Shown here: one piece after another, positions 1 to 64,000 of the stretch
Position numbering within the stretch: position 1 is the stretch's first letter
How the letters are laid out: each line of letters opens with the position of its first letter
Program-made: the position numbers and the translations under genes
The notes under the pieces: model-generated
Told to the model about the DNA's origin: nothing
Databases searched by the model: none
The model's input: only the letters and a program-made list of their open reading frames with translations
NCBI GenBank assembly: GCA_013824245.1
Contig: PNNN01000050.1
Location: 65,150-129,149, forward strand
From: Chlorobiaceae bacterium
GTDB lineage: Bacteria; Bacteroidota; Ignavibacteria; UBA10030; SZUA-254
Direction of reading: 5' to 3'
Length of the DNA stretch: 64,000 bases

Positions 1-807
1 GCCAAAGAGTGGGAAGCCGCAATTAACCTGCACATCGGCCAAAAGGCGATGGCGACAATAAGCGACAATCCAAACCTCCTTCAGAGCATGATGCAGATTG
101 CCATCTGGCATTTTTACAAAGGGCGCGATTATTATTTTGAAAACAAAAACGGCGCGATGGTTGAGAGAATTCAATTTGATATTGAGCGAACAACGCAATT
201 GCTTCAATCTTATTCACATGAATTTTCTCGGATAGAAGCGGCAAAACTCCAAGCACAATCAACCGTCGAGTTTGGGATGCAAGTTCGTAAAGGAATTGAA
301 TCACTCGGAGATTCAGTTAAATACGGATTATCTTCGCTGGGTGAACACATTGAGCAATGCGGTGGCAGTCTTAGCAGGGCTATGCAAGCATCTTCACAAG
401 CACTCAGTCAAAATGTATCGAATGCAATGTATATCATAGCCGGATCATCAAGACTGCGAGGCAGATCGCTTGACAAGCGGATGTCTGAAGTTGGGCAATT
501 GATTCAAAAAAGCGCCCGCGAAGTTCCGGAAGAATATTTTAAACCGGTGAAAGAGTTGGGAGCAAAATTCGCGTTAACCGGCGGGAACAATTCCTCGCGT
601 GATATAACAGCAGAACCGGTTGTCCAAAAATTGGGGGCAACGGTTGCGCCAGAGTTAAATCGATCCGAAGAAAGCATGAGACATTTAGACGAACCGACAG
701 TGAAACTTACCGGCACGCTACTCGACATCCTTGTTACAAAAGGATTGGGTAAAGTTGTAGAGCAGTTACAGCAAACCGATATTCATGCCGATAAAAAATC
801 GCGTTAA
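1..807 (+). CDS. hypothetical protein, possibly 5'-truncated by the window edge
   Basis: ORF 49..807. The frame stays open back to base 1 (AKEWEAAINLHIGQKA precedes the first Met), so the gene may begin upstream of the window. No motif recognised. Confidence 0.45.
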   Translation, partial: AKEWEAAINLHIGQKAMATISDNPNLLQSMMQIAIWHFYKGRDYYFENKNGAMVERIQFDIERTTQLLQSYSHEFSRIEAAKLQAQSTVEFGMQVRKGIESLGDSVKYGLSSLGEHIEQCGGSLSRAMQASSQALSQNVSNAMYIIAGSSRLRGRSLDKRMSEVGQLIQKSAREVPEEYFKPVKELGAKFALTGGNNSSRDITAEPVVQKLGATVAPELNRSEESMRHLDEPTVKLTGTLLDILVTKGLGKVVEQLQQTDIHADKKSR

Positions 808-1279
808 AATAAGACGGATAAGGAAAGGAGACGAAAAATCTTTTCTCTCGCTTATCGATGCCCTAGCCGATTATGAAAAGCTCGAACGTCCTTCCATCGC
901 CGCACGAAAACGATTGATACAGGACGGCTTCGGTCGAAAAAAAAGATTTACAGGATATCTTGCATTCGTAAACAGAAAAGCTGTTGGTTACTCCATCATC
1001 CTCGAAACATACTCATCGTTTCTCGCCCTGCCAACATTATACCTTGAAGATATTTTTATACTTCCCGAATTCCGTTCGCAAGGCATTGGACGAAAAATGT
1101 TTAAGCTTTGCCTGAGTGAAGCAAAAAAACGCGGCTGTGGTAGAATGGAATGGGTTGTATTAGATTGGAATAAACCTGCTATCAAATTTTATGATAAGAT
1201 CGGGGCAGTTTATTTAAAAAAATGGTTAACATATAGAATTAACCACGACAATTTTAACATTACATTGAAGAAACTCTAA
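785..1279 (+). CDS. GNAT-family N-acetyltransferase
   Basis: 164 aa. Has the acetyl-CoA pocket motif RSQGIGRKMF (Q/RxxGxG/A) and a C-terminal AIKFYDKIGA typical of the GNAT fold. Start overlaps the upstream ORF by 23 nt. Confidence 0.8.
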   Translation: MPIKNRVKIRRIRKGDEKSFLSLIDALADYEKLERPSIAARKRLIQDGFGRKKRFTGYLAFVNRKAVGYSIILETYSSFLALPTLYLEDIFILPEFRSQGIGRKMFKLCLSEAKKRGCGRMEWVVLDWNKPAIKFYDKIGAVYLKKWLTYRINHDNFNITLKKL

Positions 1280-1304
1280 TCATAGTTATATCAATTATTT
1301 TACT

Positions 1305-2201
1305 TCACCTCCCATACAAACGCTTGTTTATCAAATTTGTCAGTTCTATAATCAATTCTTTTTCATTTGGCGCTACATGAATACTATGATGTTTTATCCA
1401 CTCTTTTGGTTCATTTGCGCGATCATATAACGATTGGGATGATGAGTGAGGAAAAATAAAATCAGAATCGCCGGTGATCATTATAAATAATCTGGGAGAC
1501 ACTTTATGAATGTAATTATTCGGTTCGAATGGTTCGAGTATAATAGCTCCAATCCATCCAGCAAGCCAATCGGGTATGATAACACCCATTCGCTCAGCAT
1601 TCCGCTTAAAAACAGCATAGAGATCACCGCCAGCTTGAACCACGACTAGGCGGCTTACTCGATTGTCAGTTGCAGCAATCGGAACAGCAGTAAACACACC
1701 GAAGCTGACAGCAATAAATGTTATATTCGCGGTATCAACAATGGACAAAGAGCAAAGCCAATCGAGTGCCATAACAATTTCCGATAAATTTTTAAATCCT
1801 GCATCACGAAGTTTAATCAGCGTTGTTATTCCTTCCCATCCAGAAAAATCCAGCGAACTTTTAATTGGAAAATCAATGCTAAATATTATCACACTATCAC
1901 ATTCTTCTATCAAATCAACAGCATTCCGACCGGTTTCTATTCCTACCAACATAAAAGCTAATGGATATTTATTTTTATTTTCACCTCGTGGACAGCGGAT
2001 TTTTCCACGCACACTATCTTTTTTATCGGTAAGGAAAATAACCTCCGAGGTAATAGATGTTAAAGTTGATTCAACTGCAAAAGTGTACACTTTTTTTGTA
2101 ATGATTTCTAAATTTTTGAATTGTGCATCCCCATGGAAAGAATATCCGATAGAAATTCCGATGAATAACAGCGTTAAAATATGTGACAATTTATTAAGCA
2201 T
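1305..2201 (-). CDS. secreted alpha/beta-hydrolase-fold protein (tentative)
   Basis: 298 aa. N-terminal hydrophobic signal-like segment and a nucleophile-elbow-like AVSFG. Family assignment is weak. Confidence 0.5.
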   Translation of the reverse strand: MLNKLSHILTLLFIGISIGYSFHGDAQFKNLEIITKKVYTFAVESTLTSITSEVIFLTDKKDSVRGKIRCPRGENKNKYPLAFMLVGIETGRNAVDLIEECDSVIIFSIDFPIKSSLDFSGWEGITTLIKLRDAGFKNLSEIVMALDWLCSLSIVDTANITFIAVSFGVFTAVPIAATDNRVSRLVVVQAGGDLYAVFKRNAERMGVIIPDWLAGWIGAIILEPFEPNNYIHKVSPRLFIMITGDSDFIFPHSSSQSLYDRANEPKEWIKHHSIHVAPNEKELIIELTNLINKRLYGR

Positions 2202-2302
2202 GATGAAATATAACGAGAAATTTAAAATTGGAAAAGGAACGGTTTTTCATTATCTTTTGTGGGAAAAAAATACATTATTTTAAACATATTCGCCTATTAT
2301 TT

Positions 2303-3547
2303 GTGATATTAGCTTTAATTAATATTAAGCAACTTGTTACAGTGTCTGCGCATGGCGACAGAGTAAAAACCGGTAAGACAATGCAAGACCTTGGTGTCAT
2401 CGAGAATGGCGCTGTGCTGATTGAAAACGATTCTATCCGATGGTGCGGAAGAATGGAAGAACTCTCAATGAGCAGTTTGAAGGATGCAGATGTTCTCGAT
2501 TGCATAAATCGCATCGTTCTTCCGGGGTTCGTTGATCCGCATACTCATCTCGTATTTTCAGGAAGCCGAGAAAATGAGTTCGCCATGAGAAGCACCGGAT
2601 CAAGCTATCAGGAAATCGCGTCAAAGGGTGGCGGCATATTGAATACCGTGAACAGTGTTCGCCAAACCACAAAAAAAGATTTAAAAAAATTAGCGCGAAA
2701 ATATCTCAACAAAGTATTACAGCACGGCACGACCACGATTGAAATTAAAAGCGGATACGGACTCGACGTTGACAATGAAATAAAAATTCTCGAGGTTATT
2801 ACAGAATTAAACGATGAAGAGATGATAACAATTATCTCCACGTTTTTAGGAGCACACGCCATTCCCCCTGAATTTACAGGCAACAAACAAGAGTATATTC
2901 GTTTGATAGTTGAGAAAATGATTCCATACGTTGGGAAAAAGAAACTTGCATCTTTTTGCGATGCTTTTTGCGAGAAGGGATATTTTGAACCAAACGATTG
3001 CCGAACAATTATCTCTGAAGGAATGAAAGTCGGATTACTGCCCAAACTTCATGCAGATGAATTAACAGCCGGCGGCGGGGCAGAACTTGCGGCTGAATTA
3101 GGCGCTGTTTCAGTCGACCACCTTGAACATATAAGCGACATTGGCATCCGCGCACTTGCAACAACCGGAGTGATCGCCGTTTTACTTCCCGGCGTATCGT
3201 TATTTCTGAATCATAAGTATGCACCGGCTCGCAAGATGATTGATCAGGGTGTTGTTGTAGCGCTCGCAACAGATTTTAATCCGGGATCTTGCATGTCGTA
3301 CAGTATGCCGATGATGATGACACTTGCCTGCACACAAATGCAAATGTCGCCTGAAGAAGCAATCGTTTCCTCCACGTTAAATGCGGCGGCGGCGTTGAAT
3401 CTCTCGCATTCGCTCGGCAGTATAGAGATCGGCAAGAAAGCCGATATTATTGTTCTCGACATACCGAATTATAAATTTATTCCGTATCATTTCGGTGAGA
3501 ATCATGTTTGGAGAGTTATAAAAAACGGAGTGATATTGGAATTTTAA
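2303..3547 (+). CDS. hutI: imidazolonepropionase
   Basis: Amidohydrolase motif VDPHTHLVFSGSRENEF and HADE downstream. The ORF opens at TTG 2228. The N-terminus ILALINIKQLVTV...MQDLGVIE aligns from memory with B. subtilis HutI, which favours GTG 2303. The stop at 3547 is firm. Confidence 0.88.
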   Translation: MILALINIKQLVTVSAHGDRVKTGKTMQDLGVIENGAVLIENDSIRWCGRMEELSMSSLKDADVLDCINRIVLPGFVDPHTHLVFSGSRENEFAMRSTGSSYQEIASKGGGILNTVNSVRQTTKKDLKKLARKYLNKVLQHGTTTIEIKSGYGLDVDNEIKILEVITELNDEEMITIISTFLGAHAIPPEFTGNKQEYIRLIVEKMIPYVGKKKLASFCDAFCEKGYFEPNDCRTIISEGMKVGLLPKLHADELTAGGGAELAAELGAVSVDHLEHISDIGIRALATTGVIAVLLPGVSLFLNHKYAPARKMIDQGVVVALATDFNPGSCMSYSMPMMMTLACTQMQMSPEEAIVSSTLNAAAALNLSHSLGSIEIGKKADIIVLDIPNYKFIPYHFGENHVWRVIKNGVILEF

Positions 3548-3645
3548 TAATTAATAATCGACTGAGTAAAATTATTTTATCGATTTTATTATATATCAAC
3601 ATTTAAAAACATTTTCAATCTTTCGAATATTTTAATGGATAATCT

Positions 3646-4650
3646 ATGAATAAACTTGTAGAATGTGTGCCTAACTTCAGCGAGGGACGCGATGTAAAAA
3701 TTATTGAAGCTATTTCAGACAGTATCCGCTCTGTTCAAAACGTTAAGCTACTCAGCGTAGAACCAGATAAAGATTACAATCGCACGGTTGTAACATTCGT
3801 AGGTGAACCGGAAGCTGTAAAAGAAGCGGCATTTCGTGCAACTAAAACAGCAGCAGAACTGATTGATATGACGAAACACAAGGGTGAGCATCCACGAATG
3901 GGCGCTACAGATGTTGTTCCGTTCATTCCGATAAGTGGAGTTACGATGGATGATTGTGTAAAACTTTCACACGAATTTGGAAAACGTGCAGCCAACGAAC
4001 TGCATATCCCAATCTATCTTTATGAAGAAGCTGCGCAAACTGCGGAGCGCAGAAATCTTGCCAACATCAGGAAGGGCGAGTATGAAGGATTTTCATCAAA
4101 AATATCAGACCCGCAATGGAAACCTGATTACGGCTCGGTTGTTTTCAATCCTAAATCCGGCGCAACAGTAACCGGAGCGCGCGTATTTCTAATCGCTTAT
4201 AATGTCAATCTCACCACAAACAATAAAGATATTGCTCATGAAATTGCCCTGCGAATAAGAGAAAGTGGAAGAACAATCAAAAAAGAAAATGGGGAAAGCA
4301 TTAAAATTCCCGGCTCTTTAAAAGCGGTTAAGGCAATGGGCGTAATGCTCGAGCGGTTCGACATCGCGCAGGTATCAATTAATCTGAACAACTTCAACAT
4401 CACTCCGCCTCATGTGGCATTTGAAGAGGTTCGGAAAGAAGCACAGAAATTGGGAATGAATGTAACAGGAAGTGAAGTTGTGGGACTTATACCCAAAGAA
4501 GCGCTTTTAATTGCTGGAAAATATTACACGCCAAATCATTTTTCTAATATTAAAGAAGAAGAATATATCGCGCGTGCGATTGAAGCTCTTGGATTGAGTC
4601 AGCTTGAGCGTTTTGATCCGAAGAAAAAAATTATCGAATATATGATTTAA
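3646..4650 (+). CDS. glutamate formimidoyltransferase (FTCD N-terminal type)
   Basis: 334 aa. Starts MNKLVECVPNFSEGRD, the hallmark formiminotransferase N-terminus. Confidence 0.9.
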   Translation: MNKLVECVPNFSEGRDVKIIEAISDSIRSVQNVKLLSVEPDKDYNRTVVTFVGEPEAVKEAAFRATKTAAELIDMTKHKGEHPRMGATDVVPFIPISGVTMDDCVKLSHEFGKRAANELHIPIYLYEEAAQTAERRNLANIRKGEYEGFSSKISDPQWKPDYGSVVFNPKSGATVTGARVFLIAYNVNLTTNNKDIAHEIALRIRESGRTIKKENGESIKIPGSLKAVKAMGVMLERFDIAQVSINLNNFNITPPHVAFEEVRKEAQKLGMNVTGSEVVGLIPKEALLIAGKYYTPNHFSNIKEEEYIARAIEALGLSQLERFDPKKKIIEYMI

Positions 4651-4669
4651 TACTAACTGGAGAATAATA

Positions 4670-5308
4670 ATGCTAACCGAAAAAACAGTTGTAAAATTTT
4701 TAGATGAACTTGCATCCAATTCACCGGCTCCGGGCGGAGGCAGTGTTGCCGCACTTGCAAGCGCTCTCGGCGCGGCGCTTACTTCGATGGTTGCAAACCT
4801 CACCATTGGAAAGAAAAAATATCTCGCTGTTGAAGCCGAGATGATCTCGCTCCGCTCAAAAACAGAAGAATTAAGAAAAGCATTTACCGTAACCATCGAT
4901 CAGGACACCGAAGCGTTCAATAAAGTGATGGAAGCATTCGGACTTCCGAAAGAGACAGATGATCAGAAAGCATTGCGATCTGCCGCCATACAGGAAGCAA
5001 CTAAGGAAGCAACACTCGTTCCGTTGCGGGTTATGAAATTAGTGGTTGATGCTTTGGCACTAACCAAAGTTGTTGCCGATAAAGGAAATACAAACTCGGC
5101 AAGCGATGCCGGAGTAGCGGCTTTGATGCTTCATGCCGGCGCTGAGGGTGCGGCGCTGAATGTTTATATCAATCTCAACGGCATCAATGATCAGGAATTC
5201 GTCGGATGGCATACGGATGAAGTTGCCACACTACAAAGAACGTGTAAGATGAAAACCGATGAGATACTTGCGATAGTAAACGAAAAAGTTATTAAGAAGC
5301 AGTCATAA
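4670..5308 (+). CDS. formimidoyltetrahydrofolate cyclodeaminase / cyclohydrolase-family protein
   Basis: 212 aa. Motif LASNSPAPGGGSVAALASALGAAL is typical of the FTCD C-terminal cyclodeaminase domain. Adjacent to the formiminotransferase. Confidence 0.85.
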   Translation: MLTEKTVVKFLDELASNSPAPGGGSVAALASALGAALTSMVANLTIGKKKYLAVEAEMISLRSKTEELRKAFTVTIDQDTEAFNKVMEAFGLPKETDDQKALRSAAIQEATKEATLVPLRVMKLVVDALALTKVVADKGNTNSASDAGVAALMLHAGAEGAALNVYINLNGINDQEFVGWHTDEVATLQRTCKMKTDEILAIVNEKVIKKQS

Positions 5309-5325
5309 ATTTTTGGCAAGTAACT

Positions 5326-5357
5326 AAAGGCGAGCTTAAGCTCGCCTTTCTGTTTTT
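5326..5357. terminator. bidirectional intrinsic terminator between convergent genes
   Basis: Perfect 10-bp stem AAAGGCGAGC/GCTCGCCTTT with loop TTAA. A-rich before it and CTGTTTTT after it. Lies between the + strand cyclodeaminase gene and the - strand rsmE. Confidence 0.65.
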
Positions 5358-5368
5358 AATGTATTAAG

Positions 5369-6073
5369 TCAACCAATCAATTTTGCCACCGCCACTATGG
5401 CCGCAGTTTCTGTGCGCAATCGACGCTCGCCCAGATATAAAATCGAGTAACCCGCATTTTCAGCAAGCGATATTTCTTCATCACCGAACCCGCCTTCAGG
5501 TCCAATCAATACGATTCCAGATTTTTCCGATTGTATTATAACATCGGATGATTTTGTTTTTACAATCGGATTCTCGTGAGCTATTAATTTAGTTGTATAA
5601 CTTTCTTGTTCATTGAGAAGATCATTTAAATCAATAAGTTCTTTTACTTTTGGCAGGTACGAACGTCCGCATTGCTTCATGGCGGCAAGAGCAAGTTTCT
5701 GCCAGCGATCAATTTTTGCATGAGAAGGAATTGTCCGCTCTGTTGTCAAAGGAATGATTTTCTTTACTCCCAATTCAGTAGCTTTTTCTACCAAATAATC
5801 AAATTTTGAAGGGTTTTTAAGAATCCCAACCGCAATAGTTAGATCAATGGCTGGTTCATTATGCTGCTGATATGTCTGAAGTATAGCTCCATGAGCTGTC
5901 TTCTTTTTTATTTCCGTAAGCTGGACATCATACGCCGTTCCAAGTCCATCCACTACACGAATTATATCATCGGTGTTCTTTCTCATCACATGTGTGAGGT
6001 GAGCAAATTCATCACCGTCAATTACTACTTCTTTGGCAGAGATGTTTTTAGGTGGAGAATAGAAATAATCCAT
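5369..6073 (-). CDS. rsmE: 16S rRNA (uracil1498-N3)-methyltransferase
   Basis: 234 aa. RsmE architecture with LIGPEGGFGDEEI near the C-terminus. Confidence 0.85.
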   Translation of the reverse strand: MDYFYSPPKNISAKEVVIDGDEFAHLTHVMRKNTDDIIRVVDGLGTAYDVQLTEIKKKTAHGAILQTYQQHNEPAIDLTIAVGILKNPSKFDYLVEKATELGVKKIIPLTTERTIPSHAKIDRWQKLALAAMKQCGRSYLPKVKELIDLNDLLNEQESYTTKLIAHENPIVKTKSSDVIIQSEKSGIVLIGPEGGFGDEEISLAENAGYSILYLGERRLRTETAAIVAVAKLIG

Positions 6074-6132
6074 AAGTCAAGTCAAAATTAAAATAATGAG
6101 TTTTTGAAAAGGTAAGATTTTAGCGGGCGATA

Positions 6133-7506
6133 TCAAAATGAGGAACCGAGATCGAAAATAAACTCGCCGCGGCGCGATTCATTCCATGCGTAATCCGTGC
6201 GCAACACCATGCTGTATGGAAGAAGAAAATGCAAACCCACTCCATAACCACGTTTAAAATTATTAAGCGCAAATTTTTCGTTACGAAACCAGACTGTACC
6301 TGCATCGCCAAAAGCCGCGGCAACCATTCCAAACTTAAGTATGCTGAATTCAGGTGGAAGAAATTTCATCTGTACGAATACCGGCTCGAATAATTGATAA
6401 TGCAGTTCGGTTGAAAGTCCGAAAAGATTTTCTCCTTCTGTAACTTCTCTAAAATGTCCGCGGATGCGTTCGGTATATCCAAAGTACACACGGTTATAGC
6501 TTGGTGTGCTGCTGCCTGCAACAAAATTTGTAAACAGTCTGCCACTTAAAATAATATCTGATGTAAGCGGAACAAATTGCCGAATATCGGTCGCGTATCT
6601 AACGATATCTAAATCGGACGAAGGCAGTCCGTATTTTGTGATCGCAAACCGTGCGAATGAACCGTTCGACGGATATTCAATAAGATCGCGTGTATCGAAA
6701 GTGTAACTTGCCCCCAGAAATGGGAACCGATCGATGCCACTTTCAGAGATAGTTCTACCCGATTTAAATTCAGAAACACCGACATATTCAAATCCACCGG
6801 CGAACCAAAGCATATGGTGAACACCGAACCGCTTGCCCAATCCTATTGTTGTGTAGATGTGTTGTTCGGTAAAATTGTTTTCAGATGTTTGCGCGGTAAC
6901 GCTTTTGTTCTTGACTTTACTGTAAGCGATTTTCGCGTCAAACGAATAAGAACCATCAGTGCTTAAAAAAGGATTCCGATACCAGATTTCTCCCGACGGA
7001 TCATAACCAAATACAAACATTGCATATAATTTTTCGTTCCTTCCCCGGAAATTTGAATGTAGAAGTCCGGCGCCGTAGTAAAGTTTTTTCCAATCTCTGT
7101 CTTTTATGCCAATAACAGGAAATGGAAAAACAAACCAGCGCTCACTTACTTCGATAAGAAGATTTACTTTATTTTCAGTGGTCGGTTGAACGTAAATAGA
7201 CACTTGATTGAATAAACCGAGACTGTATATCCGGCTCTGATCGTATTGCAGTAACTTTTTTGTAATTAACGAACCGGGTTGCAACGACATTTCACGCATA
7301 ATGACAAAATCTTTCGTTGCCACATTTCCAACAATCATTATGGCATCTACAACATATAACGAATCTGATAATATTGTTGAAGAATCTTGAACGGCAAACG
7401 ACGGTTCTGCATTTGCGGGAAGAAGAAAATATTGAACGATGAAAAGGAAATAGAGAATAATCTTCACGGTGGGAGATTTATTGTTGCATAAGAATTTGGT
7501 ATTCAA
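6133..7506 (-). CDS. Omp85/BamA-family outer-membrane beta-barrel protein
   Basis: 457 aa. Signal peptide, one POTRA-like segment, alternating beta-strand pattern, C-terminal ...FDLGSSF ending in an aromatic residue. An alternative GTG start at 7467 would remove the overlap with the upstream gene. Confidence 0.7.
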   Translation of the reverse strand: MNTKFLCNNKSPTVKIILYFLFIVQYFLLPANAEPSFAVQDSSTILSDSLYVVDAIMIVGNVATKDFVIMREMSLQPGSLITKKLLQYDQSRIYSLGLFNQVSIYVQPTTENKVNLLIEVSERWFVFPFPVIGIKDRDWKKLYYGAGLLHSNFRGRNEKLYAMFVFGYDPSGEIWYRNPFLSTDGSYSFDAKIAYSKVKNKSVTAQTSENNFTEQHIYTTIGLGKRFGVHHMLWFAGGFEYVGVSEFKSGRTISESGIDRFPFLGASYTFDTRDLIEYPSNGSFARFAITKYGLPSSDLDIVRYATDIRQFVPLTSDIILSGRLFTNFVAGSSTPSYNRVYFGYTERIRGHFREVTEGENLFGLSTELHYQLFEPVFVQMKFLPPEFSILKFGMVAAAFGDAGTVWFRNEKFALNNFKRGYGVGLHFLLPYSMVLRTDYAWNESRRGEFIFDLGSSF

Positions 7507-7891
7507 CTTTTATGCACTTGTTCATTATTACGTTAATTCCTGCGCGTTCTGCAAGAGATGCCGCTTCTTCATTGACAACACCCAACTGCATCCATATTGC
7601 AGGAGCGCCAATCAGCATCGCATCCTGAACAATCGGAAGAATTTCATCAGAGCGCCGGAAGATGTCGACTATATCAACCTGCTCTTCCAATTGACGAAGA
7701 TCAGGGAAACATTTCTTTCCTAAAATTTCATTATATGCCGGATTAACCGGTATTACATTATATCCGGCTTCCATAAGGAATCTCATAATATGAAAACTAT
7801 CGCGCGACGGTTTAACGGATGCGCCAACGATCGCGATGGTTTTCGCCTCCTGAAGTATTTTTTTAATTGTTGAGCTTTGGGGATTCATCAT
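7478..7891 (-). CDS. CoA-binding domain protein (YccU-like)
   Basis: Motif TIAIVGASVKPSRDSF and overall size fit the CoA-binding family. The longest ORF reaches 7942, but Met codons at 7891/7888 limit the overlap with rnc. Confidence 0.72.
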   Translation of the reverse strand: MMNPQSSTIKKILQEAKTIAIVGASVKPSRDSFHIMRFLMEAGYNVIPVNPAYNEILGKKCFPDLRQLEEQVDIVDIFRRSDEILPIVQDAMLIGAPAIWMQLGVVNEEAASLAERAGINVIMNKCIKVEYQILMQQ

Positions 7892-8663
7892 CAGCCCGCC
7901 TTTCATTAAGGATGAGATTTTGTAGCGCGTTTGCTGCGGCATCTTGTTCAGCCGCTTTTTTATTTTTTCCCTTTCCCGAACCGTAAGAATGTTTTCCTAT
8001 AAACACCTCCACCGTAAAAAGCCGATCATGATCGGGTCCGGTCTCGGTGATTGTAACGTATCGCGGATTACCAAGACCTACACTTTGAGATTGCTCTAAC
8101 AATTGGCTTTTAAAGTTTTCATCATCGAGCTTAATCAAATCTTTCTCTAAAGAGCGCATCAGGCAATAATGAATAAATTTTTCTGCTTTACTGAAACCAC
8201 CATCAAGATAAATTGCGGCGATTATAGCTTCGAAAGCATCGGAAAGTATTGTCTCCATACCTCTTATAGAGACCTGAAGTGCGCTCGGACTAAGCAGTAG
8301 AAATTTAGGTAGATCAATTTCTTTCGCAAGAATGCTCAATGCGTGACGGTTAACCAGCCGTGATCTAATTTTTGTCAATTCTCCCTCTTCGGCTTCAGGA
8401 TGCTTGTTGAAAAGATACTGACCAACCACGAGATTTAACACAGAGTCACCCAGGAATTCCAATCGCTCGTTTGTTGGTAAATCTTCTTTGCCGCTCACTT
8501 GCAAGTAGGAACGATGGGATAATGCTTCTATGAAAAAATATTTATTACGAATTGAATAATGGAGAACTTTTTCCAATTCAGAATAATTTATTTTTTCAGA
8601 GATCGGCTTATCGGCGCCTCTGCCTATAAATAAGCGTGAAAGAAATCGGCGCAAGACTTCCAT
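7863..8663 (-). CDS. rnc: ribonuclease III
   Basis: 266 aa. RNase III signature ERLEFLGDSVLN and a C-terminal dsRBD with KNKKAAEQDAAANAL. Confidence 0.92.
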   Translation of the reverse strand: MEVLRRFLSRLFIGRGADKPISEKINYSELEKVLHYSIRNKYFFIEALSHRSYLQVSGKEDLPTNERLEFLGDSVLNLVVGQYLFNKHPEAEEGELTKIRSRLVNRHALSILAKEIDLPKFLLLSPSALQVSIRGMETILSDAFEAIIAAIYLDGGFSKAEKFIHYCLMRSLEKDLIKLDDENFKSQLLEQSQSVGLGNPRYVTITETGPDHDRLFTVEVFIGKHSYGSGKGKNKKAAEQDAAANALQNLILNERRADDESPKLNN

Positions 8664-8677
8664 TTGAAAATATTAAT

Positions 8678-9940
8678 CTATTGGCGGAATTTTTTAAACA
8701 ACAATGTAGCATTATGCCCGCCGAATCCGAAAGTATTGCTTATTGCGACATTGATTTCTTTCTTGATAGATTTATTCGGAACATAGTTTAAATCGCATTC
8801 CGGATCGGGAAATTCGTAATTGATTGTCGGTGGAATTGTATCGTTTATCATCGCCATTATCGTAATGATTGCTTCAATAGCACCTGCCGCTCCGAGAAGA
8901 TGACCCGTCATTGATTTTGTGGAACTTACGTGCAGCTTATACGCGTGTTCTCCGAATACAGTTTTTATTGCTTGTGTTTCCGACTTATCATTAAACTCCG
9001 TCGAAGTTCCGTGCGCGTTGATATAATCGACATCTTCAGGTTGCACGCCTGCATCTTGAAGTGATATACGCATAGAGCGCACAGCGCCTTCGCCACCCGG
9101 TGCCGGAGCGGTAATGTGGTGTGCATCGGCTGTGAGACCAACACCGCCTACTTCCGCATAAATCCTGGCGTTGCGCTTGAGAGCATGTTCCAATTCTTCA
9201 AGAATGAGAATTCCCCCTCCTTCGCCCATGATGAATCCATCTCGTTGAGCATCGAATGGTCGGCTCGCTTTTTCGGGTGCATCGTTACGAGTTGACAATG
9301 CTTTCATTGCATTGAAACCACCAACTCCCATCGGTGTGATTGCTGCTTCGGATCCGCCTGTAACCATCACATCTGCATTCCCCCTCTGTATAAGCATGAA
9401 CGAATCTGAGATGGCGTGCGATGCTGTTGCACATGCCGAGGTTGTAGCATAATTGGGACCTCGGAGTTTATAACGCATAGATATATGGCCAGCCGCAATA
9501 TCCGCGATCATCATAGGAACAAAGAATGGACTGATTCGTTGTGGACCGCCACCGTGATAATAAACTTCCATCTGCTGATGCCAAGTCAACATACCACCTA
9601 TGCCGGAACCGAACACGACTCCAATTCTATCGCGATCGGTCTTATCGAGATCAAGCCCTGAATCTTTTATCGCCATACCGGCACAAGCCATAGCGTACCG
9701 TGCAAACGGATCCATCCGATTTGACTCCTTACGTTCGAGATAGTTTAGCGGATCGAATCCTTTCAACTCTGCAGCAATTTTTGTGTCATATTGGGCAGCA
9801 TCAAAATAGGTGATCATACCGACACCTCCCTGAGCTTCCATGGCGTTCTTCCAAAATTCTGCCACCGTCAGACCGATCGGTGTAACTGCACCCATCCCGG
9901 TAACGACTACTCTTCGTTGCATTTTGTTATTTCCGTTCAT
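8678..9940 (-). CDS. fabF: 3-oxoacyl-ACP synthase II
   Basis: 420 aa. Active-site region TTSACATASHAI, then HGTSTEFND and GHLLGAAG. Confidence 0.95.
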   Translation of the reverse strand: MNGNNKMQRRVVVTGMGAVTPIGLTVAEFWKNAMEAQGGVGMITYFDAAQYDTKIAAELKGFDPLNYLERKESNRMDPFARYAMACAGMAIKDSGLDLDKTDRDRIGVVFGSGIGGMLTWHQQMEVYYHGGGPQRISPFFVPMMIADIAAGHISMRYKLRGPNYATTSACATASHAISDSFMLIQRGNADVMVTGGSEAAITPMGVGGFNAMKALSTRNDAPEKASRPFDAQRDGFIMGEGGGILILEELEHALKRNARIYAEVGGVGLTADAHHITAPAPGGEGAVRSMRISLQDAGVQPEDVDYINAHGTSTEFNDKSETQAIKTVFGEHAYKLHVSSTKSMTGHLLGAAGAIEAIITIMAMINDTIPPTINYEFPDPECDLNYVPNKSIKKEINVAISNTFGFGGHNATLLFKKFRQ

Positions 9941-10012
9941 ATACGCTCCGTATAATGATTTATTGTTCGGAATAAATGTTCCGAATCAGCAATCTTATAT
10001 TGCGATGATCAG

Positions 10013-10249
10013 TTACTTTGCTTTTGCTGAAATGTAATTTATTGCGTCTCCGACAGTTGAAATTTTTTCAGCATCTTCGTCAGGTATTTGAAGATTGAAT
10101 GCTTTTTCGAATTCCATTACCAATTCGACAGTGTCGAGAGAGTCGGCTCCAAGATCGTTCGTGAACGATGCTGACGGCGTAACCTGTGATGCTTCTACGC
10201 CTAATTTGTTCATGATAATCTCTTTCACTTTTGCTTCTACATCTGCCAT
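10013..10249 (-). CDS. acpP: acyl carrier protein
   Basis: 78 aa with the phosphopantetheine site [12 protein letters not shown]. Confidence 0.96.
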
Positions 10250-10308
10250 GTGAATTACTCCTTTTTATTATTAATGATTGTTGATTGTATTACTTATAAA
10301 ATACTTTT

Positions 10309-11073
10309 TTAACGCATAAACATTCCGCCGTCAACTCCGATAACCTGCCCTGTAATATAACTAGAATTTTCCGAAGCCAAAAAAAGAACCAAGGCGGCTA
10401 TATCCTCAGGTTTTCCAAACCGTCGTAGCGGTATTACACTCATATAATTTTCTCTAACTTTCTCGTCCAATTTTTCTGTCATCAGAGTCTCTATGAATCC
10501 GGGAGCAATAGCGTTACACGTAATATTGCGAGAAGCTAATTCTTTTGCAACTGATTTGGTGAAAGCCACTAATCCGCCCTTAGAAGCGGAGTAGTTAACC
10601 TGACCGGCATTTCCCATCAATCCTACAACAGACGCCATATTTATTATTCGACCATACCTTTGGCGCATCATTATCTGACTGGCTGCTTTTGTGAGAAGAA
10701 ACGGACCTTTAAGATTCACATCCATCACAAGATCCCAATCTTTCTCATCCATACGCATCATCAATGTATCGCGTGTAATCCCTGCATTGTTTACGAGAAT
10801 ATCGATTTTCTTGAATGTCTCGTTACTGATATTTATCAGCTTGTTAACTTCTTCAGCGTTCGCAACGTTACAAACAACACCTAACGATTTGCGACCGATG
10901 CTTTCAATTTCTTTTATTGTAAGTTCGATGCCCTCAGCATTGGTATCTGCAATAACAATATTGGCGCCGGCTTTTGCCAATTCTAACGCAATAGACTTTC
11001 CAATTCCCTGCGCGCCGCCTGTAATAATTGCAACTCTATTTTCAACTGTAAATGTCATTTTCTTTTCTTTCAT
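10309..11073 (-). CDS. fabG: 3-oxoacyl-ACP reductase
   Basis: SDR motifs TGGAQGIG and YSASKGG. ATGA overlap with the fabD stop. The true start may be the Met 5 codons in. Confidence 0.94.
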   Translation of the reverse strand: MKEKKMTFTVENRVAIITGGAQGIGKSIALELAKAGANIVIADTNAEGIELTIKEIESIGRKSLGVVCNVANAEEVNKLINISNETFKKIDILVNNAGITRDTLMMRMDEKDWDLVMDVNLKGPFLLTKAASQIMMRQRYGRIINMASVVGLMGNAGQVNYSASKGGLVAFTKSVAKELASRNITCNAIAPGFIETLMTEKLDEKVRENYMSVIPLRRFGKPEDIAALVLFLASENSSYITGQVIGVDGGMFMR

Positions 11074-11981
11074 TCTTTTTCAAGATCATCAAACTTATCA
11101 ATCCCTTTAACATCAATATTCGCGGAAGTCCGCCTTACCAATCCCTGTAAAACTTTTCCCGGACCAACCTCTATAAACTTTTCGGCTCCATCTTTTACCA
11201 TGTTTGAAATCGATTCTTCCCAGCGCACCGCACTGGTAAGCTGTTCGCTCAACATCTTTCGAATTTCTACAGATGATTGAATCGGTTGTGCGGTAACATT
11301 TGTATAAACAGGAATTTTAGCATTTTCAATATTCGTTTGTTGCAGTGCGTTCATCAATCCTTCCCGGGCGCTTTGCATAAGCGGAGAATGAAATGCACCG
11401 CTTACAACCAATTCTTTCGCTATCTTTGCTCCGCGTTCTTTCGATAATTCCATAGCTTTTCGCACACCATCAATAGAACCGCTTATAACAATTTGGCCCG
11501 GCGAATTAAAGTTGGCACATTGTACTATGCCTGTTGCAGATGCCTGAGCGCAAATATCGGCAACCTCATCTGGTACTAACCCCACGATTGCCGCCATAGT
11601 TCCCTTGTTTTTTGTACCCGCTGATTGCATAAGTTCACCGCGCAACCGGACAAGCTTCAATCCATCTTCGAAAGTAATCGAACCTGCCGCAACTAAAGCG
11701 CTGTATTCACCAAGCGAATGACCTGCCACCATAGTTACATTTTTTGCACCAATCAATTGAAGCAGAGCCATGCTATGAAGAAATATCGCCGGTTGAGTAT
11801 TCATCGTTTGGCGCAATAAATCTTCGGGACCATCAAAACAAATATCGCTAAGTCCGATACCTAAAATTTTATCGGCTGTTTTGAAAATTGCTTTCGCACT
11901 TTCATCTTTCTCATACAGGTCTTTTCCCATCCCCACATATTGAGAACCTTGACCGGGGAATATATATGCAATTTTCGACAT
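11070..11981 (-). CDS. fabD: malonyl-CoA:ACP transacylase
   Basis: 303 aa. Active site GHSLGEYSAL. Confidence 0.95.
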   Translation of the reverse strand: MSKIAYIFPGQGSQYVGMGKDLYEKDESAKAIFKTADKILGIGLSDICFDGPEDLLRQTMNTQPAIFLHSMALLQLIGAKNVTMVAGHSLGEYSALVAAGSITFEDGLKLVRLRGELMQSAGTKNKGTMAAIVGLVPDEVADICAQASATGIVQCANFNSPGQIVISGSIDGVRKAMELSKERGAKIAKELVVSGAFHSPLMQSAREGLMNALQQTNIENAKIPVYTNVTAQPIQSSVEIRKMLSEQLTSAVRWEESISNMVKDGAEKFIEVGPGKVLQGLVRRTSANIDVKGIDKFDDLEKE

Positions 11982-11982
11982 T

Positions 11983-13005
11983 TCAATTTTTCGGAGGATC
12001 GATTGTCCATTTTAAAAGTGTTGCACCCCAGGTATATCCTGCACCGAAGCTCGCAAGAACAATTGTACTGCCACGTTTTAATTTTCCGGCTTGCCACCAC
12101 TCCGACAAACACAGCGGAATTGTTGCCGCCGTTGTGTTGCCGTATTTATCAATATTTATCATCACCTTAGACGGATCAAGTCCCATCCGTTCTCGTGTTG
12201 CATCAATTATTCTCAGGTTCGCCTGATGTGGGACTAAATAATCAACATCCTCGCTTTTAAGATTGTTACGCTCCATAATTTCGGCAGAAACATCCGCCAT
12301 CCCTATCACGGCAACTTTGAAGACAGCTTTGCCATCCTGATATATATAATGCCATTTTTTATCTACGGTTTCGTGCGTTGGAGGATTCAAACTACCGCCG
12401 CCTTTCATGTGTAAATATTTTGCACCGGACCCATCGCAATACATTTTTTGATCGATTATTCCAAGCGATGGATCATCGCTCGGCTCAAGAAGCACTGCCG
12501 CTGCTGCATCACCGAAAAGAACACATGTATTTCGGTCTGTGTAATCGGTGATTGAACTCATTTTATCTGAGCCGACAACAATAACTTTTTTGTGGGCACC
12601 TGTTTCAATAAATTGGGAACCAATCGTAAGCGCATAAAGAAAACCCGAACATGCGGCTGATACATCGAACCCCCACGCATTCTTTGCTCCAACTTTATCT
12701 TGAATCAGGCACGATGTTGGAGGGAAAAGCATATCCGGAGTTACAGTAGCCGTGATGATTACTTCGATTTCTTCTGCTGAAATCCCGCGCCGATTTAAAA
12801 CCTGCTGGACTGCTTTTGCTGCCATATCGGAGGTAGCGCCGTTTTCCAATATTCTACGTTCACGGATTCCGGTTCGACTGAATATCCATTCATCGGTTGT
12901 ATCTACCATCTTCTCGAAATCATGATTTGATAATATTTTCTCAGGGACGTAATGTCCAACCGCAGTAACTGCTGCTCGTATTTTCTTCATTTGCTCTAAA
13001 CTCAT
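11983..13005 (-). CDS. fabH: 3-oxoacyl-ACP synthase III
   Basis: 340 aa. Active-site AACSGF and C-terminal GAGYTWGA. Confidence 0.95.
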   Translation of the reverse strand: MSLEQMKKIRAAVTAVGHYVPEKILSNHDFEKMVDTTDEWIFSRTGIRERRILENGATSDMAAKAVQQVLNRRGISAEEIEVIITATVTPDMLFPPTSCLIQDKVGAKNAWGFDVSAACSGFLYALTIGSQFIETGAHKKVIVVGSDKMSSITDYTDRNTCVLFGDAAAAVLLEPSDDPSLGIIDQKMYCDGSGAKYLHMKGGGSLNPPTHETVDKKWHYIYQDGKAVFKVAVIGMADVSAEIMERNNLKSEDVDYLVPHQANLRIIDATRERMGLDPSKVMINIDKYGNTTAATIPLCLSEWWQAGKLKRGSTIVLASFGAGYTWGATLLKWTIDPPKN

Positions 13006-14015
13006 TGTTGAATAGCTTCCTGAATTCGGCTATTGATTTTTTTTCGCGCCATTTCTTCGGCGCGGAAAATCATATTCCTAATCGCCTTCGGGGTTGATTT
13101 ACCGTGACCAATAATGGTAACGCCGTTCACACCAAGCACCGGAACACCGCCAAATTCTTCGTAATCCATGCTTTTGAATGCTTTGCGCAATGTACTGCGC
13201 AGAACTAATCCGGTGAGCTTGAATAGTAAATTTTCCTGAATTACTTTTTTAATTTGATGTTTAAAGAAAGCCGGAATGCTTTCTCCAAACTTTAATATCA
13301 CATTTCCCACAAATCCATCGCAAACAATCACATCGGCTTCCCCCGATAAAATGTCGCGCCCTTCAACGTTTCCAATAAAATTCAATGAGGATTGTTTTAA
13401 AAGTTTATTCGCTTCCTTAACTGCTTCGTTTCCCTTTGTTTCTTCTTCGCCAATATTCAGCAGTGCGATCTTGGGCTTATCGATTCCAAACATTTCTTTC
13501 GTATAGATGCTTCCCATCAGTGCGAATTCATATAGATGTTGGGGTTTACAATCGACGTTCGCACCAGCGTCAAGTAAAAGACAAACACCTTCAACGGTCG
13601 GGAAAAAAGTCCCTATTGTCGGTCGACCGATTCCTTCGATTCTTCCGAGTATGAGGGTTGCGGTAGACATAACAGCGCCCGAATGACCGGCGCTAACAAA
13701 AGCATCGACATTTCCATTTTTATGGAGTGTCATACCAACACTAATAGATGAATCGCGCTTCTGTTTAATACCTGCGGTTGCGGCATCGTGCATATCGATC
13801 ACTTGCGATGCTTCAGCAAATGTGAACTTAGCATGACCGGTAGAAATTTGTTTCAATTCATTTCGGAGTTTTTCTTCGGGTCCTACGAGAATAATCTCGA
13901 ACCGGTTGGATGCCATTGCAAGCGCTTCAACGGCGCCGAGTAAAACGTTTCGTGGGGCAAAATCGCCGCCCATAGCGTCGAGCGCAATCCGTATGTGGGA
14001 GCTTTCAGCGTTCAA
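13002..14015 (-). CDS. plsX: phosphate acyltransferase
   Basis: 337 aa. IALDAMGGDFAP at the N-terminus. ATGA overlap with the fabH start. Confidence 0.95.
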   Translation of the reverse strand: MNAESSHIRIALDAMGGDFAPRNVLLGAVEALAMASNRFEIILVGPEEKLRNELKQISTGHAKFTFAEASQVIDMHDAATAGIKQKRDSSISVGMTLHKNGNVDAFVSAGHSGAVMSTATLILGRIEGIGRPTIGTFFPTVEGVCLLLDAGANVDCKPQHLYEFALMGSIYTKEMFGIDKPKIALLNIGEEETKGNEAVKEANKLLKQSSLNFIGNVEGRDILSGEADVIVCDGFVGNVILKFGESIPAFFKHQIKKVIQENLLFKLTGLVLRSTLRKAFKSMDYEEFGGVPVLGVNGVTIIGHGKSTPKAIRNMIFRAEEMARKKINSRIQEAIQQ

Positions 14016-14084
14016 TGAACTATCTTCGCGGCTTCAGTTTATAATGCAGCGTTATTTGAGAAAAGAGAAAATCGTTTAAACGAT

Positions 14085-14267
14085 TTAAGATTCTTTCGGT
14101 ACAACAATCGAACGTCCGTTATACTGTCCACAATTAGGGCAAGCGCGATGGAGTAGCTTTTGCTCATGGCAATTTGGGCATTCGCCATACGATGGTTTTG
14201 TGGCTTTATAATGTGTCCGGCGTTTCGCACCGCGTGTTTTAGAATGTCGACGTTTTGGATTTGGCAT
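14085..14267 (-). CDS. rpmF: 50S ribosomal protein L32
   Basis: 60 aa. Starts [19 protein letters not shown] and has two CxxC pairs. Confidence 0.95.
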
Positions 14268-14288
14268 TTTATTGTTTCCTTTTTATGT

Positions 14289-14816
14289 TCACTTGTGTAA
14301 TAGACCTTGAAGACCTTGCCAGCGCTGATCTACTTCTTCATTATCGCACGCGCAAGATTCACGATTCCAATTTGCCCCACATCGCGGGCATAATCCCTTA
14401 CAATCTTCCGCACAGAGTAACTTGAGCGGTATAGAAAGCGTAATCAATTGACGAATATCTTCAGTCAGATCCAATGAAACAGTGTCGGGACTTATTATTT
14501 GCAACTCATCCGGAGGAAATGCGCCACCATCTTTTTCGTTGTAGACATAACATATTTTACATCCAACATCAACAGGTTCGCGGAATTCTTCCAGACAACG
14601 ATCACACTGAAAATGGCCGACTGTTTTTATATCTGCTTTTAAATAAATTTGATGAGGCGATTTATCAACTATCGTACTTATTGAGATGTTTTCTCGGAAT
14701 TGGTCTGTCAGACTTAATTCGCTCGGCTCAGCAGTGAATTGAAACTCATGAACGTTGTTCGAGAGCCCGGAGATTCGAATTGCGACTGCCACATTCTTTC
14801 TACTTTTTCCGTGCAT
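14289..14816 (-). CDS. yceD: YceD/DUF177 family protein
   Basis: 175 aa. Conserved position upstream of rpmF-plsX. C-terminal Cys cluster CAEDCKGLCPRCG. Confidence 0.85.
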   Translation of the reverse strand: MHGKSRKNVAVAIRISGLSNNVHEFQFTAEPSELSLTDQFRENISISTIVDKSPHQIYLKADIKTVGHFQCDRCLEEFREPVDVGCKICYVYNEKDGGAFPPDELQIISPDTVSLDLTEDIRQLITLSIPLKLLCAEDCKGLCPRCGANWNRESCACDNEEVDQRWQGLQGLLHK

Positions 14817-14875
14817 ATCTACCCCGTCTCTGAAAAATTCGTCAAATCGCGCTATTTTTCTTAAAAAGCAATTTA

Positions 14876-14904
14876 AATATAGAAAATAATCAGTCGATAG
14901 TCAA
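14876..14904 (-). promoter_or_regulatory. candidate sigma70-type promoter of the yceD-rpmF-plsX-fab operon
   Basis: Minus strand reads TTGACT, a 17-nt spacer, then TATATT, ending 59 nt upstream of the yceD ATG. Sequence match only. Confidence 0.3.
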
Positions 14905-14985
14905 GGTTATCTTTTCATACGAAAAAGTCCAAAATACGACTTTTACGGCAATCCGAATTTGTAAGAGGAAGTCAACAATTTAATA

Positions 14986-17259
14986 TTATCTTCGTAAAAC
15001 CGCTAACTTACCAATAGCAACTTTTGTTCCGTCCTCTCCGTACGCGATTACAAGATAAACACCCGTTGCAACCGGCTCACCGGATTCATTGGTTCCATCC
15101 CAAAAACCAACGCGTCCGCAGGGACACGAAACATTTTTAACCAGATCACCGCTTATTGTTAAGACTTTAATGGAAGATGCGTATATCAAACCGTCTACGG
15201 TGATAGGGGTTGATGCGGGTACGATAAACGGATTCGGTTTAAAAACCAATTCATCAAATGAAGCTTTGGGGGCTATATACGGTGTTGAGAGTGTTGAAAG
15301 ACCTTTCTCTGTACCGAGATAAATAGTGCCGGTAGATTTATTCCACGCAATGGAAGCGATGTCGTTACCCAATAATTTCCGATTTGTATTTTCGGTAGTG
15401 TATCTTTCGAGTATCGATGTTCCATCGGGGGATAAAACAAAAACTCCCTGCTTGGTTGCCACCCATTTATTGTTGCAAGCATCGACTAAAATTGCCTGAA
15501 CAATTTGATCTTGTAACGGATGATACATAGCAACGGTTCGAATTGGATCTGCCGGATTGAAAATAATCGTAATTCCTTGATCGGAACCGATCCATAATTC
15601 ACCGTTATTGTCAACGGCGAGAGACCAGACCTGATAACTTGTTAAACCGTTATCGGAGGTCATTCTTCCCCACCCAGATGATATCCCGGGTGTTATACTT
15701 TTATCGTTGTAATAAAACAATCCCTGAGCCGATTCATGATCGAAGCGGCTGGTATTTGCGAACCATTTAGTGTCGTTTTGATCGATGACAAGGTCAGTGA
15801 ATATGGTTACCGGATTTCGCATATTCCTTTTAACATGATAGTCGAGCGTTGAATCTGCTTTCATTAAAACAACTGCGGTACTGTCGGGTGCAGTTCGATT
15901 TGTTATCCATGTTGTTCCCCGCTGATCAACCGCAACACCTCCAACAACTATATACAGCAAATTATTATCTAACGTCGGGGGGAGTCCATTCGTCGTATTG
16001 AGTGTTTTTTGAACTACTCCTTTATCATCAATTATAGTTACCCCGCATCCCCAATTACTCATCCATTTCGAATTGTCTTTCCCTAAACTCACTTTATAAT
16101 AATCGTTGGAACAAAGGTTTGAGTCGGTAGTGGCGTTATACGATGTCCATCGTAAGCCGTCAAAACTCATAAATCCATCGCCATATGTTTTTCCTGTTGC
16201 TGACCAGAGCGTGCCGAGATCGTCGACAACAATGCTCACAAAGTTATTTGTGGGCGGACCCGGCGGTAAAAGGTAAGACCACTTCTGTTCGAGAGTAGGG
16301 GAAGAATTTCGAATTAAAACACCGCTTTTATCGGTGCCGATTATTGACGAAGATTGAATGCTTGAAAGTGTAACATTGAACTGTGTATCCCGGAGAACCG
16401 CATTACCGTCGAGCACTCTCCATAATTCCTGTGGAGTGATGAAAAAATATTGCACATTGTTTTCGTCCGGTAATTTATTGATGGTAATGCCGCGAATATT
16501 TTTATTCTCTGTTCCCGAAATAGTATTCCAAGAAGATCCTGTCCACCGACTAATGCCGTTTGCAGTTGCCGCAATAAGATTGCCATTGGCTTGTTCAATA
16601 TCGTTGACTGTTGTTGACGCTAAACCGTTACTTTGATTGTAGACTCGCCACCCGTCAGGCGCAGAAGGATTTGGATTAGACGAATGTGTAGATGCTATGC
16701 CGAATCGTGTTGCAACCCAGATTGTGTCGTTATAAATCTTGAGCCCGGTAACCCCTCCGGTAATTGTAGTCGGAGCCGCGCCAAATCTTAAAAAGGTACC
16801 GCTGAATTCTAAATTTGAAAGTGAGTAGATGCTCAGACCTATATCGGAAAGAATAAAAAGCGTGTCGCCGCTAATTATAAATTTATTAATTCGTTTGCTT
16901 GGTCCGTGATCTTTATCTAAAAAAATATCTGTAATATTAAGCCACTCACCCTTTGAAGGTGTGTATCGTTGTATATATCCGTCTGCACCGCCGATCCAAA
17001 CATTATATTCCTTATCGAGTGTTATGGCAGTCAGATCAAGCGTTCGCAGTCCCTCGGTAGGAGTAAATTCGATATATGAACTGTCGGAAAATTTGAATGA
17101 GAACATTCCGCCGCTTGTGGCAGCCCATATCATATCGGGATAATTAGATGCTACGGCGCGCACTTCGCTTTTTGAAGTGTACGATTTCCATTCCCCCACC
17201 CCGCCGAACACGGGAGATGATATAATACTTACGCACAGAAAATAAAGTAACACGCGCAT
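14986..17259 (-). CDS. secreted beta-propeller protein (two-component-regulator-propeller repeats) with T9SS-type C-terminal sorting domain
   Basis: 757 aa. Signal peptide, repeated W-x-G/T...GL propeller blades, and a C-terminal ~80-aa beta-sandwich tail (FKPNPF...GVYLV...GKLAVLRR). Confidence 0.7.
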   Translation of the reverse strand: MRVLLYFLCVSIISSPVFGGVGEWKSYTSKSEVRAVASNYPDMIWAATSGGMFSFKFSDSSYIEFTPTEGLRTLDLTAITLDKEYNVWIGGADGYIQRYTPSKGEWLNITDIFLDKDHGPSKRINKFIISGDTLFILSDIGLSIYSLSNLEFSGTFLRFGAAPTTITGGVTGLKIYNDTIWVATRFGIASTHSSNPNPSAPDGWRVYNQSNGLASTTVNDIEQANGNLIAATANGISRWTGSSWNTISGTENKNIRGITINKLPDENNVQYFFITPQELWRVLDGNAVLRDTQFNVTLSSIQSSSIIGTDKSGVLIRNSSPTLEQKWSYLLPPGPPTNNFVSIVVDDLGTLWSATGKTYGDGFMSFDGLRWTSYNATTDSNLCSNDYYKVSLGKDNSKWMSNWGCGVTIIDDKGVVQKTLNTTNGLPPTLDNNLLYIVVGGVAVDQRGTTWITNRTAPDSTAVVLMKADSTLDYHVKRNMRNPVTIFTDLVIDQNDTKWFANTSRFDHESAQGLFYYNDKSITPGISSGWGRMTSDNGLTSYQVWSLAVDNNGELWIGSDQGITIIFNPADPIRTVAMYHPLQDQIVQAILVDACNNKWVATKQGVFVLSPDGTSILERYTTENTNRKLLGNDIASIAWNKSTGTIYLGTEKGLSTLSTPYIAPKASFDELVFKPNPFIVPASTPITVDGLIYASSIKVLTISGDLVKNVSCPCGRVGFWDGTNESGEPVATGVYLVIAYGEDGTKVAIGKLAVLRR

Positions 17260-17284
17260 TTAGGGTACTATCGGAATAAGATAA

Positions 17285-17764
17285 TTATTTTTTCTTATTC
17301 GAAATTTTCTTCTGAAGGTCAGCTAATTCGATAGCGGCGAGCGCAGCATCCCATCCTTTATTTCCGGCTTTTGTTCCTGCGCGTTCAATCGCCTGTTCAA
17401 GAGAGTCGGTTGTAAGCACGCCGAATACGATAGGCAACTGTTCCTCAAGGGCAACACGGTTGATACCAACACTAACAGTGTTTGCGATGTATTCGAAATG
17501 CGGGGTGTCTCCTTGTATAACACATCCAAGACAAATAACCGCATCGTATTTACCGCTTTTGGCAACTTTTTGAGCCACCTGTGGAATTTCGAACGCACCC
17601 GGACAAAAGATTACATCGACCGCTTTATCCTGTCCGCCGTGCCTTACGATACAATCGATCGCCGATTCGAGTAATCGATTTGTGATGAAGTCGTTAAATC
17701 TGCTTACGACAATACCGAATTTAAACTGAGCCGCAGAAAGAGTTCCTTCGATGACGTTTGGCAT
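17285..17764 (-). CDS. ribH: 6,7-dimethyl-8-ribityllumazine synthase
   Basis: 159 aa. Motifs FGIVVSRFN and GAFEIP plus [11 protein letters not shown]. Confidence 0.95.
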
Positions 17765-17804
17765 AATAATATTACTAAAAGGTGAATGAGAATTGATTAA
17801 AAAT

Positions 17805-18632
17805 TCAGTTTGTAAATAATCTTCGGCGCATCATCTCGACAACCGATGATGGAATAACATATTGACCGAGCGAGTCTTCATCATTCCGATCTCCACCATG
17901 GAAATCGGATCCCCCACTGCTAAGCAGACAATATTCATTAACTATTCCCCGGTAATAATAAATCAAGTCGGGTGAATGCGCGGGGTGTATAACTTCAATT
18001 CCGTCAAGCCCCGCTTTGATGAGACGAAATATTAAATCTTCTTTAACGGAACGACCCGGATGAGCCAAAAACGATAATCCGCCGCACTGTGAAATTAATT
18101 TGATTGTCTCTTCGGGTGTAAAATTCCATTTTTGTTCATAAGCGGGCTTGCCGTTACCGATGTATTTATTGAACGCTTCATAATATGTTCCGGTGTGTCC
18201 GCCATTGACTAGCGCAGTTGCGATATGCGGACGACCGACCGATTCTCCGTCAACTTCATCCATCACTGAATCAATTGTTAGAGGAACATTCATTTGATTG
18301 AGTTTACCGACAATACGTTTTGCCCGATCCACACGCTCGCGCTGGAACACTTCGAGTGATTCAATAAGCATGCTGTTGTGATGATCTATAAAATATCCAA
18401 GCATATGAACCTCGGTACCGTTAAACGTCGCGCTCAATTCAATGCCCGGAATAATTTCTATCCCTTTTTGTTTTCCAAGTTCAATAGCTTCATCTATTGC
18501 GCCAACACTATCGTGATCGGTGATGCTGATAATTTTTAATCCCGCGCGATCCGCTCTGTCAATAAGTTCTTCGGTGGAACATGTACCGTCGGAATATCGT
18601 GTATGTAGATGTAGGTCTGCCTTTGCTTCCAA
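17805..18632 (-). CDS. PHP-domain phosphoesterase (TrpH/YciV-like)
   Basis: 275 aa. N-terminal [12 protein letters not shown] and downstream His/Asp metal ligands of the PHP fold. Confidence 0.85.
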
Positions 18633-18679
18633 ATAATCCTCCCGGATCTAATTATCTCTATTAAATAAATGATCTATTC

Positions 18680-19417
18680 TCACATGAATAAGCTTTTAAA
18701 TTTTTCGTAATCGCCTATGATGAGTTTATTACCGCGCATTTCTACAAGACCTTTTTTAATGAAGCTATGAACAACCCGTGATATGGTTTCGCGGGATGTT
18801 CCAGCCATGTTGGCTAAATCCTGTTGTAACGGAAGCTCGTCGATTTCCACACGACCTTTCCGGATTGTCCCAATATCGTCTGCAAGCTGAAGGATGACGT
18901 TTGCAACACGTCCCGTTGCGTCTTTCAGAGATAAACTCTTGATCTGAGAATCTGCTTTGCGCAATCGGAGAGTCATTTCTTTTAATAGTGAAATCGCAAC
19001 CGATGGAACATCCTGCATCAGCTTGAGAAAATCCCGACGGTGAATCATGAACAGTTCGGTTTTTGTAATGGCAACCACGCTCGCCGAGCGAGACAAACCA
19101 TCGAGAATCGACATCTCGCCAAAGAAATCGTTTTCACCGAGTATCGAAAGTATCACTTCTCTTCCTTCATCGTCCGTTCGAACAATTTTCACTTTACCGG
19201 AAACGATGACGAAGAGCGCCGCACCTGTTTCTTCTTCAAGTAGGATTATGCTTCCCTTTTTATACTTTTTACGAACTCCAACACGAACTATCTTCGCTAA
19301 TTCTGCGGCTTCAATATCCGCAAATACCGGGACATTCCGAATAAATTCCATGGCTTCGCCAAGTTCGGAGGAGAGTGGGGGTTGAGGGACACCGGGCATA
19401 CTTATATGTGTTTCCAT
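18680..19417 (-). CDS. Crp/Fnr-family transcriptional regulator
   Basis: 245 aa. cNMP-binding beta-roll (FFGEMSILDG...RSASV) and a C-terminal HTH (TSRETISRVV). Confidence 0.85.
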   Translation of the reverse strand: METHISMPGVPQPPLSSELGEAMEFIRNVPVFADIEAAELAKIVRVGVRKKYKKGSIILLEEETGAALFVIVSGKVKIVRTDDEGREVILSILGENDFFGEMSILDGLSRSASVVAITKTELFMIHRRDFLKLMQDVPSVAISLLKEMTLRLRKADSQIKSLSLKDATGRVANVILQLADDIGTIRKGRVEIDELPLQQDLANMAGTSRETISRVVHSFIKKGLVEMRGNKLIIGDYEKFKSLFM

Positions 19418-19520
19418 GCTTTTCTTTCGTCGTTACTGAAGATTAATTTAATCTGTTAAACGAGTTTGAAATAATATACTGTGGATGACGTTGAAAGTCA
19501 AGTTAAATATTAATTTTCTC

Positions 19521-20303
19521 TTATTGATTGAATAATAAATATGATAAAATCGCTATGGAAACCTGCGAAACCACAAGGGAAATACCAGAAACGGTATCAA
19601 GTCGTTTTACTCGATCCAGCAGTTGGTTATTTTTAGTTGTTCGGTATTCTTTGTAAAGTTTATCGGCTTGAATTTTGCTATATGCCGCTGTGATTCCGCT
19701 TATGATTGAAGCACTGCCGGCAATATATAGCGGCAATAATTTATTTGATCCATCAGAATCTAAAAACATCGACCGTTTTTTTCCATCCGGAGCTGGTAAT
19801 GGTTGGAGGAATACTTTTGGGAAATCTCCTTCGAATGAATTAACAACGGTACTGTCATAATAACCCTCAAGCATGAATCTTATTTTAACGTCTATCCCTA
19901 AATCATCAATGTTCAATGGTGTTCTCCCTATCAATGAATCATTTTTATAGACGATGGCATTGAACGGCTCGGTTAATATTCTTGATGATTCAGAAATATA
20001 AATCTGCTTATCGACATGTCCGTTTGTAGGTATGTTAATTGAATCTATGTAAACGTCTTCATTCCACCGAAATCCATTCAATAAAACGGCTGTTATTTTG
20101 TGAATGCCGCTTGTAACAACCGCGCGGTAAATTGGAGTTTTTCCGATGTAATTTGAATCGATAAATATTTTCACGCCCGGAATATTTGTATTCACCGAAA
20201 GGGTTGATTGATATTCTTGAGATTCAAACAAGCTATCGGTTTGTCCAAACAGTTTTCCTATCGACAAAATTACAACAAAATAAATTAATGCAACACGTTT
20301 CAA
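19521..20303 (-). CDS. PEGA-domain membrane protein
   Basis: 260 aa. Signal peptide, two PEGA-like modules (VKIFIDSNYIGKTP...; AIVYKNDSLIGRTPL...) and C-terminal hydrophobic helices. Confidence 0.55.
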   Translation of the reverse strand: MKRVALIYFVVILSIGKLFGQTDSLFESQEYQSTLSVNTNIPGVKIFIDSNYIGKTPIYRAVVTSGIHKITAVLLNGFRWNEDVYIDSINIPTNGHVDKQIYISESSRILTEPFNAIVYKNDSLIGRTPLNIDDLGIDVKIRFMLEGYYDSTVVNSFEGDFPKVFLQPLPAPDGKKRSMFLDSDGSNKLLPLYIAGSASIISGITAAYSKIQADKLYKEYRTTKNNQLLDRVKRLDTVSGISLVVSQVSIAILSYLLFNQ

Positions 20304-21463
20304 TCCGACTCTCCTTTTCGAAGAGCGACTAACGAACGATCTTCCGTTAAAATATATAACAAACCGTTGCTCAGCACAGGCGGAGAAACTATCCGCCCTT
20401 CGGCTTTATATTTCCAAATCACTTTGCCTGAATTTGATTCGACAGCATACAGATGTTTGTCGAAAGAACCGATGTATAATATATTTCCCGATAACAGCGG
20501 AGATGAGCCGAGAACTCCGCCCAGTGTAAACCGCCAAATAATTTCGCCGGTTCCTTTTTTCAAACATAAAACTTCGCTGCCTGCTGTAACCACAAAAATC
20601 TTTCCTTCACCAACGGCGGCTGATGAGTAAATTTTTCCACCAACATCAGTTGACCATAAAATATTTCCGGTTGAGAGTTCTAACGATAATACTTTACCGT
20701 CTAAAGTTCCGATGAAAATATTATTCTCCTGAATTGAAGGAGTTGCAGCCAAGCCACTTCCAACCCGTTTTTGCCATCGCGGAGAACCATCGTGAGAATT
20801 GACTGCGACTATCGATCCATCATCCGCTCCATAAACTATCGTTTCACCGTATGCCGCGGGAGAAGAATGACTGGTAGATTGTCGATGGTTATTGAATTGT
20901 TGGTATTTCCATATTACAGAACCATCTTTCTTATCTATTGAAATCAAACCGTTGTCAACTGTATTGACGATTATACTGTTATCTAAAAGTAATATTGCTG
21001 ATTCGATTCTGCCGATAGATTTCCTCCACACAATTGAACCGCGGCTAAGATCGTAAGCTAACAAACTCCCGTTCTCAACCGAAAGCGCTAAGAACAAAAG
21101 ATTGGCATCAAGAAGCGGTGGTGCATAAATCGCAGGTCCGAAATCTTTCATTCCCAATCCTTTGCCATTTATTTTGTCTATAAGATGAACTTCGCCGCAC
21201 AGGTTTCCGAGACAAATTATATTCCCATTAATTGTTACGCCGAACGGACCAAAGCCAGCCGACGCGTCGTACTCCCAAACTTTAACTAACGGCGGCGCTA
21301 ATTCTTCACCTGTAAAATTCAATCTCTGTATCGAACCTGCAAACATTTTCCAATCGTTCTCATCCGTAACTACGGGCTGACGCAGAATCAGTTTGTTACA
21401 TCCCAACAAACCGATTAGAAAAACAAGTTTACCAACAATAGATAGTTTCATCAGAAATCCCAT
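20300..21463 (-). CDS. PQQ-like (BamB-like) beta-propeller repeat protein
   Basis: 387 aa. Repeated G.V.A.D...G...W motifs. Lipoprotein-like N-terminus (LLGC). Overlaps both neighbours by 4 and 13 nt. Confidence 0.7.
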   Translation of the reverse strand: MGFLMKLSIVGKLVFLIGLLGCNKLILRQPVVTDENDWKMFAGSIQRLNFTGEELAPPLVKVWEYDASAGFGPFGVTINGNIICLGNLCGEVHLIDKINGKGLGMKDFGPAIYAPPLLDANLLFLALSVENGSLLAYDLSRGSIVWRKSIGRIESAILLLDNSIIVNTVDNGLISIDKKDGSVIWKYQQFNNHRQSTSHSSPAAYGETIVYGADDGSIVAVNSHDGSPRWQKRVGSGLAATPSIQENNIFIGTLDGKVLSLELSTGNILWSTDVGGKIYSSAAVGEGKIFVVTAGSEVLCLKKGTGEIIWRFTLGGVLGSSPLLSGNILYIGSFDKHLYAVESNSGKVIWKYKAEGRIVSPPVLSNGLLYILTEDRSLVALRKGESD

Positions 21464-24294
21464 CCGAAGAAAAATTGATAAAACAATCTCGATTGAAAAT
21501 TTTTGAAATTATTCTCGATTCGTTTGCCTATATCATATCTAAATACTATAAAATTCCCTAAGTTGATTCGAACACCGCCACCCACACTGCCTAATGTTGT
21601 ACCGTAGAAGTTGTCCCACGCATTACCTGCATCGCAAAAAAGAGCACCGCGGATTCCAAAAAATGATATACTTGTGAATGGAAACCGCAGCCGCACTTCA
21701 TCAAGAAGGGGAAAACGAAGCTCGTGACTTGTGAGCCATATTTTTTTTCCCCGCAACGACCATCTTGGATAACCGCGCAAGTCCCAACTGCCGCCCATAA
21801 AAAAACGCCGCGCTTCCTGACCATCGTTATAGAACAACCAGTACCGCATTGCATAAGCCGACATCACCCCGATTCTAAAATATTGCCGGTAATCTAAAAT
21901 CACCGAGAAATAGTTGGCGTGTGAATATTGAATATCCGAAGTATAAGCCAGCGTTGCACTGTAACGGCTTCCATCGAGCGGACCGCTGGGACCCCAGAGT
22001 GAGTTATCGTGAGTGAAGGATATTGAATTCGAAAGGAATAATGCACGCCGAGAATAATCGATATTTTCATTGTAGCGCTCATAGATTGTTCCGAAGGTAG
22101 CGTCTTTCTCTGAATGGCTGATGCTTGTCGATAAAGATATCCGTCTGAATTTTGAGAACGGATAACTGAGCGCGTAATAACCGCCGAAAACTTTTTCGTA
22201 AAAATAGAGATCAGGATCTGTTAGATCATATCTCCGCCCGCTGAAACGGTAAATACCGAAGGCATGGTTTGTTCGGCGGTGAAGTGAAACACGCGAAATA
22301 GCAACGTTGAAACTTGACAGCAACTCATCCATAGATTCGGCAGTGTTGTAAACGAGGAAATTATATTGTTCGTTGCCCAGTAAATCGCTCATCGATAAAT
22401 ATGCGCCGCCCCACGTTCCAAAAACAGGGTCTGTAGCAATCTGACTTTGGGCAACATCTAAAGTGTAATCTTCTGCATATTTCAACGGCTTTGATTCTTC
22501 GGTTCCACCAATTGTCTTGGGCTTCCACGGTTTTTCAATCTTAAATTCGGTTGCTGTTATTTCTTTAGATGAATCAAATAACATAGAAATATTTTCGACC
22601 AATCTGATACGGAAGCTAAAATCTTCGAATCCTACAAATATCAAATTATTGTCAGCCCACGCGGGATCAAATGCACCCGTTGTGAAACCTGTTGCTTTCC
22701 GCATTTTCGGTCCGTTTATCTGTTCCTCACAACGCATCATCCATATATTTCGGGTGCCATCAATATCAGATGTGAACAATAAATATTTACCGTCGTTTGA
22801 ATAACGCGGTGAAGAACAATTAAAATTGCCCTGCGTTACATAATAAATATCGTTCGTGCTTAATTGATATCGGAAGAGATGGTATTTTCCATCTTCACCA
22901 TTCTCCGATCTATCTGATGCAAATGCTATTGTTGAGCCATCGGGCGCCCAATCCGGATCACGATCATCGTAAAAATCATTTGTTAACCGTTCCAAGTGTT
23001 CTGTTTCGATATCCCATACATATAAATCGTTCGAACCGGACATGTCGATACCGCTGAAAGCAATTTTGTTTCCATCCGGCGACCAGCTTGCAGAACCTAA
23101 AACAACTAGATCTTTAAAAACATATGTTCTAATATTTTTCTTTTCCACAAGATCAAAAAGATGTAATGCATCTTTTTCTCCTTTTTTAGTTACGAAAGCA
23201 AGCATCCCTTTTTTTGAAATCGCCAATCGATTTTGGAAAGGATGAAACGCCTCGAATTCATCGGAGCGTTCTCCTTCGACAACGAGTTCCGGCAGTGTTT
23301 CACGATTTGCCAGAGCGCTATCGATATTCATTTTGTAAATGCTCGTATAACCGGAATGATTTCCGACGAAATAAATTTGTCGATTCCCATTCGTCTCCCA
23401 ATACACCGGTTTGGTGTTAAATCCTTTTTGCACAAGAATTTCACTTGCCCCGCTCGGTGAATCTAAACTCTTCAACAACGGATAATATTCTTTCTTCAGT
23501 GCATATAACCATTCTTCATCGAACTTTTCATAATCAACTCCAAGCGTCGATTTAAAAACATCTTCAAAACTATTCGACTGCCAAAAATTTTCCATCAACT
23601 GAAGAATCCGATTTTCTCCGTAACGGTTCGCGATGAAGCGAAGTATGCTTTGCCCTTCTTTATACATTAAGTACGAACCATAAATCTGATCAATTGAACT
23701 TAAAGGTGTGATGTATCCCGAAATTGTTGCATCGCGAAGAACCATTTCTGCCTGCGTGTCCCAATCTATCGACCAGTATTCCGCCAACCCCTCTACAAAC
23801 CAAAGCGGGGGCAGTCGGTCTTGCGCAATCCTGTGGTTTAAAAATAATCGGCTGATCTTTCCGTGCATAAAAACATGTACAAGCTCGTGCCTGATGACAT
23901 GTTTGAAATCCCACATCGAACCGGTATAAGGAATCACGACTCTTCCTTTAAGAAATTCAAAAAATCCGCCGACACCTTCGGGAATTAACCCCGGTGTTGT
24001 ATTTGTTTGTTGGAAATGAAGATGGGTGCTGTAGAAAATTAGTGGAATGCGTGAAGGAACGTTATACATAAATTTTTCTTGCAGAATTTTGTAACTTTCT
24101 TCTGCGAGAAATGCACCGCGCCCGGCTAACTCTTTCATCTCCGGATAATAATAAATATCGAAATGATCCGTCTTCAGCAGATGCCAATCGAAAGATGTGT
24201 ACTGTACTTTATTTCTGCCGAAGTAAGAAAATTGTGAATAGGCGGAAGTAAAAAGTAGAACTGTGATCAAAACATATTTATTGAAACGAGTCAC
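21451..24294 (-). CDS. large outer-membrane protein: HExxH metallopeptidase-like module + TolB-like PD40 propeller repeats + C-terminal beta-barrel
   Basis: 947 aa. Signal peptide, HELVHVFMH (HExxH), PD40-type repeats (SPDGNKIAF, APDGSTIAFASDR, SNDGKYLLFTSD) and a barrel-like C-terminus ending FFFGWDF. Confidence 0.65.
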   Translation of the reverse strand: MTRFNKYVLITVLLFTSAYSQFSYFGRNKVQYTSFDWHLLKTDHFDIYYYPEMKELAGRGAFLAEESYKILQEKFMYNVPSRIPLIFYSTHLHFQQTNTTPGLIPEGVGGFFEFLKGRVVIPYTGSMWDFKHVIRHELVHVFMHGKISRLFLNHRIAQDRLPPLWFVEGLAEYWSIDWDTQAEMVLRDATISGYITPLSSIDQIYGSYLMYKEGQSILRFIANRYGENRILQLMENFWQSNSFEDVFKSTLGVDYEKFDEEWLYALKKEYYPLLKSLDSPSGASEILVQKGFNTKPVYWETNGNRQIYFVGNHSGYTSIYKMNIDSALANRETLPELVVEGERSDEFEAFHPFQNRLAISKKGMLAFVTKKGEKDALHLFDLVEKKNIRTYVFKDLVVLGSASWSPDGNKIAFSGIDMSGSNDLYVWDIETEHLERLTNDFYDDRDPDWAPDGSTIAFASDRSENGEDGKYHLFRYQLSTNDIYYVTQGNFNCSSPRYSNDGKYLLFTSDIDGTRNIWMMRCEEQINGPKMRKATGFTTGAFDPAWADNNLIFVGFEDFSFRIRLVENISMLFDSSKEITATEFKIEKPWKPKTIGGTEESKPLKYAEDYTLDVAQSQIATDPVFGTWGGAYLSMSDLLGNEQYNFLVYNTAESMDELLSSFNVAISRVSLHRRTNHAFGIYRFSGRRYDLTDPDLYFYEKVFGGYYALSYPFSKFRRISLSTSISHSEKDATFGTIYERYNENIDYSRRALFLSNSISFTHDNSLWGPSGPLDGSRYSATLAYTSDIQYSHANYFSVILDYRQYFRIGVMSAYAMRYWLFYNDGQEARRFFMGGSWDLRGYPRWSLRGKKIWLTSHELRFPLLDEVRLRFPFTSISFFGIRGALFCDAGNAWDNFYGTTLGSVGGGVRINLGNFIVFRYDIGKRIENNFKNFQSRLFYQFFFGWDF

Positions 24295-24365
24295 TATTTA
24301 TGTGAAATGATTCAGGTTACGTGTTTCATGCCGGATATTAAGCGTTTCATACCAGTAATCCGATA

Positions 24366-25415
24366 TTACATTTTTCCCAGCTCATTCTTTAAATAGTCGA
24401 TAACTTTTACCGGTGTCGGGTCTATTCCGTTAAGGATAGCAAGATAATAACTTGTCCAATCACCTAAATAAATTAACGAGAACATTCTCGCTAAAACAGA
24501 TTTCCCCTCGCTCTGAATCTCAATCACTTTTGATGCGTATTGTTCAATCACGCTTTTAGTGATCTCCATTCTTAATTTCACGCGCGGATGATCGTCTTTA
24601 TCGCGGAGGAAGATCACTGCTATTTCTTCTTCCATCATGCGGCGTAAAACTTTCCAGCCAACCAACTCGTTATGATTCATTTCCGGCAAAACATGCCCAA
24701 ACGCCAATTGTTTCGCATTTTCGGCTATTTGTCCGCGCCATCTGAGATTTACAATATCGAACCGATCTGCCGCAGAATAAATAACCGGGAGTTTCATATA
24801 CAACTGCTTCGCAAGTTGCAGTGCGGTATTAGTGTTGTTCAGTGAAGAATAAATTTTTGATTTCTTCTGAAGCAGTGAGAGTGTTTCCTTTATATCTGGA
24901 TTTTTTGATCGTATTAATTTCATTTTCGAAAGAGCAATCAATGTCGGGAAGAAAGAATAACCAAGCGCGGCGCGTGGCGGCAACCCTTTTGGAATTGTGA
25001 TCAACGGCTGTTTAAATTTTTCTGCCGATGCCGCAGTTTGACCGTCCGAACTTATGCATAGAATTTTTGCCTTGCGTTTTTTTGCGTCAGCATGTGCGGC
25101 AATTGTTTCTTCGGTGTTGCCAGAATAGCTCGATACTACAACAAGTGTTCGCTCGTTTACAAACTCGGGCATAAAATAATGACGGTTGACATGAAACGGA
25201 ATTTCTGATTCTGCCGAAAGATAAGAACGGATTAAATCGCCTCCGATTGCAGAACCGCCCAAACCGGTTATAACTACTGAATCGATTTGTGATTTATTAT
25301 ATGCCGGTTTGAATTTATTGCCAATCTTAACTGCATTTTCAACCTGCTTCGGAAAATCGACAAGCAGTTGATTCATATTGGATTTATCGTATCTTTGGAT
25401 GCTTTGCTTATTCAT
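24366..25415 (-). CDS. bifunctional phosphoglucose/phosphomannose isomerase (SIS family)
   Basis: 349 aa. SIS-domain motif TGLGGSAIGGDL and VVVSSYSGNTEET. Size fits the PGI/PMI family. Confidence 0.78.
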   Translation of the reverse strand: MNKQSIQRYDKSNMNQLLVDFPKQVENAVKIGNKFKPAYNKSQIDSVVITGLGGSAIGGDLIRSYLSAESEIPFHVNRHYFMPEFVNERTLVVVSSYSGNTEETIAAHADAKKRKAKILCISSDGQTAASAEKFKQPLITIPKGLPPRAALGYSFFPTLIALSKMKLIRSKNPDIKETLSLLQKKSKIYSSLNNTNTALQLAKQLYMKLPVIYSAADRFDIVNLRWRGQIAENAKQLAFGHVLPEMNHNELVGWKVLRRMMEEEIAVIFLRDKDDHPRVKLRMEITKSVIEQYASKVIEIQSEGKSVLARMFSLIYLGDWTSYYLAILNGIDPTPVKVIDYLKNELGKM

Positions 25416-25478
25416 AATTTTTCTTGATTGTGGTTTGAGAAATAAAATATTTTGTGATCGAGAATATTCTTAAAATCA

Positions 25479-27242
25479 TCAATTGTCTAAAGGAATTTCA
25501 GGCAGATGTTTTTTAAAAAATTTGGACATCATTCTTTCAACTTCATCGCTTGTGCTTGCTCCCATTGCTTGTACAGCAAGTTCCTTCATTAAGGAATAAT
25601 TCAAAGATCGGATAATTTTTTTGATCTCCGGCAGAACGGCCGGAACAACACTCAACTCATCGATTCCAAGACCAATTAAAAGCGGAACAGCCAAAGGATT
25701 TCCACCCATTTCGCCGCATATTCCAGCCCAAATGCCTTGTTTATGAGCGCCGTTTATAACATGCTTGAGTGTGTTCACAACACTTGGATCGAATTGACGA
25801 TATAATTTTGATACGAGAGTGTTTCCGCGGTCAACAGCCAGCAGATATTGCGTTAAATCGTTTGTTCCTATACTAACAAAATCAACCTCGGCTGCAATTT
25901 GGGAAATCATAAGCGCCGCAGAGGGAACTTCTATCATCACGCCGATAGGAGTTTTATCGTTAAACTTGACACCTTGACTACGCAACTCCGCCTTAGCTTT
26001 TCGGACATAACGCTTTGCCATCCTCACTTCTTCGAGTGTTGCAACCATTGGAAACATAATAGATAAATTTTTTCTTACACTGGCTCGCAGCATAGCTCGA
26101 AGTTGATTCAGAAAAATATCCGGTCTATCTAAACTGATCCGAATTCCGCGCCATCCTAGAAATGGATTTGATTCATCGGCAGTGGCAGGGGCTATCTTAT
26201 CGCCTCCTATATCAAAAGTTCGAAGAATCACACGGTGTGGATGAACTCTATCTGTAACCTTTTTATACTCCTGATATTGTTCTTCTTCCGATGGAAAATC
26301 ATCGCTATTAAGAAGCAAACTTTCGGTTCTATATAATCCGATCCCCTGAGACCCTTGCACAACAACATAATCAAGCTCATCCAATAATTCTATATTTGCA
26401 GATAGTTCCACACGATGACCATCGATAGTTTCTGCAGGCAGATCTTTTAAATTTGTTAATTGCTGTTCAAATTTATTCATCCGCTCCCGCTTTTTTTCAT
26501 AATGCTTCATCCGCTCGTCTGTCGGATTGACTATGAGAGTGCCGCTATAACCATCTAATATTAAAAGATCACCATTGATAACGGATCTGCTGACATCTCC
26601 CAATCCAACTATAGCCGGAATTTTTAAAGAACGGGAAAAGAGTGCTGCGTGAGATGTAATTCCGCCGCGATCAGTTGCGTAGCCGAGAACATGATTGCGG
26701 CTGAGAATCATTGTATCTGCCGGTGTAAGCGTATGCGCAACAACTATGACTGATCCTTCGAGCTTGGATATCAATCGCTCCTGCAAAAGATTTCTGATGA
26801 TACGATTTTTTAAATCTTCCATATCGTGCGCGCGTTCGTGCATATACTCGTCTTCTGCCTTAAGCATAAGCGCCGCATATTTACCAATTTCGTCGCTGAC
26901 TATAAACTCGGCGTTGCGTTTTTCAGAGGTAATTCTTTTTTTGATGGAACCGATCAGCACAGGATCCTCTAAAACCATAATCTGCGCATCTAATACTTTT
27001 GCCTTCGCTTCACCTATCTTTTCCTGAGCGAACAGAAGTATTTTGTTCAATTCTTTGGAAGATTTATCGAGAGATCTGCTGAAACGCTCCTGCTCAAATT
27101 CTATTTCTTTGGGTTGAATGATTCGCTCTTCTACCACCGGAGTATCTTTGAGGAAAAGATAAGCTTGCCCGATAGAAATACCGTGCGAAGCCGGAATACC
27201 CCGAAGAACTATTTCATTTTTTATGTGTTGTTTATCAGGCAC
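25479..27242 (-). CDS. ptsI: phosphoenolpyruvate-protein phosphotransferase (PTS enzyme I)
   Basis: 587 aa. Phospho-His region GGITSHAALFSRSLKIPAIVG and C-terminal PEP-utilising TIM-barrel motifs (SIGTNDLTQY). Confidence 0.95.
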   Translation of the reverse strand: MPDKQHIKNEIVLRGIPASHGISIGQAYLFLKDTPVVEERIIQPKEIEFEQERFSRSLDKSSKELNKILLFAQEKIGEAKAKVLDAQIMVLEDPVLIGSIKKRITSEKRNAEFIVSDEIGKYAALMLKAEDEYMHERAHDMEDLKNRIIRNLLQERLISKLEGSVIVVAHTLTPADTMILSRNHVLGYATDRGGITSHAALFSRSLKIPAIVGLGDVSRSVINGDLLILDGYSGTLIVNPTDERMKHYEKKRERMNKFEQQLTNLKDLPAETIDGHRVELSANIELLDELDYVVVQGSQGIGLYRTESLLLNSDDFPSEEEQYQEYKKVTDRVHPHRVILRTFDIGGDKIAPATADESNPFLGWRGIRISLDRPDIFLNQLRAMLRASVRKNLSIMFPMVATLEEVRMAKRYVRKAKAELRSQGVKFNDKTPIGVMIEVPSAALMISQIAAEVDFVSIGTNDLTQYLLAVDRGNTLVSKLYRQFDPSVVNTLKHVINGAHKQGIWAGICGEMGGNPLAVPLLIGLGIDELSVVPAVLPEIKKIIRSLNYSLMKELAVQAMGASTSDEVERMMSKFFKKHLPEIPLDN

Positions 27243-27245
27243 GTT

Positions 27246-27509
27246 TCACTCATCAAAGCCACGGCTGAAAAGATCTATAACTTCATTGGCGGCATCCTGC
27301 TCATCGGCTCCGTCAAAACGGAGAATCAGTTTCGAACCTTGCTCTGCCGCAAGAGTCATTACGCCAATAATGCTTTTCCCGTTTATTTCCATTCCGTCTT
27401 TGTAAATATAAAAATCTGATTTAAATTTTGCAGCTGTTTTCACCAGTACGGCGGCAGGTCTTGTGTGCATGCCTGCGCGATTTTTAATGATCACTTCTTG
27501 TTCTATCAT
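27246..27509 (-). CDS. ptsH: phosphocarrier protein HPr
   Basis: Met at 27509 gives an 87-aa HPr with the active site NRAGMHTRPAA. The longer ORF to 27587 would overlap the upstream gene. Confidence 0.9.
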   Translation of the reverse strand: MIEQEVIIKNRAGMHTRPAAVLVKTAAKFKSDFYIYKDGMEINGKSIIGVMTLAAEQGSKLILRFDGADEQDAANEVIDLFSRGFDE

Positions 27510-27510
27510 G

Positions 27511-28509
27511 CTACGATGTTCTATCGAGCAGTTGAGACGATAACCATAACAGCATCGATTTCGCTTGGCTCTCGGGCAACCGACCAAGCATCCGGTTCGC
27601 CCGAAGCGTACTTTGTTTCACTTCGGATTGCGCCGCTTCGATTGCCCCGCTATTAATGTAAATATATTTAATCTGTCTAATTTCGTTTTCGCTTTTCACA
27701 CTACCAGGCACGATCGATTTTAATATTTTCCTCTCTCTGCCTTTTGATTTCTCAATCGCTTTTAAAAGTAGAAATGTTTTCTTTCCTTCTTGAATATCAC
27801 CGCCTATTTTTTTTCCAAACTCTTCAGTGCTTCCATTGATATCAAGAAGATCATCCATTACCTGAAAAGCTTTTCCGAGAGATTCACCGTATTTTCTGAG
27901 AGCAACCACTTGCGCATCCGATCCGCCGCCAACCAGCGCGCCCATTTCGGCAGATGCCGCAATCACTCTGCCTGTTTTTTTTGAGATCATCATAAAATAA
28001 TCTTCAATCGACACACTTTGCTTCGTTTCAAATTCTTTATCAAAACCTTGCCCTTCGCACACCTGCACAAGCGCATCTGTATAAACATCGAGTATAGATT
28101 TTATACGTGTTGAATTTGTGTTTAGAAGAATATGATACGCCTGCGCAATCATCTCGTCGCCGGCAAGTATGGCAACATTTTCGTCCCATTTTTTATGGAC
28201 AGTTGGTTTTCCGCGTCTCAATTCAGCGTGATCCATTATATCATCATGCACGAGTGTGAAATTGTGTAGGATTTCTATTGCAACAGCCGCATCCATCGCT
28301 ATTGAAGCCCGACCACCGACCGCTTCGCATGCAAGCAGCGTCAATATTGCACGAATTCGTTTACCGCCAATCGAAAGAACATAATTGATCGGATCGTAGA
28401 CCGATACCGGAAATTTTTTTCGATCAAAGATCTTGAACCTTTTTTCGATATCAACTTTATATCGATTGTATATATTGAGATATTGTTTATCGTTCCACTT
28501 ATAATCCAT
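27511..28509 (-). CDS. polyprenyl diphosphate synthase (GGPP/FPP synthase family)
   Basis: 332 aa. FARM motif LVHDDIMD and SARM motif QVMDDLLD. Confidence 0.9.
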   Translation of the reverse strand: MDYKWNDKQYLNIYNRYKVDIEKRFKIFDRKKFPVSVYDPINYVLSIGGKRIRAILTLLACEAVGGRASIAMDAAVAIEILHNFTLVHDDIMDHAELRRGKPTVHKKWDENVAILAGDEMIAQAYHILLNTNSTRIKSILDVYTDALVQVCEGQGFDKEFETKQSVSIEDYFMMISKKTGRVIAASAEMGALVGGGSDAQVVALRKYGESLGKAFQVMDDLLDINGSTEEFGKKIGGDIQEGKKTFLLLKAIEKSKGRERKILKSIVPGSVKSENEIRQIKYIYINSGAIEAAQSEVKQSTLRANRMLGRLPESQAKSMLLWLSSQLLDRTS

Positions 28510-28704
28510 GATTTATAATAACAAAACATGCCATGAGAATCAAGAATAAATCGAGAATTATTGAAAAGGGGAAAGCTTATCGGGTTTTCGGCGTTGCTTG
28601 ATCACCGACCTGATGGAGTACGTTGAAATTTTAACAAAATAATAAAACTATGATTCGCTTATGGAAGTTTACGGTTTCATCGGATCAAAACAGATTCAGC
28701 AATG

Positions 28705-29484
28705 TTATTTCTTCGTCTTCTTGGATATCCTTTCGAAAATCATCCGAGCACCTTCAAGCACAAGGTTCGGCTCCATGTATTTTATTTCATTCGTTACTTC
28801 GGCTATAATCGGTGCGTATCCTCCCGTTGCAACCACGGTGGCATATTTCCCTGCCGATCTCCGCAGCCGTCTAACCATCCCTTCGAACGAATCCACCGCG
28901 CCAAACATAACGCCCGATTGAATTGCCGTGATTGTATCTTTACCTATAATTTCATCCGGGAATTGCAAATTAATTCTCGGCAGTTTCGCTGTCCTTCTGA
29001 AAAGATCCACCGCCATAGTTTCTACCCCGGGGGCAATCACTCCACCAAGATATTCTCCTTTACTTGTTATCACGTCGTATGTTGTAGCTGTGCCGAAGTC
29101 AACGACAATAGCCGGACCGCCAAATTTTTTCTGTGCGGCTACAACCGCACAAATTCTATCTGCCCCTAACTTTGCAGGATCGCTATAAGGAATGTTAATT
29201 CCCGCATCAATCATTCCCGAGATTATTAACGGCTGAAGTTTCAGGTAATTATTCAACATCTTATTTATTGAATCGGTTAGCTCAGGCACAACAGAACTTA
29301 TTACAACTCCTTGCAATGCTTCCGGCGAAATTTTTATCTGTTCGCAGAACTGTTTCAATGGAATATATAATTCATCTTCAGTCCTCGACACAGTGCTCGA
29401 AATACGTCTATTAAGCATTAATTTACCTTTATGAAAAAAGCCGAACACTGCGTTTGTGTTTCCGATATTGATTGCTAATAGCAT
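28705..29484 (-). CDS. coaX: type III pantothenate kinase
   Basis: 259 aa. N-terminal LLAINIGNTN, then VVDFGTATT. Confidence 0.9.
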   Translation of the reverse strand: MLLAINIGNTNAVFGFFHKGKLMLNRRISSTVSRTEDELYIPLKQFCEQIKISPEALQGVVISSVVPELTDSINKMLNNYLKLQPLIISGMIDAGINIPYSDPAKLGADRICAVVAAQKKFGGPAIVVDFGTATTYDVITSKGEYLGGVIAPGVETMAVDLFRRTAKLPRINLQFPDEIIGKDTITAIQSGVMFGAVDSFEGMVRRLRRSAGKYATVVATGGYAPIIAEVTNEIKYMEPNLVLEGARMIFERISKKTKK

Positions 29485-30248
29485 ACGGTTACATCTCCTG
29501 CGATAACTTTTATCTCGCTGTTGGTTGTTTTAATAATAAGACCGCCGTCGTCATCGAGCCGTCTGGCAATCCCGTGCAATATTTTTCCATTCTGATTTAT
29601 TTTTACTTCCTTGTTAAACATCGACGAATTATTTTCGAACTCTTCTAAAAGATATTTTAGTCCGCCGGATTTTATTGATTCATAATTATTTTCCAAGCGA
29701 TTAAGGATTCGCCCGAATATCTCAAAACGATTTTGATCTTTTCCGAGTGCAACCGAAAGCGATGTTGCTTTATCTTTGATTTCATCGGGAAAATTTATTT
29801 GGTTGACATTCAAGCCAATCCCGATTACGATCCCAGTTAAACGATTGTTTTCGAAAACTGCTTCCGATAATATTCCACACACTTTCTTGCCCTTGAGATA
29901 GACATCGTTGGGCCACTTGCAATCGGGCTGCAGTTCCGAAAAATGTTTTAAAGTTTCCATTACTGATAGTCCGGCATAAATCGAAATCACTCCAATCTTC
30001 TCAGGGGAAATCGCTGACCGGACGATGATTGAAAATGTTAAATTCTTTTTCCCCTCCGAAATCCAAGAACGATTCAATCTACCTCTCCCCGCAGTTTGTT
30101 CATCGGCAATAACAACCGTTCCTTCATCAACACCTTCTTGAAGAAATTGTTTTGCTTTCAAATTCGTGGAATCGATCAGATCAAAACAAAAAATCTTTTT
30201 CCCAAAAATTTTCGAGCGAATAAACGGACGGATTTCAGATTCTTTCAT
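29475..30248 (-). CDS. birA: biotin-[acetyl-CoA-carboxylase] ligase
   Basis: Signature GRGRLNRSW. The ORF opens at 30323, but the Met at 30248 gives a typical ~257-aa ligase-only protein. No obvious N-terminal HTH. Confidence 0.85.
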   Translation of the reverse strand: MKESEIRPFIRSKIFGKKIFCFDLIDSTNLKAKQFLQEGVDEGTVVIADEQTAGRGRLNRSWISEGKKNLTFSIIVRSAISPEKIGVISIYAGLSVMETLKHFSELQPDCKWPNDVYLKGKKVCGILSEAVFENNRLTGIVIGIGLNVNQINFPDEIKDKATSLSVALGKDQNRFEIFGRILNRLENNYESIKSGGLKYLLEEFENNSSMFNKEVKINQNGKILHGIARRLDDDGGLIIKTTNSEIKVIAGDVTVCY

Positions 30249-30531
30249 CGCGTTCAGATTATGAAAATTGCCGATAAAAGTCAAGGATGTTTTTCTGCCA
30301 TAATTTCTAACTCCTGACAACATATCAATTCATCATGCCATGATGGCAGTTATGACAGATTCATTCAAAAAGCGGTTAAAAATATTGGCTAATATCGAAG
30401 ATAAACGCCATATTTTTTTTGATTCCCATGGCATATCTCTTGTAGGTAAGAAGCGTAGTGAAAAAAATTTTTATCTCTTTGGAGATGGCCTTCTTAGAGA
30501 AATGTGTCTTATTTTGAAAAGGAGTTTAAAA

Positions 30532-32478
30532 ATGCCCGGTAAAATTATTGGTATAGATTTAGGAACAACAAACTCGGTTGTTGCAGTAATGGAAGGTAAA
30601 GAACCAACAGTAATTGCAAATGCTGAGGGTGGGCGTACTACACCTTCGGTTGTCGGCTTTCCAAAAAGCGGTGAACGACTTGTTGGTCAGGCAGCCAAAC
30701 GGCAAGCAGTAACAAATTCACAAAACACAGTGTTCTCGATTAAGCGCTTCATGGGAAGATTTCAAAATGAAGTGACTGAAGAGATGAAACTAATCCCATA
30801 CAAAGTTGTGCAGGGAGATAATAACACAGCACGCGTTCAGATCGACGACAGAGTCTACTCACCGCCCGAAATCAGCGCGATGATTTTACAGAAAATGAAA
30901 CAGACGGCTGAAGATTATCTCGGCTCGAAAGTAACAGACGCAGTTATCACGGTTCCCGCATACTTCAACGATGCGCAAAGACAAGCAACGAAAGAAGCTG
31001 GTGAAATTGCCGGCTTGAATGTTCGTAGAATTATTAACGAACCTACTGCCGCCGCACTTGCTTACGGTTTGGATAAAAAACACAAAGACATGAAGGTTGC
31101 CGTATTTGATCTTGGCGGTGGTACATTCGACATCTCTATACTTGAACTCGGCGAAGGAGTCTTCGAGGTTAAATCTACAAATGGAGACACGCATCTTGGC
31201 GGCGACAATTTCGATCACCGAATAGTAGATTATATTGCAGATGAATTTAAAAAACAAGAAGGACTCGATTTACGAAAAGATCCGATGGCGCTTCAACGTT
31301 TGCGCGAGGCAGCAGAAAAAGCAAAAATGGAATTATCTCAGCTTATGCAAACCGAAGTCAACCTTCCGTTCATTACCGCAACATCTGAGGGTCCCAAGCA
31401 TTTGAATCTCACTATAACTCGCGCTAAGTTTGAACAGCTTGTTGAGGATTTGATTCAACGCTGTATTCCCCCTGTCGAAAAAGCACTGCGAGATGCTTCT
31501 CTTAATCCGAATCAGATAGAAGAAATAATTCTTGTCGGAGGGATGACGCGCGTACCACGTGTTCAACAACTTGTGAGAGAAATATTCGGCAAAGAAGGTC
31601 ATAAGGGTGTAAACCCTGACGAGGTTGTTGCGATTGGCGCGGCAATTCAAGGAGGTGTTTTATCCGGCGATGTTACTGATGTTTTATTGCTCGATGTTAC
31701 GCCGCTGACACTCGGTATTGAAACACTCGGCGGTGTTACCACACAAATGATAACGGCGAATACAACAATACCCACAAAGAAAAGCGAAATCTTTTCGACA
31801 GCATCAGAAAGTCAACCATCGGTAGAAATTCACATCTTACAGGGTGAACGACCAATGGCGATTGATAACAGAACGCTCGGCAGATTTCATTTAGACGGAA
31901 TTCCTCCGGCTCCGCGCGGTGTTCCTCAGATCGAAGTTACATTCGATATCGATGCAAACGGTATGCTTCATGTAACCGCGAAAGATAAGGCGACGAACAA
32001 AGAACAAAGCATCCGCATAACATCTTCAAGTGGTTTGAGCAAAGAAGAAGTTGATAAAATGAAAACCGACGCGCAGGCACATTCGGCTGAAGATAAAAAA
32101 CGAAGAGAAGAAGTCGATACGAAAAATCAAGCCGATAATCTTGTATTCCAAACACGCAAGCAGTTGAAGGAATTCGGCGATAAAATTCCACCCGACTTAA
32201 AATCGAAAGTCGAATCGGCGGCAGATGCTTTGGATGCGGCTATTAAAAACAATAACATTGCCGATATAAAAGCGAAGATGGAAGCATTGAATAATATTTG
32301 GAACGAAGCATCCACGGCGATGTATCAAAAAGCCACCGCCGAAGCGCAACAACAACAGGCAGGCGCGCAGCCACCTCCGCCAACAGGAGAGTCAAACGCG
32401 ACAAGCAACAACACAAAAAAGAACGACAAAGCCGTTGAGGATGCATCGTTCGAAGTTGTTGACGATAAGGATAAATAA
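30532..32478 (+). CDS. dnaK: molecular chaperone DnaK (Hsp70)
   Basis: The canonical N-terminus [15 protein letters not shown] starts at 30532, preceded by AAAAGGAG 8 nt upstream. The ORF's 64-aa upstream extension has no Hsp70 similarity. Confidence 0.97.
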
Positions 32479-32662
32479 CCCTCACCCCAATGGGGTTGAC
32501 TAATAAGTTTGTTTTCTCGTTACATTCTTCGACTTGCCGTCGAAGAACACTCGAAAACCGACAGGGTAAGCGGGTTCTCGAGTGCGATTTCGAAGAAATC
32601 GTGTATCGAGAGAACATTTTAGTCAGCCACTGGCTACGACGAAGTCGGAGCCGGGGAGAGGG
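32479..32662 (+). ncRNA. structured intergenic element, copy 1 (candidate novel sRNA or structured MITE); strand tentative
   Basis: Nested helices:
- P1: 32479-88 / 32653-62.
- P2: 32494-503 / 32619-28.
- P3: 32511-19 / 32607-15.
- Three hairpins at a 4-way junction: 32525-47, 32548-84, 32585-601.
- An extra hairpin at 32632-52.
A second copy lies at 62107-62278 on the other strand. Confidence 0.5.
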
Positions 32663-32679
32663 TCTGAAAGATCCATATA

Positions 32680-32916
32680 ATGACAAACGCTATCTGGTTT
32701 TTAATAATTCTAGTTCTTGTTGTAGCGTTCTTGATTTACGCCACCAAGAAGCGTTGGGTATCGTGGCGCGGTTCCCATGGAATAGCAACACTAACCGCAT
32801 TCCACGACTTCCAGCCGAAGGATAAACAGGAAGCAATTGAATACGTGATGGAAGAAAAAGCAGGAAAGAAGATGGAAGAGAAAGAAAGCAATGGCAACAA
32901 AGTCCCGAGTGAGTAA
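32680..32916 (+). CDS. small membrane protein (hypothetical)
   Basis: 78 aa. One clear TM helix ([18 protein letters not shown]) followed by a charged tail. Sits immediately upstream of clpB. No family recognised. Confidence 0.45.
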
Positions 32917-32927
32917 TAAATAAATTT

Positions 32928-35564
32928 ATGAACTTTCAAAAATTCACAATTAAATCGCAGGAGGCAGTCCAGAATGCACAGGAGATTGCCGCAAGTTACG
33001 GCAATCAGTCCATCGAGCCGGAACACTTACTCGCTGCATTAGTACAGGACAGCGAAGGTTTAATTGCACCTATACTTCAAAAAATTGGAGCAAATCTTAA
33101 TTACATCAAAATAAAAATTAATGAGTCTATTGAAAAGCTTCCGAAAGTTTCAGGCACGGGTACAGGCAATCAATTCATAAGTCAAACACTTGTACAGATT
33201 TTCGATAATGCGGTGAAAGAAGCACAATCGCTCAAAGATGAATACGTTAGCACAGAGCATCTGCTTCTTGCGCTTGTTACGGGCAAATCACCAGCCGCTC
33301 AACTTCTTAACAGTCAGGGTGTATCTAAAGATCAAATATATAAAGCGCTCAAAGATATCCGCGGCACACAGCGCGTAACCGACCAAACACCTGAAGAGAA
33401 ATATCAATCGCTTCAACGATTTGGCAGAGATCTTAACGAGCTTGCCCGCAAAGGAAAACTCGATCCTGTAATCGGGCGTGACGAAGAGATTCGCCGCGTA
33501 CTTCAGGTTCTCTCGCGCCGAACAAAAAATAATCCCGTTCTTATCGGCGAACCGGGCGTTGGAAAAACCGCCATCGCCGAGGGTATTGCTCATAGAATCA
33601 TGCAAGGCGACGTACCCGAAAATTTAAAAACAAAACGAATTATAGCTCTTGATATGGGCACGCTTGTGGCGGGTACAAGTTTCCGAGGACAGTTTGAAGA
33701 AAGATTGAAAGCTGTCCTGAAAGAAGTGACCGAATCGGAAGGTGAAATTATTCTCTTCATCGATGAGCTACACACGCTCGTTGGTGCTGGCGCCGCGCAA
33801 GGTGCTGTAGATGCGGCAAATATGTTAAAGCCCGCTCTCGCAAAAGGCGAGCTTCGTGCTATCGGCGCGACTACAATAGATGAGTACAGAAAACATATCG
33901 AAAAAGATCCCGCGCTCGAACGCAGGTTTCAGCCGGTCCTCGTCGACGAACCGACAGTTGAAGATACCGTTTCAATTTTACGCGGACTCAAAGAACGATA
34001 CGAGGTCCATCACGGTGTTCGCATCACCGATGGCGCTATCGTAGCCGCGGCACAACTTAGCCACCGTTACATCAGCGATCGTTTCTTACCTGATAAAGCA
34101 ATCGATTTAGTGGATGAAGCCGCTTCAAAACTCAGAATTGAAATCGATTCTCTCCCCGAAGAACTTGACGAAATCGAGCGGCGTATTAAACAACTTGAAA
34201 TTGAACGCGAAGCGGTAAAGCGCGAAACCGATGAGGAAACCAAAGAACGCTTGGAAGATATAAATAAAGAATTAGCCGAGTTGAATCAGGAGCGCTCTGG
34301 ACTTCGCGCGCACTGGCAAAACGAAAAAGATTTGATTCAATCGATCAGAAAAATGAAAGGCGATATTGAAAACGCTAAAAATGAAGCCGAGCAAAACGAA
34401 CGTTCCGGCAATTTAGCCCGCGTTGCTGAATTGCGTTACGGAATAATCGCTTCATTTGAAAAAAAGCTGAAAGAAGCAAGCGTTAAGCTTGCCGAAATTC
34501 AACAAGATAAAAAAATGTTGAAGGAAGAGGTCGATGCCGAAGATATTGCCGAGATTGTTTCTCGCTGGACCGGAATCCCCTTAAATCGAATGTTAGAAAG
34601 CGAGCGAACGAAACTTCTTCACCTCGAAGAACGACTTCACGAACGGCTTGTCGATCAGGAAGAAGCCGTCCATGCCGTTGCCGATGCAATCCGCCGAAGC
34701 CGTGCCGGCTTGCAGGACGAAAAGAAACCGATAGGTTCATTTATTTTCCTCGGCTCAACTGGTGTCGGAAAAACCGAGCTTGCCCGCGCGCTTGCAGAGT
34801 TTCTATTCAACGATGAAAGCTCGTTGATACGGATCGATATGAGCGAATATATGGAAAAATTTTCTGTATCCCGGCTCATAGGCGCACCTCCCGGATATGT
34901 TGGTTACGAAGAAGGCGGTCAACTGACAGAAGCGGTTCGGCGAAAACCATATTCTGTTGTATTGCTCGATGAGATAGAAAAAGCGCATCCTGAAGTTTTC
35001 AATTTGTTATTGCAGGTTTTGGATGAAGGACGTTTGACTGATAATAAAGGTCGAACTGTCAATTTTAAAAACACAATAATCATAATGACATCGAACCTTG
35101 GATCGCAAATGATTCAGGAGAGATTGAGCGGTGAAATTATTTCGAACGGTGAACTTGAAAAAATTTATGGCGAGTTGCGGATTACGCTATTCGACATGCT
35201 TCGCCAATCGATTAGACCGGAATTTTTAAACCGTATAGATGAAATAATTCTCTTCAAACTTTTAAACAGAGACGATCTCAGGCGAATTATAGATATCCAG
35301 ATAAAACGATTGCAGAAAACGCTTGAACAAAAGAACATCCTGATCGAATTTACGGAAGATGCGAAAGATTGGCTCATCAAGTTAGGTTACGATCCAACGC
35401 TTGGTGCCAGACCTTTAAAGCGTGTGATTCAAAAATATATAGTCAACAAATTGTCTGAAGAAATACTCGCCGGTTCAATTGGCGAAGGTGATACCGTTGA
35501 AGTTTCGCTCGATAAACGCGGACTTATACAGTTCGTTAAGAAAATAACCGCTGAAGTTTTGTAA
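32928..35564 (+). CDS. clpB: ATP-dependent chaperone ClpB
   Basis: 878 aa. Two AAA+ modules ([10 protein letters not shown]; [11 protein letters not shown]) and a coiled-coil middle domain. Confidence 0.97.
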
Positions 35565-35668
35565 TTAACATGTATTGTGGGGACGGTAGAAGAATCGCCT
35601 CCGTTAGGTAAATAACTGTCCCCATGATACTGTTAAATGATTTACGCTTTCCGATTTAAATAAAATTT

Positions 35669-36496
35669 CTAACTGGATAATTTTCGTTTTCCGGGTTTTT
35701 GCAGGTAGTTTTTCTTCGAAACGATAGACTTGCCTAATCTTTTTTCTAACTTCTTCCTTGCACCTCCGGCAATATCACCGCCGGATTTTGCATCCGATTT
35801 TAATTTAGAAACTCCGTGTGAATTTTCTGTCCGGTGAATTTCGGTCGTAGCCCGCTCTCCCAACATTGTAAAAATCAATTCAAGGTCGTCCATGTGGTCG
35901 CGGAGGTTTTCCCGTTTTAATCTCTTTAGTTTTTTATACTGCGATGGGGTAACTCCGAAAGTTGCCTTCGAAATTTCCGCAGTCAGAATCTCATAATCCT
36001 TATTTTCTTCGGCGCCCCGTTCTTGCCATTCATCTGTAAGCTCTTCACGTATGGCGATTCCGCGCATTCGCTTTTCTATCCAATCTGCAGGATAACCTTT
36101 GAGCTTATAAAGCATTCGAGTCCGCTGGGTTGCTAATTCGGGATTTTCAATTTCCTGAACGCGCTCGTAACCGACTTTAGCTAACCAGCGTTTAAACGGC
36201 TCGGCTTTGGGTGAAGGGATGGATTGGACTATCCTAAAAATACCTTCGGTGTTAGAACAGTCGGTTTCGTACTTTTTTCCATCAGAAGAAACCAATTTCA
36301 GTTGTCGACAAAATGTCGACAACTCAGATCCATCTTCATCTTTAACGCGAATTTTCATTTTATACCAGTAATCCCGCGGATTATCGCTTCCGGTTAGCGC
36401 CGCGACTACATCGATAACCGAGAACCACCATTCATTGTTATGAATCGTTCTTCTAATTTTGCTTCCTTTAAACAACGCGATTTTATTGTTTTCCAT
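35669..36496 (-). CDS. Bro-N domain protein (DinD-like)
   Basis: 275 aa. N-terminal Bro-N-like region (IRRTIHNNEWWFSVIDVVAALTGS...) and a helical C-terminal half. Strong SD AAAGGAGGAT upstream. Confidence 0.7.
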   Translation of the reverse strand: MENNKIALFKGSKIRRTIHNNEWWFSVIDVVAALTGSDNPRDYWYKMKIRVKDEDGSELSTFCRQLKLVSSDGKKYETDCSNTEGIFRIVQSIPSPKAEPFKRWLAKVGYERVQEIENPELATQRTRMLYKLKGYPADWIEKRMRGIAIREELTDEWQERGAEENKDYEILTAEISKATFGVTPSQYKKLKRLKRENLRDHMDDLELIFTMLGERATTEIHRTENSHGVSKLKSDAKSGGDIAGGARKKLEKRLGKSIVSKKNYLQKPGKRKLSS

Positions 36497-36606
36497 TTCT
36501 ATCCTCCTTTGTTCCTATTTGTGAATTTATACTTCTAAAACTCTTCTTCACTTACTCTTGCCCCATTAATTATGTGGCTGAAGCCAACTGTTTTTTCTTT
36601 TTTAAT

Positions 36607-36707
36607 CAGTTCACTTGGCAATGCCATCCCCTCGGGAGAAGTGAACTGCTATAGATTTTCCTTCTTTTTTATTGCAGTTGACTTTAGTCAACTGATAATA
36701 TTTTTTT
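36607..36707 (+). other. pair of strong hairpins sharing CAGTTSAC stems, each followed by a T-run on the + strand
   Basis: First hairpin: 10-bp perfect stem CAGTTCACTT/AAGTGAACTG (36607-16 / 36639-48). Its 22-nt loop holds two mini-hairpins. Second hairpin: 8-bp stem CAGTTGAC/GTCAACTG (36675-82 / 36687-94), followed by TTTTTTT at 36701-07. Confidence 0.5.
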
Positions 36708-36743
36708 AATAGATGGCTTTAGCCGCATTGCTTTTGCCCTGTA

Positions 36744-38390
36744 CTATTTTCGCCTCCTCGCAGGTTCATCTACCCGGCGTTGCTCTTTATTCTTGCCACT
36801 TGCTTTTTCAGATTCCATTTTGGTTTTTTCGATCTTAATCCTCTCCAACAGCACGCTCGCCGGCTCACCTGCCCGCCGAAAATCCTTCTTCCTTTTTGTG
36901 GAAGTCTTAACTTGAGCAAGTTCACGTTCTTCCTTTATCTTTGCTAATAGCTCGGATGCAGGCGGGTCATTCGGGTCTTGCGGCACAAGTTCGCCACGGA
37001 ATGCTTTGGCGAGTATGGATTGCGTGAGTTTCTCTACTTGTTTAGCTGCCTTGGTATAGCGTTGCTCGATTTTATCTGCAACGGTAAATAATTGTTCAAC
37101 TCGACGAATGATTTCTTGCTGTTCTTCGATGGGTGGGATATCAAGATATAATTCTCTTATATCTTTTTGAAATAGATGAGGAGTAGCGGAACCTGTTATC
37201 CTTTCTTTAGCGATGGATTGTAATTTGGGACTACACAAGAAATAGAAAAGGAACTTAGGGATAAATGGTTCTCTCCCTCTAATCACGAGAAGCGATGAAT
37301 TTACAGTAGCTTTTTCCGGTAGTTGAGTAATAATACCAAGCTTTCCGATACCGGCCCCATCTTTGCATAATAAAATATCATTCTCTTGTAATTGTATTTC
37401 GGGGCTTTCTTCATACCGCCATTTTGATATTCTATAGGCATCTCTGTAATCCACTTCTTCACCATAATTTAATGCATATACTGCTAAAAATAGCGGACCT
37501 TCTTTTGTATATTCCTCAGCTTTTAACCCACGCCATCCTATGCGCGCTGCTATGTAAATTAAATTATCCAATTTTGCAGTTGCCCATGAATGAATAAAAT
37601 CATGTTGATTATATTCTAAAATGAAATCTGAATCGGGTTTTTTGGCTTTCCCCTTTTTGTAATCTGCATATTCTTTGTCAAATATTTCTTTTCTTTCCTT
37701 TACAATCCTATCCAACAAAACTACCGCGTTTTCTTCTATTTCATTCTCCTCTCTCCAATCCTCTGTCAACTTGCCAGAGCAGGCAGCAGCGAGGACAGAT
37801 TGCCTAAAACGCTTGAGTAGTTTTGGTATGCGCTCTAACTTTTTCCGACTTCGCTCAACTCGCTCCAATAATTGTTCCAGTTTGGTAACTATACGTTTTT
37901 GCTCGGGAAGTGGGGCGAGAGGAACCGCTGTGTTGGGTGCAAAGGTCTGGTTGATTCCTCCCTGCGCAGAACCTTTGAAGTTCTCCAAGATTCTGTCCTG
38001 ACCTTCCTTTGACATGAGGTAACGGAATAAAAAACGGGAATTAGTACGGTCGGTGGTACGACAAATAAATACGTGCTCATTCACTACTGCTTTCTTATAT
38101 GGGAAATCAGCTCCAACGAACGATGTTTTGCCAGTTGTGGCGCCGTCCTTGACGATGAGAATATCATTGGGTCGAATATGACCTTTGGTCATCAAATCAG
38201 CGAACTTCACTGGGACATACTTCACCGAACCGAAATCAAATCCACCATTGTAGTTTAAGTGTTCCCCGCCGACACTAGGAATACCTCCATTTATTCCCCG
38301 GACACCTCCGCGTGGTCTAGAACCTGATTCAAGGGCTATCAGCAGATCATAAAGCGAAGTCGTTGTCCAACTCTTCGGCAACTCACTCAT
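36744..38390 (-). CDS. hsdS: type I restriction-modification specificity subunit
   Basis: 548 aa. Two target-recognition domains separated by the conserved helical spacer (LPEQKRIVTKLEQLL...) and a second spacer (PPIEEQQEIIRRVEQLF...). ATGA overlap with the hsdM stop. Confidence 0.92.
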   Translation of the reverse strand: MSELPKSWTTTSLYDLLIALESGSRPRGGVRGINGGIPSVGGEHLNYNGGFDFGSVKYVPVKFADLMTKGHIRPNDILIVKDGATTGKTSFVGADFPYKKAVVNEHVFICRTTDRTNSRFLFRYLMSKEGQDRILENFKGSAQGGINQTFAPNTAVPLAPLPEQKRIVTKLEQLLERVERSRKKLERIPKLLKRFRQSVLAAACSGKLTEDWREENEIEENAVVLLDRIVKERKEIFDKEYADYKKGKAKKPDSDFILEYNQHDFIHSWATAKLDNLIYIAARIGWRGLKAEEYTKEGPLFLAVYALNYGEEVDYRDAYRISKWRYEESPEIQLQENDILLCKDGAGIGKLGIITQLPEKATVNSSLLVIRGREPFIPKFLFYFLCSPKLQSIAKERITGSATPHLFQKDIRELYLDIPPIEEQQEIIRRVEQLFTVADKIEQRYTKAAKQVEKLTQSILAKAFRGELVPQDPNDPPASELLAKIKEERELAQVKTSTKRKKDFRRAGEPASVLLERIKIEKTKMESEKASGKNKEQRRVDEPARRRK

Positions 38391-39841
38391 TTCTCTACAC
38401 CTTCTTCTTTTTCAATGAGTGCAACAATCTCGCGCAAGTCGTCAACAACTGCTTCCAACTCTGTAATTGCTTCGCTTGCTAAATCTTGCGGCTCGGGAAG
38501 TTCGTCGCTATCCTCCAACGATTTATCCTTGAGCCATGTTAGATCGAATTTGTAATCCCGTTCCTTGACATCTTCCATAGTAAAGCACTGGAAGCGTCCC
38601 TCATCGCCAAGGTCTTTGCGCTTGCTTCTGCCGTTAGGATCGGCGCCATAACATTTTTCAAATTCCTCAAAATGTTTTCCGCTCAGTGGTCGGTCTTTCT
38701 TTGTAATACCCGGAACATTCGAGCGGGCATCGAATATCCACACTTTTTCAGTTGGTATTCCTTTTTGGAAGAAAATCACATTTGCCTTAACGCCTTGACT
38801 GTATGGTGTAAATGTTCCCCTCGGCAATCTTAGAACCGTATGCAAATTGCAATCCTGCATTAGTATCTCAAACACTTCTCCTGCTTTTCCCTCGAACAAA
38901 CAATTATCAGGTAACACAATTGCTGCTCTGCCGCCGGGTTTAAGAATCTGCATTACATGCTGAACGAAGTTAAGCTGTTTGTTGCTTGTCTCTATTGTAA
39001 AATCATCACGCTCAGGAGCTTGGTTCGCACCCTTTGTGCCAAATGGCGGATTAGTTAAAACCACATCGTAGAATTCACCACGGTTGGCTTCGTAAATAGT
39101 ATCGCCAAGATAGATGTTCGGCTCAACACCATGAAGAAACATATTCATCAATGCAAGACGCCGCGGTCTTGGCACTAAATCCTGTCCATAAAACGTTTTG
39201 GTCTTTATCCGTTTTACAATCTTTCTATCAAGCGCACCTTTCGTCTCTTTCATCAACCATTCATAAGCGACCATAAGAAATCCGCCGGTACCACAGGCAG
39301 GATCGCATATAGCAAATTCATTATTCACTCGCGGATCCGGTTTCATTACTCTTACAATGGATTGAATAAGAACGCGTGGTGTAAAGTATTGTCCCGCTCC
39401 TTTTTTTCCTTCACTCGCCGCTTTCTCCAGCAATCCTTCAAACGCCGCTCCCTTCACATCAACATCCATCGACGACCAGTCTTCATCATCAATCATAGAA
39501 ATTACTTTCTTGAGATTGACCGGATTATTGAATCGTGGTACGGCTTGTTTGAAAATATCCCCAAGAATACCCTGTTGCCTTCCAAGAATTCTGATTACAT
39601 CGGTAAAGTGATCTAACAGCGCTATGCCTGAAAGGGCTGAGAGTTTATTCCATGAACAATCGACTTTGTTCTTTTTCCCCTGTGCGTTTATCTCTTCAAT
39701 GGATGAAAGATCAATATCGCGCTCGTTTGCCATCTTTAGAAAAAGGAGATAAGTGAGCTGCTCGATGTAATCACCATAATCAACACCATCATGACGTAAT
39801 GTATGGCAAAATCCCCAGAGTTTATTTACAATATCAGACAT
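38387..39841 (-). CDS. hsdM: type I restriction-modification N6-adenine DNA methyltransferase subunit
   Basis: 484 aa. HsdM N-terminal domain, SAM motif DPACGTGGFL and catalytic NPPFG. Confidence 0.95.
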   Translation of the reverse strand: MSDIVNKLWGFCHTLRHDGVDYGDYIEQLTYLLFLKMANERDIDLSSIEEINAQGKKNKVDCSWNKLSALSGIALLDHFTDVIRILGRQQGILGDIFKQAVPRFNNPVNLKKVISMIDDEDWSSMDVDVKGAAFEGLLEKAASEGKKGAGQYFTPRVLIQSIVRVMKPDPRVNNEFAICDPACGTGGFLMVAYEWLMKETKGALDRKIVKRIKTKTFYGQDLVPRPRRLALMNMFLHGVEPNIYLGDTIYEANRGEFYDVVLTNPPFGTKGANQAPERDDFTIETSNKQLNFVQHVMQILKPGGRAAIVLPDNCLFEGKAGEVFEILMQDCNLHTVLRLPRGTFTPYSQGVKANVIFFQKGIPTEKVWIFDARSNVPGITKKDRPLSGKHFEEFEKCYGADPNGRSKRKDLGDEGRFQCFTMEDVKERDYKFDLTWLKDKSLEDSDELPEPQDLASEAITELEAVVDDLREIVALIEKEEGVEK

Positions 39842-40257
39842 CTAGAATCCTTATATTTATATCTGTTGTTATTGCTGTCATTTGTCGGTTGTTTCGACAA
39901 GCTCAACAACCGGCAAGCTTTTTTACTCGAAATATCATCCGTTCCCTGAGCTTGTCGAAGGGACGGATTACCAAACTGGGTATAATTTTTAGAAAGTGCT
40001 GGTAATTTTTCAAAAAAACCTTCAATCAACGCCTCTTTCTTTTTTCTACTCCAGCCCTGCACCTGTTTCTCCCTGTAAAACGCTTCGTCAATACGAGGAT
40101 ACTCCTCACAATAAACCAATTCAACAGGTAGCCTGCTTTTAGTATAATTAGCGCCCTCTCCATTTTGGTGCTGCCATAAGCGATGTTCCACATTGATCGT
40201 ACTGCCAGTGTAATACGTTCCATCGCAACATTTGAGTATGTACATATATCCAATCAT
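39826..40257 (-). CDS. free-standing GIY-YIG nuclease-family protein (C-terminal ~50 aa read through repeat hairpins)
   Basis: GIY-YIG core YMYILKCCDGTYYTGST...RLWQH...E...W across the first ~90 aa. The tail (PSLRQAQGTD, LLSLSKQP) is encoded by the hairpin repeats at 39885-39966 and overlaps the hsdM start by 16 nt. Confidence 0.82.
   Translation of the reverse strand: MIGYMYILKCCDGTYYTGSTINVEHRLWQHQNGEGANYTKSRLPVELVYCEEYPRIDEAFYREKQVQGWSRKKKEALIEGFFEKLPALSKNYTQFGNPSLRQAQGTDDISSKKACRLLSLSKQPTNDSNNNRYKYKDSRCLIL
39885..39913. repeat. hairpin repeat with conserved 11-nt loop TCGACAAGCTC
   Basis: Stem GGTTGTT/AACAACC, extendable by C-G and U.G. Loop at 39894-39904. Confidence 0.7.
39939..39966. 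repeat. hairpin repeat presenting the same loop in inverse orientation (GAGCTTGTCGA)
   Basis: Stem CCGT(T)CCCT/AGGGACGG. The loop at 39948-39958 is the exact reverse complement of the loop at 39894-39904. Confidence 0.7.
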
Positions 40258-40269
40258 TTCATGATTTAT

Positions 40270-40357
40270 GCTGAGCTTGTTACACTGAGTTTGTCGAAGT
40301 GTCGAAGCGTTTTGCTGAGCTTGCTTGCACTGAGTTTATCGAAGTGTCGAAGCATTA
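40270..40357. repeat. 2 x 44-bp tandem repeat containing GAGCTTG / GAGTTTGTCGAAG / TGTCGAAG submotifs
   Basis: Unit 1 is GCTGAGCTTGTTACACTGAGTTTGTCGAAGTGTCGAAGCGTTTT. Unit 2 is GCTGAGCTTGCTTGCACTGAGTTTATCGAAGTGTCGAAGCATTA. The array fills the GIY-YIG/hsdR spacer and runs into the hsdR stop codon. Confidence 0.8.
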
Positions 40358-43039
40358 TGCCGCCATTGCGAGATTAATTTCAGTAATAAGATTGTGGAGA
40401 TCAACAAAGACTTCTTGTGCGGTTTTCTTGCCGCCACGATCTGTAAAAACCGGTTGAAGATCGAAATCTTCAAGGTCTAATGTGAGACTTTGGATAAGAT
40501 GATAGCGGATGAAGTCAATCCACTTTGTTTGCTGTTCCGAAAATTCTTTTCCTTGTTTGACTTTGTTAAGCGCTTTATTAACCCGTTCTTCTATGGTTAG
40601 CAATGGTTCTTCTTCTCGTGCCGCGTGCTTCACAATGGAAATGATGTCGGCAAGCGCCTTGTTGGAAACTAATTTGTGAGCACGCTGGAGTTCTTCCTCA
40701 GGAAAATCATTTTTCTGAAGCTTAGTGCGAAGGTCATTCAATACATCGGTTTTCCAATCCTTCGGCTTATAAAGCAGAACCTTGATCGCTTCGATTTGGT
40801 TTTTGTTTTCCTTCACAAACTTTGAAAACAATTCCAGATAGTCCTGCGGTTTAGCATTAACTCCTCCGACCGAAAATACGGCTTCTGAAGATACGTTATC
40901 CACAATTTCATAGCCCTTAAGAAATGTCCGCTTTGCTCTTGGATAGTCGAGACACAACTCCTGAAATTTTTTATTTCGAAGGAGCGCCATTACATTGACA
41001 AAATCTTTTGCGATACGATTTCTCAGTTCATCTGTGAATTTGCCGATATTGCCTTCGGGGATAAATTCCGCAAACTTTTCTCGCGCCTCTCCGCTTATAT
41101 CTTTTTCGATGCGGCGCAATCGTTTAATAAGAACTCCTGTAAAATAGTTACGATCTACATTCTGATAGATATTCTCGATAACCTGAGCAAGAGGAATAGG
41201 TTCTTTTCGAGGATCTTCGACGCGAAAATCTGTCGTGTTCTTAAAATACTCTATCAATGTTCCATCAAAGCAATCAAATATTTTGAAACACTTTTTATTA
41301 ATAGCGTCACACCTGCGAGTACCTCTTCCAAGCATCTGAGTCCAGAGGATACGCGATTTCACGACACGAAGGAAAACTATAAATTCAAGTGCGGGAATAT
41401 CGACACCCGTGCTGAGCATATCTACCGTAACAACAACCATCGGCTTGGGACGATTTCGGAATTTGCGAATTTTTTCGAGCGGCCTGTCGACATTGGGATT
41501 ACCTGTTATCTTCTGAACAAAGTCATCGCCCTGGCCAAATTCTTCTCGACAAAGCTGTACCAATTGATCAGCATGTGAAGTATGCTGAAGGTCGTTTGCT
41601 GCAAAGATCAATATTTTGGGAAATCGACCGGTTTCTTGTTCATGTGTGCGCGCATATTGTGCGATTTCTTTGACAATCTTTTTATTAGTATCAGGTGAAG
41701 TAATCTTTCTTTCGATTTCTTCGGCAGAATATGTTCTTTCATCTTCTAATTCATCATACGTTTCCTCACCTGTCTCCGTGTTAACTACTCCTACGTGTTC
41801 GCCCTCCTTGAGAAACGTTCCTTTGATAAGAACGTCTGATTTAATTTTGTAAGATTCATAATCACAGAGATAACCGTCTTCGATAGCTTGATCGGTTGTA
41901 TAACGAAATACTATTTCTTTGAACAAGCTCAACGAATGCGGGGCGGGTGTTGCTGTCAATCCGATTTTCACTGCATCAAAATATTCCATCACATCGCGCC
42001 AGATTGCAGTCTCATTGGCTGTATATCCTCTATGACATTCATCAGCAATGATAAGATCGAAGGCATGATTTGGAATATTTATTCTTTCTGCCTCCTCTTC
42101 ATAATCAGGATCGCTTTGATCCTGTTCAAATACTCGCTGCCATCCAAATAGATTGATCGTCATCCGTTGGATAGTTGAGACGTACACAAAGGTATTGCTC
42201 GGCTGAGGAGATGTGAGGTATGAATTGGGAAGAATGTTTGGATTAAAAGGTTCATCATCTTCGAAGTCTTCACGCTTGAATTTCTGACTATAGCATTCGT
42301 ATTCCTGATTAAATTTATATCCTTTGGGAGTTGTAAATGTAGCAAATTCGCGTACTGCCTGAGCAGCAAGCGCCCTGCGATCTACAAGAAAGAGAATGCG
42401 CTTGAATACTCCGGCGCTAAGCAAGCGATAGATTTGTGCAACGGTGAGATAAGTCTTGCCTGTACCGGTAGCCATTGCGACAAGCATTTCCCGCTTACCT
42501 TGCTGAAGAGCTTTTTCAATTGCAGTTATTGCTTCGCTTTGATATAGCCGAATACGGTAAAACTCTGGTTGAGTATGGATAGAGAGGTTAGCATAGTAAT
42601 GTTGACCTCGCTCGAAGATTTCATTAAGTCCCTCCGGTGTATGAAAGTTCGAGATCTTTCGAGATAAGCTTTTTTCATTTCGGACATCAATAAAGAACTC
42701 ATTTTCACCATTTGAAGAATAGAGCAAGGGAACTTTATATTCTCCCCATTTGCCAACGGTATTTTTTGCGCCACGCGAATACCTTTTTGCCTGTTCAAGA
42801 ACATTCTGAGCGCCAACACCTACCTTCTTCCCTTCAATGATTCCAAGAAGTTTTCCTTTTACAAAGAGGGCATAATCTGCTGGTCCGTTATCGGTCTGAA
42901 ATTCTTCAACTGCATGTCGTGTCAGCATGGAAACATCAAGATTGTCTTGATATTTAATGATTTTCCATGGTTGAGGAAGTTCTGTGAGCTTCTTATTGAT
43001 TCTATCTCTACGGGTTTGCCACTCTAATTCTTCTATCAT
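40355..43039 (-). CDS. hsdR: type I restriction enzyme endonuclease/translocase subunit
   Basis: 894 aa. N-terminal nuclease-like region, helicase motif I MATGTGKT and motif II ADECHR. The C-terminal helical tail resembles EcoEI-type HsdR (from memory). Confidence 0.94.
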   Translation of the reverse strand: MIEELEWQTRRDRINKKLTELPQPWKIIKYQDNLDVSMLTRHAVEEFQTDNGPADYALFVKGKLLGIIEGKKVGVGAQNVLEQAKRYSRGAKNTVGKWGEYKVPLLYSSNGENEFFIDVRNEKSLSRKISNFHTPEGLNEIFERGQHYYANLSIHTQPEFYRIRLYQSEAITAIEKALQQGKREMLVAMATGTGKTYLTVAQIYRLLSAGVFKRILFLVDRRALAAQAVREFATFTTPKGYKFNQEYECYSQKFKREDFEDDEPFNPNILPNSYLTSPQPSNTFVYVSTIQRMTINLFGWQRVFEQDQSDPDYEEEAERINIPNHAFDLIIADECHRGYTANETAIWRDVMEYFDAVKIGLTATPAPHSLSLFKEIVFRYTTDQAIEDGYLCDYESYKIKSDVLIKGTFLKEGEHVGVVNTETGEETYDELEDERTYSAEEIERKITSPDTNKKIVKEIAQYARTHEQETGRFPKILIFAANDLQHTSHADQLVQLCREEFGQGDDFVQKITGNPNVDRPLEKIRKFRNRPKPMVVVTVDMLSTGVDIPALEFIVFLRVVKSRILWTQMLGRGTRRCDAINKKCFKIFDCFDGTLIEYFKNTTDFRVEDPRKEPIPLAQVIENIYQNVDRNYFTGVLIKRLRRIEKDISGEAREKFAEFIPEGNIGKFTDELRNRIAKDFVNVMALLRNKKFQELCLDYPRAKRTFLKGYEIVDNVSSEAVFSVGGVNAKPQDYLELFSKFVKENKNQIEAIKVLLYKPKDWKTDVLNDLRTKLQKNDFPEEELQRAHKLVSNKALADIISIVKHAAREEEPLLTIEERVNKALNKVKQGKEFSEQQTKWIDFIRYHLIQSLTLDLEDFDLQPVFTDRGGKKTAQEVFVDLHNLITEINLAMAA

Positions 43040-43160
43040 ATTATAGCTGTGATGATATTATTTTCCCAGGATTATTATCATGACTCAAAACGTACAAAAT
43101 ATTTGCCATTCTTACAAGAGATGTTAAGAAATCAGTCTATCAATCAATGGACTATACGCT

Positions 43161-45161
43161 TTATTTCGCTTCCGCTAATCTTATCAACACAACTCCATGA
43201 TACGGCACTTCTGTTTCGAATACATTTTCAAAAACTCCGAGGTCTTTCTGCCGCCAAACATCTCGAACAGTAAACTTACTGCTAATGCCGAGGTCGTTTC
43301 CTTTTAATATAATCTTCGCCGATTTCTTTTCACCCCAATTGAAATATTTCTCGGGTTCTTTCTTTTCACCTAAATCAGGATAGAAAAGTCCGACTGCCTT
43401 CGATCCGTCTTCCATTTCCTTCATCCAGATCTGTTTACCGTCTTCGTCATAAATTCTCCGCGCTTGAACGCCAAGAGGATCTTGATTGATCTCAATGACT
43501 TCATCATTGGTGAGAAGGTTCAAAGTGAAATCATCAAGCCGACTCATATCAGCGCCGATGAGAAGCGGTGAGCAAAGAAGCGACCACAAACTTATGTGTG
43601 TGTATTGTTCGTCTGGTGTGAGATTTGATGGATGCAACTGCGGACCCCAGCCAACGAGTCCGACAACAAGCATATCAGGATCGTTCCAATGTCCGGGACC
43701 TGCATACTTCTCGTGTCCCGCTTGATTGAAGCCGATGCCGGACATGCTCGACCAAGTGTCGGTAATGTCACCGGTTGTGCGCCAGCAGTTTCCGCCAACT
43801 TCTTCCCCCCATTCCCACACTTTCCCCATTCCGTACTGGCATAGACTGTAGACGATATCACGAGGAACTTTGCTGAGAGCATCGCGCATAACCTGGTAGG
43901 GCTTCTTGAGTTCCGGCAAACTTCTGTCTTTTGCAATCTTGCTGTAAGAGCACCAATCGTATTTTAGATAATCGATTCCCCAATCAGCGTATCGCTGTGC
44001 ATCTTGAAATTCATATTGATAACTTGCAGTGAAACCGGCGCATGTTAGCGGACCAGGTCCGGAATAGATTCCTAACTTCAACCCTTTGCCGTGAACGTAA
44101 TCAGCCAGCGCTTTCATATCGGGAAATTTTTTATTTGTGTTGATCATGCCGTTCTTGTCGCGCAGTTCACCTTGCAATTCCGGTTCTTTCGCGTCGGGTT
44201 TTATTTCCCAACAATCATCGATATTGATATACGTCCATCCGTAATTGATAAGTCCTGAAGAAACCATTGCATCAGCCGATTCCCGAACCTTTGCATCATC
44301 AACAGCACATGCCCAGCAATTCCAGCTATTCCAACCCATCGGCGGTGTGAGTGAGATTTGATTTCCAACCTTGATGCGAAGTTCACGCTTCGCATCACCA
44401 ATTTCATTCTTTGCGATCAATGTTACATTACGCTCACCTGCTTTCATTATTTGTCCGGTGATGATTCCACTTGCTTCATCCAGAGATAATCCATCGGCAA
44501 GATTTTCTGCCGAGAAGGTCATCGGTCGTTTACCGGTTGCCGCAATTGTATAGAGGAATGGATTCCCCGGTCGAACACCGAAAACTTTCGCTCCATTTAT
44601 TTTGGGTGAATCGGAAGGTTTCGGAGTTAGTATATATGGTTCAATCGCAGTTTTAACTACAAGCTCATCCGGGGTGCGTTTCGATGTAAACTCTATTTTT
44701 GCATCGCACCAATCAGCATGATCATAATCTATCCAATCATCGGCATCTCCGACGAGAAGTCCGAGAAGTTTGATTCCATCAAGATTGAGATTAACTTTTT
44801 CCGGTTTATCACCTTTCTTCATCACCGGACTTTCCCACAAGATTTTCTTATCTCCGACAACGAAGAACTTTACCGATCCATTGCCATCAACAACTTCATC
44901 ATCTAATCCAACAAATGCGGTGAATTGTTTCCCTTTGCCGTCGAGATTCAATAGCAAAGTGCTGACGGCATGTGTTCCAACACCGCGCTCAAATTTTTGT
45001 CCTGCTAAGGTGAGCGGATTTCCTTCGACGGATTTGTTTGCTTCAGGTGTTCCCCAACCGCATTGCATCGAGGTAAGATCAAGCTCGTCGAGCCAGATAG
45101 TTTGAGCTTCTAGAATTCCCGTAAAAAAGATTATGATAATAATTAACAATACGGTTTTCAT
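43161..45161 (-). CDS. secreted alpha-galactosidase (GH27) with N-terminal NPCBM-like carbohydrate-binding modules
   Basis: 666 aa. Signal peptide and NPCBM-like WLDELDL...GWG..., then the GH27 core PPMGWNSWN, YINIDDCW, LKYDWC. Confidence 0.88.
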   Translation of the reverse strand: MKTVLLIIIIIFFTGILEAQTIWLDELDLTSMQCGWGTPEANKSVEGNPLTLAGQKFERGVGTHAVSTLLLNLDGKGKQFTAFVGLDDEVVDGNGSVKFFVVGDKKILWESPVMKKGDKPEKVNLNLDGIKLLGLLVGDADDWIDYDHADWCDAKIEFTSKRTPDELVVKTAIEPYILTPKPSDSPKINGAKVFGVRPGNPFLYTIAATGKRPMTFSAENLADGLSLDEASGIITGQIMKAGERNVTLIAKNEIGDAKRELRIKVGNQISLTPPMGWNSWNCWACAVDDAKVRESADAMVSSGLINYGWTYINIDDCWEIKPDAKEPELQGELRDKNGMINTNKKFPDMKALADYVHGKGLKLGIYSGPGPLTCAGFTASYQYEFQDAQRYADWGIDYLKYDWCSYSKIAKDRSLPELKKPYQVMRDALSKVPRDIVYSLCQYGMGKVWEWGEEVGGNCWRTTGDITDTWSSMSGIGFNQAGHEKYAGPGHWNDPDMLVVGLVGWGPQLHPSNLTPDEQYTHISLWSLLCSPLLIGADMSRLDDFTLNLLTNDEVIEINQDPLGVQARRIYDEDGKQIWMKEMEDGSKAVGLFYPDLGEKKEPEKYFNWGEKKSAKIILKGNDLGISSKFTVRDVWRQKDLGVFENVFETEVPYHGVVLIRLAEAK

Positions 45162-45283
45162 AAAAAGATACTCCTTTCATAAAAAAATATCTCATAAAAA
45201 TTGGATTGATGGATTGATGGAGTTTTGGGATCCATTAGTCCATTCTCCAGCAATTCATTGCTCCAGTACTCCAATGTATTTAC

Positions 45284-47473
45284 TTATTTGAACAGGTTTT
45301 CAGGAAATTCTTTTTCAAGTAAATAGCGATAGTAAAAGCGATAATTATCATTCCGCAAGTGTGTTGCCTTAGATCCACCCCATCCGTGTCTTCCGCCGGG
45401 ATATATCATCAACTCGAAATGTTTTTTAGAATCCTCTAAAGCATTAACAAGTTGCAAAATATTTTGCATATGGACATTATCATCCATAGTGCCGTGGACT
45501 ATGCGAAGCATTCCTTTGTATTTATCCACGAAATTCATAGCCGATCCGTTTTTGTACCCATCGGGATTCTCTGCCGGACTATCCATATATCGCTCTGCGT
45601 AATGTGAATCGTACAATTTGAAATCTGTTACAGAGTATAATGCAAGCCCATGTGTGAAGTAATCTGCACCATAAGTAAGCGCAAGAGATGTAACATAGCC
45701 GCCGTAACTTCCCCCGGTGATACATATTTTAGTTGAATCGACAAACTGTTTTTTCCTGAGCCATTTTACTACTTCAATGTAATCGTTCATTTCCCATTTG
45801 CCTAACTGCCGATGCATGAGCGAAACGCCTTCTTTACCAAAATGACCGGAACCACGGTGATCGATTGCAATCTGTATTACACCTTCAACCGCCAGCCATT
45901 GCCCGCGCAACCCACCCCACGAGTTTGCTACAGTTGGAGAATTTGGTCCGCCATAAATACTTATTAAAACCGGATATTTTTTATTCTGATCAAAGTTAGT
46001 TGGCAGCGTCCAGCTTACGGGCAGATTGAAGCCATCCGACGTAGGAACACGGAACAATTCCGATTGGGCAATCTTGTATTTCTCGAATTCTTCCGTTTTA
46101 CTGTCGCCAAGCTCTTTCACTAACTTTCCTTGCGAGTCGTAAATTGCCATGCGAGATGGCGTATAAATGTTGGAATAAGTTGTGATGAAATATTTACCAT
46201 TCGGTGAAAGATTGATGGAGTGAGTAAAATTGCCGAAAGTCAATCGCGTTAGCTCTTTCCCGTTAAAACGAACCCGATAGAGATCGGTGCTTGTTGACGC
46301 TTCTTTCTTAGCGGTGAAATAAATGATTTCATTTTTCTCATCCGCGAGCAGAACATTCGACACAGCCCATTTTCCATCTGTGATTTGTTTTATCAATTTC
46401 CCGCTCATGCTATAATGGTAAAGATGAGTCCAACCGCTCTTGTCGCTCTGGATGATGAAACTTTTTCCATCTTTTAAAAAATTCATTTTCTCAAACCAAT
46501 CGACCCATGAAGGTTGATGCTCGATATAAACCGGTTTCTTTTTTCCCGTTTCTAAATTGATTGAATAAAGAATCAAAGAATCTTGCTGACGGTTCATCCA
46601 TTGTGTAACAAGTTGATTACCGTCGGGCGACCAAAACGGTTCGCCGAAATATTGATCATCTTTCTGATCAAAATCTGCCCATTCAATTTTGTTTTTATTG
46701 AGATCAATAATACCGAGTTTAATTTCGGGATTCGGATCGCCGGCTTTGGGATAACGAGTATTTTCTAGAAATCCATGATGCCCTTCTGAGTTATAAAGAG
46801 GAAAAACGGGCACATTCGTTTCGTCAAATCTATAGAAAGCTATCTGTTTGCTGTTTGGAGACCACCAGAATGCCTTGTACTTGGATGAACGCCCGAAAAT
46901 TTCTTCGTAATAAAGCCATGCCGCCCATCCGTTATACACAACATCACTGCCATCGGTTGTGTATCGGATTTCTTTCCCTGATTCAAGATCAATTGTGAAA
47001 AGATCGTGTTCCCTTGTAAACGCAACAAATTTTCCGTCAGGGGACAGTATCGGGGTTTTTTCCTCTGCTTTGTTATTTGTTAATCGCCTGAATTCATTAT
47101 TCTTCGTATCAAGAAGATACAGATCGTTCTCTTTTTCGTATATCAATTTATCGAATGATTCATTGTGGGATGAAGGTTTTTCCATCACAATTTCGGAATC
47201 GACTATTGATTTAAATCGATCGAGATCTCTGTATAAAACTTCAACTCCTGTTTTAACATTCACCGAATAAAGCTTGGCTGTTTCATCGCCATTATTCTTT
47301 TTCATTTCAAGATAATGATCATCATCAGCCCAGCCGGTAACATTCGGCAAGCTCTTGATTAATTTGGGTTCTCCATTCTTAAAAATCTGGTCGAACGTAA
47401 GGGGCTTTTTCTCTTGAGCATTTGCAATCAATGCTATTAACAAAAAAATTGAAATCAACCGAACACGTTTCAT
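45284..47473 (-). CDS. dipeptidyl-peptidase IV (S9B family serine peptidase)
   Basis: 729 aa. Signal peptide, DPP-IV N-terminal propeller region and catalytic GGSYGGY, with distal D and H. Confidence 0.9.
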   Translation of the reverse strand: MKRVRLISIFLLIALIANAQEKKPLTFDQIFKNGEPKLIKSLPNVTGWADDDHYLEMKKNNGDETAKLYSVNVKTGVEVLYRDLDRFKSIVDSEIVMEKPSSHNESFDKLIYEKENDLYLLDTKNNEFRRLTNNKAEEKTPILSPDGKFVAFTREHDLFTIDLESGKEIRYTTDGSDVVYNGWAAWLYYEEIFGRSSKYKAFWWSPNSKQIAFYRFDETNVPVFPLYNSEGHHGFLENTRYPKAGDPNPEIKLGIIDLNKNKIEWADFDQKDDQYFGEPFWSPDGNQLVTQWMNRQQDSLILYSINLETGKKKPVYIEHQPSWVDWFEKMNFLKDGKSFIIQSDKSGWTHLYHYSMSGKLIKQITDGKWAVSNVLLADEKNEIIYFTAKKEASTSTDLYRVRFNGKELTRLTFGNFTHSINLSPNGKYFITTYSNIYTPSRMAIYDSQGKLVKELGDSKTEEFEKYKIAQSELFRVPTSDGFNLPVSWTLPTNFDQNKKYPVLISIYGGPNSPTVANSWGGLRGQWLAVEGVIQIAIDHRGSGHFGKEGVSLMHRQLGKWEMNDYIEVVKWLRKKQFVDSTKICITGGSYGGYVTSLALTYGADYFTHGLALYSVTDFKLYDSHYAERYMDSPAENPDGYKNGSAMNFVDKYKGMLRIVHGTMDDNVHMQNILQLVNALEDSKKHFELMIYPGGRHGWGGSKATHLRNDNYRFYYRYLLEKEFPENLFK

Positions 47474-47530
47474 GATAACTCCATTGAGGGTAAATTGTTT
47501 AGTAGATTAAAACTCGAGTTCTAAAAAAAA

Positions 47531-50098
47531 TTAACGATTATTTTGCCACACAAATTCGCCATTTTCCACACTCCAGTCAAGTCCGAAAAAACCCGTTCCA
47601 ACAATGCCTTTTTCACCATCTGTTATTAATTGTGGGTTGAAAAGAGTGAAGTCGGGCAAACCGATTCCCGGATTCATATAAGGAATTCGCGTGGTTAGCT
47701 TCATGCCAACCAAGCCGGAACCTGTGATAACCGCTACGCTGGCTTTTTCAGTTCCTTTCCGTGGTCTAACAAATATACAGCCAAGCTGATTGCCTTTAAT
47801 TTTCTTCCCTCCAACTGTAACAAAATTATTTCCGACCTGAACAGGACTATCATCCAACAATTTTTTCCAAGCCGTGTTTGTATTTCGATTACCATAAAGA
47901 ATGATATTGCAATCCGGATATTTTGAAGAATTAAAATCAATGTCAGCATAAATATCGATCGAACCATTTCCTTGATACCAAAATTTCTCGGCATCATAAC
48001 GCGCTTTGTTGAATGCCCATTTGTTTTCTTCATCCGAACCGTGTGTGCCATATACAAATATAACTCGATTTCGAAATGTTTCTTTTAACGTTCCATAGCG
48101 GTTAGAATTTTTAACATTTGGTGTTGGTTCAGAACATGTTTGCCACTTCCCAAATTTATTTTCTAACCAGATTTGCTGTTGATTGTGAGCGATTGGAATT
48201 TTTCCAACTTTCTGGCTGTCTAATTCGATTATAACGGAATCTTTCATTTTAAAAATATCAAGATCGAAAGCGATCCTTGCCGCATTGTTCGTAATACCCG
48301 CAAATCTTTGCACGCCCGGATCGAAGCGAACTGATATAGAACTCATCTTTAGCTGTTCAAGCTGCGCGTCTATCATAACCCAATTATTTTTTGCCGAAAC
48401 ACCCGGATTTGATGTGGTAAAATTGATTTCTCTAATGTGTTCTTTTTCGGGACGTGAATGTCGCGCAAAAAAATCGAACATCGGCGCCCAATCAACACAA
48501 TCCACGCCCGGCTCATCCGATAAATCCCACCAATGCCCGACATCTTTCTGTTCATGATAGATAAAATCTTTATAATTATGCTTATTAAGCTCATCAACCA
48601 TCATACGCGATTGTTCAGGATAGACATTGTCATCCTCCGAACCATGAAGAATGTACGCACCAAGCTGTTTATAATTTTCAACATGCTGAAATGTTTCACT
48701 CGGTGTTGTTGCACGACGAATCATTCTTCGGATATCAGTTGTATCAAGATAATTCTGTCCGCGGAAACGGTAAGTCCAAAAACTAATCCAACCGGCACTT
48801 GGACCAATTGCTGCAAATTGATCGGGATAAAGCGATCCAATGTGCCAAACTCCATGACCACCCATCGAATGACCCGTAAGATAAATTCTGTTCTCATCGA
48901 TTTTAAATTTTTTCTTGACAATATCCAGCACTTCCAGCGCATCAATTCGTCCCCACCCTTCCCAGTTAAAACCATAAGGGCGACGGTTTGTAGGTGCGAT
49001 AATGTGTCCCCAAGTTTTTGGATAGTATGAACCCGACTGATTGATCGCTTCCACAGAAGCACCATGCAGTGAGAGAAAAAGTGTTTGTGATTTTTCACGG
49101 CAAGTATCGCTCGCCGGATTGATACCGTAATATTGCACGCTGCCGTCGATTTCGCTTATAAATGTTTCTTTGTGATTGTCCAACGAATTGACAACTCGGA
49201 ATGGAATTATCGCTGTATCAAGAATTTCAATTTTATCTTTTATTTTCCTTACTAATTTCAGGTGCACATTTGTCGTTCTTTTATTCTTAATTCCATCGCC
49301 ATTGAGGTAAAATCCTGTTTTCCTAACACTCTGCGGTTGGATAATGGGCGCTGTTAACTCAGTCTGTTTTCCATTTTCGATGACTGATTGAATTGAGAGA
49401 TTTTGTAAAATCTCTTGCGAAGAATTTATAATTACTATCGCACCATACATCCCGATTTTTTCACCGATGATGAAATCGGGGATTGTTATATCTCTTGTGT
49501 TGAACATGACCTGTTTTTTCGGTGGGTAGATTTTCGCCTTAAATCTCCCGCGCTGACAGCGAAACAGAAAATCGTTCTTTCCTTTTTCAAGCATGACTGG
49601 AAGAAGTGAATATTGAAAATTCGGCTCCCATGGTTCCCAATTATCTTTTAAACCGTATGCATTGCCGGAACGCGGAACACCGTTTATATACACCATTTCA
49701 TTTCCCATCGCTTCGAGAAGCATAACGGATCTCTTTTTCATCTCTACCAAAAAATAAAGATAGCAACCGGTTAAAACTGAATCTTCAAACCAGCCGGTGG
49801 AATCGGCAATAATTGCGCTCCACTTATGTCTCTCACCATTGGCAAAAGTTACGCTCTTACCTTCCTTCGGGACATTCCAGTTGCCAAGCGCCAGATTTGC
49901 CTCAACAGGATTCGGGGCAATGATGGTCTCCGAATAACCACGAGGTAATTGTAAAGCCAGACCTCGATGCATCGTCAGCGTATCGGATAAGATTATTTTC
50001 GATTTATGAAGGATAGTTGCATGTTCTTCACTGTTTGCATTGGTAAGGTATAAGCAGACAATCAATATTTTTAAAAAGAATTTCATCCGGAATTCCAT
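47531..50098 (-). CDS. secreted alpha/beta-hydrolase (prolyl-oligopeptidase/esterase-like) with large N- and C-terminal extensions
   Basis: 855 aa. Signal peptide and nucleophile elbow GHSMGGHG in the middle of the protein. Substrate unknown. Confidence 0.65.
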   Translation of the reverse strand: MEFRMKFFLKILIVCLYLTNANSEEHATILHKSKIILSDTLTMHRGLALQLPRGYSETIIAPNPVEANLALGNWNVPKEGKSVTFANGERHKWSAIIADSTGWFEDSVLTGCYLYFLVEMKKRSVMLLEAMGNEMVYINGVPRSGNAYGLKDNWEPWEPNFQYSLLPVMLEKGKNDFLFRCQRGRFKAKIYPPKKQVMFNTRDITIPDFIIGEKIGMYGAIVIINSSQEILQNLSIQSVIENGKQTELTAPIIQPQSVRKTGFYLNGDGIKNKRTTNVHLKLVRKIKDKIEILDTAIIPFRVVNSLDNHKETFISEIDGSVQYYGINPASDTCREKSQTLFLSLHGASVEAINQSGSYYPKTWGHIIAPTNRRPYGFNWEGWGRIDALEVLDIVKKKFKIDENRIYLTGHSMGGHGVWHIGSLYPDQFAAIGPSAGWISFWTYRFRGQNYLDTTDIRRMIRRATTPSETFQHVENYKQLGAYILHGSEDDNVYPEQSRMMVDELNKHNYKDFIYHEQKDVGHWWDLSDEPGVDCVDWAPMFDFFARHSRPEKEHIREINFTTSNPGVSAKNNWVMIDAQLEQLKMSSISVRFDPGVQRFAGITNNAARIAFDLDIFKMKDSVIIELDSQKVGKIPIAHNQQQIWLENKFGKWQTCSEPTPNVKNSNRYGTLKETFRNRVIFVYGTHGSDEENKWAFNKARYDAEKFWYQGNGSIDIYADIDFNSSKYPDCNIILYGNRNTNTAWKKLLDDSPVQVGNNFVTVGGKKIKGNQLGCIFVRPRKGTEKASVAVITGSGLVGMKLTTRIPYMNPGIGLPDFTLFNPQLITDGEKGIVGTGFFGLDWSVENGEFVWQNNR

Positions 50099-50099
50099 T

Positions 50100-53000
50100 T
50101 TACTTTCTATCGATTAGTATATCGCGAATGCCATGAGGGGGAATGACCAAACTCTCTTTAATCTCTTGTCGACCCTTTTCAAAGAAACCGCCGGTAAACA
50201 TAGAAACGGGAATTGTATTATTCCATTGAATTTTCGTTCGTTGAACTTTTGTAGACGCATTGTAAAGCTGAACATGCCATCCGCCCGTAGTTGGTTTGCA
50301 AGATGTTACAAGAATCTCAGAAGGTTCGACTGTAAAGAGCGAAGTATTAATTTTCTTCAGAGGATCTGAGATCATGGTAATCAGCGGCTCTCTCTGTTCG
50401 CGACCGAATCGGACTGCATCTTCCGATTTATATTTTCCATGCGGCATGATCGAATAACGGATTGTGACAGGACCTTCTTGATCCGCTTTATAATTAGTGT
50501 GCCAGTAATTATTCATCACGTATGAATAGAATGATTGTGATGGCTCAATTGTCTTCATCCACGGCTTCTCCGCATTGATCGCACCAATCTCAATCATCGA
50601 TGCATCCGGCGTTGCCCATGTGATACCGAAATTATTGTTTGAGATGTCGACAAAATTCTGAACAGAGAAAAAGTTTTTACATGAACCGGGGAGTTGATCT
50701 TTTTCCGGCTGAACAATTCCCCATGCAACATCATAACGAAGCTGACCGTTTGGAACATTGAACGGAAATCCAAAATGAATCCCTTCTTTTTCCCGAACTG
50801 CAATTTTATCGATTTTATTTATTATATCAATCCTCTCTATGCCGTCAATTATTCTCAGCTCGGCTAAATAATGTTTGCATCCCGGCGCTTCACCTTCAAT
50901 AACAAGGGAAGCCATTAACGGTCCTCGCTCTTTCATTTTTACACTAACATTTCTTAGAAATATTGCACTGTCGGGATTCTTTCCGGGAACGTAGAAGTAA
51001 CGATTTAATCCTGAAGAACCGTTTCCGTTTACCAACTGCTGGCCCGTTTTCTTCCAGATCAATTCCTTAATAGCACCGTTTGTTTCGTCCACCGTAATTG
51101 AAATGAACTGATTTTCAATCGTCGTACCGAGTAAACGTGCATTTCCTTTATTGAATGGTTTTCCCTTCTTCAAGAAATATCGTTTTGCAGAAAGCGGTGG
51201 AACATTAGCAGCGATAAAAGCAATCTCACCGGTTGTCAGGCGCTGTGAAGCGATTTTTCTACCTTTATCATCAACCAAAAGATCGCCAATTTTGCTTTGA
51301 TCTTTGGAGAGTAAAACTAAATCGGTCCGCTGCCACGAGTTAGTGTTGTAAATATCAATCACACTACCGTTTTCATTTTTCGGAGCAAACGCTTCCGCAA
51401 AAAGTATTCTTGAAAGAGAATCGGCATCGGTTGCAAACCGCTTTTTAATTTCCCATTGCCCTTTTACAAACGACGAGTCTGGATCGGTGATACTATTGTG
51501 CGCACCCCAAGTATGTTCATCATATAGAACAACCTGCCGCCATGCATTGTAATATTCTTTTTGAGGGAAATTTTCCGGCGAGCGCATAGACCATACAGCT
51601 TCGCTTTGAATTAACCGATCTGCCGCATGACGATTAAGAAATGTTTCCTTCGCTGTCGAGAATGCGCCATCTTCCCAGTACGGCGTTAAATCTCCTTTCA
51701 TGGTTGGAAGTGTTGAACCGTATATTTTCTCGAACTCTTTAAACATCTGCTCATGTGTTGCAATGATTAAACGGGGTGAAACATATTTTTCATTCCAACG
51801 CTTTACAAAATCGGATAGATTTGAATCGGGCGGACCATTATCTCCTCCGATAGTGTAAGGTAGTTGGACAATATCATAAGGATAATTTCTTTCATCGAGC
51901 TTTCGCATTAACTTTAAAATCTTTTCTTCTCCAAGTCGTGTGATATCGCCTTCATGGAAACTTGAGTAGCTTGCTGCCGCAATCCACGTGAGAACTTTCT
52001 CTTCTCCAGATTGAGATTCCCAATAAAACGGTTTGTCTCCCAAATCGTAAATGAAACCGACCCGGTCTCCGTTGTTTGGCGCGATGGAAAAATATTTCAC
52101 ACCGCTTTGCGCAAGAACCGGAACTATTCCCCATGTAAAACCGGGTATATCTGAAATACATGCAGTGGTAATCGGGAAAGAATATTCCTGAGAAAACTTT
52201 CTGGCATAATCGGTAAAGTGCGTCATCTCAACACTGCTTACAAGTCCTGTGAGCACATTCGCATAAAGAGCATTCAATCCGATGCTGCCGCTTCTAATCG
52301 CTTCGACTATTTCACGACGCTTCTCTTCTGACGCTTCCTTCATAAAACTTTCAAGCGCCCAAATCACTTCCATATTCCACTTGTATTGTGCCTCGGGAGG
52401 ATAATTTTTTGTTTGCTGGATAAGTTGAAACGCATCTTCAAGATTTTTCATCTGCTTCTGTTCGATATTCGGCTGTAAGTCTGTATAACCTATATCATTA
52501 TGAGAATATGAAAGGAGATAGATTTCCCTCTTAATTACCGGCTTCAGTGTTACTGTTGTTTGCTCAACTATCTTCCCATCAATCGAAAATGTTACAGGCA
52601 TCTCAGTCTCAGATTTGATTTCTTCAACAGGCATGAAACAAATATTTCCGCCAACATTCAACGACTTATTTATCACTTCTTGATTCGTAGCAATTATCTT
52701 TATCGATCTTCCGTTAAACAAATTATCAAGAGCGAGCCGGATCATTTGAGATGGAGTTGAATTAGTTTTAAGAAGCACCGGTTCCAACCGCAAACGCGGT
52801 GTGAAGTTGAATGAGTACTCAAATGTCATATACCAATCGGGGCTTTCCGCATCTTCGCCTCTCACTTCAAAACGCAACGGTTTGCCCACCGCGAAATCTT
52901 TTTTAGATAATTTTAAAGTCATATATCCAAACAGATCACCAAACCTGTCTGCCATTTTTGATGTAAAAGATAATTCACTTCCATTTTTTCCGGGAATACG

Positions 53001-53468
53001 CCACTTGAGGGCTGATGAATCTTTCAAATTTTTAAATGTGAACCGACGTTCGCCATTGATGTAAAAATCAAATTTATGTGGTGTGGTTTGCTGCCAACCG
53101 CTCTTCTCAATTCCCGCAAGCCAGATTAGATTGTAAAAATCTCCATCAACTTCCATCAGCGTGTCCGATTCCCATGAGATAAATCCAACATCCCGTTTTG
53201 CCCTGACAAGAAGCGCCTTATCTGCATCGGGATGAGATGAATGATAATCTATTCTCTGTCCTTCGAGTCCTTGCCGATATCCGTTTATATAAGAAAGCGC
53301 CGGAAGCTCAACAGCCGTCGTATCGCGGTCTGAATGAATAACATTGATGATGATTTCATTCTTTAACGATTGCGATTTCCCGTCGATAGTGAATATCTTA
53401 ACTAAGATGATAAAATATATGATGAAGAATTTTATCAAAGTATGTTTGAGCATAGATTTTAGTTGCAT
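50100..53468 (-). CDS. glycoside hydrolase family 38 (alpha-mannosidase-like)
   Basis: GH38-type metal-site motif SHNDIGYTD. Protein of over 1100 aa. The ORF opens at 53507, but the Met at 53468 (MQLKSMLKH..., signal peptide) avoids overlapping the upstream gene. Confidence 0.78.
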   Translation of the reverse strand: MQLKSMLKHTLIKFFIIYFIILVKIFTIDGKSQSLKNEIIINVIHSDRDTTAVELPALSYINGYRQGLEGQRIDYHSSHPDADKALLVRAKRDVGFISWESDTLMEVDGDFYNLIWLAGIEKSGWQQTTPHKFDFYINGERRFTFKNLKDSSALKWRIPGKNGSELSFTSKMADRFGDLFGYMTLKLSKKDFAVGKPLRFEVRGEDAESPDWYMTFEYSFNFTPRLRLEPVLLKTNSTPSQMIRLALDNLFNGRSIKIIATNQEVINKSLNVGGNICFMPVEEIKSETEMPVTFSIDGKIVEQTTVTLKPVIKREIYLLSYSHNDIGYTDLQPNIEQKQMKNLEDAFQLIQQTKNYPPEAQYKWNMEVIWALESFMKEASEEKRREIVEAIRSGSIGLNALYANVLTGLVSSVEMTHFTDYARKFSQEYSFPITTACISDIPGFTWGIVPVLAQSGVKYFSIAPNNGDRVGFIYDLGDKPFYWESQSGEEKVLTWIAAASYSSFHEGDITRLGEEKILKLMRKLDERNYPYDIVQLPYTIGGDNGPPDSNLSDFVKRWNEKYVSPRLIIATHEQMFKEFEKIYGSTLPTMKGDLTPYWEDGAFSTAKETFLNRHAADRLIQSEAVWSMRSPENFPQKEYYNAWRQVVLYDEHTWGAHNSITDPDSSFVKGQWEIKKRFATDADSLSRILFAEAFAPKNENGSVIDIYNTNSWQRTDLVLLSKDQSKIGDLLVDDKGRKIASQRLTTGEIAFIAANVPPLSAKRYFLKKGKPFNKGNARLLGTTIENQFISITVDETNGAIKELIWKKTGQQLVNGNGSSGLNRYFYVPGKNPDSAIFLRNVSVKMKERGPLMASLVIEGEAPGCKHYLAELRIIDGIERIDIINKIDKIAVREKEGIHFGFPFNVPNGQLRYDVAWGIVQPEKDQLPGSCKNFFSVQNFVDISNNNFGITWATPDASMIEIGAINAEKPWMKTIEPSQSFYSYVMNNYWHTNYKADQEGPVTIRYSIMPHGKYKSEDAVRFGREQREPLITMISDPLKKINTSLFTVEPSEILVTSCKPTTGGWHVQLYNASTKVQRTKIQWNNTIPVSMFTGGFFEKGRQEIKESLVIPPHGIRDILIDRK

Positions 53469-53475
53469 AGAAAAA

Positions 53476-54357
53476 TCATATCGGTTTATTGAACTCTTGA
53501 AATTCATTTTTCAAATACTCCTGGACATTTTTTATATCTGCAAAACTTGTAAGATCAATAACATGTTCTGCCAATGGAATAGTGTAAACAGAATGTGGAT
53601 ATTTTTGAATCATCCTCTTAACTGCGGCTGGCAATTCTTTTTCTTGCCGAACAGGATGTAAAGGCACGGATTCGAGGAAGGGAAATATCTGATCGTAAGA
53701 CAAGCGGAAAATATTCATACTTACGCCAATCCTTCCATTATAGTCTTTCGCTTCATCGATTTCTTGCGGCGATGGTTTTTCTACTATATCGAGCAAGAAT
53801 CGATCGAGGTCTTTACGAATAACGGAGAATGCTTCAATTCTCGCACGATCAAATTGCAGCGCTGAACGGTCATAATCTATCATTGAACCTCCGTGATCGT
53901 TTTCCATCAGCAATATTAATGCGCGTATAGAATACAAATTATCACTATTGCAGACAGTGAAACCTTGCCCTTTCCAATCCGGTTTCGATCTGAGCGCCAC
54001 AAGAAGTGCATCGGCTGTCCCAAGCGGTTTTGTTCTGCCATCCGGAATGATCTGTGTTGCATACGAAATCGAAATTTGTTTGAACTGATTTTTACCGCCA
54101 TTTAGTTCATAGTAATCTTTTATAGTTGGGTCTTTTTCTCCAACTACGATAACAACATTCCGATAGCCGGCTTTCTCTATATTATAAAGAAGATAATCAA
54201 GAAATGGACGCGTATTCACTCCCACGCTTAGCATCGATTTTGATTTATATTGAGTTTCTTGTAATAGAGGATAGTCTGCCTGAGTTGATGATTGAACCGA
54301 TCTTCTCATGCGCGATGAAATTCCACCCGCAAGAATAACAATGTTTGGCTCTTTCAT
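53476..54357 (-). CDS. sugar-1-phosphate nucleotidyltransferase
   Basis: 293 aa. N-terminal IVILAGGISSRM (GxGxR pyrophosphorylase loop). ATGA-type overlap with the kinase gene. Confidence 0.75.
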   Translation of the reverse strand: MKEPNIVILAGGISSRMRRSVQSSTQADYPLLQETQYKSKSMLSVGVNTRPFLDYLLYNIEKAGYRNVVIVVGEKDPTIKDYYELNGGKNQFKQISISYATQIIPDGRTKPLGTADALLVALRSKPDWKGQGFTVCNSDNLYSIRALILLMENDHGGSMIDYDRSALQFDRARIEAFSVIRKDLDRFLLDIVEKPSPQEIDEAKDYNGRIGVSMNIFRLSYDQIFPFLESVPLHPVRQEKELPAAVKRMIQKYPHSVYTIPLAEHVIDLTSFADIKNVQEYLKNEFQEFNKPI

Positions 54358-55451
54358 TTTTGCTCTGTCATTGACTCAACACGTGTTCCTTCGTCGACAC
54401 GAACGATGTATGCTTTACCGCCAGCTTTCTCCACGGCTTCAGCTACAACTTCCGTATTCTTAGGCGCATATACAAACATGCATCCGCCACCGCCCGAACC
54501 GTTGATTTTTCCACCGTAAGCGCCGGCATTCATCGCGGCATCGAGCATCTTATCAATTTTTGGTGTGGAAATTTGTAAAACATCTCTTAGTATAGTTTGA
54601 TGTTCGTTTAAAAGAGAACAAAACATCTTTTCATCAAGTTCTTTTGACCGGAACAATTCCAAAGCTTCAAAGGTTATATCACGATTTCGAATTGTTCCCT
54701 TCAGCCACGAGATTTCTTCTTTGTTTAAAAATTTCGAAAACTTATCCAATTCCCCGATTGATATTGTATGAAGTGAAAAACCGGGGTGAATTTTTAATAT
54801 TCTTTGAACGATATTAAGAACTCGATTTTTTACGCGTGATAATATTTCTTTTGTATTCTTTGGCGAACGGGAATCTCCTAACACAAAATTTCCCGACACG
54901 GCATTAATCGATACAACTGATAAAAGAGGATGGAACGATAAAAACAATATTCCACCCAACGATGTTGAATACTGATCCATCATACCTCCCGGTTCATTGA
55001 ATTCCAACACTTCGGCTTCATGTGCAATGCGGGCAATTTCTTCTAACGTTAATACTTTCCCTTGATCGCTTATGTGTGATAAAAAATTAATCCATGATAC
55101 TACAAGTGCGGAAGAACTTGAAGTGCCCGCGCTGATAGGTATTTCCCCATGCACATTACATTCAAGTCCTCTGGAAAAAGAATATCCTGCCCGCCGCAAA
55201 ATGTTTATCCCGCTTCTAAAGTAATCACGCTCGCGAAGATAGTTTAGAGTAGCGTCGATAGAAAATGTATCCTCAGAATTTATATCGGGTAAATCGATAT
55301 GAACAATAGAATCATCCCGCCTTTTACCTTCCAATGAAATGCGAAGAGATATTGCGCAGGGAATGACCGGCAGATTCAGATAGTCTTGATGTTCACCAAA
55401 GAGACAAACGCGTCCAGGTGTTGATATTTTAAAAATATTCAGATCAGTCAT
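54354..55451 (-). CDS. GHMP-family sugar kinase (galactokinase-like anomeric kinase)
   Basis: 365 aa. Galactokinase signature GRVCLFGEHQDY and GHMP motif PISAGTSSSSA. Confidence 0.8.
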   Translation of the reverse strand: MTDLNIFKISTPGRVCLFGEHQDYLNLPVIPCAISLRISLEGKRRDDSIVHIDLPDINSEDTFSIDATLNYLRERDYFRSGINILRRAGYSFSRGLECNVHGEIPISAGTSSSSALVVSWINFLSHISDQGKVLTLEEIARIAHEAEVLEFNEPGGMMDQYSTSLGGILFLSFHPLLSVVSINAVSGNFVLGDSRSPKNTKEILSRVKNRVLNIVQRILKIHPGFSLHTISIGELDKFSKFLNKEEISWLKGTIRNRDITFEALELFRSKELDEKMFCSLLNEHQTILRDVLQISTPKIDKMLDAAMNAGAYGGKINGSGGGGCMFVYAPKNTEVVAEAVEKAGGKAYIVRVDEGTRVESMTEQK

Positions 55452-57268
55452 GATACTGTTTTCGATTCTCCTTCAGACCAAAGTTTTCGAATAATATAAA
55501 TCAATACAATACCGCTTATAATGAAGATCGTAAGCAAAAGGAAGGCATACAACATTCGACCGTAGAGAAAATTTCCTACTGTGAACAACGATGACCAGAT
55601 CAACGTACATCCAGTAACCCATCCGAGAAGTGCGAGAGGAATATTTTCACCCGAAGACTTTCGCGCCGAATCGGCAATGCCTGCCTTTTCACGGATTCGT
55701 TTCCAACCTGGACCAAAGGGTTTAACCTTTCTATAAAATTCTATGAGCACTTTCTCGTCAGTTTTAGGTCCCACGAAAACAGTTATTAACCAACATACAG
55801 TTGTAAAAGCGATCGTAACGAGCAATCCGGCGTGAAGACTTATCGTGATTCCTTGTTTATTTAGAATGAGAAGAACAATTGAAATTAAAAATGAACTTAC
55901 CATTGCTACAACCTCAGACCATGCGTTCACACGCCACCAAAACCATCTGATGAGGTACAATAATCCTGTTCCTGCACCGATTTGCAAAATTATATCGAAT
56001 GTATCTTTTGCGGTATCGAGAACAAAGACAAGCCCAGCCCCGCATAAAAATAATCCCACGGTAACTAACCGCCCGATTAAAACATAATGTTTTTCGTCTG
56101 AATTTTTACGAATAAATCTGCGGTAAAAATCGTGTACAAGGTACGAGGCGCCCCAATTAAGATGTGTAATGATTGTTGATGAGTTTGCGGCAATTAACCC
56201 GCCGACCATTAAGCCGATGAATCCGACCGGTAAAAATTTTAACATTGCAGGATAAGCAATATCATGTCCGAGTAGTTTTGTATCGAGATTAGGAAATGCG
56301 TTTTGAATATCTGACAATTGCGGATAAATGATAATAGAGCAAAGTCCGACGATAATCCAGGGCCAAGGGCGAAGAACATAGTGAGCAACATTAAAAAATA
56401 AAACCGCACCTAGAGAATCTTTTTCAGATTTTGATGCGAGCATTCGCTGAGCTATGTAGCTGCCGCCACCCGGTTCTGCGCCCGGATACCAAACAGCCCA
56501 CCACTGAACCGCTATCGGCATTATGAAAATGGCTATGGCGATATCCCAATTGTTTGAAAAATCGGGAAGCATATTTAAATAATTTATTCCATTCGGTCCA
56601 GGAATATTAGAAAGTTTTTCAACTAAACCGCTCATGCCGCCAATCTGAGGAAGTTGAAGTGCGAAGTATGCCGCGGCAATGACTGCCGTCATCTTAATGA
56701 TGAATTGAATCATATCGATAACAAGCACTCCCCACAAACCTGATTGAGCCGCGAAGACAACGTTTAGGGATCCCACGAACAGCAATGTTTGCCATCGGTC
56801 AAGTCCGAATAAAATTCCGGCAATTTTACACGCCGCTAAATTTACCGTTGCCATTATGATCGCATTGAAAAACAGTCCTAAATAGATTGACCGGAAACCA
56901 CGTACAAAGCTTGCCGCTTTACCAGAATATCGCAATTCATAAAATTCAAGATCGGTCATAACTCCCGACCGTCTCCATAATCTCGCATAAAAGAAAACAG
57001 TGGAAACGCCTGTCAAAACAAAAGCCCACCAAACCCAGTTACCCGCGACTCCTTGACGTCTAACAATATCCGTTACAAGATTGGGTGTGTCGCTGCTGAA
57101 CGTTGTTGCAACCATCGAAAGTCCGCCCAACCACCATGGCACAGATCTGCCCGAGGCAAAAAATTCGGAAGTATTTTTCCCGGCACGCTTACTAAAATAT
57201 AATGCCGGTAGAAAACAAATTATGAATGTACCAACTACGATAACCCAATCGAGCAGTTGTAATTTCAT
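55448..57268 (-). CDS. sodium:solute symporter family transporter
   Basis: 606 aa. More than 12 predicted TM helices. SSF-like N-terminus (FFASGRSVPWW). Confidence 0.82.
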   Translation of the reverse strand: MKLQLLDWVIVVGTFIICFLPALYFSKRAGKNTSEFFASGRSVPWWLGGLSMVATTFSSDTPNLVTDIVRRQGVAGNWVWWAFVLTGVSTVFFYARLWRRSGVMTDLEFYELRYSGKAASFVRGFRSIYLGLFFNAIIMATVNLAACKIAGILFGLDRWQTLLFVGSLNVVFAAQSGLWGVLVIDMIQFIIKMTAVIAAAYFALQLPQIGGMSGLVEKLSNIPGPNGINYLNMLPDFSNNWDIAIAIFIMPIAVQWWAVWYPGAEPGGGSYIAQRMLASKSEKDSLGAVLFFNVAHYVLRPWPWIIVGLCSIIIYPQLSDIQNAFPNLDTKLLGHDIAYPAMLKFLPVGFIGLMVGGLIAANSSTIITHLNWGASYLVHDFYRRFIRKNSDEKHYVLIGRLVTVGLFLCGAGLVFVLDTAKDTFDIILQIGAGTGLLYLIRWFWWRVNAWSEVVAMVSSFLISIVLLILNKQGITISLHAGLLVTIAFTTVCWLITVFVGPKTDEKVLIEFYRKVKPFGPGWKRIREKAGIADSARKSSGENIPLALLGWVTGCTLIWSSLFTVGNFLYGRMLYAFLLLTIFIISGIVLIYIIRKLWSEGESKTVS

Positions 57269-57394
57269 TCATTAAATCCTTATTAAAAGTGGTATAGACA
57301 ATTCATTTCAACTAATAATAACGCTGTTGATAAATAAAATCAATATATCATTAAAGGGAGTGAATTTCAATTATTTCATTTTCCTGATGAGATG

Positions 57395-58273
57395 CTAAGA
57401 GTCGCTGTTATTCCGCAAAGTCATTGCCATCCGTGCAATATATTCCGGCGTAGTGCCGCAGCATCCCCCGATGAATTTAACCCCAAGAGATTTTAAAACG
57501 CGTGAATACTCAACAAAATTTTTTATCGTAGTGGGGTAAACAATTTTTTCCCGAACCACAGATGGAATTCCCGCGCTCGGTTTAACCCATAAAGGAGCTT
57601 TGGTGTATGTACTCAATCTTTTTATGTGTAGCAGACTGTCTTCCACTCCGGTTCCACAATTGATTCCAATCATATCCGCTCCGGATAATTTTTCTTTGTA
57701 CTCGCGCACAGTATGAAAGTTATTTTTTGAGCTTATAAAATTTTCTTTGTCGAAAGTCATAGATAAAACAATCGGTAAGCCGGTACGCTTTGCCGCTTCC
57801 ATGGCAAGATACCCTTCGTTCAAATTGAAAACACTCTCAATCACAATCGCGTCTGCGCCGGCATCCGCCAGAATTATCGCTTGTTCATAAAACAGCTCTC
57901 TTAGTTCATCGTCGGAAATTTTATTCGTGACCAAAGAACTACCAACCGGACCAATGGATGCAAAAACATAACCTCGATCTTTGATTGCTTTTTTCGAGAT
58001 TTTAACTCCGTTTGCGTTGATTTCCTTTATTTTCGAATCAAGATTAAACGCTTTGAGTGTTAATCGATTTGCCCGAAATGTATTTGTTAACAATATCCTG
58101 CTGCCGGCATCTGCATAAGCGCGGGCAACTTGTTTTACTTTTTCAGGATTAAAAATATTCCAACCGTCGGCACATTCACCAGATTTCAACCCAAGTGCGT
58201 GAAGCATTGTGCCCCAAGCACCATCGGTGATTATGGGACCTTTTTTTACAAGTTCACTGATAAGGTTTTTCAT
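57395..58273 (-). CDS. homocysteine S-methyltransferase family protein
   Basis: 292 aa. N-terminal ITDGAWGTML and C-terminal zinc site GGCCGTTPEYI. Confidence 0.85.
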   Translation of the reverse strand: MKNLISELVKKGPIITDGAWGTMLHALGLKSGECADGWNIFNPEKVKQVARAYADAGSRILLTNTFRANRLTLKAFNLDSKIKEINANGVKISKKAIKDRGYVFASIGPVGSSLVTNKISDDELRELFYEQAIILADAGADAIVIESVFNLNEGYLAMEAAKRTGLPIVLSMTFDKENFISSKNNFHTVREYKEKLSGADMIGINCGTGVEDSLLHIKRLSTYTKAPLWVKPSAGIPSVVREKIVYPTTIKNFVEYSRVLKSLGVKFIGGCCGTTPEYIARMAMTLRNNSDS

Positions 58274-58322
58274 CTCTCGCTATATTCCTTATCATTCGTT
58301 ATTCCACATTCTTCTTCATAAT

Positions 58323-59810
58323 TTATTTTAGAACCTCTTCTCTATCATATCCTCCGTTTACCACTTCAAATGCAGTTAAATACGCAAGCTTTGTGATTTC
58401 TTCAAACAATGTTTTATTCAGCGTCTCTGGTGTATCAGTCATGCAATGAAGATGAGTATAACTATTTGTTGTAACAAAATACGCTGCCGGAATACCTTTA
58501 TCGTGAAACGGTCCGGCATCAGCTCCACCGCCGCTCCATGTCGCTCCAACCATCATCTTTGTAAATAGAGAATCCTGATGATGAGCGACATTCCAAAGAT
58601 TCGGCGAACTTTTCCCGTTTCCAACCTGAATGCTGTCACCATATCCGATACAATCAAGATTGATCATCGCGGTAATCTTCTCTAAAGGTACAGGAGGGTT
58701 ATCTACGAAATATTTCGAGCCAATCAATCCAAGTTCTTCACTTGCAAATAGAACAAATATGATTGATCGTTTTGGTTTAATTTTTCCTTTAATAAATGCT
58801 CGCGCAATTTCAAGAACTGCGGCAGAACCGGATGCATTATCGTTCGCACCGGGGGCGTAAATCTCACCGGCTTGCTCACCAACATGATCGAGATGCGCCC
58901 CAACGACAACGTATTCATTTCTTAATTCAGGATCGGAACCCTCAAGTTTACCAACAATATTCATCGTCGGTTTTTCTTTTGTATATTTTGAATGAACTTC
59001 CATCTCTATTGTAGAGGCAGTCTGTACTACGAACGGTTGCTTTGATGAATCAATTTTGGTCTGCAGATCTTTTAGTGTGAATCCACTTCCTGCCAGAATT
59101 TCATCAGCGATCGGAATATCAATATGAAATTGCGGAAAATTTTCGTCCTGCTCTCCGCCGCCTTCAAGCACACTGATGATTGTCGTTTGTGGCTTTGCAT
59201 CATTTGGCAAAGAGACAATGAGCATACCAACCGCGCCATGCTCTTTCGCAAGTTTTGCTTTGAATCTGGGATAACCGTTTCCCCAGTTCGAGGTGTCGTT
59301 CATCTTCCACGACGGATTGGATTTGAAAACGATAACGATTTTTCCTTTCACATTAACAGCGGCATAATCATCATAACCGAATTCCGGCTTCGAGAGTCCG
59401 TAACCGCAAAACACAACCGGCGCTGTAATATGTCCCGATCCGGTCAACTCTCTGCAAACAAAATCCTTTCCGAGCTTATATTCCTTAGTAACTTTTCCGT
59501 CTTCAATTAAATTTAATTTCACCGGTGAATATATTTCATTGTACTCAACATTCAGTTTTTGATAGTACGCGCTATCACCGAACGGTTTCAATTTAAGTTT
59601 TGAAAACTCGCTCGCCATGTAAGATGCCGCTTTGTTGTATCCTTCACTTCCGGACAACCTTCCTCCCAATTCTTTAGAAGAAAGGAATGTAACTGTCTTC
59701 ATCAGATTTTTCTGTGAGATAATAGATAAACCCGGTACATTTTTGGCGGGTTGACCTAAAATCGGAACGGAATAGAGAACTAACAATAATAGCGCTGCAA
59801 CATTTTTCAT
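58323..59810 (-). CDS. secreted M28-family aminopeptidase with PA domain
   Basis: 495 aa. Signal peptide and M28 metal-ligand regions VVGAHLDHVG, GANDNASG, FASEELGLIGS. Confidence 0.85.
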   Translation of the reverse strand: MKNVAALLLLVLYSVPILGQPAKNVPGLSIISQKNLMKTVTFLSSKELGGRLSGSEGYNKAASYMASEFSKLKLKPFGDSAYYQKLNVEYNEIYSPVKLNLIEDGKVTKEYKLGKDFVCRELTGSGHITAPVVFCGYGLSKPEFGYDDYAAVNVKGKIVIVFKSNPSWKMNDTSNWGNGYPRFKAKLAKEHGAVGMLIVSLPNDAKPQTTIISVLEGGGEQDENFPQFHIDIPIADEILAGSGFTLKDLQTKIDSSKQPFVVQTASTIEMEVHSKYTKEKPTMNIVGKLEGSDPELRNEYVVVGAHLDHVGEQAGEIYAPGANDNASGSAAVLEIARAFIKGKIKPKRSIIFVLFASEELGLIGSKYFVDNPPVPLEKITAMINLDCIGYGDSIQVGNGKSSPNLWNVAHHQDSLFTKMMVGATWSGGGADAGPFHDKGIPAAYFVTTNSYTHLHCMTDTPETLNKTLFEEITKLAYLTAFEVVNGGYDREEVLK

Positions 59811-59915
59811 TTAAATCTCCATAATTGATAACGGAATGTAATTTACGGTTAATATGATTTTGTATCAAGTTGAAATATAGATTTTATATTCAGATATTAG
59901 GTTAATATTTCAGAT

Positions 59916-61388
59916 ATGAAAGGAAAAGATTTGAGACCTGTTGTCCGTTTCTTGGAAAACAACCTAATAGAACGCATTATTGCGGAAGCCCGTGATATAA
60001 TGTGCAAGCTCGGTATCGAAATTCACAACGAGCGAATACTGACTTTGCTTGCAGATCATGGGGCAAGAGTTGATAAGAACACACAGAAAGTATTTTTCAA
60101 TCAATCTTTAATCGATAAAGCAATTGCCGCAACTCCTCATTCATTCAAGTTATACGATGTTCTTGGCAACGAAGCGGTTGATCTTTCCGGTTTCAATGTG
60201 AACTTCACACCCGGCTCAGCGGCGATTTACTGTCTTGACGGATCGACCAAGACAGTGAGGAAACCGACCACCTCCGATTACATCCGTTATGCAAAACTGA
60301 TGTCGAGAATGAAAAACATCGCATCCCAATCAACTGCCATGATTCCATCCGATGTGCACGAAAAAATTTCCGACAGCTACCGCCTTTATTTGAATTTGCT
60401 TTACTGCGAGAAGCCGGTTGTAACAGGCGCATTTACGATTGAAGCTCTCGAGATAATGAAAGAGTTGCAATTGGCAGTTCGCGGTACAAAAGAAAATCTC
60501 AAAGCCAAACCGCTTACAGTGTTTTCCTGCTGTCCAACTTCTCCATTGAAGTGGAGCGAGGTTACATCGCAAAACCTGATCGACTGTGCCGCTTATTCCA
60601 TTCCCGTAGAATATATCGCGATGCCTCTTTCTGGTTTCATGTCACCTGTAACAATTGTCGGAACACTCGTTCAGCACACCGCGGAAACTCTGAGCGGACT
60701 TGTAATAAGCCAGATGTTTAATCCGGGAACACCGGTTTTATACGGCGGCTCACCTGCTTTTTTCGATGTCCGATATGAAACTACTCCGATGGGTTCAATC
60801 GCAACGATGATGATCGACTGCGCTTACAACGAAATTGGAAAATATCTTAGCATCCCAACACAAGCTTATATTGGACTGACTGATGCGAAATCGCTTGATG
60901 TGCAAGCCGGATTTGAAACTGCAACCGGTGCAACGCTTGCCGCGCTCGCTGGTATCAATAATATTTCCGGTCCCGGAATGATCGATTTCGAAAGCTGCAT
61001 CAGCTTGGAAAAATTAGTGATCGATAACGAAATTTGCGGAACGATGCTTCGATTAGTAAATGGAATCGAACCGAAAGAAGATTTTCCCTCACTCCCAATT
61101 TTTGAGGAATTATTGCGCGATAAACATCTTCTCATTGCCGACCATACAAGAAAATATTTTAAAGAAGAAGATTATCTACCAGGACCAGTGATCAACAGGG
61201 CAAACCGTTCACGATGGGAAGAAGATGGAAGTATAACAGAGTGGGATCGTGCAACTCGTGAGATAGAAAAACAACTCAAGTCGTATCAGCCCACACGACT
61301 CGCGGAAAATATACAATCTGATTTGATAAAACTGATGTCGGCAGAAGCGCATAAATTTGGAATGAATGAATTGCCGAAAAGAGATTAG
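59916..61388 (+). CDS. MttB-family (trimethylamine methyltransferase superfamily) methyltransferase, non-pyrrolysine type
   Basis: 490 aa. Length and N-terminal pattern (IIAEARDIMCKLGIEI...LLADHGARVD) fit the MttB superfamily. There is no in-frame TAG, so it is not a Pyl enzyme. Family call from memory of the fold family. Confidence 0.78.
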   Translation: MKGKDLRPVVRFLENNLIERIIAEARDIMCKLGIEIHNERILTLLADHGARVDKNTQKVFFNQSLIDKAIAATPHSFKLYDVLGNEAVDLSGFNVNFTPGSAAIYCLDGSTKTVRKPTTSDYIRYAKLMSRMKNIASQSTAMIPSDVHEKISDSYRLYLNLLYCEKPVVTGAFTIEALEIMKELQLAVRGTKENLKAKPLTVFSCCPTSPLKWSEVTSQNLIDCAAYSIPVEYIAMPLSGFMSPVTIVGTLVQHTAETLSGLVISQMFNPGTPVLYGGSPAFFDVRYETTPMGSIATMMIDCAYNEIGKYLSIPTQAYIGLTDAKSLDVQAGFETATGATLAALAGINNISGPGMIDFESCISLEKLVIDNEICGTMLRLVNGIEPKEDFPSLPIFEELLRDKHLLIADHTRKYFKEEDYLPGPVINRANRSRWEEDGSITEWDRATREIEKQLKSYQPTRLAENIQSDLIKLMSAEAHKFGMNELPKRD

Positions 61389-62098
61389 TGCGAAAAATAA
61401 TCAACATACCGGTAAACTCTGTTATCCCAAAAGTGAATACAATCCTCGAACGACAAGGGATCCCGAATCACATTAACGCGAATGATCGCACAATAGAAAT
61501 TGCGGAAGAAGCGATTTCAATTTTCAGCAAACTTGCTTTTCCAATCGGTGTTATACAAGAATTATCGAAAGAAGAATTCGATAATGTTTTTCGTGGTGAA
61601 GGAAATAATGAAATCGATTCTCCGGTAAGGAACATTTTTAAAGCATCCGATGACTTGGCGCTCTTCGCTGTAACAATCGAAGAAGAAGTTTGCGTAGAAA
61701 TATCCCGTTTATTTTTTATGAACGATTTTGCTCTCGGCTCGATGCTTGACGCAGTTGCCTCGGAAGCAACAGAGATGGCGGCTCAGGCAACAGAAAACTA
61801 TTACCGATCTCACCTACAGAAAATAGGTCGTTTTAATAATGCAGGCGGTATTCTTCGCTTCAGTCCGGGATACTGCGGCTGGCACGTAAGTGGTCAGCGT
61901 AAATTGTTTCAGTATCTTCATGCTGAGGATATCGGAATCAATTTAAGGGAAAGCTTTTTGATGGAACCGTTGAAATCAATCAGCGGAGTTATTATATCAG
62001 GTAAAAAAGAAATTTTTCAATTTGAAGATACATTCTCATTTTGCGGTAGTTGTGCAACACATATTTGCCGCGAAAGAAGTAAATTGCTTCTTGATTAA
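61388..62098 (+). CDS. methionine-synthase activation-domain-like protein (Met_synt_B12 type)
   Basis: 236 aa. GTG start overlaps the mttB-family TAG by 1 nt. Motif RFSPGYCGW...KLF..L......I...ES..M.P.KSISGVI matches the MetH reactivation domain pattern. Confidence 0.68.
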   Translation: MRKIINIPVNSVIPKVNTILERQGIPNHINANDRTIEIAEEAISIFSKLAFPIGVIQELSKEEFDNVFRGEGNNEIDSPVRNIFKASDDLALFAVTIEEEVCVEISRLFFMNDFALGSMLDAVASEATEMAAQATENYYRSHLQKIGRFNNAGGILRFSPGYCGWHVSGQRKLFQYLHAEDIGINLRESFLMEPLKSISGVIISGKKEIFQFEDTFSFCGSCATHICRERSKLLLD

Positions 62099-62106
62099 TG
62101 ATTAGA

Positions 62107-62278
62107 CTCAACCCCCTTTGTCTCGGGGCTGTCTAAAAAGGTTCTCTCGATACTCTATAATGAAACTATGAACTCGAGAACCAGCATCTGTAGTCGGTTT
62201 TCGAGTGTTCTTCGACGACGAGTCGAAGAATGTAACGAGAAAACGAACTTATTGGACAACCCGGGAACGGGGGATGAG
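62107..62278 (-). ncRNA. structured intergenic element, copy 2 (inverted relative to copy 1); strand tentative
   Basis: The reverse complement of 62193-62262 matches 32493-32562 with 5 substitutions in 70 nt (aligned by eye). The P3 strands are identical. The closing helix is CTCATCCCCC/GGGGGTTGAG. Confidence 0.5.
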
Positions 62279-62319
62279 TTAATAAATGAATTTAAAACAG
62301 AAAACATATTGGAATCAGC

Positions 62320-62961
62320 ATGGATATTATACAAGAACTTTCTGAACAGCTTCAACAAGGTAACCCGAAAAAAGCCGCCGAGCTTACCCAGCAGGCAATC
62401 AATGAAAACATTGACACTAAAACAATACTCGATCAAGGATTGATTGCGGGCATGTCTGTTGTTGGAGAAAAATTCAAACAGCACGAGATTTTTCTGCCTG
62501 ACGTTCTTCTTGCGGCAAAAGCAATGTACGCAGGCATGGATTTGTTAAAGCCATTAATGCTAAAGGAAGGAATTCCGACGATTGGCAAAGTGGTTATTGG
62601 AACTGTGCAGGGAGATTTACACGATATCGGCAAAAATCTTGTCGCAATCATGCTGAAAGGCGCGGGCTTCGAGGTTATTGATTTAGGCAATGATGTTTCT
62701 CCGGAAAAATTTCTCGACACCGCAGAAAAAGAAAACGCCGATATTATCGGCATGTCAGCCCTGCTCACCACAACTATGCCGGTTATGAAGAAAGTGATTG
62801 ATCTTGCAAAAGAGCGACAGATTTTTGGAAAGAAAAAATTCATCGTTGGCGGCGCGCCGCTTTCTACAGAATACGCAAAAGAGATTGGCGCCGATGCTTA
62901 TTGCTTCGACGGCATGAGCGCAGTGGAAGCAGTAAAACGTTTCACTTCAATATCAAGTTGA
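62320..62961 (+). CDS. corrinoid (cobalamin-binding) protein
   Basis: 213 aa. B12-binding_2 helical cap plus a Rossmann domain with the DxHxxG motif GDLHDIGKNLV. Confidence 0.9.
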   Translation: MDIIQELSEQLQQGNPKKAAELTQQAINENIDTKTILDQGLIAGMSVVGEKFKQHEIFLPDVLLAAKAMYAGMDLLKPLMLKEGIPTIGKVVIGTVQGDLHDIGKNLVAIMLKGAGFEVIDLGNDVSPEKFLDTAEKENADIIGMSALLTTTMPVMKKVIDLAKERQIFGKKKFIVGGAPLSTEYAKEIGADAYCFDGMSAVEAVKRFTSISS

Positions 62962-63015
62962 AATTCACAGCAGACTTTTCTATCTTTATGGTAGAAATAG
63001 AAAGGAAATCATCCA

Positions 63016-63201
63016 ATGTCATCCGTAAAAAAGCAAATGGTCGAAATAATCGAGGCACAGCCCGACGATAGCTCTTATGAAGAAATTCTTCGCGAACTGG
63101 CATTCCGAAAAATGGTTGAAAAAGGATTAACTGATTCCGAGCTGGGACATTTGATTTCGAACGATGAAATGCAGAAGCGTATACGCTCATGGCAAAAATA
63201 A
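63016..63201 (+). CDS. putative antitoxin of a type II TA pair
   Basis: 61 aa, acidic. Overlaps the downstream ParE/RelE-like gene by 13 nt. Assignment is by position. Confidence 0.6.
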   Translation: MSSVKKQMVEIIEAQPDDSSYEEILRELAFRKMVEKGLTDSELGHLISNDEMQKRIRSWQK

Positions 63202-63482
63202 ACTGGACGGCAGAAGCTGAACATTGGCTTCACGATATTTATCTGTATATATCAAAAGATAATCCCCAAGCAGCCGCCTCAACAATACAATCCATTTTTG
63301 AAAAAGCCCAAACCCTCCAAAATTTTCCCGAAGCGGGACACCGCTATTCTCATCAATCAAGAAAAGATATTCGCATTTTATTTTTCGGGCATTATCGGAT
63401 CACTTATCTAATTAAAGAAAATGGAGAAATAGATATTCTCGGTATTTTCCACGGGGCATTAGACATAGAGCGATATTTATGA
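63189..63482 (+). CDS. RelE/ParE-family toxin
   Basis: 97 aa. The pattern W...A..DL..I..YI......AA......I......L..FP..G...........R.L..G.Y.I.Y......I.IL.I.HG is typical of ParE/RelE toxins. Confidence 0.8.
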   Translation: MAKINWTAEAEHWLHDIYLYISKDNPQAAASTIQSIFEKAQTLQNFPEAGHRYSHQSRKDIRILFFGHYRITYLIKENGEIDILGIFHGALDIERYL

Positions 63483-64000
63483 TGCAACTCCGAGAACGCT
63501 TAACACAAATCAAACCTATTATTGCCGATGGCGCTATGGGGACAATGCTTTTCCAGCGTGGCTTGAAACCGGGTGAATGTCCGGAACGGATGAATCTTGA
63601 ACATCCTGAAGTTTTAGAAGAAATTGCTCGTCTATATTTTGAAGCGGGCGCAGAAATTATTCAGACGAACACATTCGGCGGTTCTCCTTTAAAGTTAGCA
63701 ATGTATTCTCTTGAAAATAAAACTGAAGAAATAAATGCCAGAGCCGTGCAGGCAGTCCGAAAGGTTGTTGCCGACAAAGCTTACGTATCTGCCTCATGCG
63801 GACCCACAGGAAAACTTCTTGAGCCGTTTGGAGATACAAAACCGGATCAGATATTTGAATCATTCCGGCGACAGTTAAAAATTGTAATCGATGAAGGTGT
63901 TGACATGATTTGCATTGAGACAATGACCGATTTGAATGAAGCAATTCTGGCTGTAAAAGCCGCTCGATCTATTTCTACATCAATTCCAATCTGCGCTACT
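63482..64000 (+). CDS. homocysteine S-methyltransferase domain protein (MetH N-terminal module), 3'-truncated by the window
   Basis: My own translation is open from ATG 63482 (or 63479) to the window end: MQLRERLTQIKPIIADGAMGTMLFQRGL...IIQTNTFGGSPLKL...MICIETMTDL. Not in the ORF track because there is no stop in the window. Confidence 0.85.
   Translation, partial: MQLRERLTQIKPIIADGAMGTMLFQRGLKPGECPERMNLEHPEVLEEIARLYFEAGAEIIQTNTFGGSPLKLAMYSLENKTEEINARAVQAVRKVVADKAYVSASCGPTGKLLEPFGDTKPDQIFESFRRQLKIVIDEGVDMICIETMTDLNEAILAVKAARSISTSIPICAT

Follow-up and report, generated by a model that had tools for sequence, protein, structure and literature searches.

A previously uncatalogued, low-copy intergenic element of Ignavibacteria-type genomes with a 137-nt core and a separable frame

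In Proteobacteria and Firmicutes, small palindromic repeats have received much attention. ERIC elements combine high nucleotide conservation across species with variable presence at orthologous loci and with size variants that carry internal inserts. The ends of IS200/IS605 elements and the attC sites of integrons are imperfect palindromes in which the enzyme reads stem boxes and conserved mismatches, not loops, and their insertion generates no duplication. REPINs adopt a long-hairpin or "clover" fold, generate no target-site duplication and insert into or beside one another (PMC3116915). Nested insertion and hairpin or "clover" folds read by RAYT transposases are documented for REPINs and for BOX, RUP and SPRITE (PMC3116915, PMC10969869); the latter three are pneumococcal repeats that are inserted into one another and of which terminator-like versions exist (PMC10969869). 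The copy number of ERIC differs between taxa and strains, and ERIC copies at the 3' end of Yersinia genes unmask an RNase E site and alter transcript levels (PMC10969869).

In the literature, we found no report of small repeats or structured RNAs in Ignavibacteria. The element described here, which is present twice in the 64-kb stretch of DNA analyzed (hereafter the window), represents a previously uncatalogued, low-copy, intergenic family. We consider it fairly likely that it is a non-autonomous, modular palindromic repeat of the REPIN/ERIC-like kind and that it has moved in Ignavibacteria-type genomes over evolutionary time. Several of its properties are unusual: interior stems are conserved across genomes and loops are replaced, two separable modules are nested, insertion duplications are absent, and modules have opposite orientations at the same sites in genomes that are ~94% identical.

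Architecture of the two copies in the window

The two window copies are referred to as w1 and w2, and loci in other genomes as L001 to L015. The features of both copies and their neighbouring genes are as follows.

30532..32478, plus strand: dnaK, upstream of w1; product 100% identical to P0001 and 96% to P0002
32479..32662, plus strand: w1 composite (frame, type I core and frame inner hairpin); sequence and fold
32479..32488, plus strand: w1 frame (P1), 5' arm CCCTCACCCC, abutting the TAA stop codon of dnaK; sequence and fold
32492..32628, plus strand: w1 core, type I (P2, P3 and arms A, B and C), 137 nt; covariance model R1, 149.8 bits, E = 3e-39
32632..32652, plus strand: w1 frame inner hairpin GGCTaCGAC-gaa-GTCGgAGCC (C-GAA-G loop); fold
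32653..32662, plus strand: w1 frame (P1), 3' arm GGGGAGAGGG; sequence and fold
32680..32916, plus strand: ORF for a 78-aa membrane protein, downstream neighbour of w1
32928-35564: clpB, following the 78-aa membrane ORF downstream of w1
61388..62098, plus strand: Met_synt_B12-type gene, upstream neighbour of w2
62107..62278, minus strand: w2 composite (frame and type II core); sequence and fold
62107..62116, minus strand: w2 frame, 3' arm GGGGGTTGAG, preceded by an ACAAA bulge; sequence and comparison with L008
62127..62263, minus strand: w2 core, type II, 137 nt; covariance model R1, 156.4 bits, E = 5e-41
62269..62278, minus strand: w2 frame, 5' arm CTCATCCCCC, followed by a GTT bulge; sequence
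62320..62961, plus strand: gene for a corrinoid (B12-binding) protein, downstream neighbour of w2

The w1 composite fills the spacer between dnaK, which starts at 30532 and not at the first ATG, and the following gene; w2 is antisense to both of its neighbours. A type I restriction-modification island is located near w1 in the window. Each stem that the earlier note had proposed was located at its proposed position in both copies, and the alignment of w1 with w2 reproduced the 5 substitutions that it had counted in the 70-nt 5' part of the core. Words of 23 and 24 nt from the core occurred exactly twice in the window, compared with 0 occurrences expected by chance. The minimum free energy of w1 was -88.1 kcal/mol, as against -52.1 ± 4.9 kcal/mol for dinucleotide shuffles (z = -7.4), none of 200 shuffles folded as well, and the predicted fold consisted of exactly P1, P2, P3, hairpins A, B and C, and the extra hairpin. 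The corresponding values for w2 were -68.4 kcal/mol and z = -7.35, and the opposite strand of w1 was equally foldable (z = -9.5).

The element had initially been described as a ~180-nt four-way junction. That it is recurrent and strongly folding was borne out, but the conserved unit is the 137-nt core, in which arm C is optional, and the ~180-nt element is a composite of this core and a separable frame to which P1 belongs. Indeed, frames were found without a core and cores without a frame. P1 was present in w1, w2 and L003 and, in a weaker form, in L005; its absence from L001, L002, L004 and L013, that is from four of the eight copies, removes it from the conserved unit in which it had been placed.

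The frame is a G/C-rich hairpin formed by the P1 arms (CCCTCWCCCC or CTCAYCCCCC) and an inner hairpin. In three of the four frame-bearing copies, it lay within 0 to 8 nt of the upstream stop codon, and the frame at L008 overlapped the end of the called upstream gene. The frames of w1 and L003 are identical and both co-oriented with the upstream gene, reading on its strand as the TAA stop codon followed by CCCTCACCCC, the inner hairpin and GGGGAGAGGGT. The same ATAA|CCCTCACCCC junction as in w1 follows the stop codon of the porin gene at L003, where a hairpin of another sequence occupies the equivalent spot just before the 3' arm. The cores that these two frames enclose are in opposite orientations. 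L008 contains a 58-nt frame-only hairpin with the structure CTCATCCCCC-GTT-CCCCCTTCTC-taaaatta-GAGAAGGGGG-ACTAA-GGGGGTTGAG (-40.5 kcal/mol). It nearly matches the w2 frame in arms and bulges, and a 10-bp hairpin forms its interior in place of the core. The two frames share 16 identical nt, CTCATCCCCCGTTCCC, which lie on opposite strands with respect to the flanking genes; at this one site, the whole frame is thus flipped.

In the core, P2, which is a weak outer stem, and P3, the closing stem, surround hairpins A and B and the variable arm C, and alignments revealed sharp edges of conservation at P2 on both sides. Its arm C defines subtypes. Type I cores (w1, L001 and L002) carry CGATTTC-GWA-GAAATCG. 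Type II cores (w2, L003, L004 and L013) have an A/T-rich arm C that folds weakly in w2 and does not fold in L003 and L004, and L005 has a third kind, CCCGGC-UUCG-GUCGGG, with a cUUCGg loop. Hairpin C, correctly recognized in w1, was robust in only four of the first seven copies. The w1 core was 94 to 96% identical to those of L001 and L002, which are from another MAG, and only 79% identical to w2 from its own genome; the w2 core was 90 to 91% identical to those of L003 and L013. The P2 arms were GGYTGAC and GTCARCC in seven of the eight copies, and P2 was the least conserved helix, with 82% of its cells paired. The compensatory swap that had been proposed for P2 holds in w2, whereas L003, L005 and L013 have an A.A mismatch at that pair. 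P3 is A/U-rich and is followed, in the aligned orientation only, by a conserved run of 4 to 6 T.

Distribution in other genomes and at orthologous sites

In total, eight copies were identified in at least five Ignavibacteria-type genomes or metagenomes, at eight unrelated intergenic sites. The homologues outside the source genome were retrieved in three ways. A two-anchor pattern revealed L001 and L002 in the Bacteroidota bin JAUXOG01 and L003 and L004 in the Ignavibacteriales genome JACRFD01, both GTDB representative MAGs; a 20-mer search added L005, a more divergent copy from a metagenome contig; and a covariance model built from seven copies found, free of any pattern, the eighth (L013) in flanking DNA from GCA_016214905.1, the genome most closely related to that of the window (DnaK 96% identical). 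By its DnaK (P0001, 100% identity), the source contig belongs to an NCBI MAG with the label Chlorobiaceae, and all nearest relatives of this MAG, as judged by DnaK, were Ignavibacteriales or Bacteroidota MAGs. There were two pattern matches in each of the two core-bearing GTDB representative genomes, and seven of the eight known copies were found with, or happen to satisfy, the exact-match patterns; since the scans of the collections used strict patterns, more divergent members were surely missed. Searches with nhmmer and the covariance model revealed no additional or degenerate copies in the window or in L001 to L012. A blastn search with w1 gave no match in plasmids, phages or all complete E. 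coli genomes, and two degenerate core patterns had no match in viral contigs. In agreement with the initial failure to recognize a known RNA family, no Rfam 15 family matched the window at the gathering threshold, and permissive scans of w1, w2 and L005 gave only sub-threshold noise. The best of these, a uxuA match, was restricted to L005 (26.6 bits compared with a threshold of 66.8); it was due to the private hairpin C of this copy and was rejected.

The core was missing in close relatives at all three sites that were compared. The spacer at the dnaK site, which has 201 nt in the window, measured 47 nt in L006 and L007 (DnaK 96% identical) and in the P0003 contig (90%) and 60 nt in L010 to L012 (89%). 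In L006, this spacer contains a terminator-like hairpin with a 13-bp stem followed by TATTT (-20.4 kcal/mol). The flanking coding sequences are ~95% identical, whereas the spacers have no residual similarity, and the spacer was replaced wholesale. Because the dnaK spacer was replaced and not simply interrupted, import by recombination is as possible as transposition. The corrinoid-gene site is illustrated by three relatives: L008, which is 93 to 94% identical on both sides, harbors the frame hairpin only, and inverted; L009 (protein 90% identical) has an A/T-rich spacer of 97 nt with neither frame nor core; and the P0122 contig has a spacer of 105 nt. At the porin-pstS site occupied in L003, the spacers of L013 and L014 (187 nt) and of L015 (99 nt) are element-free (PstS 89% identical). 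Direct repeats were absent from the frame and core boundaries examined, and the inspection of the flanks thus agreed with the initial view that no target-site duplication is visible. An element that comes and goes in this way between close relatives behaves as a small mobile element and not as a dedicated RNA gene. It marks recent intergenic turnover next to dnaK/clpB and next to a corrinoid methyltransferase operon and could therefore alter the coupling of those genes.

The orientation of the element also varied. It is sense relative to its neighbouring genes in w1, L004 and L005, antisense to both neighbours in w2, L001, L002 and L003, and located between convergent genes in L013. The genes on both sides are known for six of the eight copies (for L004 and L005, only the downstream gene is known); five of these copies lie between co-directional genes and one between convergent genes, so that all six are downstream of the 3' end of some gene. 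The functions of the neighbours are diverse and include heat shock, methyl transfer, phosphate uptake, polysaccharide synthesis and two-component systems. The inconsistency of orientation and downstream genes among the copies rules out a 5' leader or riboswitch, and an RNA thermometer was rejected on the same grounds. Such variability is compatible with elements that have inverted repeats at their borders and insert or recombine either way round. A small-protein gene was also considered and rejected, as every reading frame is closed in at least one copy and indels cause frameshifts.

Conservation of the stems and its possible causes

Conservation of the core was concentrated in its stems. Two of the 70 columns in helices P3, A and B were variable, compared with 52 of 69 columns elsewhere (Fisher p = 1e-20). 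With the columns forced by the search patterns removed, these proportions were 2 of 32 and 49 of 64 (p = 2e-11), and among the three copies that were never pattern-selected (w1, w2 and L013) they were 0 of 70 and 34 of 69 (p = 2e-13). In the consensus structure, 33 of the 50 pairs were invariant. Two-sided changes were restricted to arm C (five pairs) and P2 (two pairs), with none in P3, A or B; no more than eight copies were available for these counts. The loops of A and B and arm C differ block-wise and not by scattered point changes. Each stem contains a YTCGAR motif, TCGA tetranucleotides occur five to six times within ~90 nt, and the first three are exactly 11 nt apart in seven of the eight copies. 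The combination of conserved stems and free loops, read initially as selection for structure, was thus confirmed as a pattern, but the stems are invariant in sequence and P3, A and B lack covariation.

Wobble pairs had been taken as clues to the functional strand. All eight copies have the A.C mismatch in stem B. Two G.U pairs, one in P3 and one in the 3-bp helix that joins P2 to P3, are likewise invariant, and in the aligned orientation 26 G.U cells compare with 12 A.C cells. The wobble in P2 alternates among copies: its outermost mismatch is T.G in four copies and its reverse complement, C.A, in L002 and L013. Since the invariant A.C would be G.U on the other strand and the invariant G.U pairs point the opposite way, wobble does not fix the strand.

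The pattern of stem conservation is neither that of neutral decay of an inert insertion nor that of covariation in a structure-selected RNA. By analogy with REP/REPIN sequences (PMC3116915) and with IS200/IS605 ends, such conservation is expected when hairpin stems are recognized in a sequence-specific manner. The three invariant, imperfect, TCGA-bearing stems may thus serve as protein recognition sites, which would be read as a folded single strand, most likely of DNA, in the way HUH/Y1 enzymes read the hairpins of REP/REPIN and IS200/IS605. Movement and flipping could result from hairpin-directed cut-and-paste or from template switching or recombination between the inverted arms. Transcription within the flanking operon would give rise to an RNA structure of high stability at the 3' end or between cistrons, and at the dnaK site the element would take the place of the simple terminator-like hairpin of its relatives. 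The invariant stems could also be explained by a host function.

Such a host function would be that of a cis-acting RNA which, through its very stable fold, terminates or attenuates transcription or protects 3' ends between cistrons and so replaces ordinary terminator hairpins, its mobility being secondary. The settings described above speak for it: the element resides where L006 has its terminator-like hairpin, all six copies with two known neighbours follow a gene 3' end, frames start 0 to 8 nt past stop codons, and P3 is followed by the conserved T-run. However, this run follows P3 in only one of the two orientations that occur, and P1 is not an intrinsic terminator, as no T-run is present after it on the transcribed strand, where TCTGAAAG and TTAATAAA come after the 3' arms. 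A structural role also leaves the absolute sequence invariance of three stems without covariation unexplained, and close relatives manage without the element at all three sites. We therefore regard selection by the host for a cis-acting RNA as unlikely.

Somewhat more doubtful is an independent gene for a structured noncoding RNA, i.e., a ~130-nt ribozyme or trans-acting sRNA that contains a three- or four-way junction and has spread horizontally, which would be new given that it matches no known Rfam family. It would account for the strong folds, for the excess of G.U over A.C cells in the aligned orientation and for the frequent retention of hairpin potential as loops and arm C change, as seen in the five arm-C pairs altered on both sides and in the cUUCGg loop of L005. 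Yet conservation begins abruptly at P2, and the copies share no conserved promoter or terminator. The internal Bacteroidetes-type promoter candidate TAAGTTTG was rejected because its -7 motif is broken in two of the eight copies (w2 and L005) and has no -33 partner, and scans for sigma-70 promoters and terminators revealed nothing attached to either window element. Invariant stems with free loops and junction-distal parts are the reverse of what typifies functional RNAs, P3, A and B do not covary, arm C is unstructured in L003 and L004, and the invariant A.C in B becomes G.U only on the other strand. The element-free orthologous sites of relatives likewise argue against such a gene. The case calls for caution in the discovery of RNA motifs: a superb fold, free loops and homologues across genomes are present, yet the key stems lack covariation.

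It is about as improbable that the core is the substrate of an unrecognised hairpin-reading recombination system of Ignavibacteria. Here, the core would form a three-stem "clover" in folded single-stranded DNA, its strand marked by the fixed A.C, and would be inserted, without duplication and either way round, into terminator-type hairpins that closely follow stop codons, or be swapped with them. If this were true, the hypervariable loops and the exchangeable arm C would be free cargo positions, and the element would represent a new class of structure-targeted mini-element and not another REPIN or MITE family. Guide-like loops, in the style of bridge or omega RNAs, were rejected, as the variable loops had no consistent identity with or complementarity to the 250-nt flanks; one 11-mer in L004 was not significant after ~84 tests.

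An array of binding sites in double-stranded DNA, in which the YTCGAR half-sites would act like operators for a dimeric protein and folding would be irrelevant, would agree with the number and 11-nt phasing of the TCGA tetranucleotides and with invariant half-sites separated by variable spacers, but is very unlikely, because the perfectly nested topology (frame > P2 > P3 > A, B, C) and inverted repeats 90 to 120 nt apart point to intrastrand pairing and the functionally unrelated neighbours make no common regulon apparent.

Comparison with known repeats and mobile elements

The palindromic-repeat reading that we favour is best judged against the mobile elements to which it refers. The earlier note had offered a structured MITE as its alternative, and the idea of a mobile repeat does fit better than a dedicated RNA, given the relatives that lack the element at all three sites, the non-syntenic positions of the other copies and their occurrence in either orientation. 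With classical MITEs, the element shares its short, non-coding, strongly folding and intergenic nature, its multiple non-homologous sites and its presence/absence polymorphism. In contrast to them, it has a low copy number, is not accompanied by target-site duplications and is conserved in its interior, whereas its terminal repeats are its least conserved part.

The 127-bp ERIC/IRU sequences are, like the element, intergenic imperfect palindromes of ~130 nt that occur in either orientation. However, there is no sequence similarity to ERIC (blastn with a word size of 11, w1 against 5,426 E. coli genomes); the element is found in another phylum, shows no TA-type duplication, and has its conservation concentrated in three interior stems. 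The ends of IS200/IS605 and attC sites, to which the element may be likened, are smaller than its multi-branch architecture. Neither tnpA or tnpB of IS200/IS605 nor an integrase or cassette array was adjacent to any copy, the 64-kb window contained no transposase or Y1 gene, and no parent insertion sequence with matching ends was present in the fetched loci (~230 kb).

The element differs from REPIN and REP sequences in that it lacks the GTAG/CGTC-tagged REP unit of 20 to 40 nt, contains three different stems where REPINs have a REP doublet, and has about two pattern matches per genome as compared with tens to hundreds of REP copies. REPIN-RAYT systems include a single-copy RAYT (Y1_Tnp) gene flanked by the repeat; at the loci examined, no RAYT gene flanked by the element sequence was found. 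A Y1_Tnp gene (E = 1e-8) lies ~1.1 kb from the core at L001; this RAYT-like gene was rejected as a partner, since the REP-like palindromes that flank it are unrelated to the element. Given the lack of a duplication expected of a MITE, of the doublet and copy number expected of a REPIN, and of homology to ERIC, the element is filed only as a new family of this general kind. What it has in common with REPIN and REP sequences is that they are short, non-coding intergenic palindromes with conserved imperfect stems and free loops, which are nested and flipped in the present case.

Genes and rearrangements at the dnaK-clpB locus

The intergenic region after dnaK, which holds copy 1 of the repeat, lies in a locus whose gene content differs between the window and its relatives. 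The window features concerned are:

30340-30531: upstream extension of the dnaK ORF, 64 codons, ahead of M65
32680-32916: 78-aa membrane ORF between dnaK and clpB
35669-43039, minus strand: type I restriction-modification island (Bro-N protein, HsdS, HsdM, GIY-YIG nuclease and HsdR)

When read from its first ATG, the dnaK ORF comprises 712 aa. Since its homologues begin at M65 (30532), the extension ahead of this residue is probably untranslated. The membrane ORF, for which no Pfam match was found, is kept in two of the relatives compared at this site, namely, L006 and the P0003 contig; L010, L011 and L012 do not contain it, and clpB follows dnaK directly there. The restriction-modification island is located directly 3' of clpB in the window, and its position is occupied in the closest relative, L006, by pyruvate formate-lyase and its activase. 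This is a second recent rearrangement next to the dnaK-clpB locus.

Differences at the corrinoid-gene and pstS-pstC sites

Additional differences between relatives were observed beside copy 2 and beside pstS:

Window 63016-63482, plus strand: 61-aa plus 97-aa ParE-toxin pair, with the corrinoid gene on one side and the S-methyltransferase gene on the other
L008 1883-2349: 61-aa and 97-aa ParE-toxin pair, in the same gene interval
L008 1096-1153: stand-alone two-tier hairpin of 58 nt (-40.5 kcal/mol), corresponding to the frame (the separable G/C-rich hairpin) without the core
L015 10874-13220: RelB-like gene, N6/N4 DNA methyltransferase and NmeDI-type nuclease, inserted between pstS and pstC

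The ParE-toxin pair is missing from L009 and the P0122 contig and looks like a toxin-antitoxin insertion polymorphism. The Met_synt_B12 gene is called longer in L008 than in the window (254 versus 236 aa) because the frame hairpin overlaps its called 3' end. The insertion between pstS and pstC was present in a single relative, L015, and missing from L013 and L014.

Palindromes near core copies and TCGA spacing

Two core loci of MAG JAUXOG01 harbor other palindromes in their vicinity:

L001 2209-2652, minus strand: Y1_Tnp gene (IS200-like, RAYT-type HUH)
L001 1840-2200 and 2900-2940: REP-like palindrome clusters around this gene
L002 4030-4080: further palindromic repeat, CCCTTCGACTTCG...GGGACTTCGCTCAGGGTGAC

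The Y1_Tnp gene is only ~1.1 kb from the L001 core copy, but the REP-like palindromes around it, GTCAGGTCGAAAGACCTGAC-GCACGC and CCCGCCGAAG...CGTAGGCGGG, have no sequence kinship with the core. At L002, the second palindrome lies ~60 nt 3' of the core, which suggests that repeats cluster in this spacer. The core itself contains 5 to 6 TCGA tetranucleotides within ~90 nt, the first three of which are exactly 11 nt apart in seven of the eight aligned copies (alignment columns 38, 49, and 60).

Follow-up and report, generated by a model that had tools for sequence, protein, structure and literature searches.

The locus and its repeat family

Why should an operon whose genes are otherwise tightly packed carry a long and strongly structured spacer between two of its members, and does that structure belong to the operon at all? 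The question is raised by the window analyzed here, that is, the whole stretch of 64,000 nucleotides that was studied (C6:65150-129149 of a 3.23-Mb assembly in 76 contigs, hereafter G000). On its plus strand, the gene for an MttB protein overlaps by 1 nt the gene for a protein with a MetH-activation-like domain, and a spacer of 221 nt separates the stop codon of the latter at 62098 from the start codon of a corrinoid-protein gene at 62320 (Table 1). The original prediction had described this spacer as a gap in a compact operon, filled by the reverse complement of a structured element adjoining dnaK, and both statements stand: the gene context is confirmed by Pfam, and the similarity survives alignment. 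With the element 3' of dnaK (32479-32662; copy 1) as the BLAST query against the whole assembly, its minus-strand counterpart in the spacer (62105-62279; copy 2) was recovered at 80% identity over 136 nt (E 1.8e-27), and the reverse complement of 62095-62300 can be aligned to 32470-32680. The core of copy 2 lies 27 nt past the stop codon of the MetH-activation-like gene and is oriented opposite to transcription.

The element had been taken to exist in two copies. Iterated nhmmer and covariance-model searches (model R1, 112 positions) instead revealed a dispersed repeat family with about 15-18 copies in the genome, some 13 of them full and 5 partial, and copy 2 is the top-scoring one in this genome (129.5 bits, E 1.7e-27). 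Among 41 relatives searched, the element is found about 13 times in G001 and 5-7 times in G002, both members of the same genus as G000, three times in G025, which belongs to another family of the order, and as one weak match in G020, while 36 of the 41 hold zero copies. An exact-pattern scan across GTDB (185,579 species genomes) returned only three other metagenome-assembled genomes (MAGs), labeled Ignavibacteriales, Ignavibacteriaceae and Bacteroidota, together with one match in Shewanella that we take for chance; a few further copies, and a diverged relative in tandem arrays, are present in metagenome contigs. The element family is thus, among the sequences searched, confined to one genus of the Ignavibacteriales and a few relatives.

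Tandem arrays from the metagenome Ga0208244 (L108:1172-1595, and also L106, L127 and L151) have a period of 143 or 125/252. What is repeated in them is the element's 5' half (GGTTTTCTCGATAC-hairpin-ACACTCGAAAACC), with the 3' half completing the last unit, and the genes beside them are unremarkable.

Since the element is one of some 15 copies of a mobile repeat found in few Ignavibacteriales genomes, we regard copy 2 as a passenger and not as an operon-specific switch: it is probably an insertion of a small, non-coding, palindromic and non-autonomous mobile repeat of the MITE/REP-like kind, which did not evolve for the operon. No description of such repeats in Ignavibacteria was found in the literature; the family to which copy 2, in our view, belongs as an ordinary passenger is thus an undescribed one. 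For annotation, this means that the long structured spacers that follow dnaK, separate two genes of the mttB-corrinoid operon and recur at over a dozen further places in the genome should be treated as one repeat family, and not as locus-specific riboswitches or small RNAs (sRNAs).

Table 1. Features of the corrinoid operon, of the two repeat copies in the window, and of related features elsewhere in G000
Feature	Position	Strand	Remarks
MttB gene	59916-61388	+	PF06253
Upstream operon gene, MetH-activation-like (Met_synt_B12) domain	61388-62098	+	PF02965, E 2.9e-9
Downstream operon gene, corrinoid (B12-binding) protein	62320-62961	+	PF02310 and PF02607
Core of copy 2, 139 bp	62125-62263	-	nhmmer and covariance-model matches; minus strand CGGGTTGTCCAATAAG...CTTTTTAGACAGCCCC
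Outer G/C-rich frame arm GACTCAACCCCC	62105-62116		pairs with 62269-62279; flank-to-flank duplex -18.9 kcal/mol; part of the -83 kcal/mol sense-transcript fold
Outer G/C-rich frame arm GGGGGATGAGT	62269-62279		pairs with 62105-62116
P1b 3' strand, invariant arm, copy 2	62140-62149	-	plus-strand letters GGTTCTCTCG; pairs with 62236-62244
P1b 5' strand, invariant arm, copy 2	62236-62244	-	plus-strand letters CGAGAAAAC
Invariant hairpin P3, copy 2	62173-62205	-	plus strand CTCGAGAACC ... GGTTTTCGAG
Variable hairpin P2, copy 2	62208-62230	-	TTCTTCGAC-loop-GTCGAAGAA
Core of copy 1	32492-32628	+	14 nt past the dnaK stop codon; frame CCCTCACCCC (32479-32488) / GGGGAGAGGG (32653-32662)
Four related interior words of the core, in order			GGTTTTCTCG / CTCGAAAACC / GGTTCTCGAG / CGAGAGAACC
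Other repeats with the shared termini	C34:13828-13999; C7:24629-24791; C48:18060-18218; C4:151617-151777		outside the window
PF05635 genes	C27:30774; C1:252140; C1:72540; C9:89231; C29:9564; C2:74928; C1:138649; C7:86613		outside the window

Anatomy of the element

The core measures 139 bp, and full copies open with GGGGYTGACYAAWAAG and close with CTTWTTRGTCARCCCC, the two ends pairing as an outer stem. In its interior, the word GGTTYTCKMG occurs four times, its orientation alternating from one copy to the next. When the first word pairs with the fourth (P1b) and the second with the third (P3), a four-way junction results, which also carries the hairpins P2 and P4; as can be read directly from the sequence, each word could alternatively pair with its immediate neighbor (1 with 2, 3 with 4), giving two tandem hairpins. 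Open reading frames across the core are spurious and inconsistent among copies.

Some copies hold a further, nested hairpin (GCCTGCC...GGCAGGC), of which the rest of the genome has about 40 more instances, and degraded forms are also seen, one copy consisting of the closing stem and a single hairpin and others being 5' or 3' fragments. Copy 2 itself sits within a G/C-rich hairpin frame. Such a frame is clear in 4 of 24 copies, and two more, copy 1 among them, have a distant frame arm; as a general rule, insertion into hairpin loops could not be established from these 24 copies, in which the comparison of framed with mismatched flank pairs was not significant (p = 0.12). The frame also accounts for the local alternative hairpins CCCG-ttcc-CGGG in copy 2 and CCCC-aat-GGGG in copy 1, which had been proposed as a second conserved structure. 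The letters are real, and each hairpin consists of a frame arm paired with the G-run that opens the core; because most copies have no frame, these pairings are not a conserved feature of the element, but a by-product of its nesting.

Position relative to genes

The copies show a bias in where they lie. In 22 of 29, the distance between one edge of the copy and a stop codon is 5-35 nt, as compared with 18% of random intergenic positions within 35 nt of a stop codon (binomial p ~1e-11, given crude gene calls and copies that are not fully independent). This bias is an argument for a reading in which the repeats have been co-opted, under selection, as modular 3'-end elements, i.e., as terminators or mRNA stabilizers placed after stop codons. 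Such a role is compatible with a mobile origin, and it draws further support from the very stable folds of both strands, from the P1b stem that in the forward orientation is followed by CUUUUUAG, and from the location of copy 1 inside a hairpin frame at the 3' end of dnaK. However, the same gene ends are found without the element in congeners (see below), and the orientation that would present the U-tract is not preferred: by the same crude gene calls, 13 copies between tandem genes are reversed and only 5 forward, with 7 more between convergent and 3 between divergent genes. Copy 2, in turn, lies within an operon and is oriented such that no U-tract follows. The bias in position could also come from targeting, or from the purging of insertions in promoters. 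We consider co-option as the explanation for these copies to be possible but unlikely.

When the neighborhoods of the copies were screened for a candidate mobilizing enzyme, the only recurrent protein families were abundant proteins with T9SS tails and the spurious open reading frames that run across the element itself.

Folding and the pattern of sequence change

Both copies in the window fold far more stably than dinucleotide shuffles of the same sequence, with energies of -88.1 kcal/mol for copy 1 (z -7.4) and -71 kcal/mol for copy 2 (z -7.2). To what extent the structure is conserved can be seen from 32 copies, in which standard pairs fill 94% of the cells for the proposed pairs as compared with 32-55% when the partners are slid. 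The helices nevertheless differ in how this is achieved. In helix 1 (P1b), 89% of cells are paired with hardly any change in sequence, and in helices 3 and 4 (P3) the figure is 96-99% with zero covariation, while two-sided changes are confined to P2, where they affect 8 of 9 pairs. P2 exists as at least four distinct hairpin sequences, and between copies both P2 and P4 occur as a handful of whole-hairpin versions. Given that P1b and P3 are invariant in sequence and that P2 and P4 vary as whole units, the pattern is apparently a modular one, in which invariant arms are combined with exchangeable hairpin modules, unlike that of a classic covarying RNA.

These observations bear on whether the repeats are a family of independently transcribed, structured sRNA genes, with copy 2 lying antisense to the operon and transcripts of the copy-1 type pairing with the operon mRNA. 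The fold z-scores of about -7, the P2 pairing that is kept through two-sided changes and an invariant U-G pair on the forward strand of P1b speak for this reading, and the 5' terminus of many copies includes TAAGTTTG, which we take to resemble the -7 promoter box of Bacteroidota. On the other hand, the three other helices are invariant in sequence, and the few whole-hairpin types of P2 imply few events; copies of the ATAGG subfamily lack the -7-like word, and copy 2 has an imperfect form of it (TAAGTTCG); the copies are not kept at orthologous sites; and no match to Rfam 15 was found in the whole window at gathering thresholds. Nor is one strand favored over the other in folding: of 28 copies, 13 have the lower energy on the forward strand (Wilcoxon p = 0.40).

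The original prediction had further suggested co-folding of the two copies. Copy 1 in the dnaK sense and the copy-2 region in the operon sense do form a heteroduplex in silico, with 128 intermolecular pairs and an energy of -217.9 kcal/mol as compared with -167.7 kcal/mol for the separate molecules, so that pairing is thermodynamically possible with a gain of about 50 kcal/mol. We give this little weight, because any oppositely oriented pair of copies yields such a duplex and each RNA has a very stable fold of its own; it is no evidence of function. All in all, an sRNA family seems to us improbable. The proposal that the element is an autonomous unit thus holds in the sense of a mobile unit that is not a leader or riboswitch, but not in that of an independent transcription unit, which is unsupported in view of the lack of strand asymmetry in folding, the occurrence of copies in either orientation and the existence of truncated and nested copies.

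Empty sites and relations between species

Evidence that copy 2 was inserted, as had been proposed, comes from comparison with sites that lack it. The order of the mttB, MetH-activation-like and corrinoid-protein genes is kept in three relatives without the element, in which the spacer before the corrinoid gene measures 114 bp (G020), about 30 bp (G025) and 640 bp with an unrelated small open reading frame (G002). A long structured spacer placed directly 5' of the corrinoid-protein gene in an otherwise tightly packed operon might suggest that the element controls this gene in cis, as a leader, attenuator or riboswitch. This reading can for practical purposes be dismissed, given these three operons without the element, the presence of the same sequence, in either orientation, next to dnaK and to over a dozen genes unrelated to one another, and permissive Rfam searches (E up to 10) around both copies that gave only chance-level matches (E above 6) and no riboswitch model.

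The protein encoded by the 640-bp insert in G002 (L076, G002:C4:410100-411050) is small and has a signal like that of lipoproteins.

At the dnaK site, G002 is likewise empty, with a 46-bp spacer that has its own small hairpin, and G020 has a G/C frame like that of copy 1 which encloses a different inner hairpin and no core. Twelve further sites in G000 were compared with the relatives by using the joined flanks of each as a single query. The site at C1:75904 is cleanly empty in G002, and that at C3:43319 (43319-43452) is empty in G001, bringing to four the loci at which related genomes are polymorphic for the insertion. In G002, the spacer matching C3:43319 (L192, G002:C4:1313063-1313174) is occupied by a member of a different subfamily that points the other way, and the difference in both subfamily and orientation within one spacer points to independent insertions. 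It is from such differences between species that we infer that the element moves.

Sequence relations among the copies are not those of their hosts. The nearest relatives of copy 2 are found in G002 and G001 (92-94% identity over the core), and not in its own genome, and two copies in the JAUXOG01 MAG (L085:1007-1144 and L087:3841-3977) share 95-96% identity with copy 1, yet the DNA around them cannot be aligned to G000. Near-identity of the element within unalignable flanks suggests either that it has been transferred between species or that it is under strong constraint. An identity of about 95% across diverged genomes, together with changes in P2 that preserve the hairpin, could instead reflect selection on a function.

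Termini and candidate enzymes

If the element is mobile, what moves it? The terminal 14-mer GG[TC]TG[AT]C[CT]AA[TA]AAG has 20 exact matches in the genome as compared with about 0.4 that we would expect by chance in a genome of this size if all bases were equally frequent, and the termini GGYTGACYAAAAAG / CTTTTTRGTCARCC are common to at least three other repeat families of 160-190 bp with unrelated interiors (Table 1). One of these, at C4:151617-151777, has arms built of CTAAGTG heptamers, and a partial copy of the present element at C7:24.8 kb, comprising only the 5' part, adjoins another repeat family and not a gene. Several interiors that share a single pair of termini are expected if one enzyme acting in trans recognizes the ends. 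The invariant termini and arms would then be the recognition structure of that enzyme.

Neither a target-site duplication nor an autonomous parent came to light. No duplication was found at the boundaries of 28 copies or in the comparisons of filled with empty sites. Neither in G000 nor across some 700 kb of retrieved loci did a pair of termini enclose a transposase, and those pairs that lie 260-5000 bp apart are coincidental, placed around ordinary genes such as those for glycosyltransferases and a nucleotidyltransferase. Since assemblies of MAGs often lose repeated insertion sequences, the missing parent should be interpreted with caution, as weak evidence.

One copy (G000 C1:5860-5997) is flanked by a direct duplication of about 57 bp of host sequence (TCACCGGAAAATATCCAACCTTTGTTAC...TTAATATCC), unlike all other copies.

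Three protein families were considered as the mover and rejected. Y1 transposases (RAYT/IS200, PF01797) are encoded in 34 of the 41 relatives regardless of the element and are missing from G002, which bears it, and the four Y1 genes of G000, as candidates for a cognate RAYT, are flanked by other, unrelated hairpins. The IS1595 family (PF12762) was considered because the ends of its IS1016 group read GGGgctg; it is absent from the element-bearing genomes G000, G001, G002 and G025, and its copies in relatives do not have the termini. Genes for four-helix-bundle proteins (PF05635) are framed by heptamer arrays in eight cases, in none of which the termini of the element are found.

These eight PF05635 genes, of the 23S rRNA IVS type, are each bracketed by inverted arrays of a different heptamer.

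It may be asked whether the four invariant arms and the shared termini are acted on by a recombinase or nuclease that is structure-specific and as yet undescribed. Such an enzyme would insert the element without duplicating the target, would favor sites immediately 3' of stop codons and would sometimes use the loops of existing hairpins, and it would mobilize several repeat families with different interiors. This would be a form of transposition between Ignavibacteriales species that is outside both the MITE/IS and the REPIN/RAYT schemes, and we offer it as a speculation that we consider quite unlikely. The wider interest is that Ignavibacteriales harbor families of nested palindromic repeats that have their termini in common and for which neither a target duplication nor a recognizable transposase is seen, so that identification of the mover could reveal a new mobilization mechanism.

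Relation to known repeat systems

The nearest described analogs are the YPAL/RU-2 and ERIC/IRU repeats of Yersinia and other enterobacteria, which are non-coding intergenic repeats of 127-168 bp that form long imperfect palindromes, occur at low to moderate copy number in either orientation, are co-transcribed with flanking genes and show filled and empty sites between close species (PMC2229807). The present element resembles them in size class, as a non-coding palindrome, in copy number, in its occurrence in either orientation and in its filled and empty sites. YPAL is not A+T-rich, has no terminal TA and targets regions of dyad symmetry (PMC2229807), for which the copies nested in G/C hairpins provide a parallel. 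The present element differs in having no sequence similarity to these repeats, in its Ignavibacteriales host, in a core that is a four-way junction of four invariant arms instead of one long stem, and in the lack of a target duplication, which in ERIC and YPAL is TA or 3-26 bp (PMC2229807).

A second parallel is with the REP/BIME/REPIN elements mobilized by RAYT (Y1 HUH) transposases, which are palindromic, extragenic and without target duplications, cluster at the 3' ends of genes and between the genes of operons, show mosaic or nested organization and have been proposed to act in mRNA stabilization and termination (PMC3733652). Palindromic structure, the lack of a target duplication, placement near gene 3' ends or within an operon, and nesting are all features of the element described here. 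However, REP units are 20-40 bp long, are present in tens to hundreds of copies and bear GTAG or CGTC tags (PMC3733652), and they are often arranged in inverted doublets, whereas the present unit of 139 bp, in about 15 copies, comprises two tandem hairpin units inside one closing stem. Further unlike the REPIN-RAYT system, none of the four Y1 genes of G000 is flanked by the element, and Y1 genes do not track its distribution, G002 having copies and no such gene.

Bacterial MITEs such as Correia/NEMIS and RUP are, thirdly, small, non-coding and dispersed, with terminal inverted repeats and insertion polymorphism, and several families of internal sequence may share one pair of termini (PMC2229807, PMC10969869). 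At less than 300 bp, the element described here is likewise non-coding and multi-copy, has GGGGYTGACYAAWAAG and CTTWTTRGTCARCCCC as terminal inverted repeats and is polymorphic in insertion, but its copies show no target-site duplication, a parent insertion sequence whose ends match was not found, and the TA termini of classical MITEs are lacking. The element behaves like the broad MITE/REP class of intergenic repeats and stands outside strict membership of either, in the one case for want of a target duplication and a parent insertion sequence, in the other because unit size, copy number and linkage to RAYT differ.

Consequences for the operon

A passenger may still affect the transcript on which it travels. 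The original prediction held that the operon mRNA would carry the complement of the element and that this could still fold, and the calculation agrees: the sense transcript over 62085-62325 folds at -83 kcal/mol (z -7.0), with a structure that extends from 7 nt past the stop codon to about 40 nt before the start codon of the corrinoid-protein gene. In this direction, no U-tract follows the structure of copy 2, and a simple scan for terminators gave no match there.

REP elements and ERIC repeats are co-transcribed and alter the stability of flanking mRNA segments (PMC2229807, PMC3733652), and for ERIC the effect depends on orientation (PMC2229807). By analogy with them, the most plausible effect of copy 2 would be that of a boundary for mRNA decay or processing. 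As the related genomes show, the element landed, or was kept, in the spacer 27 nt past the stop codon and inside a small G/C hairpin. The complement carried by the operon mRNA would form a structure of about -80 kcal/mol, which could block 3' exonucleases or serve as a site of processing; in either case, it could uncouple the transcript levels of mttB and the corrinoid-protein gene. The insert thus predicts a boundary of mRNA processing or decay between the methyltransferase genes and the corrinoid-protein gene, which sister species, lacking the insert, would not have.

Further downstream, between the corrinoid-protein gene and a gene with a homocysteine S-methyltransferase domain, lie a ParE toxin gene (63189-63482, PF05016) and a small upstream open reading frame (63016-63201), and this region (63016-63482) looks like a second mobile insert in the corrinoid operon.
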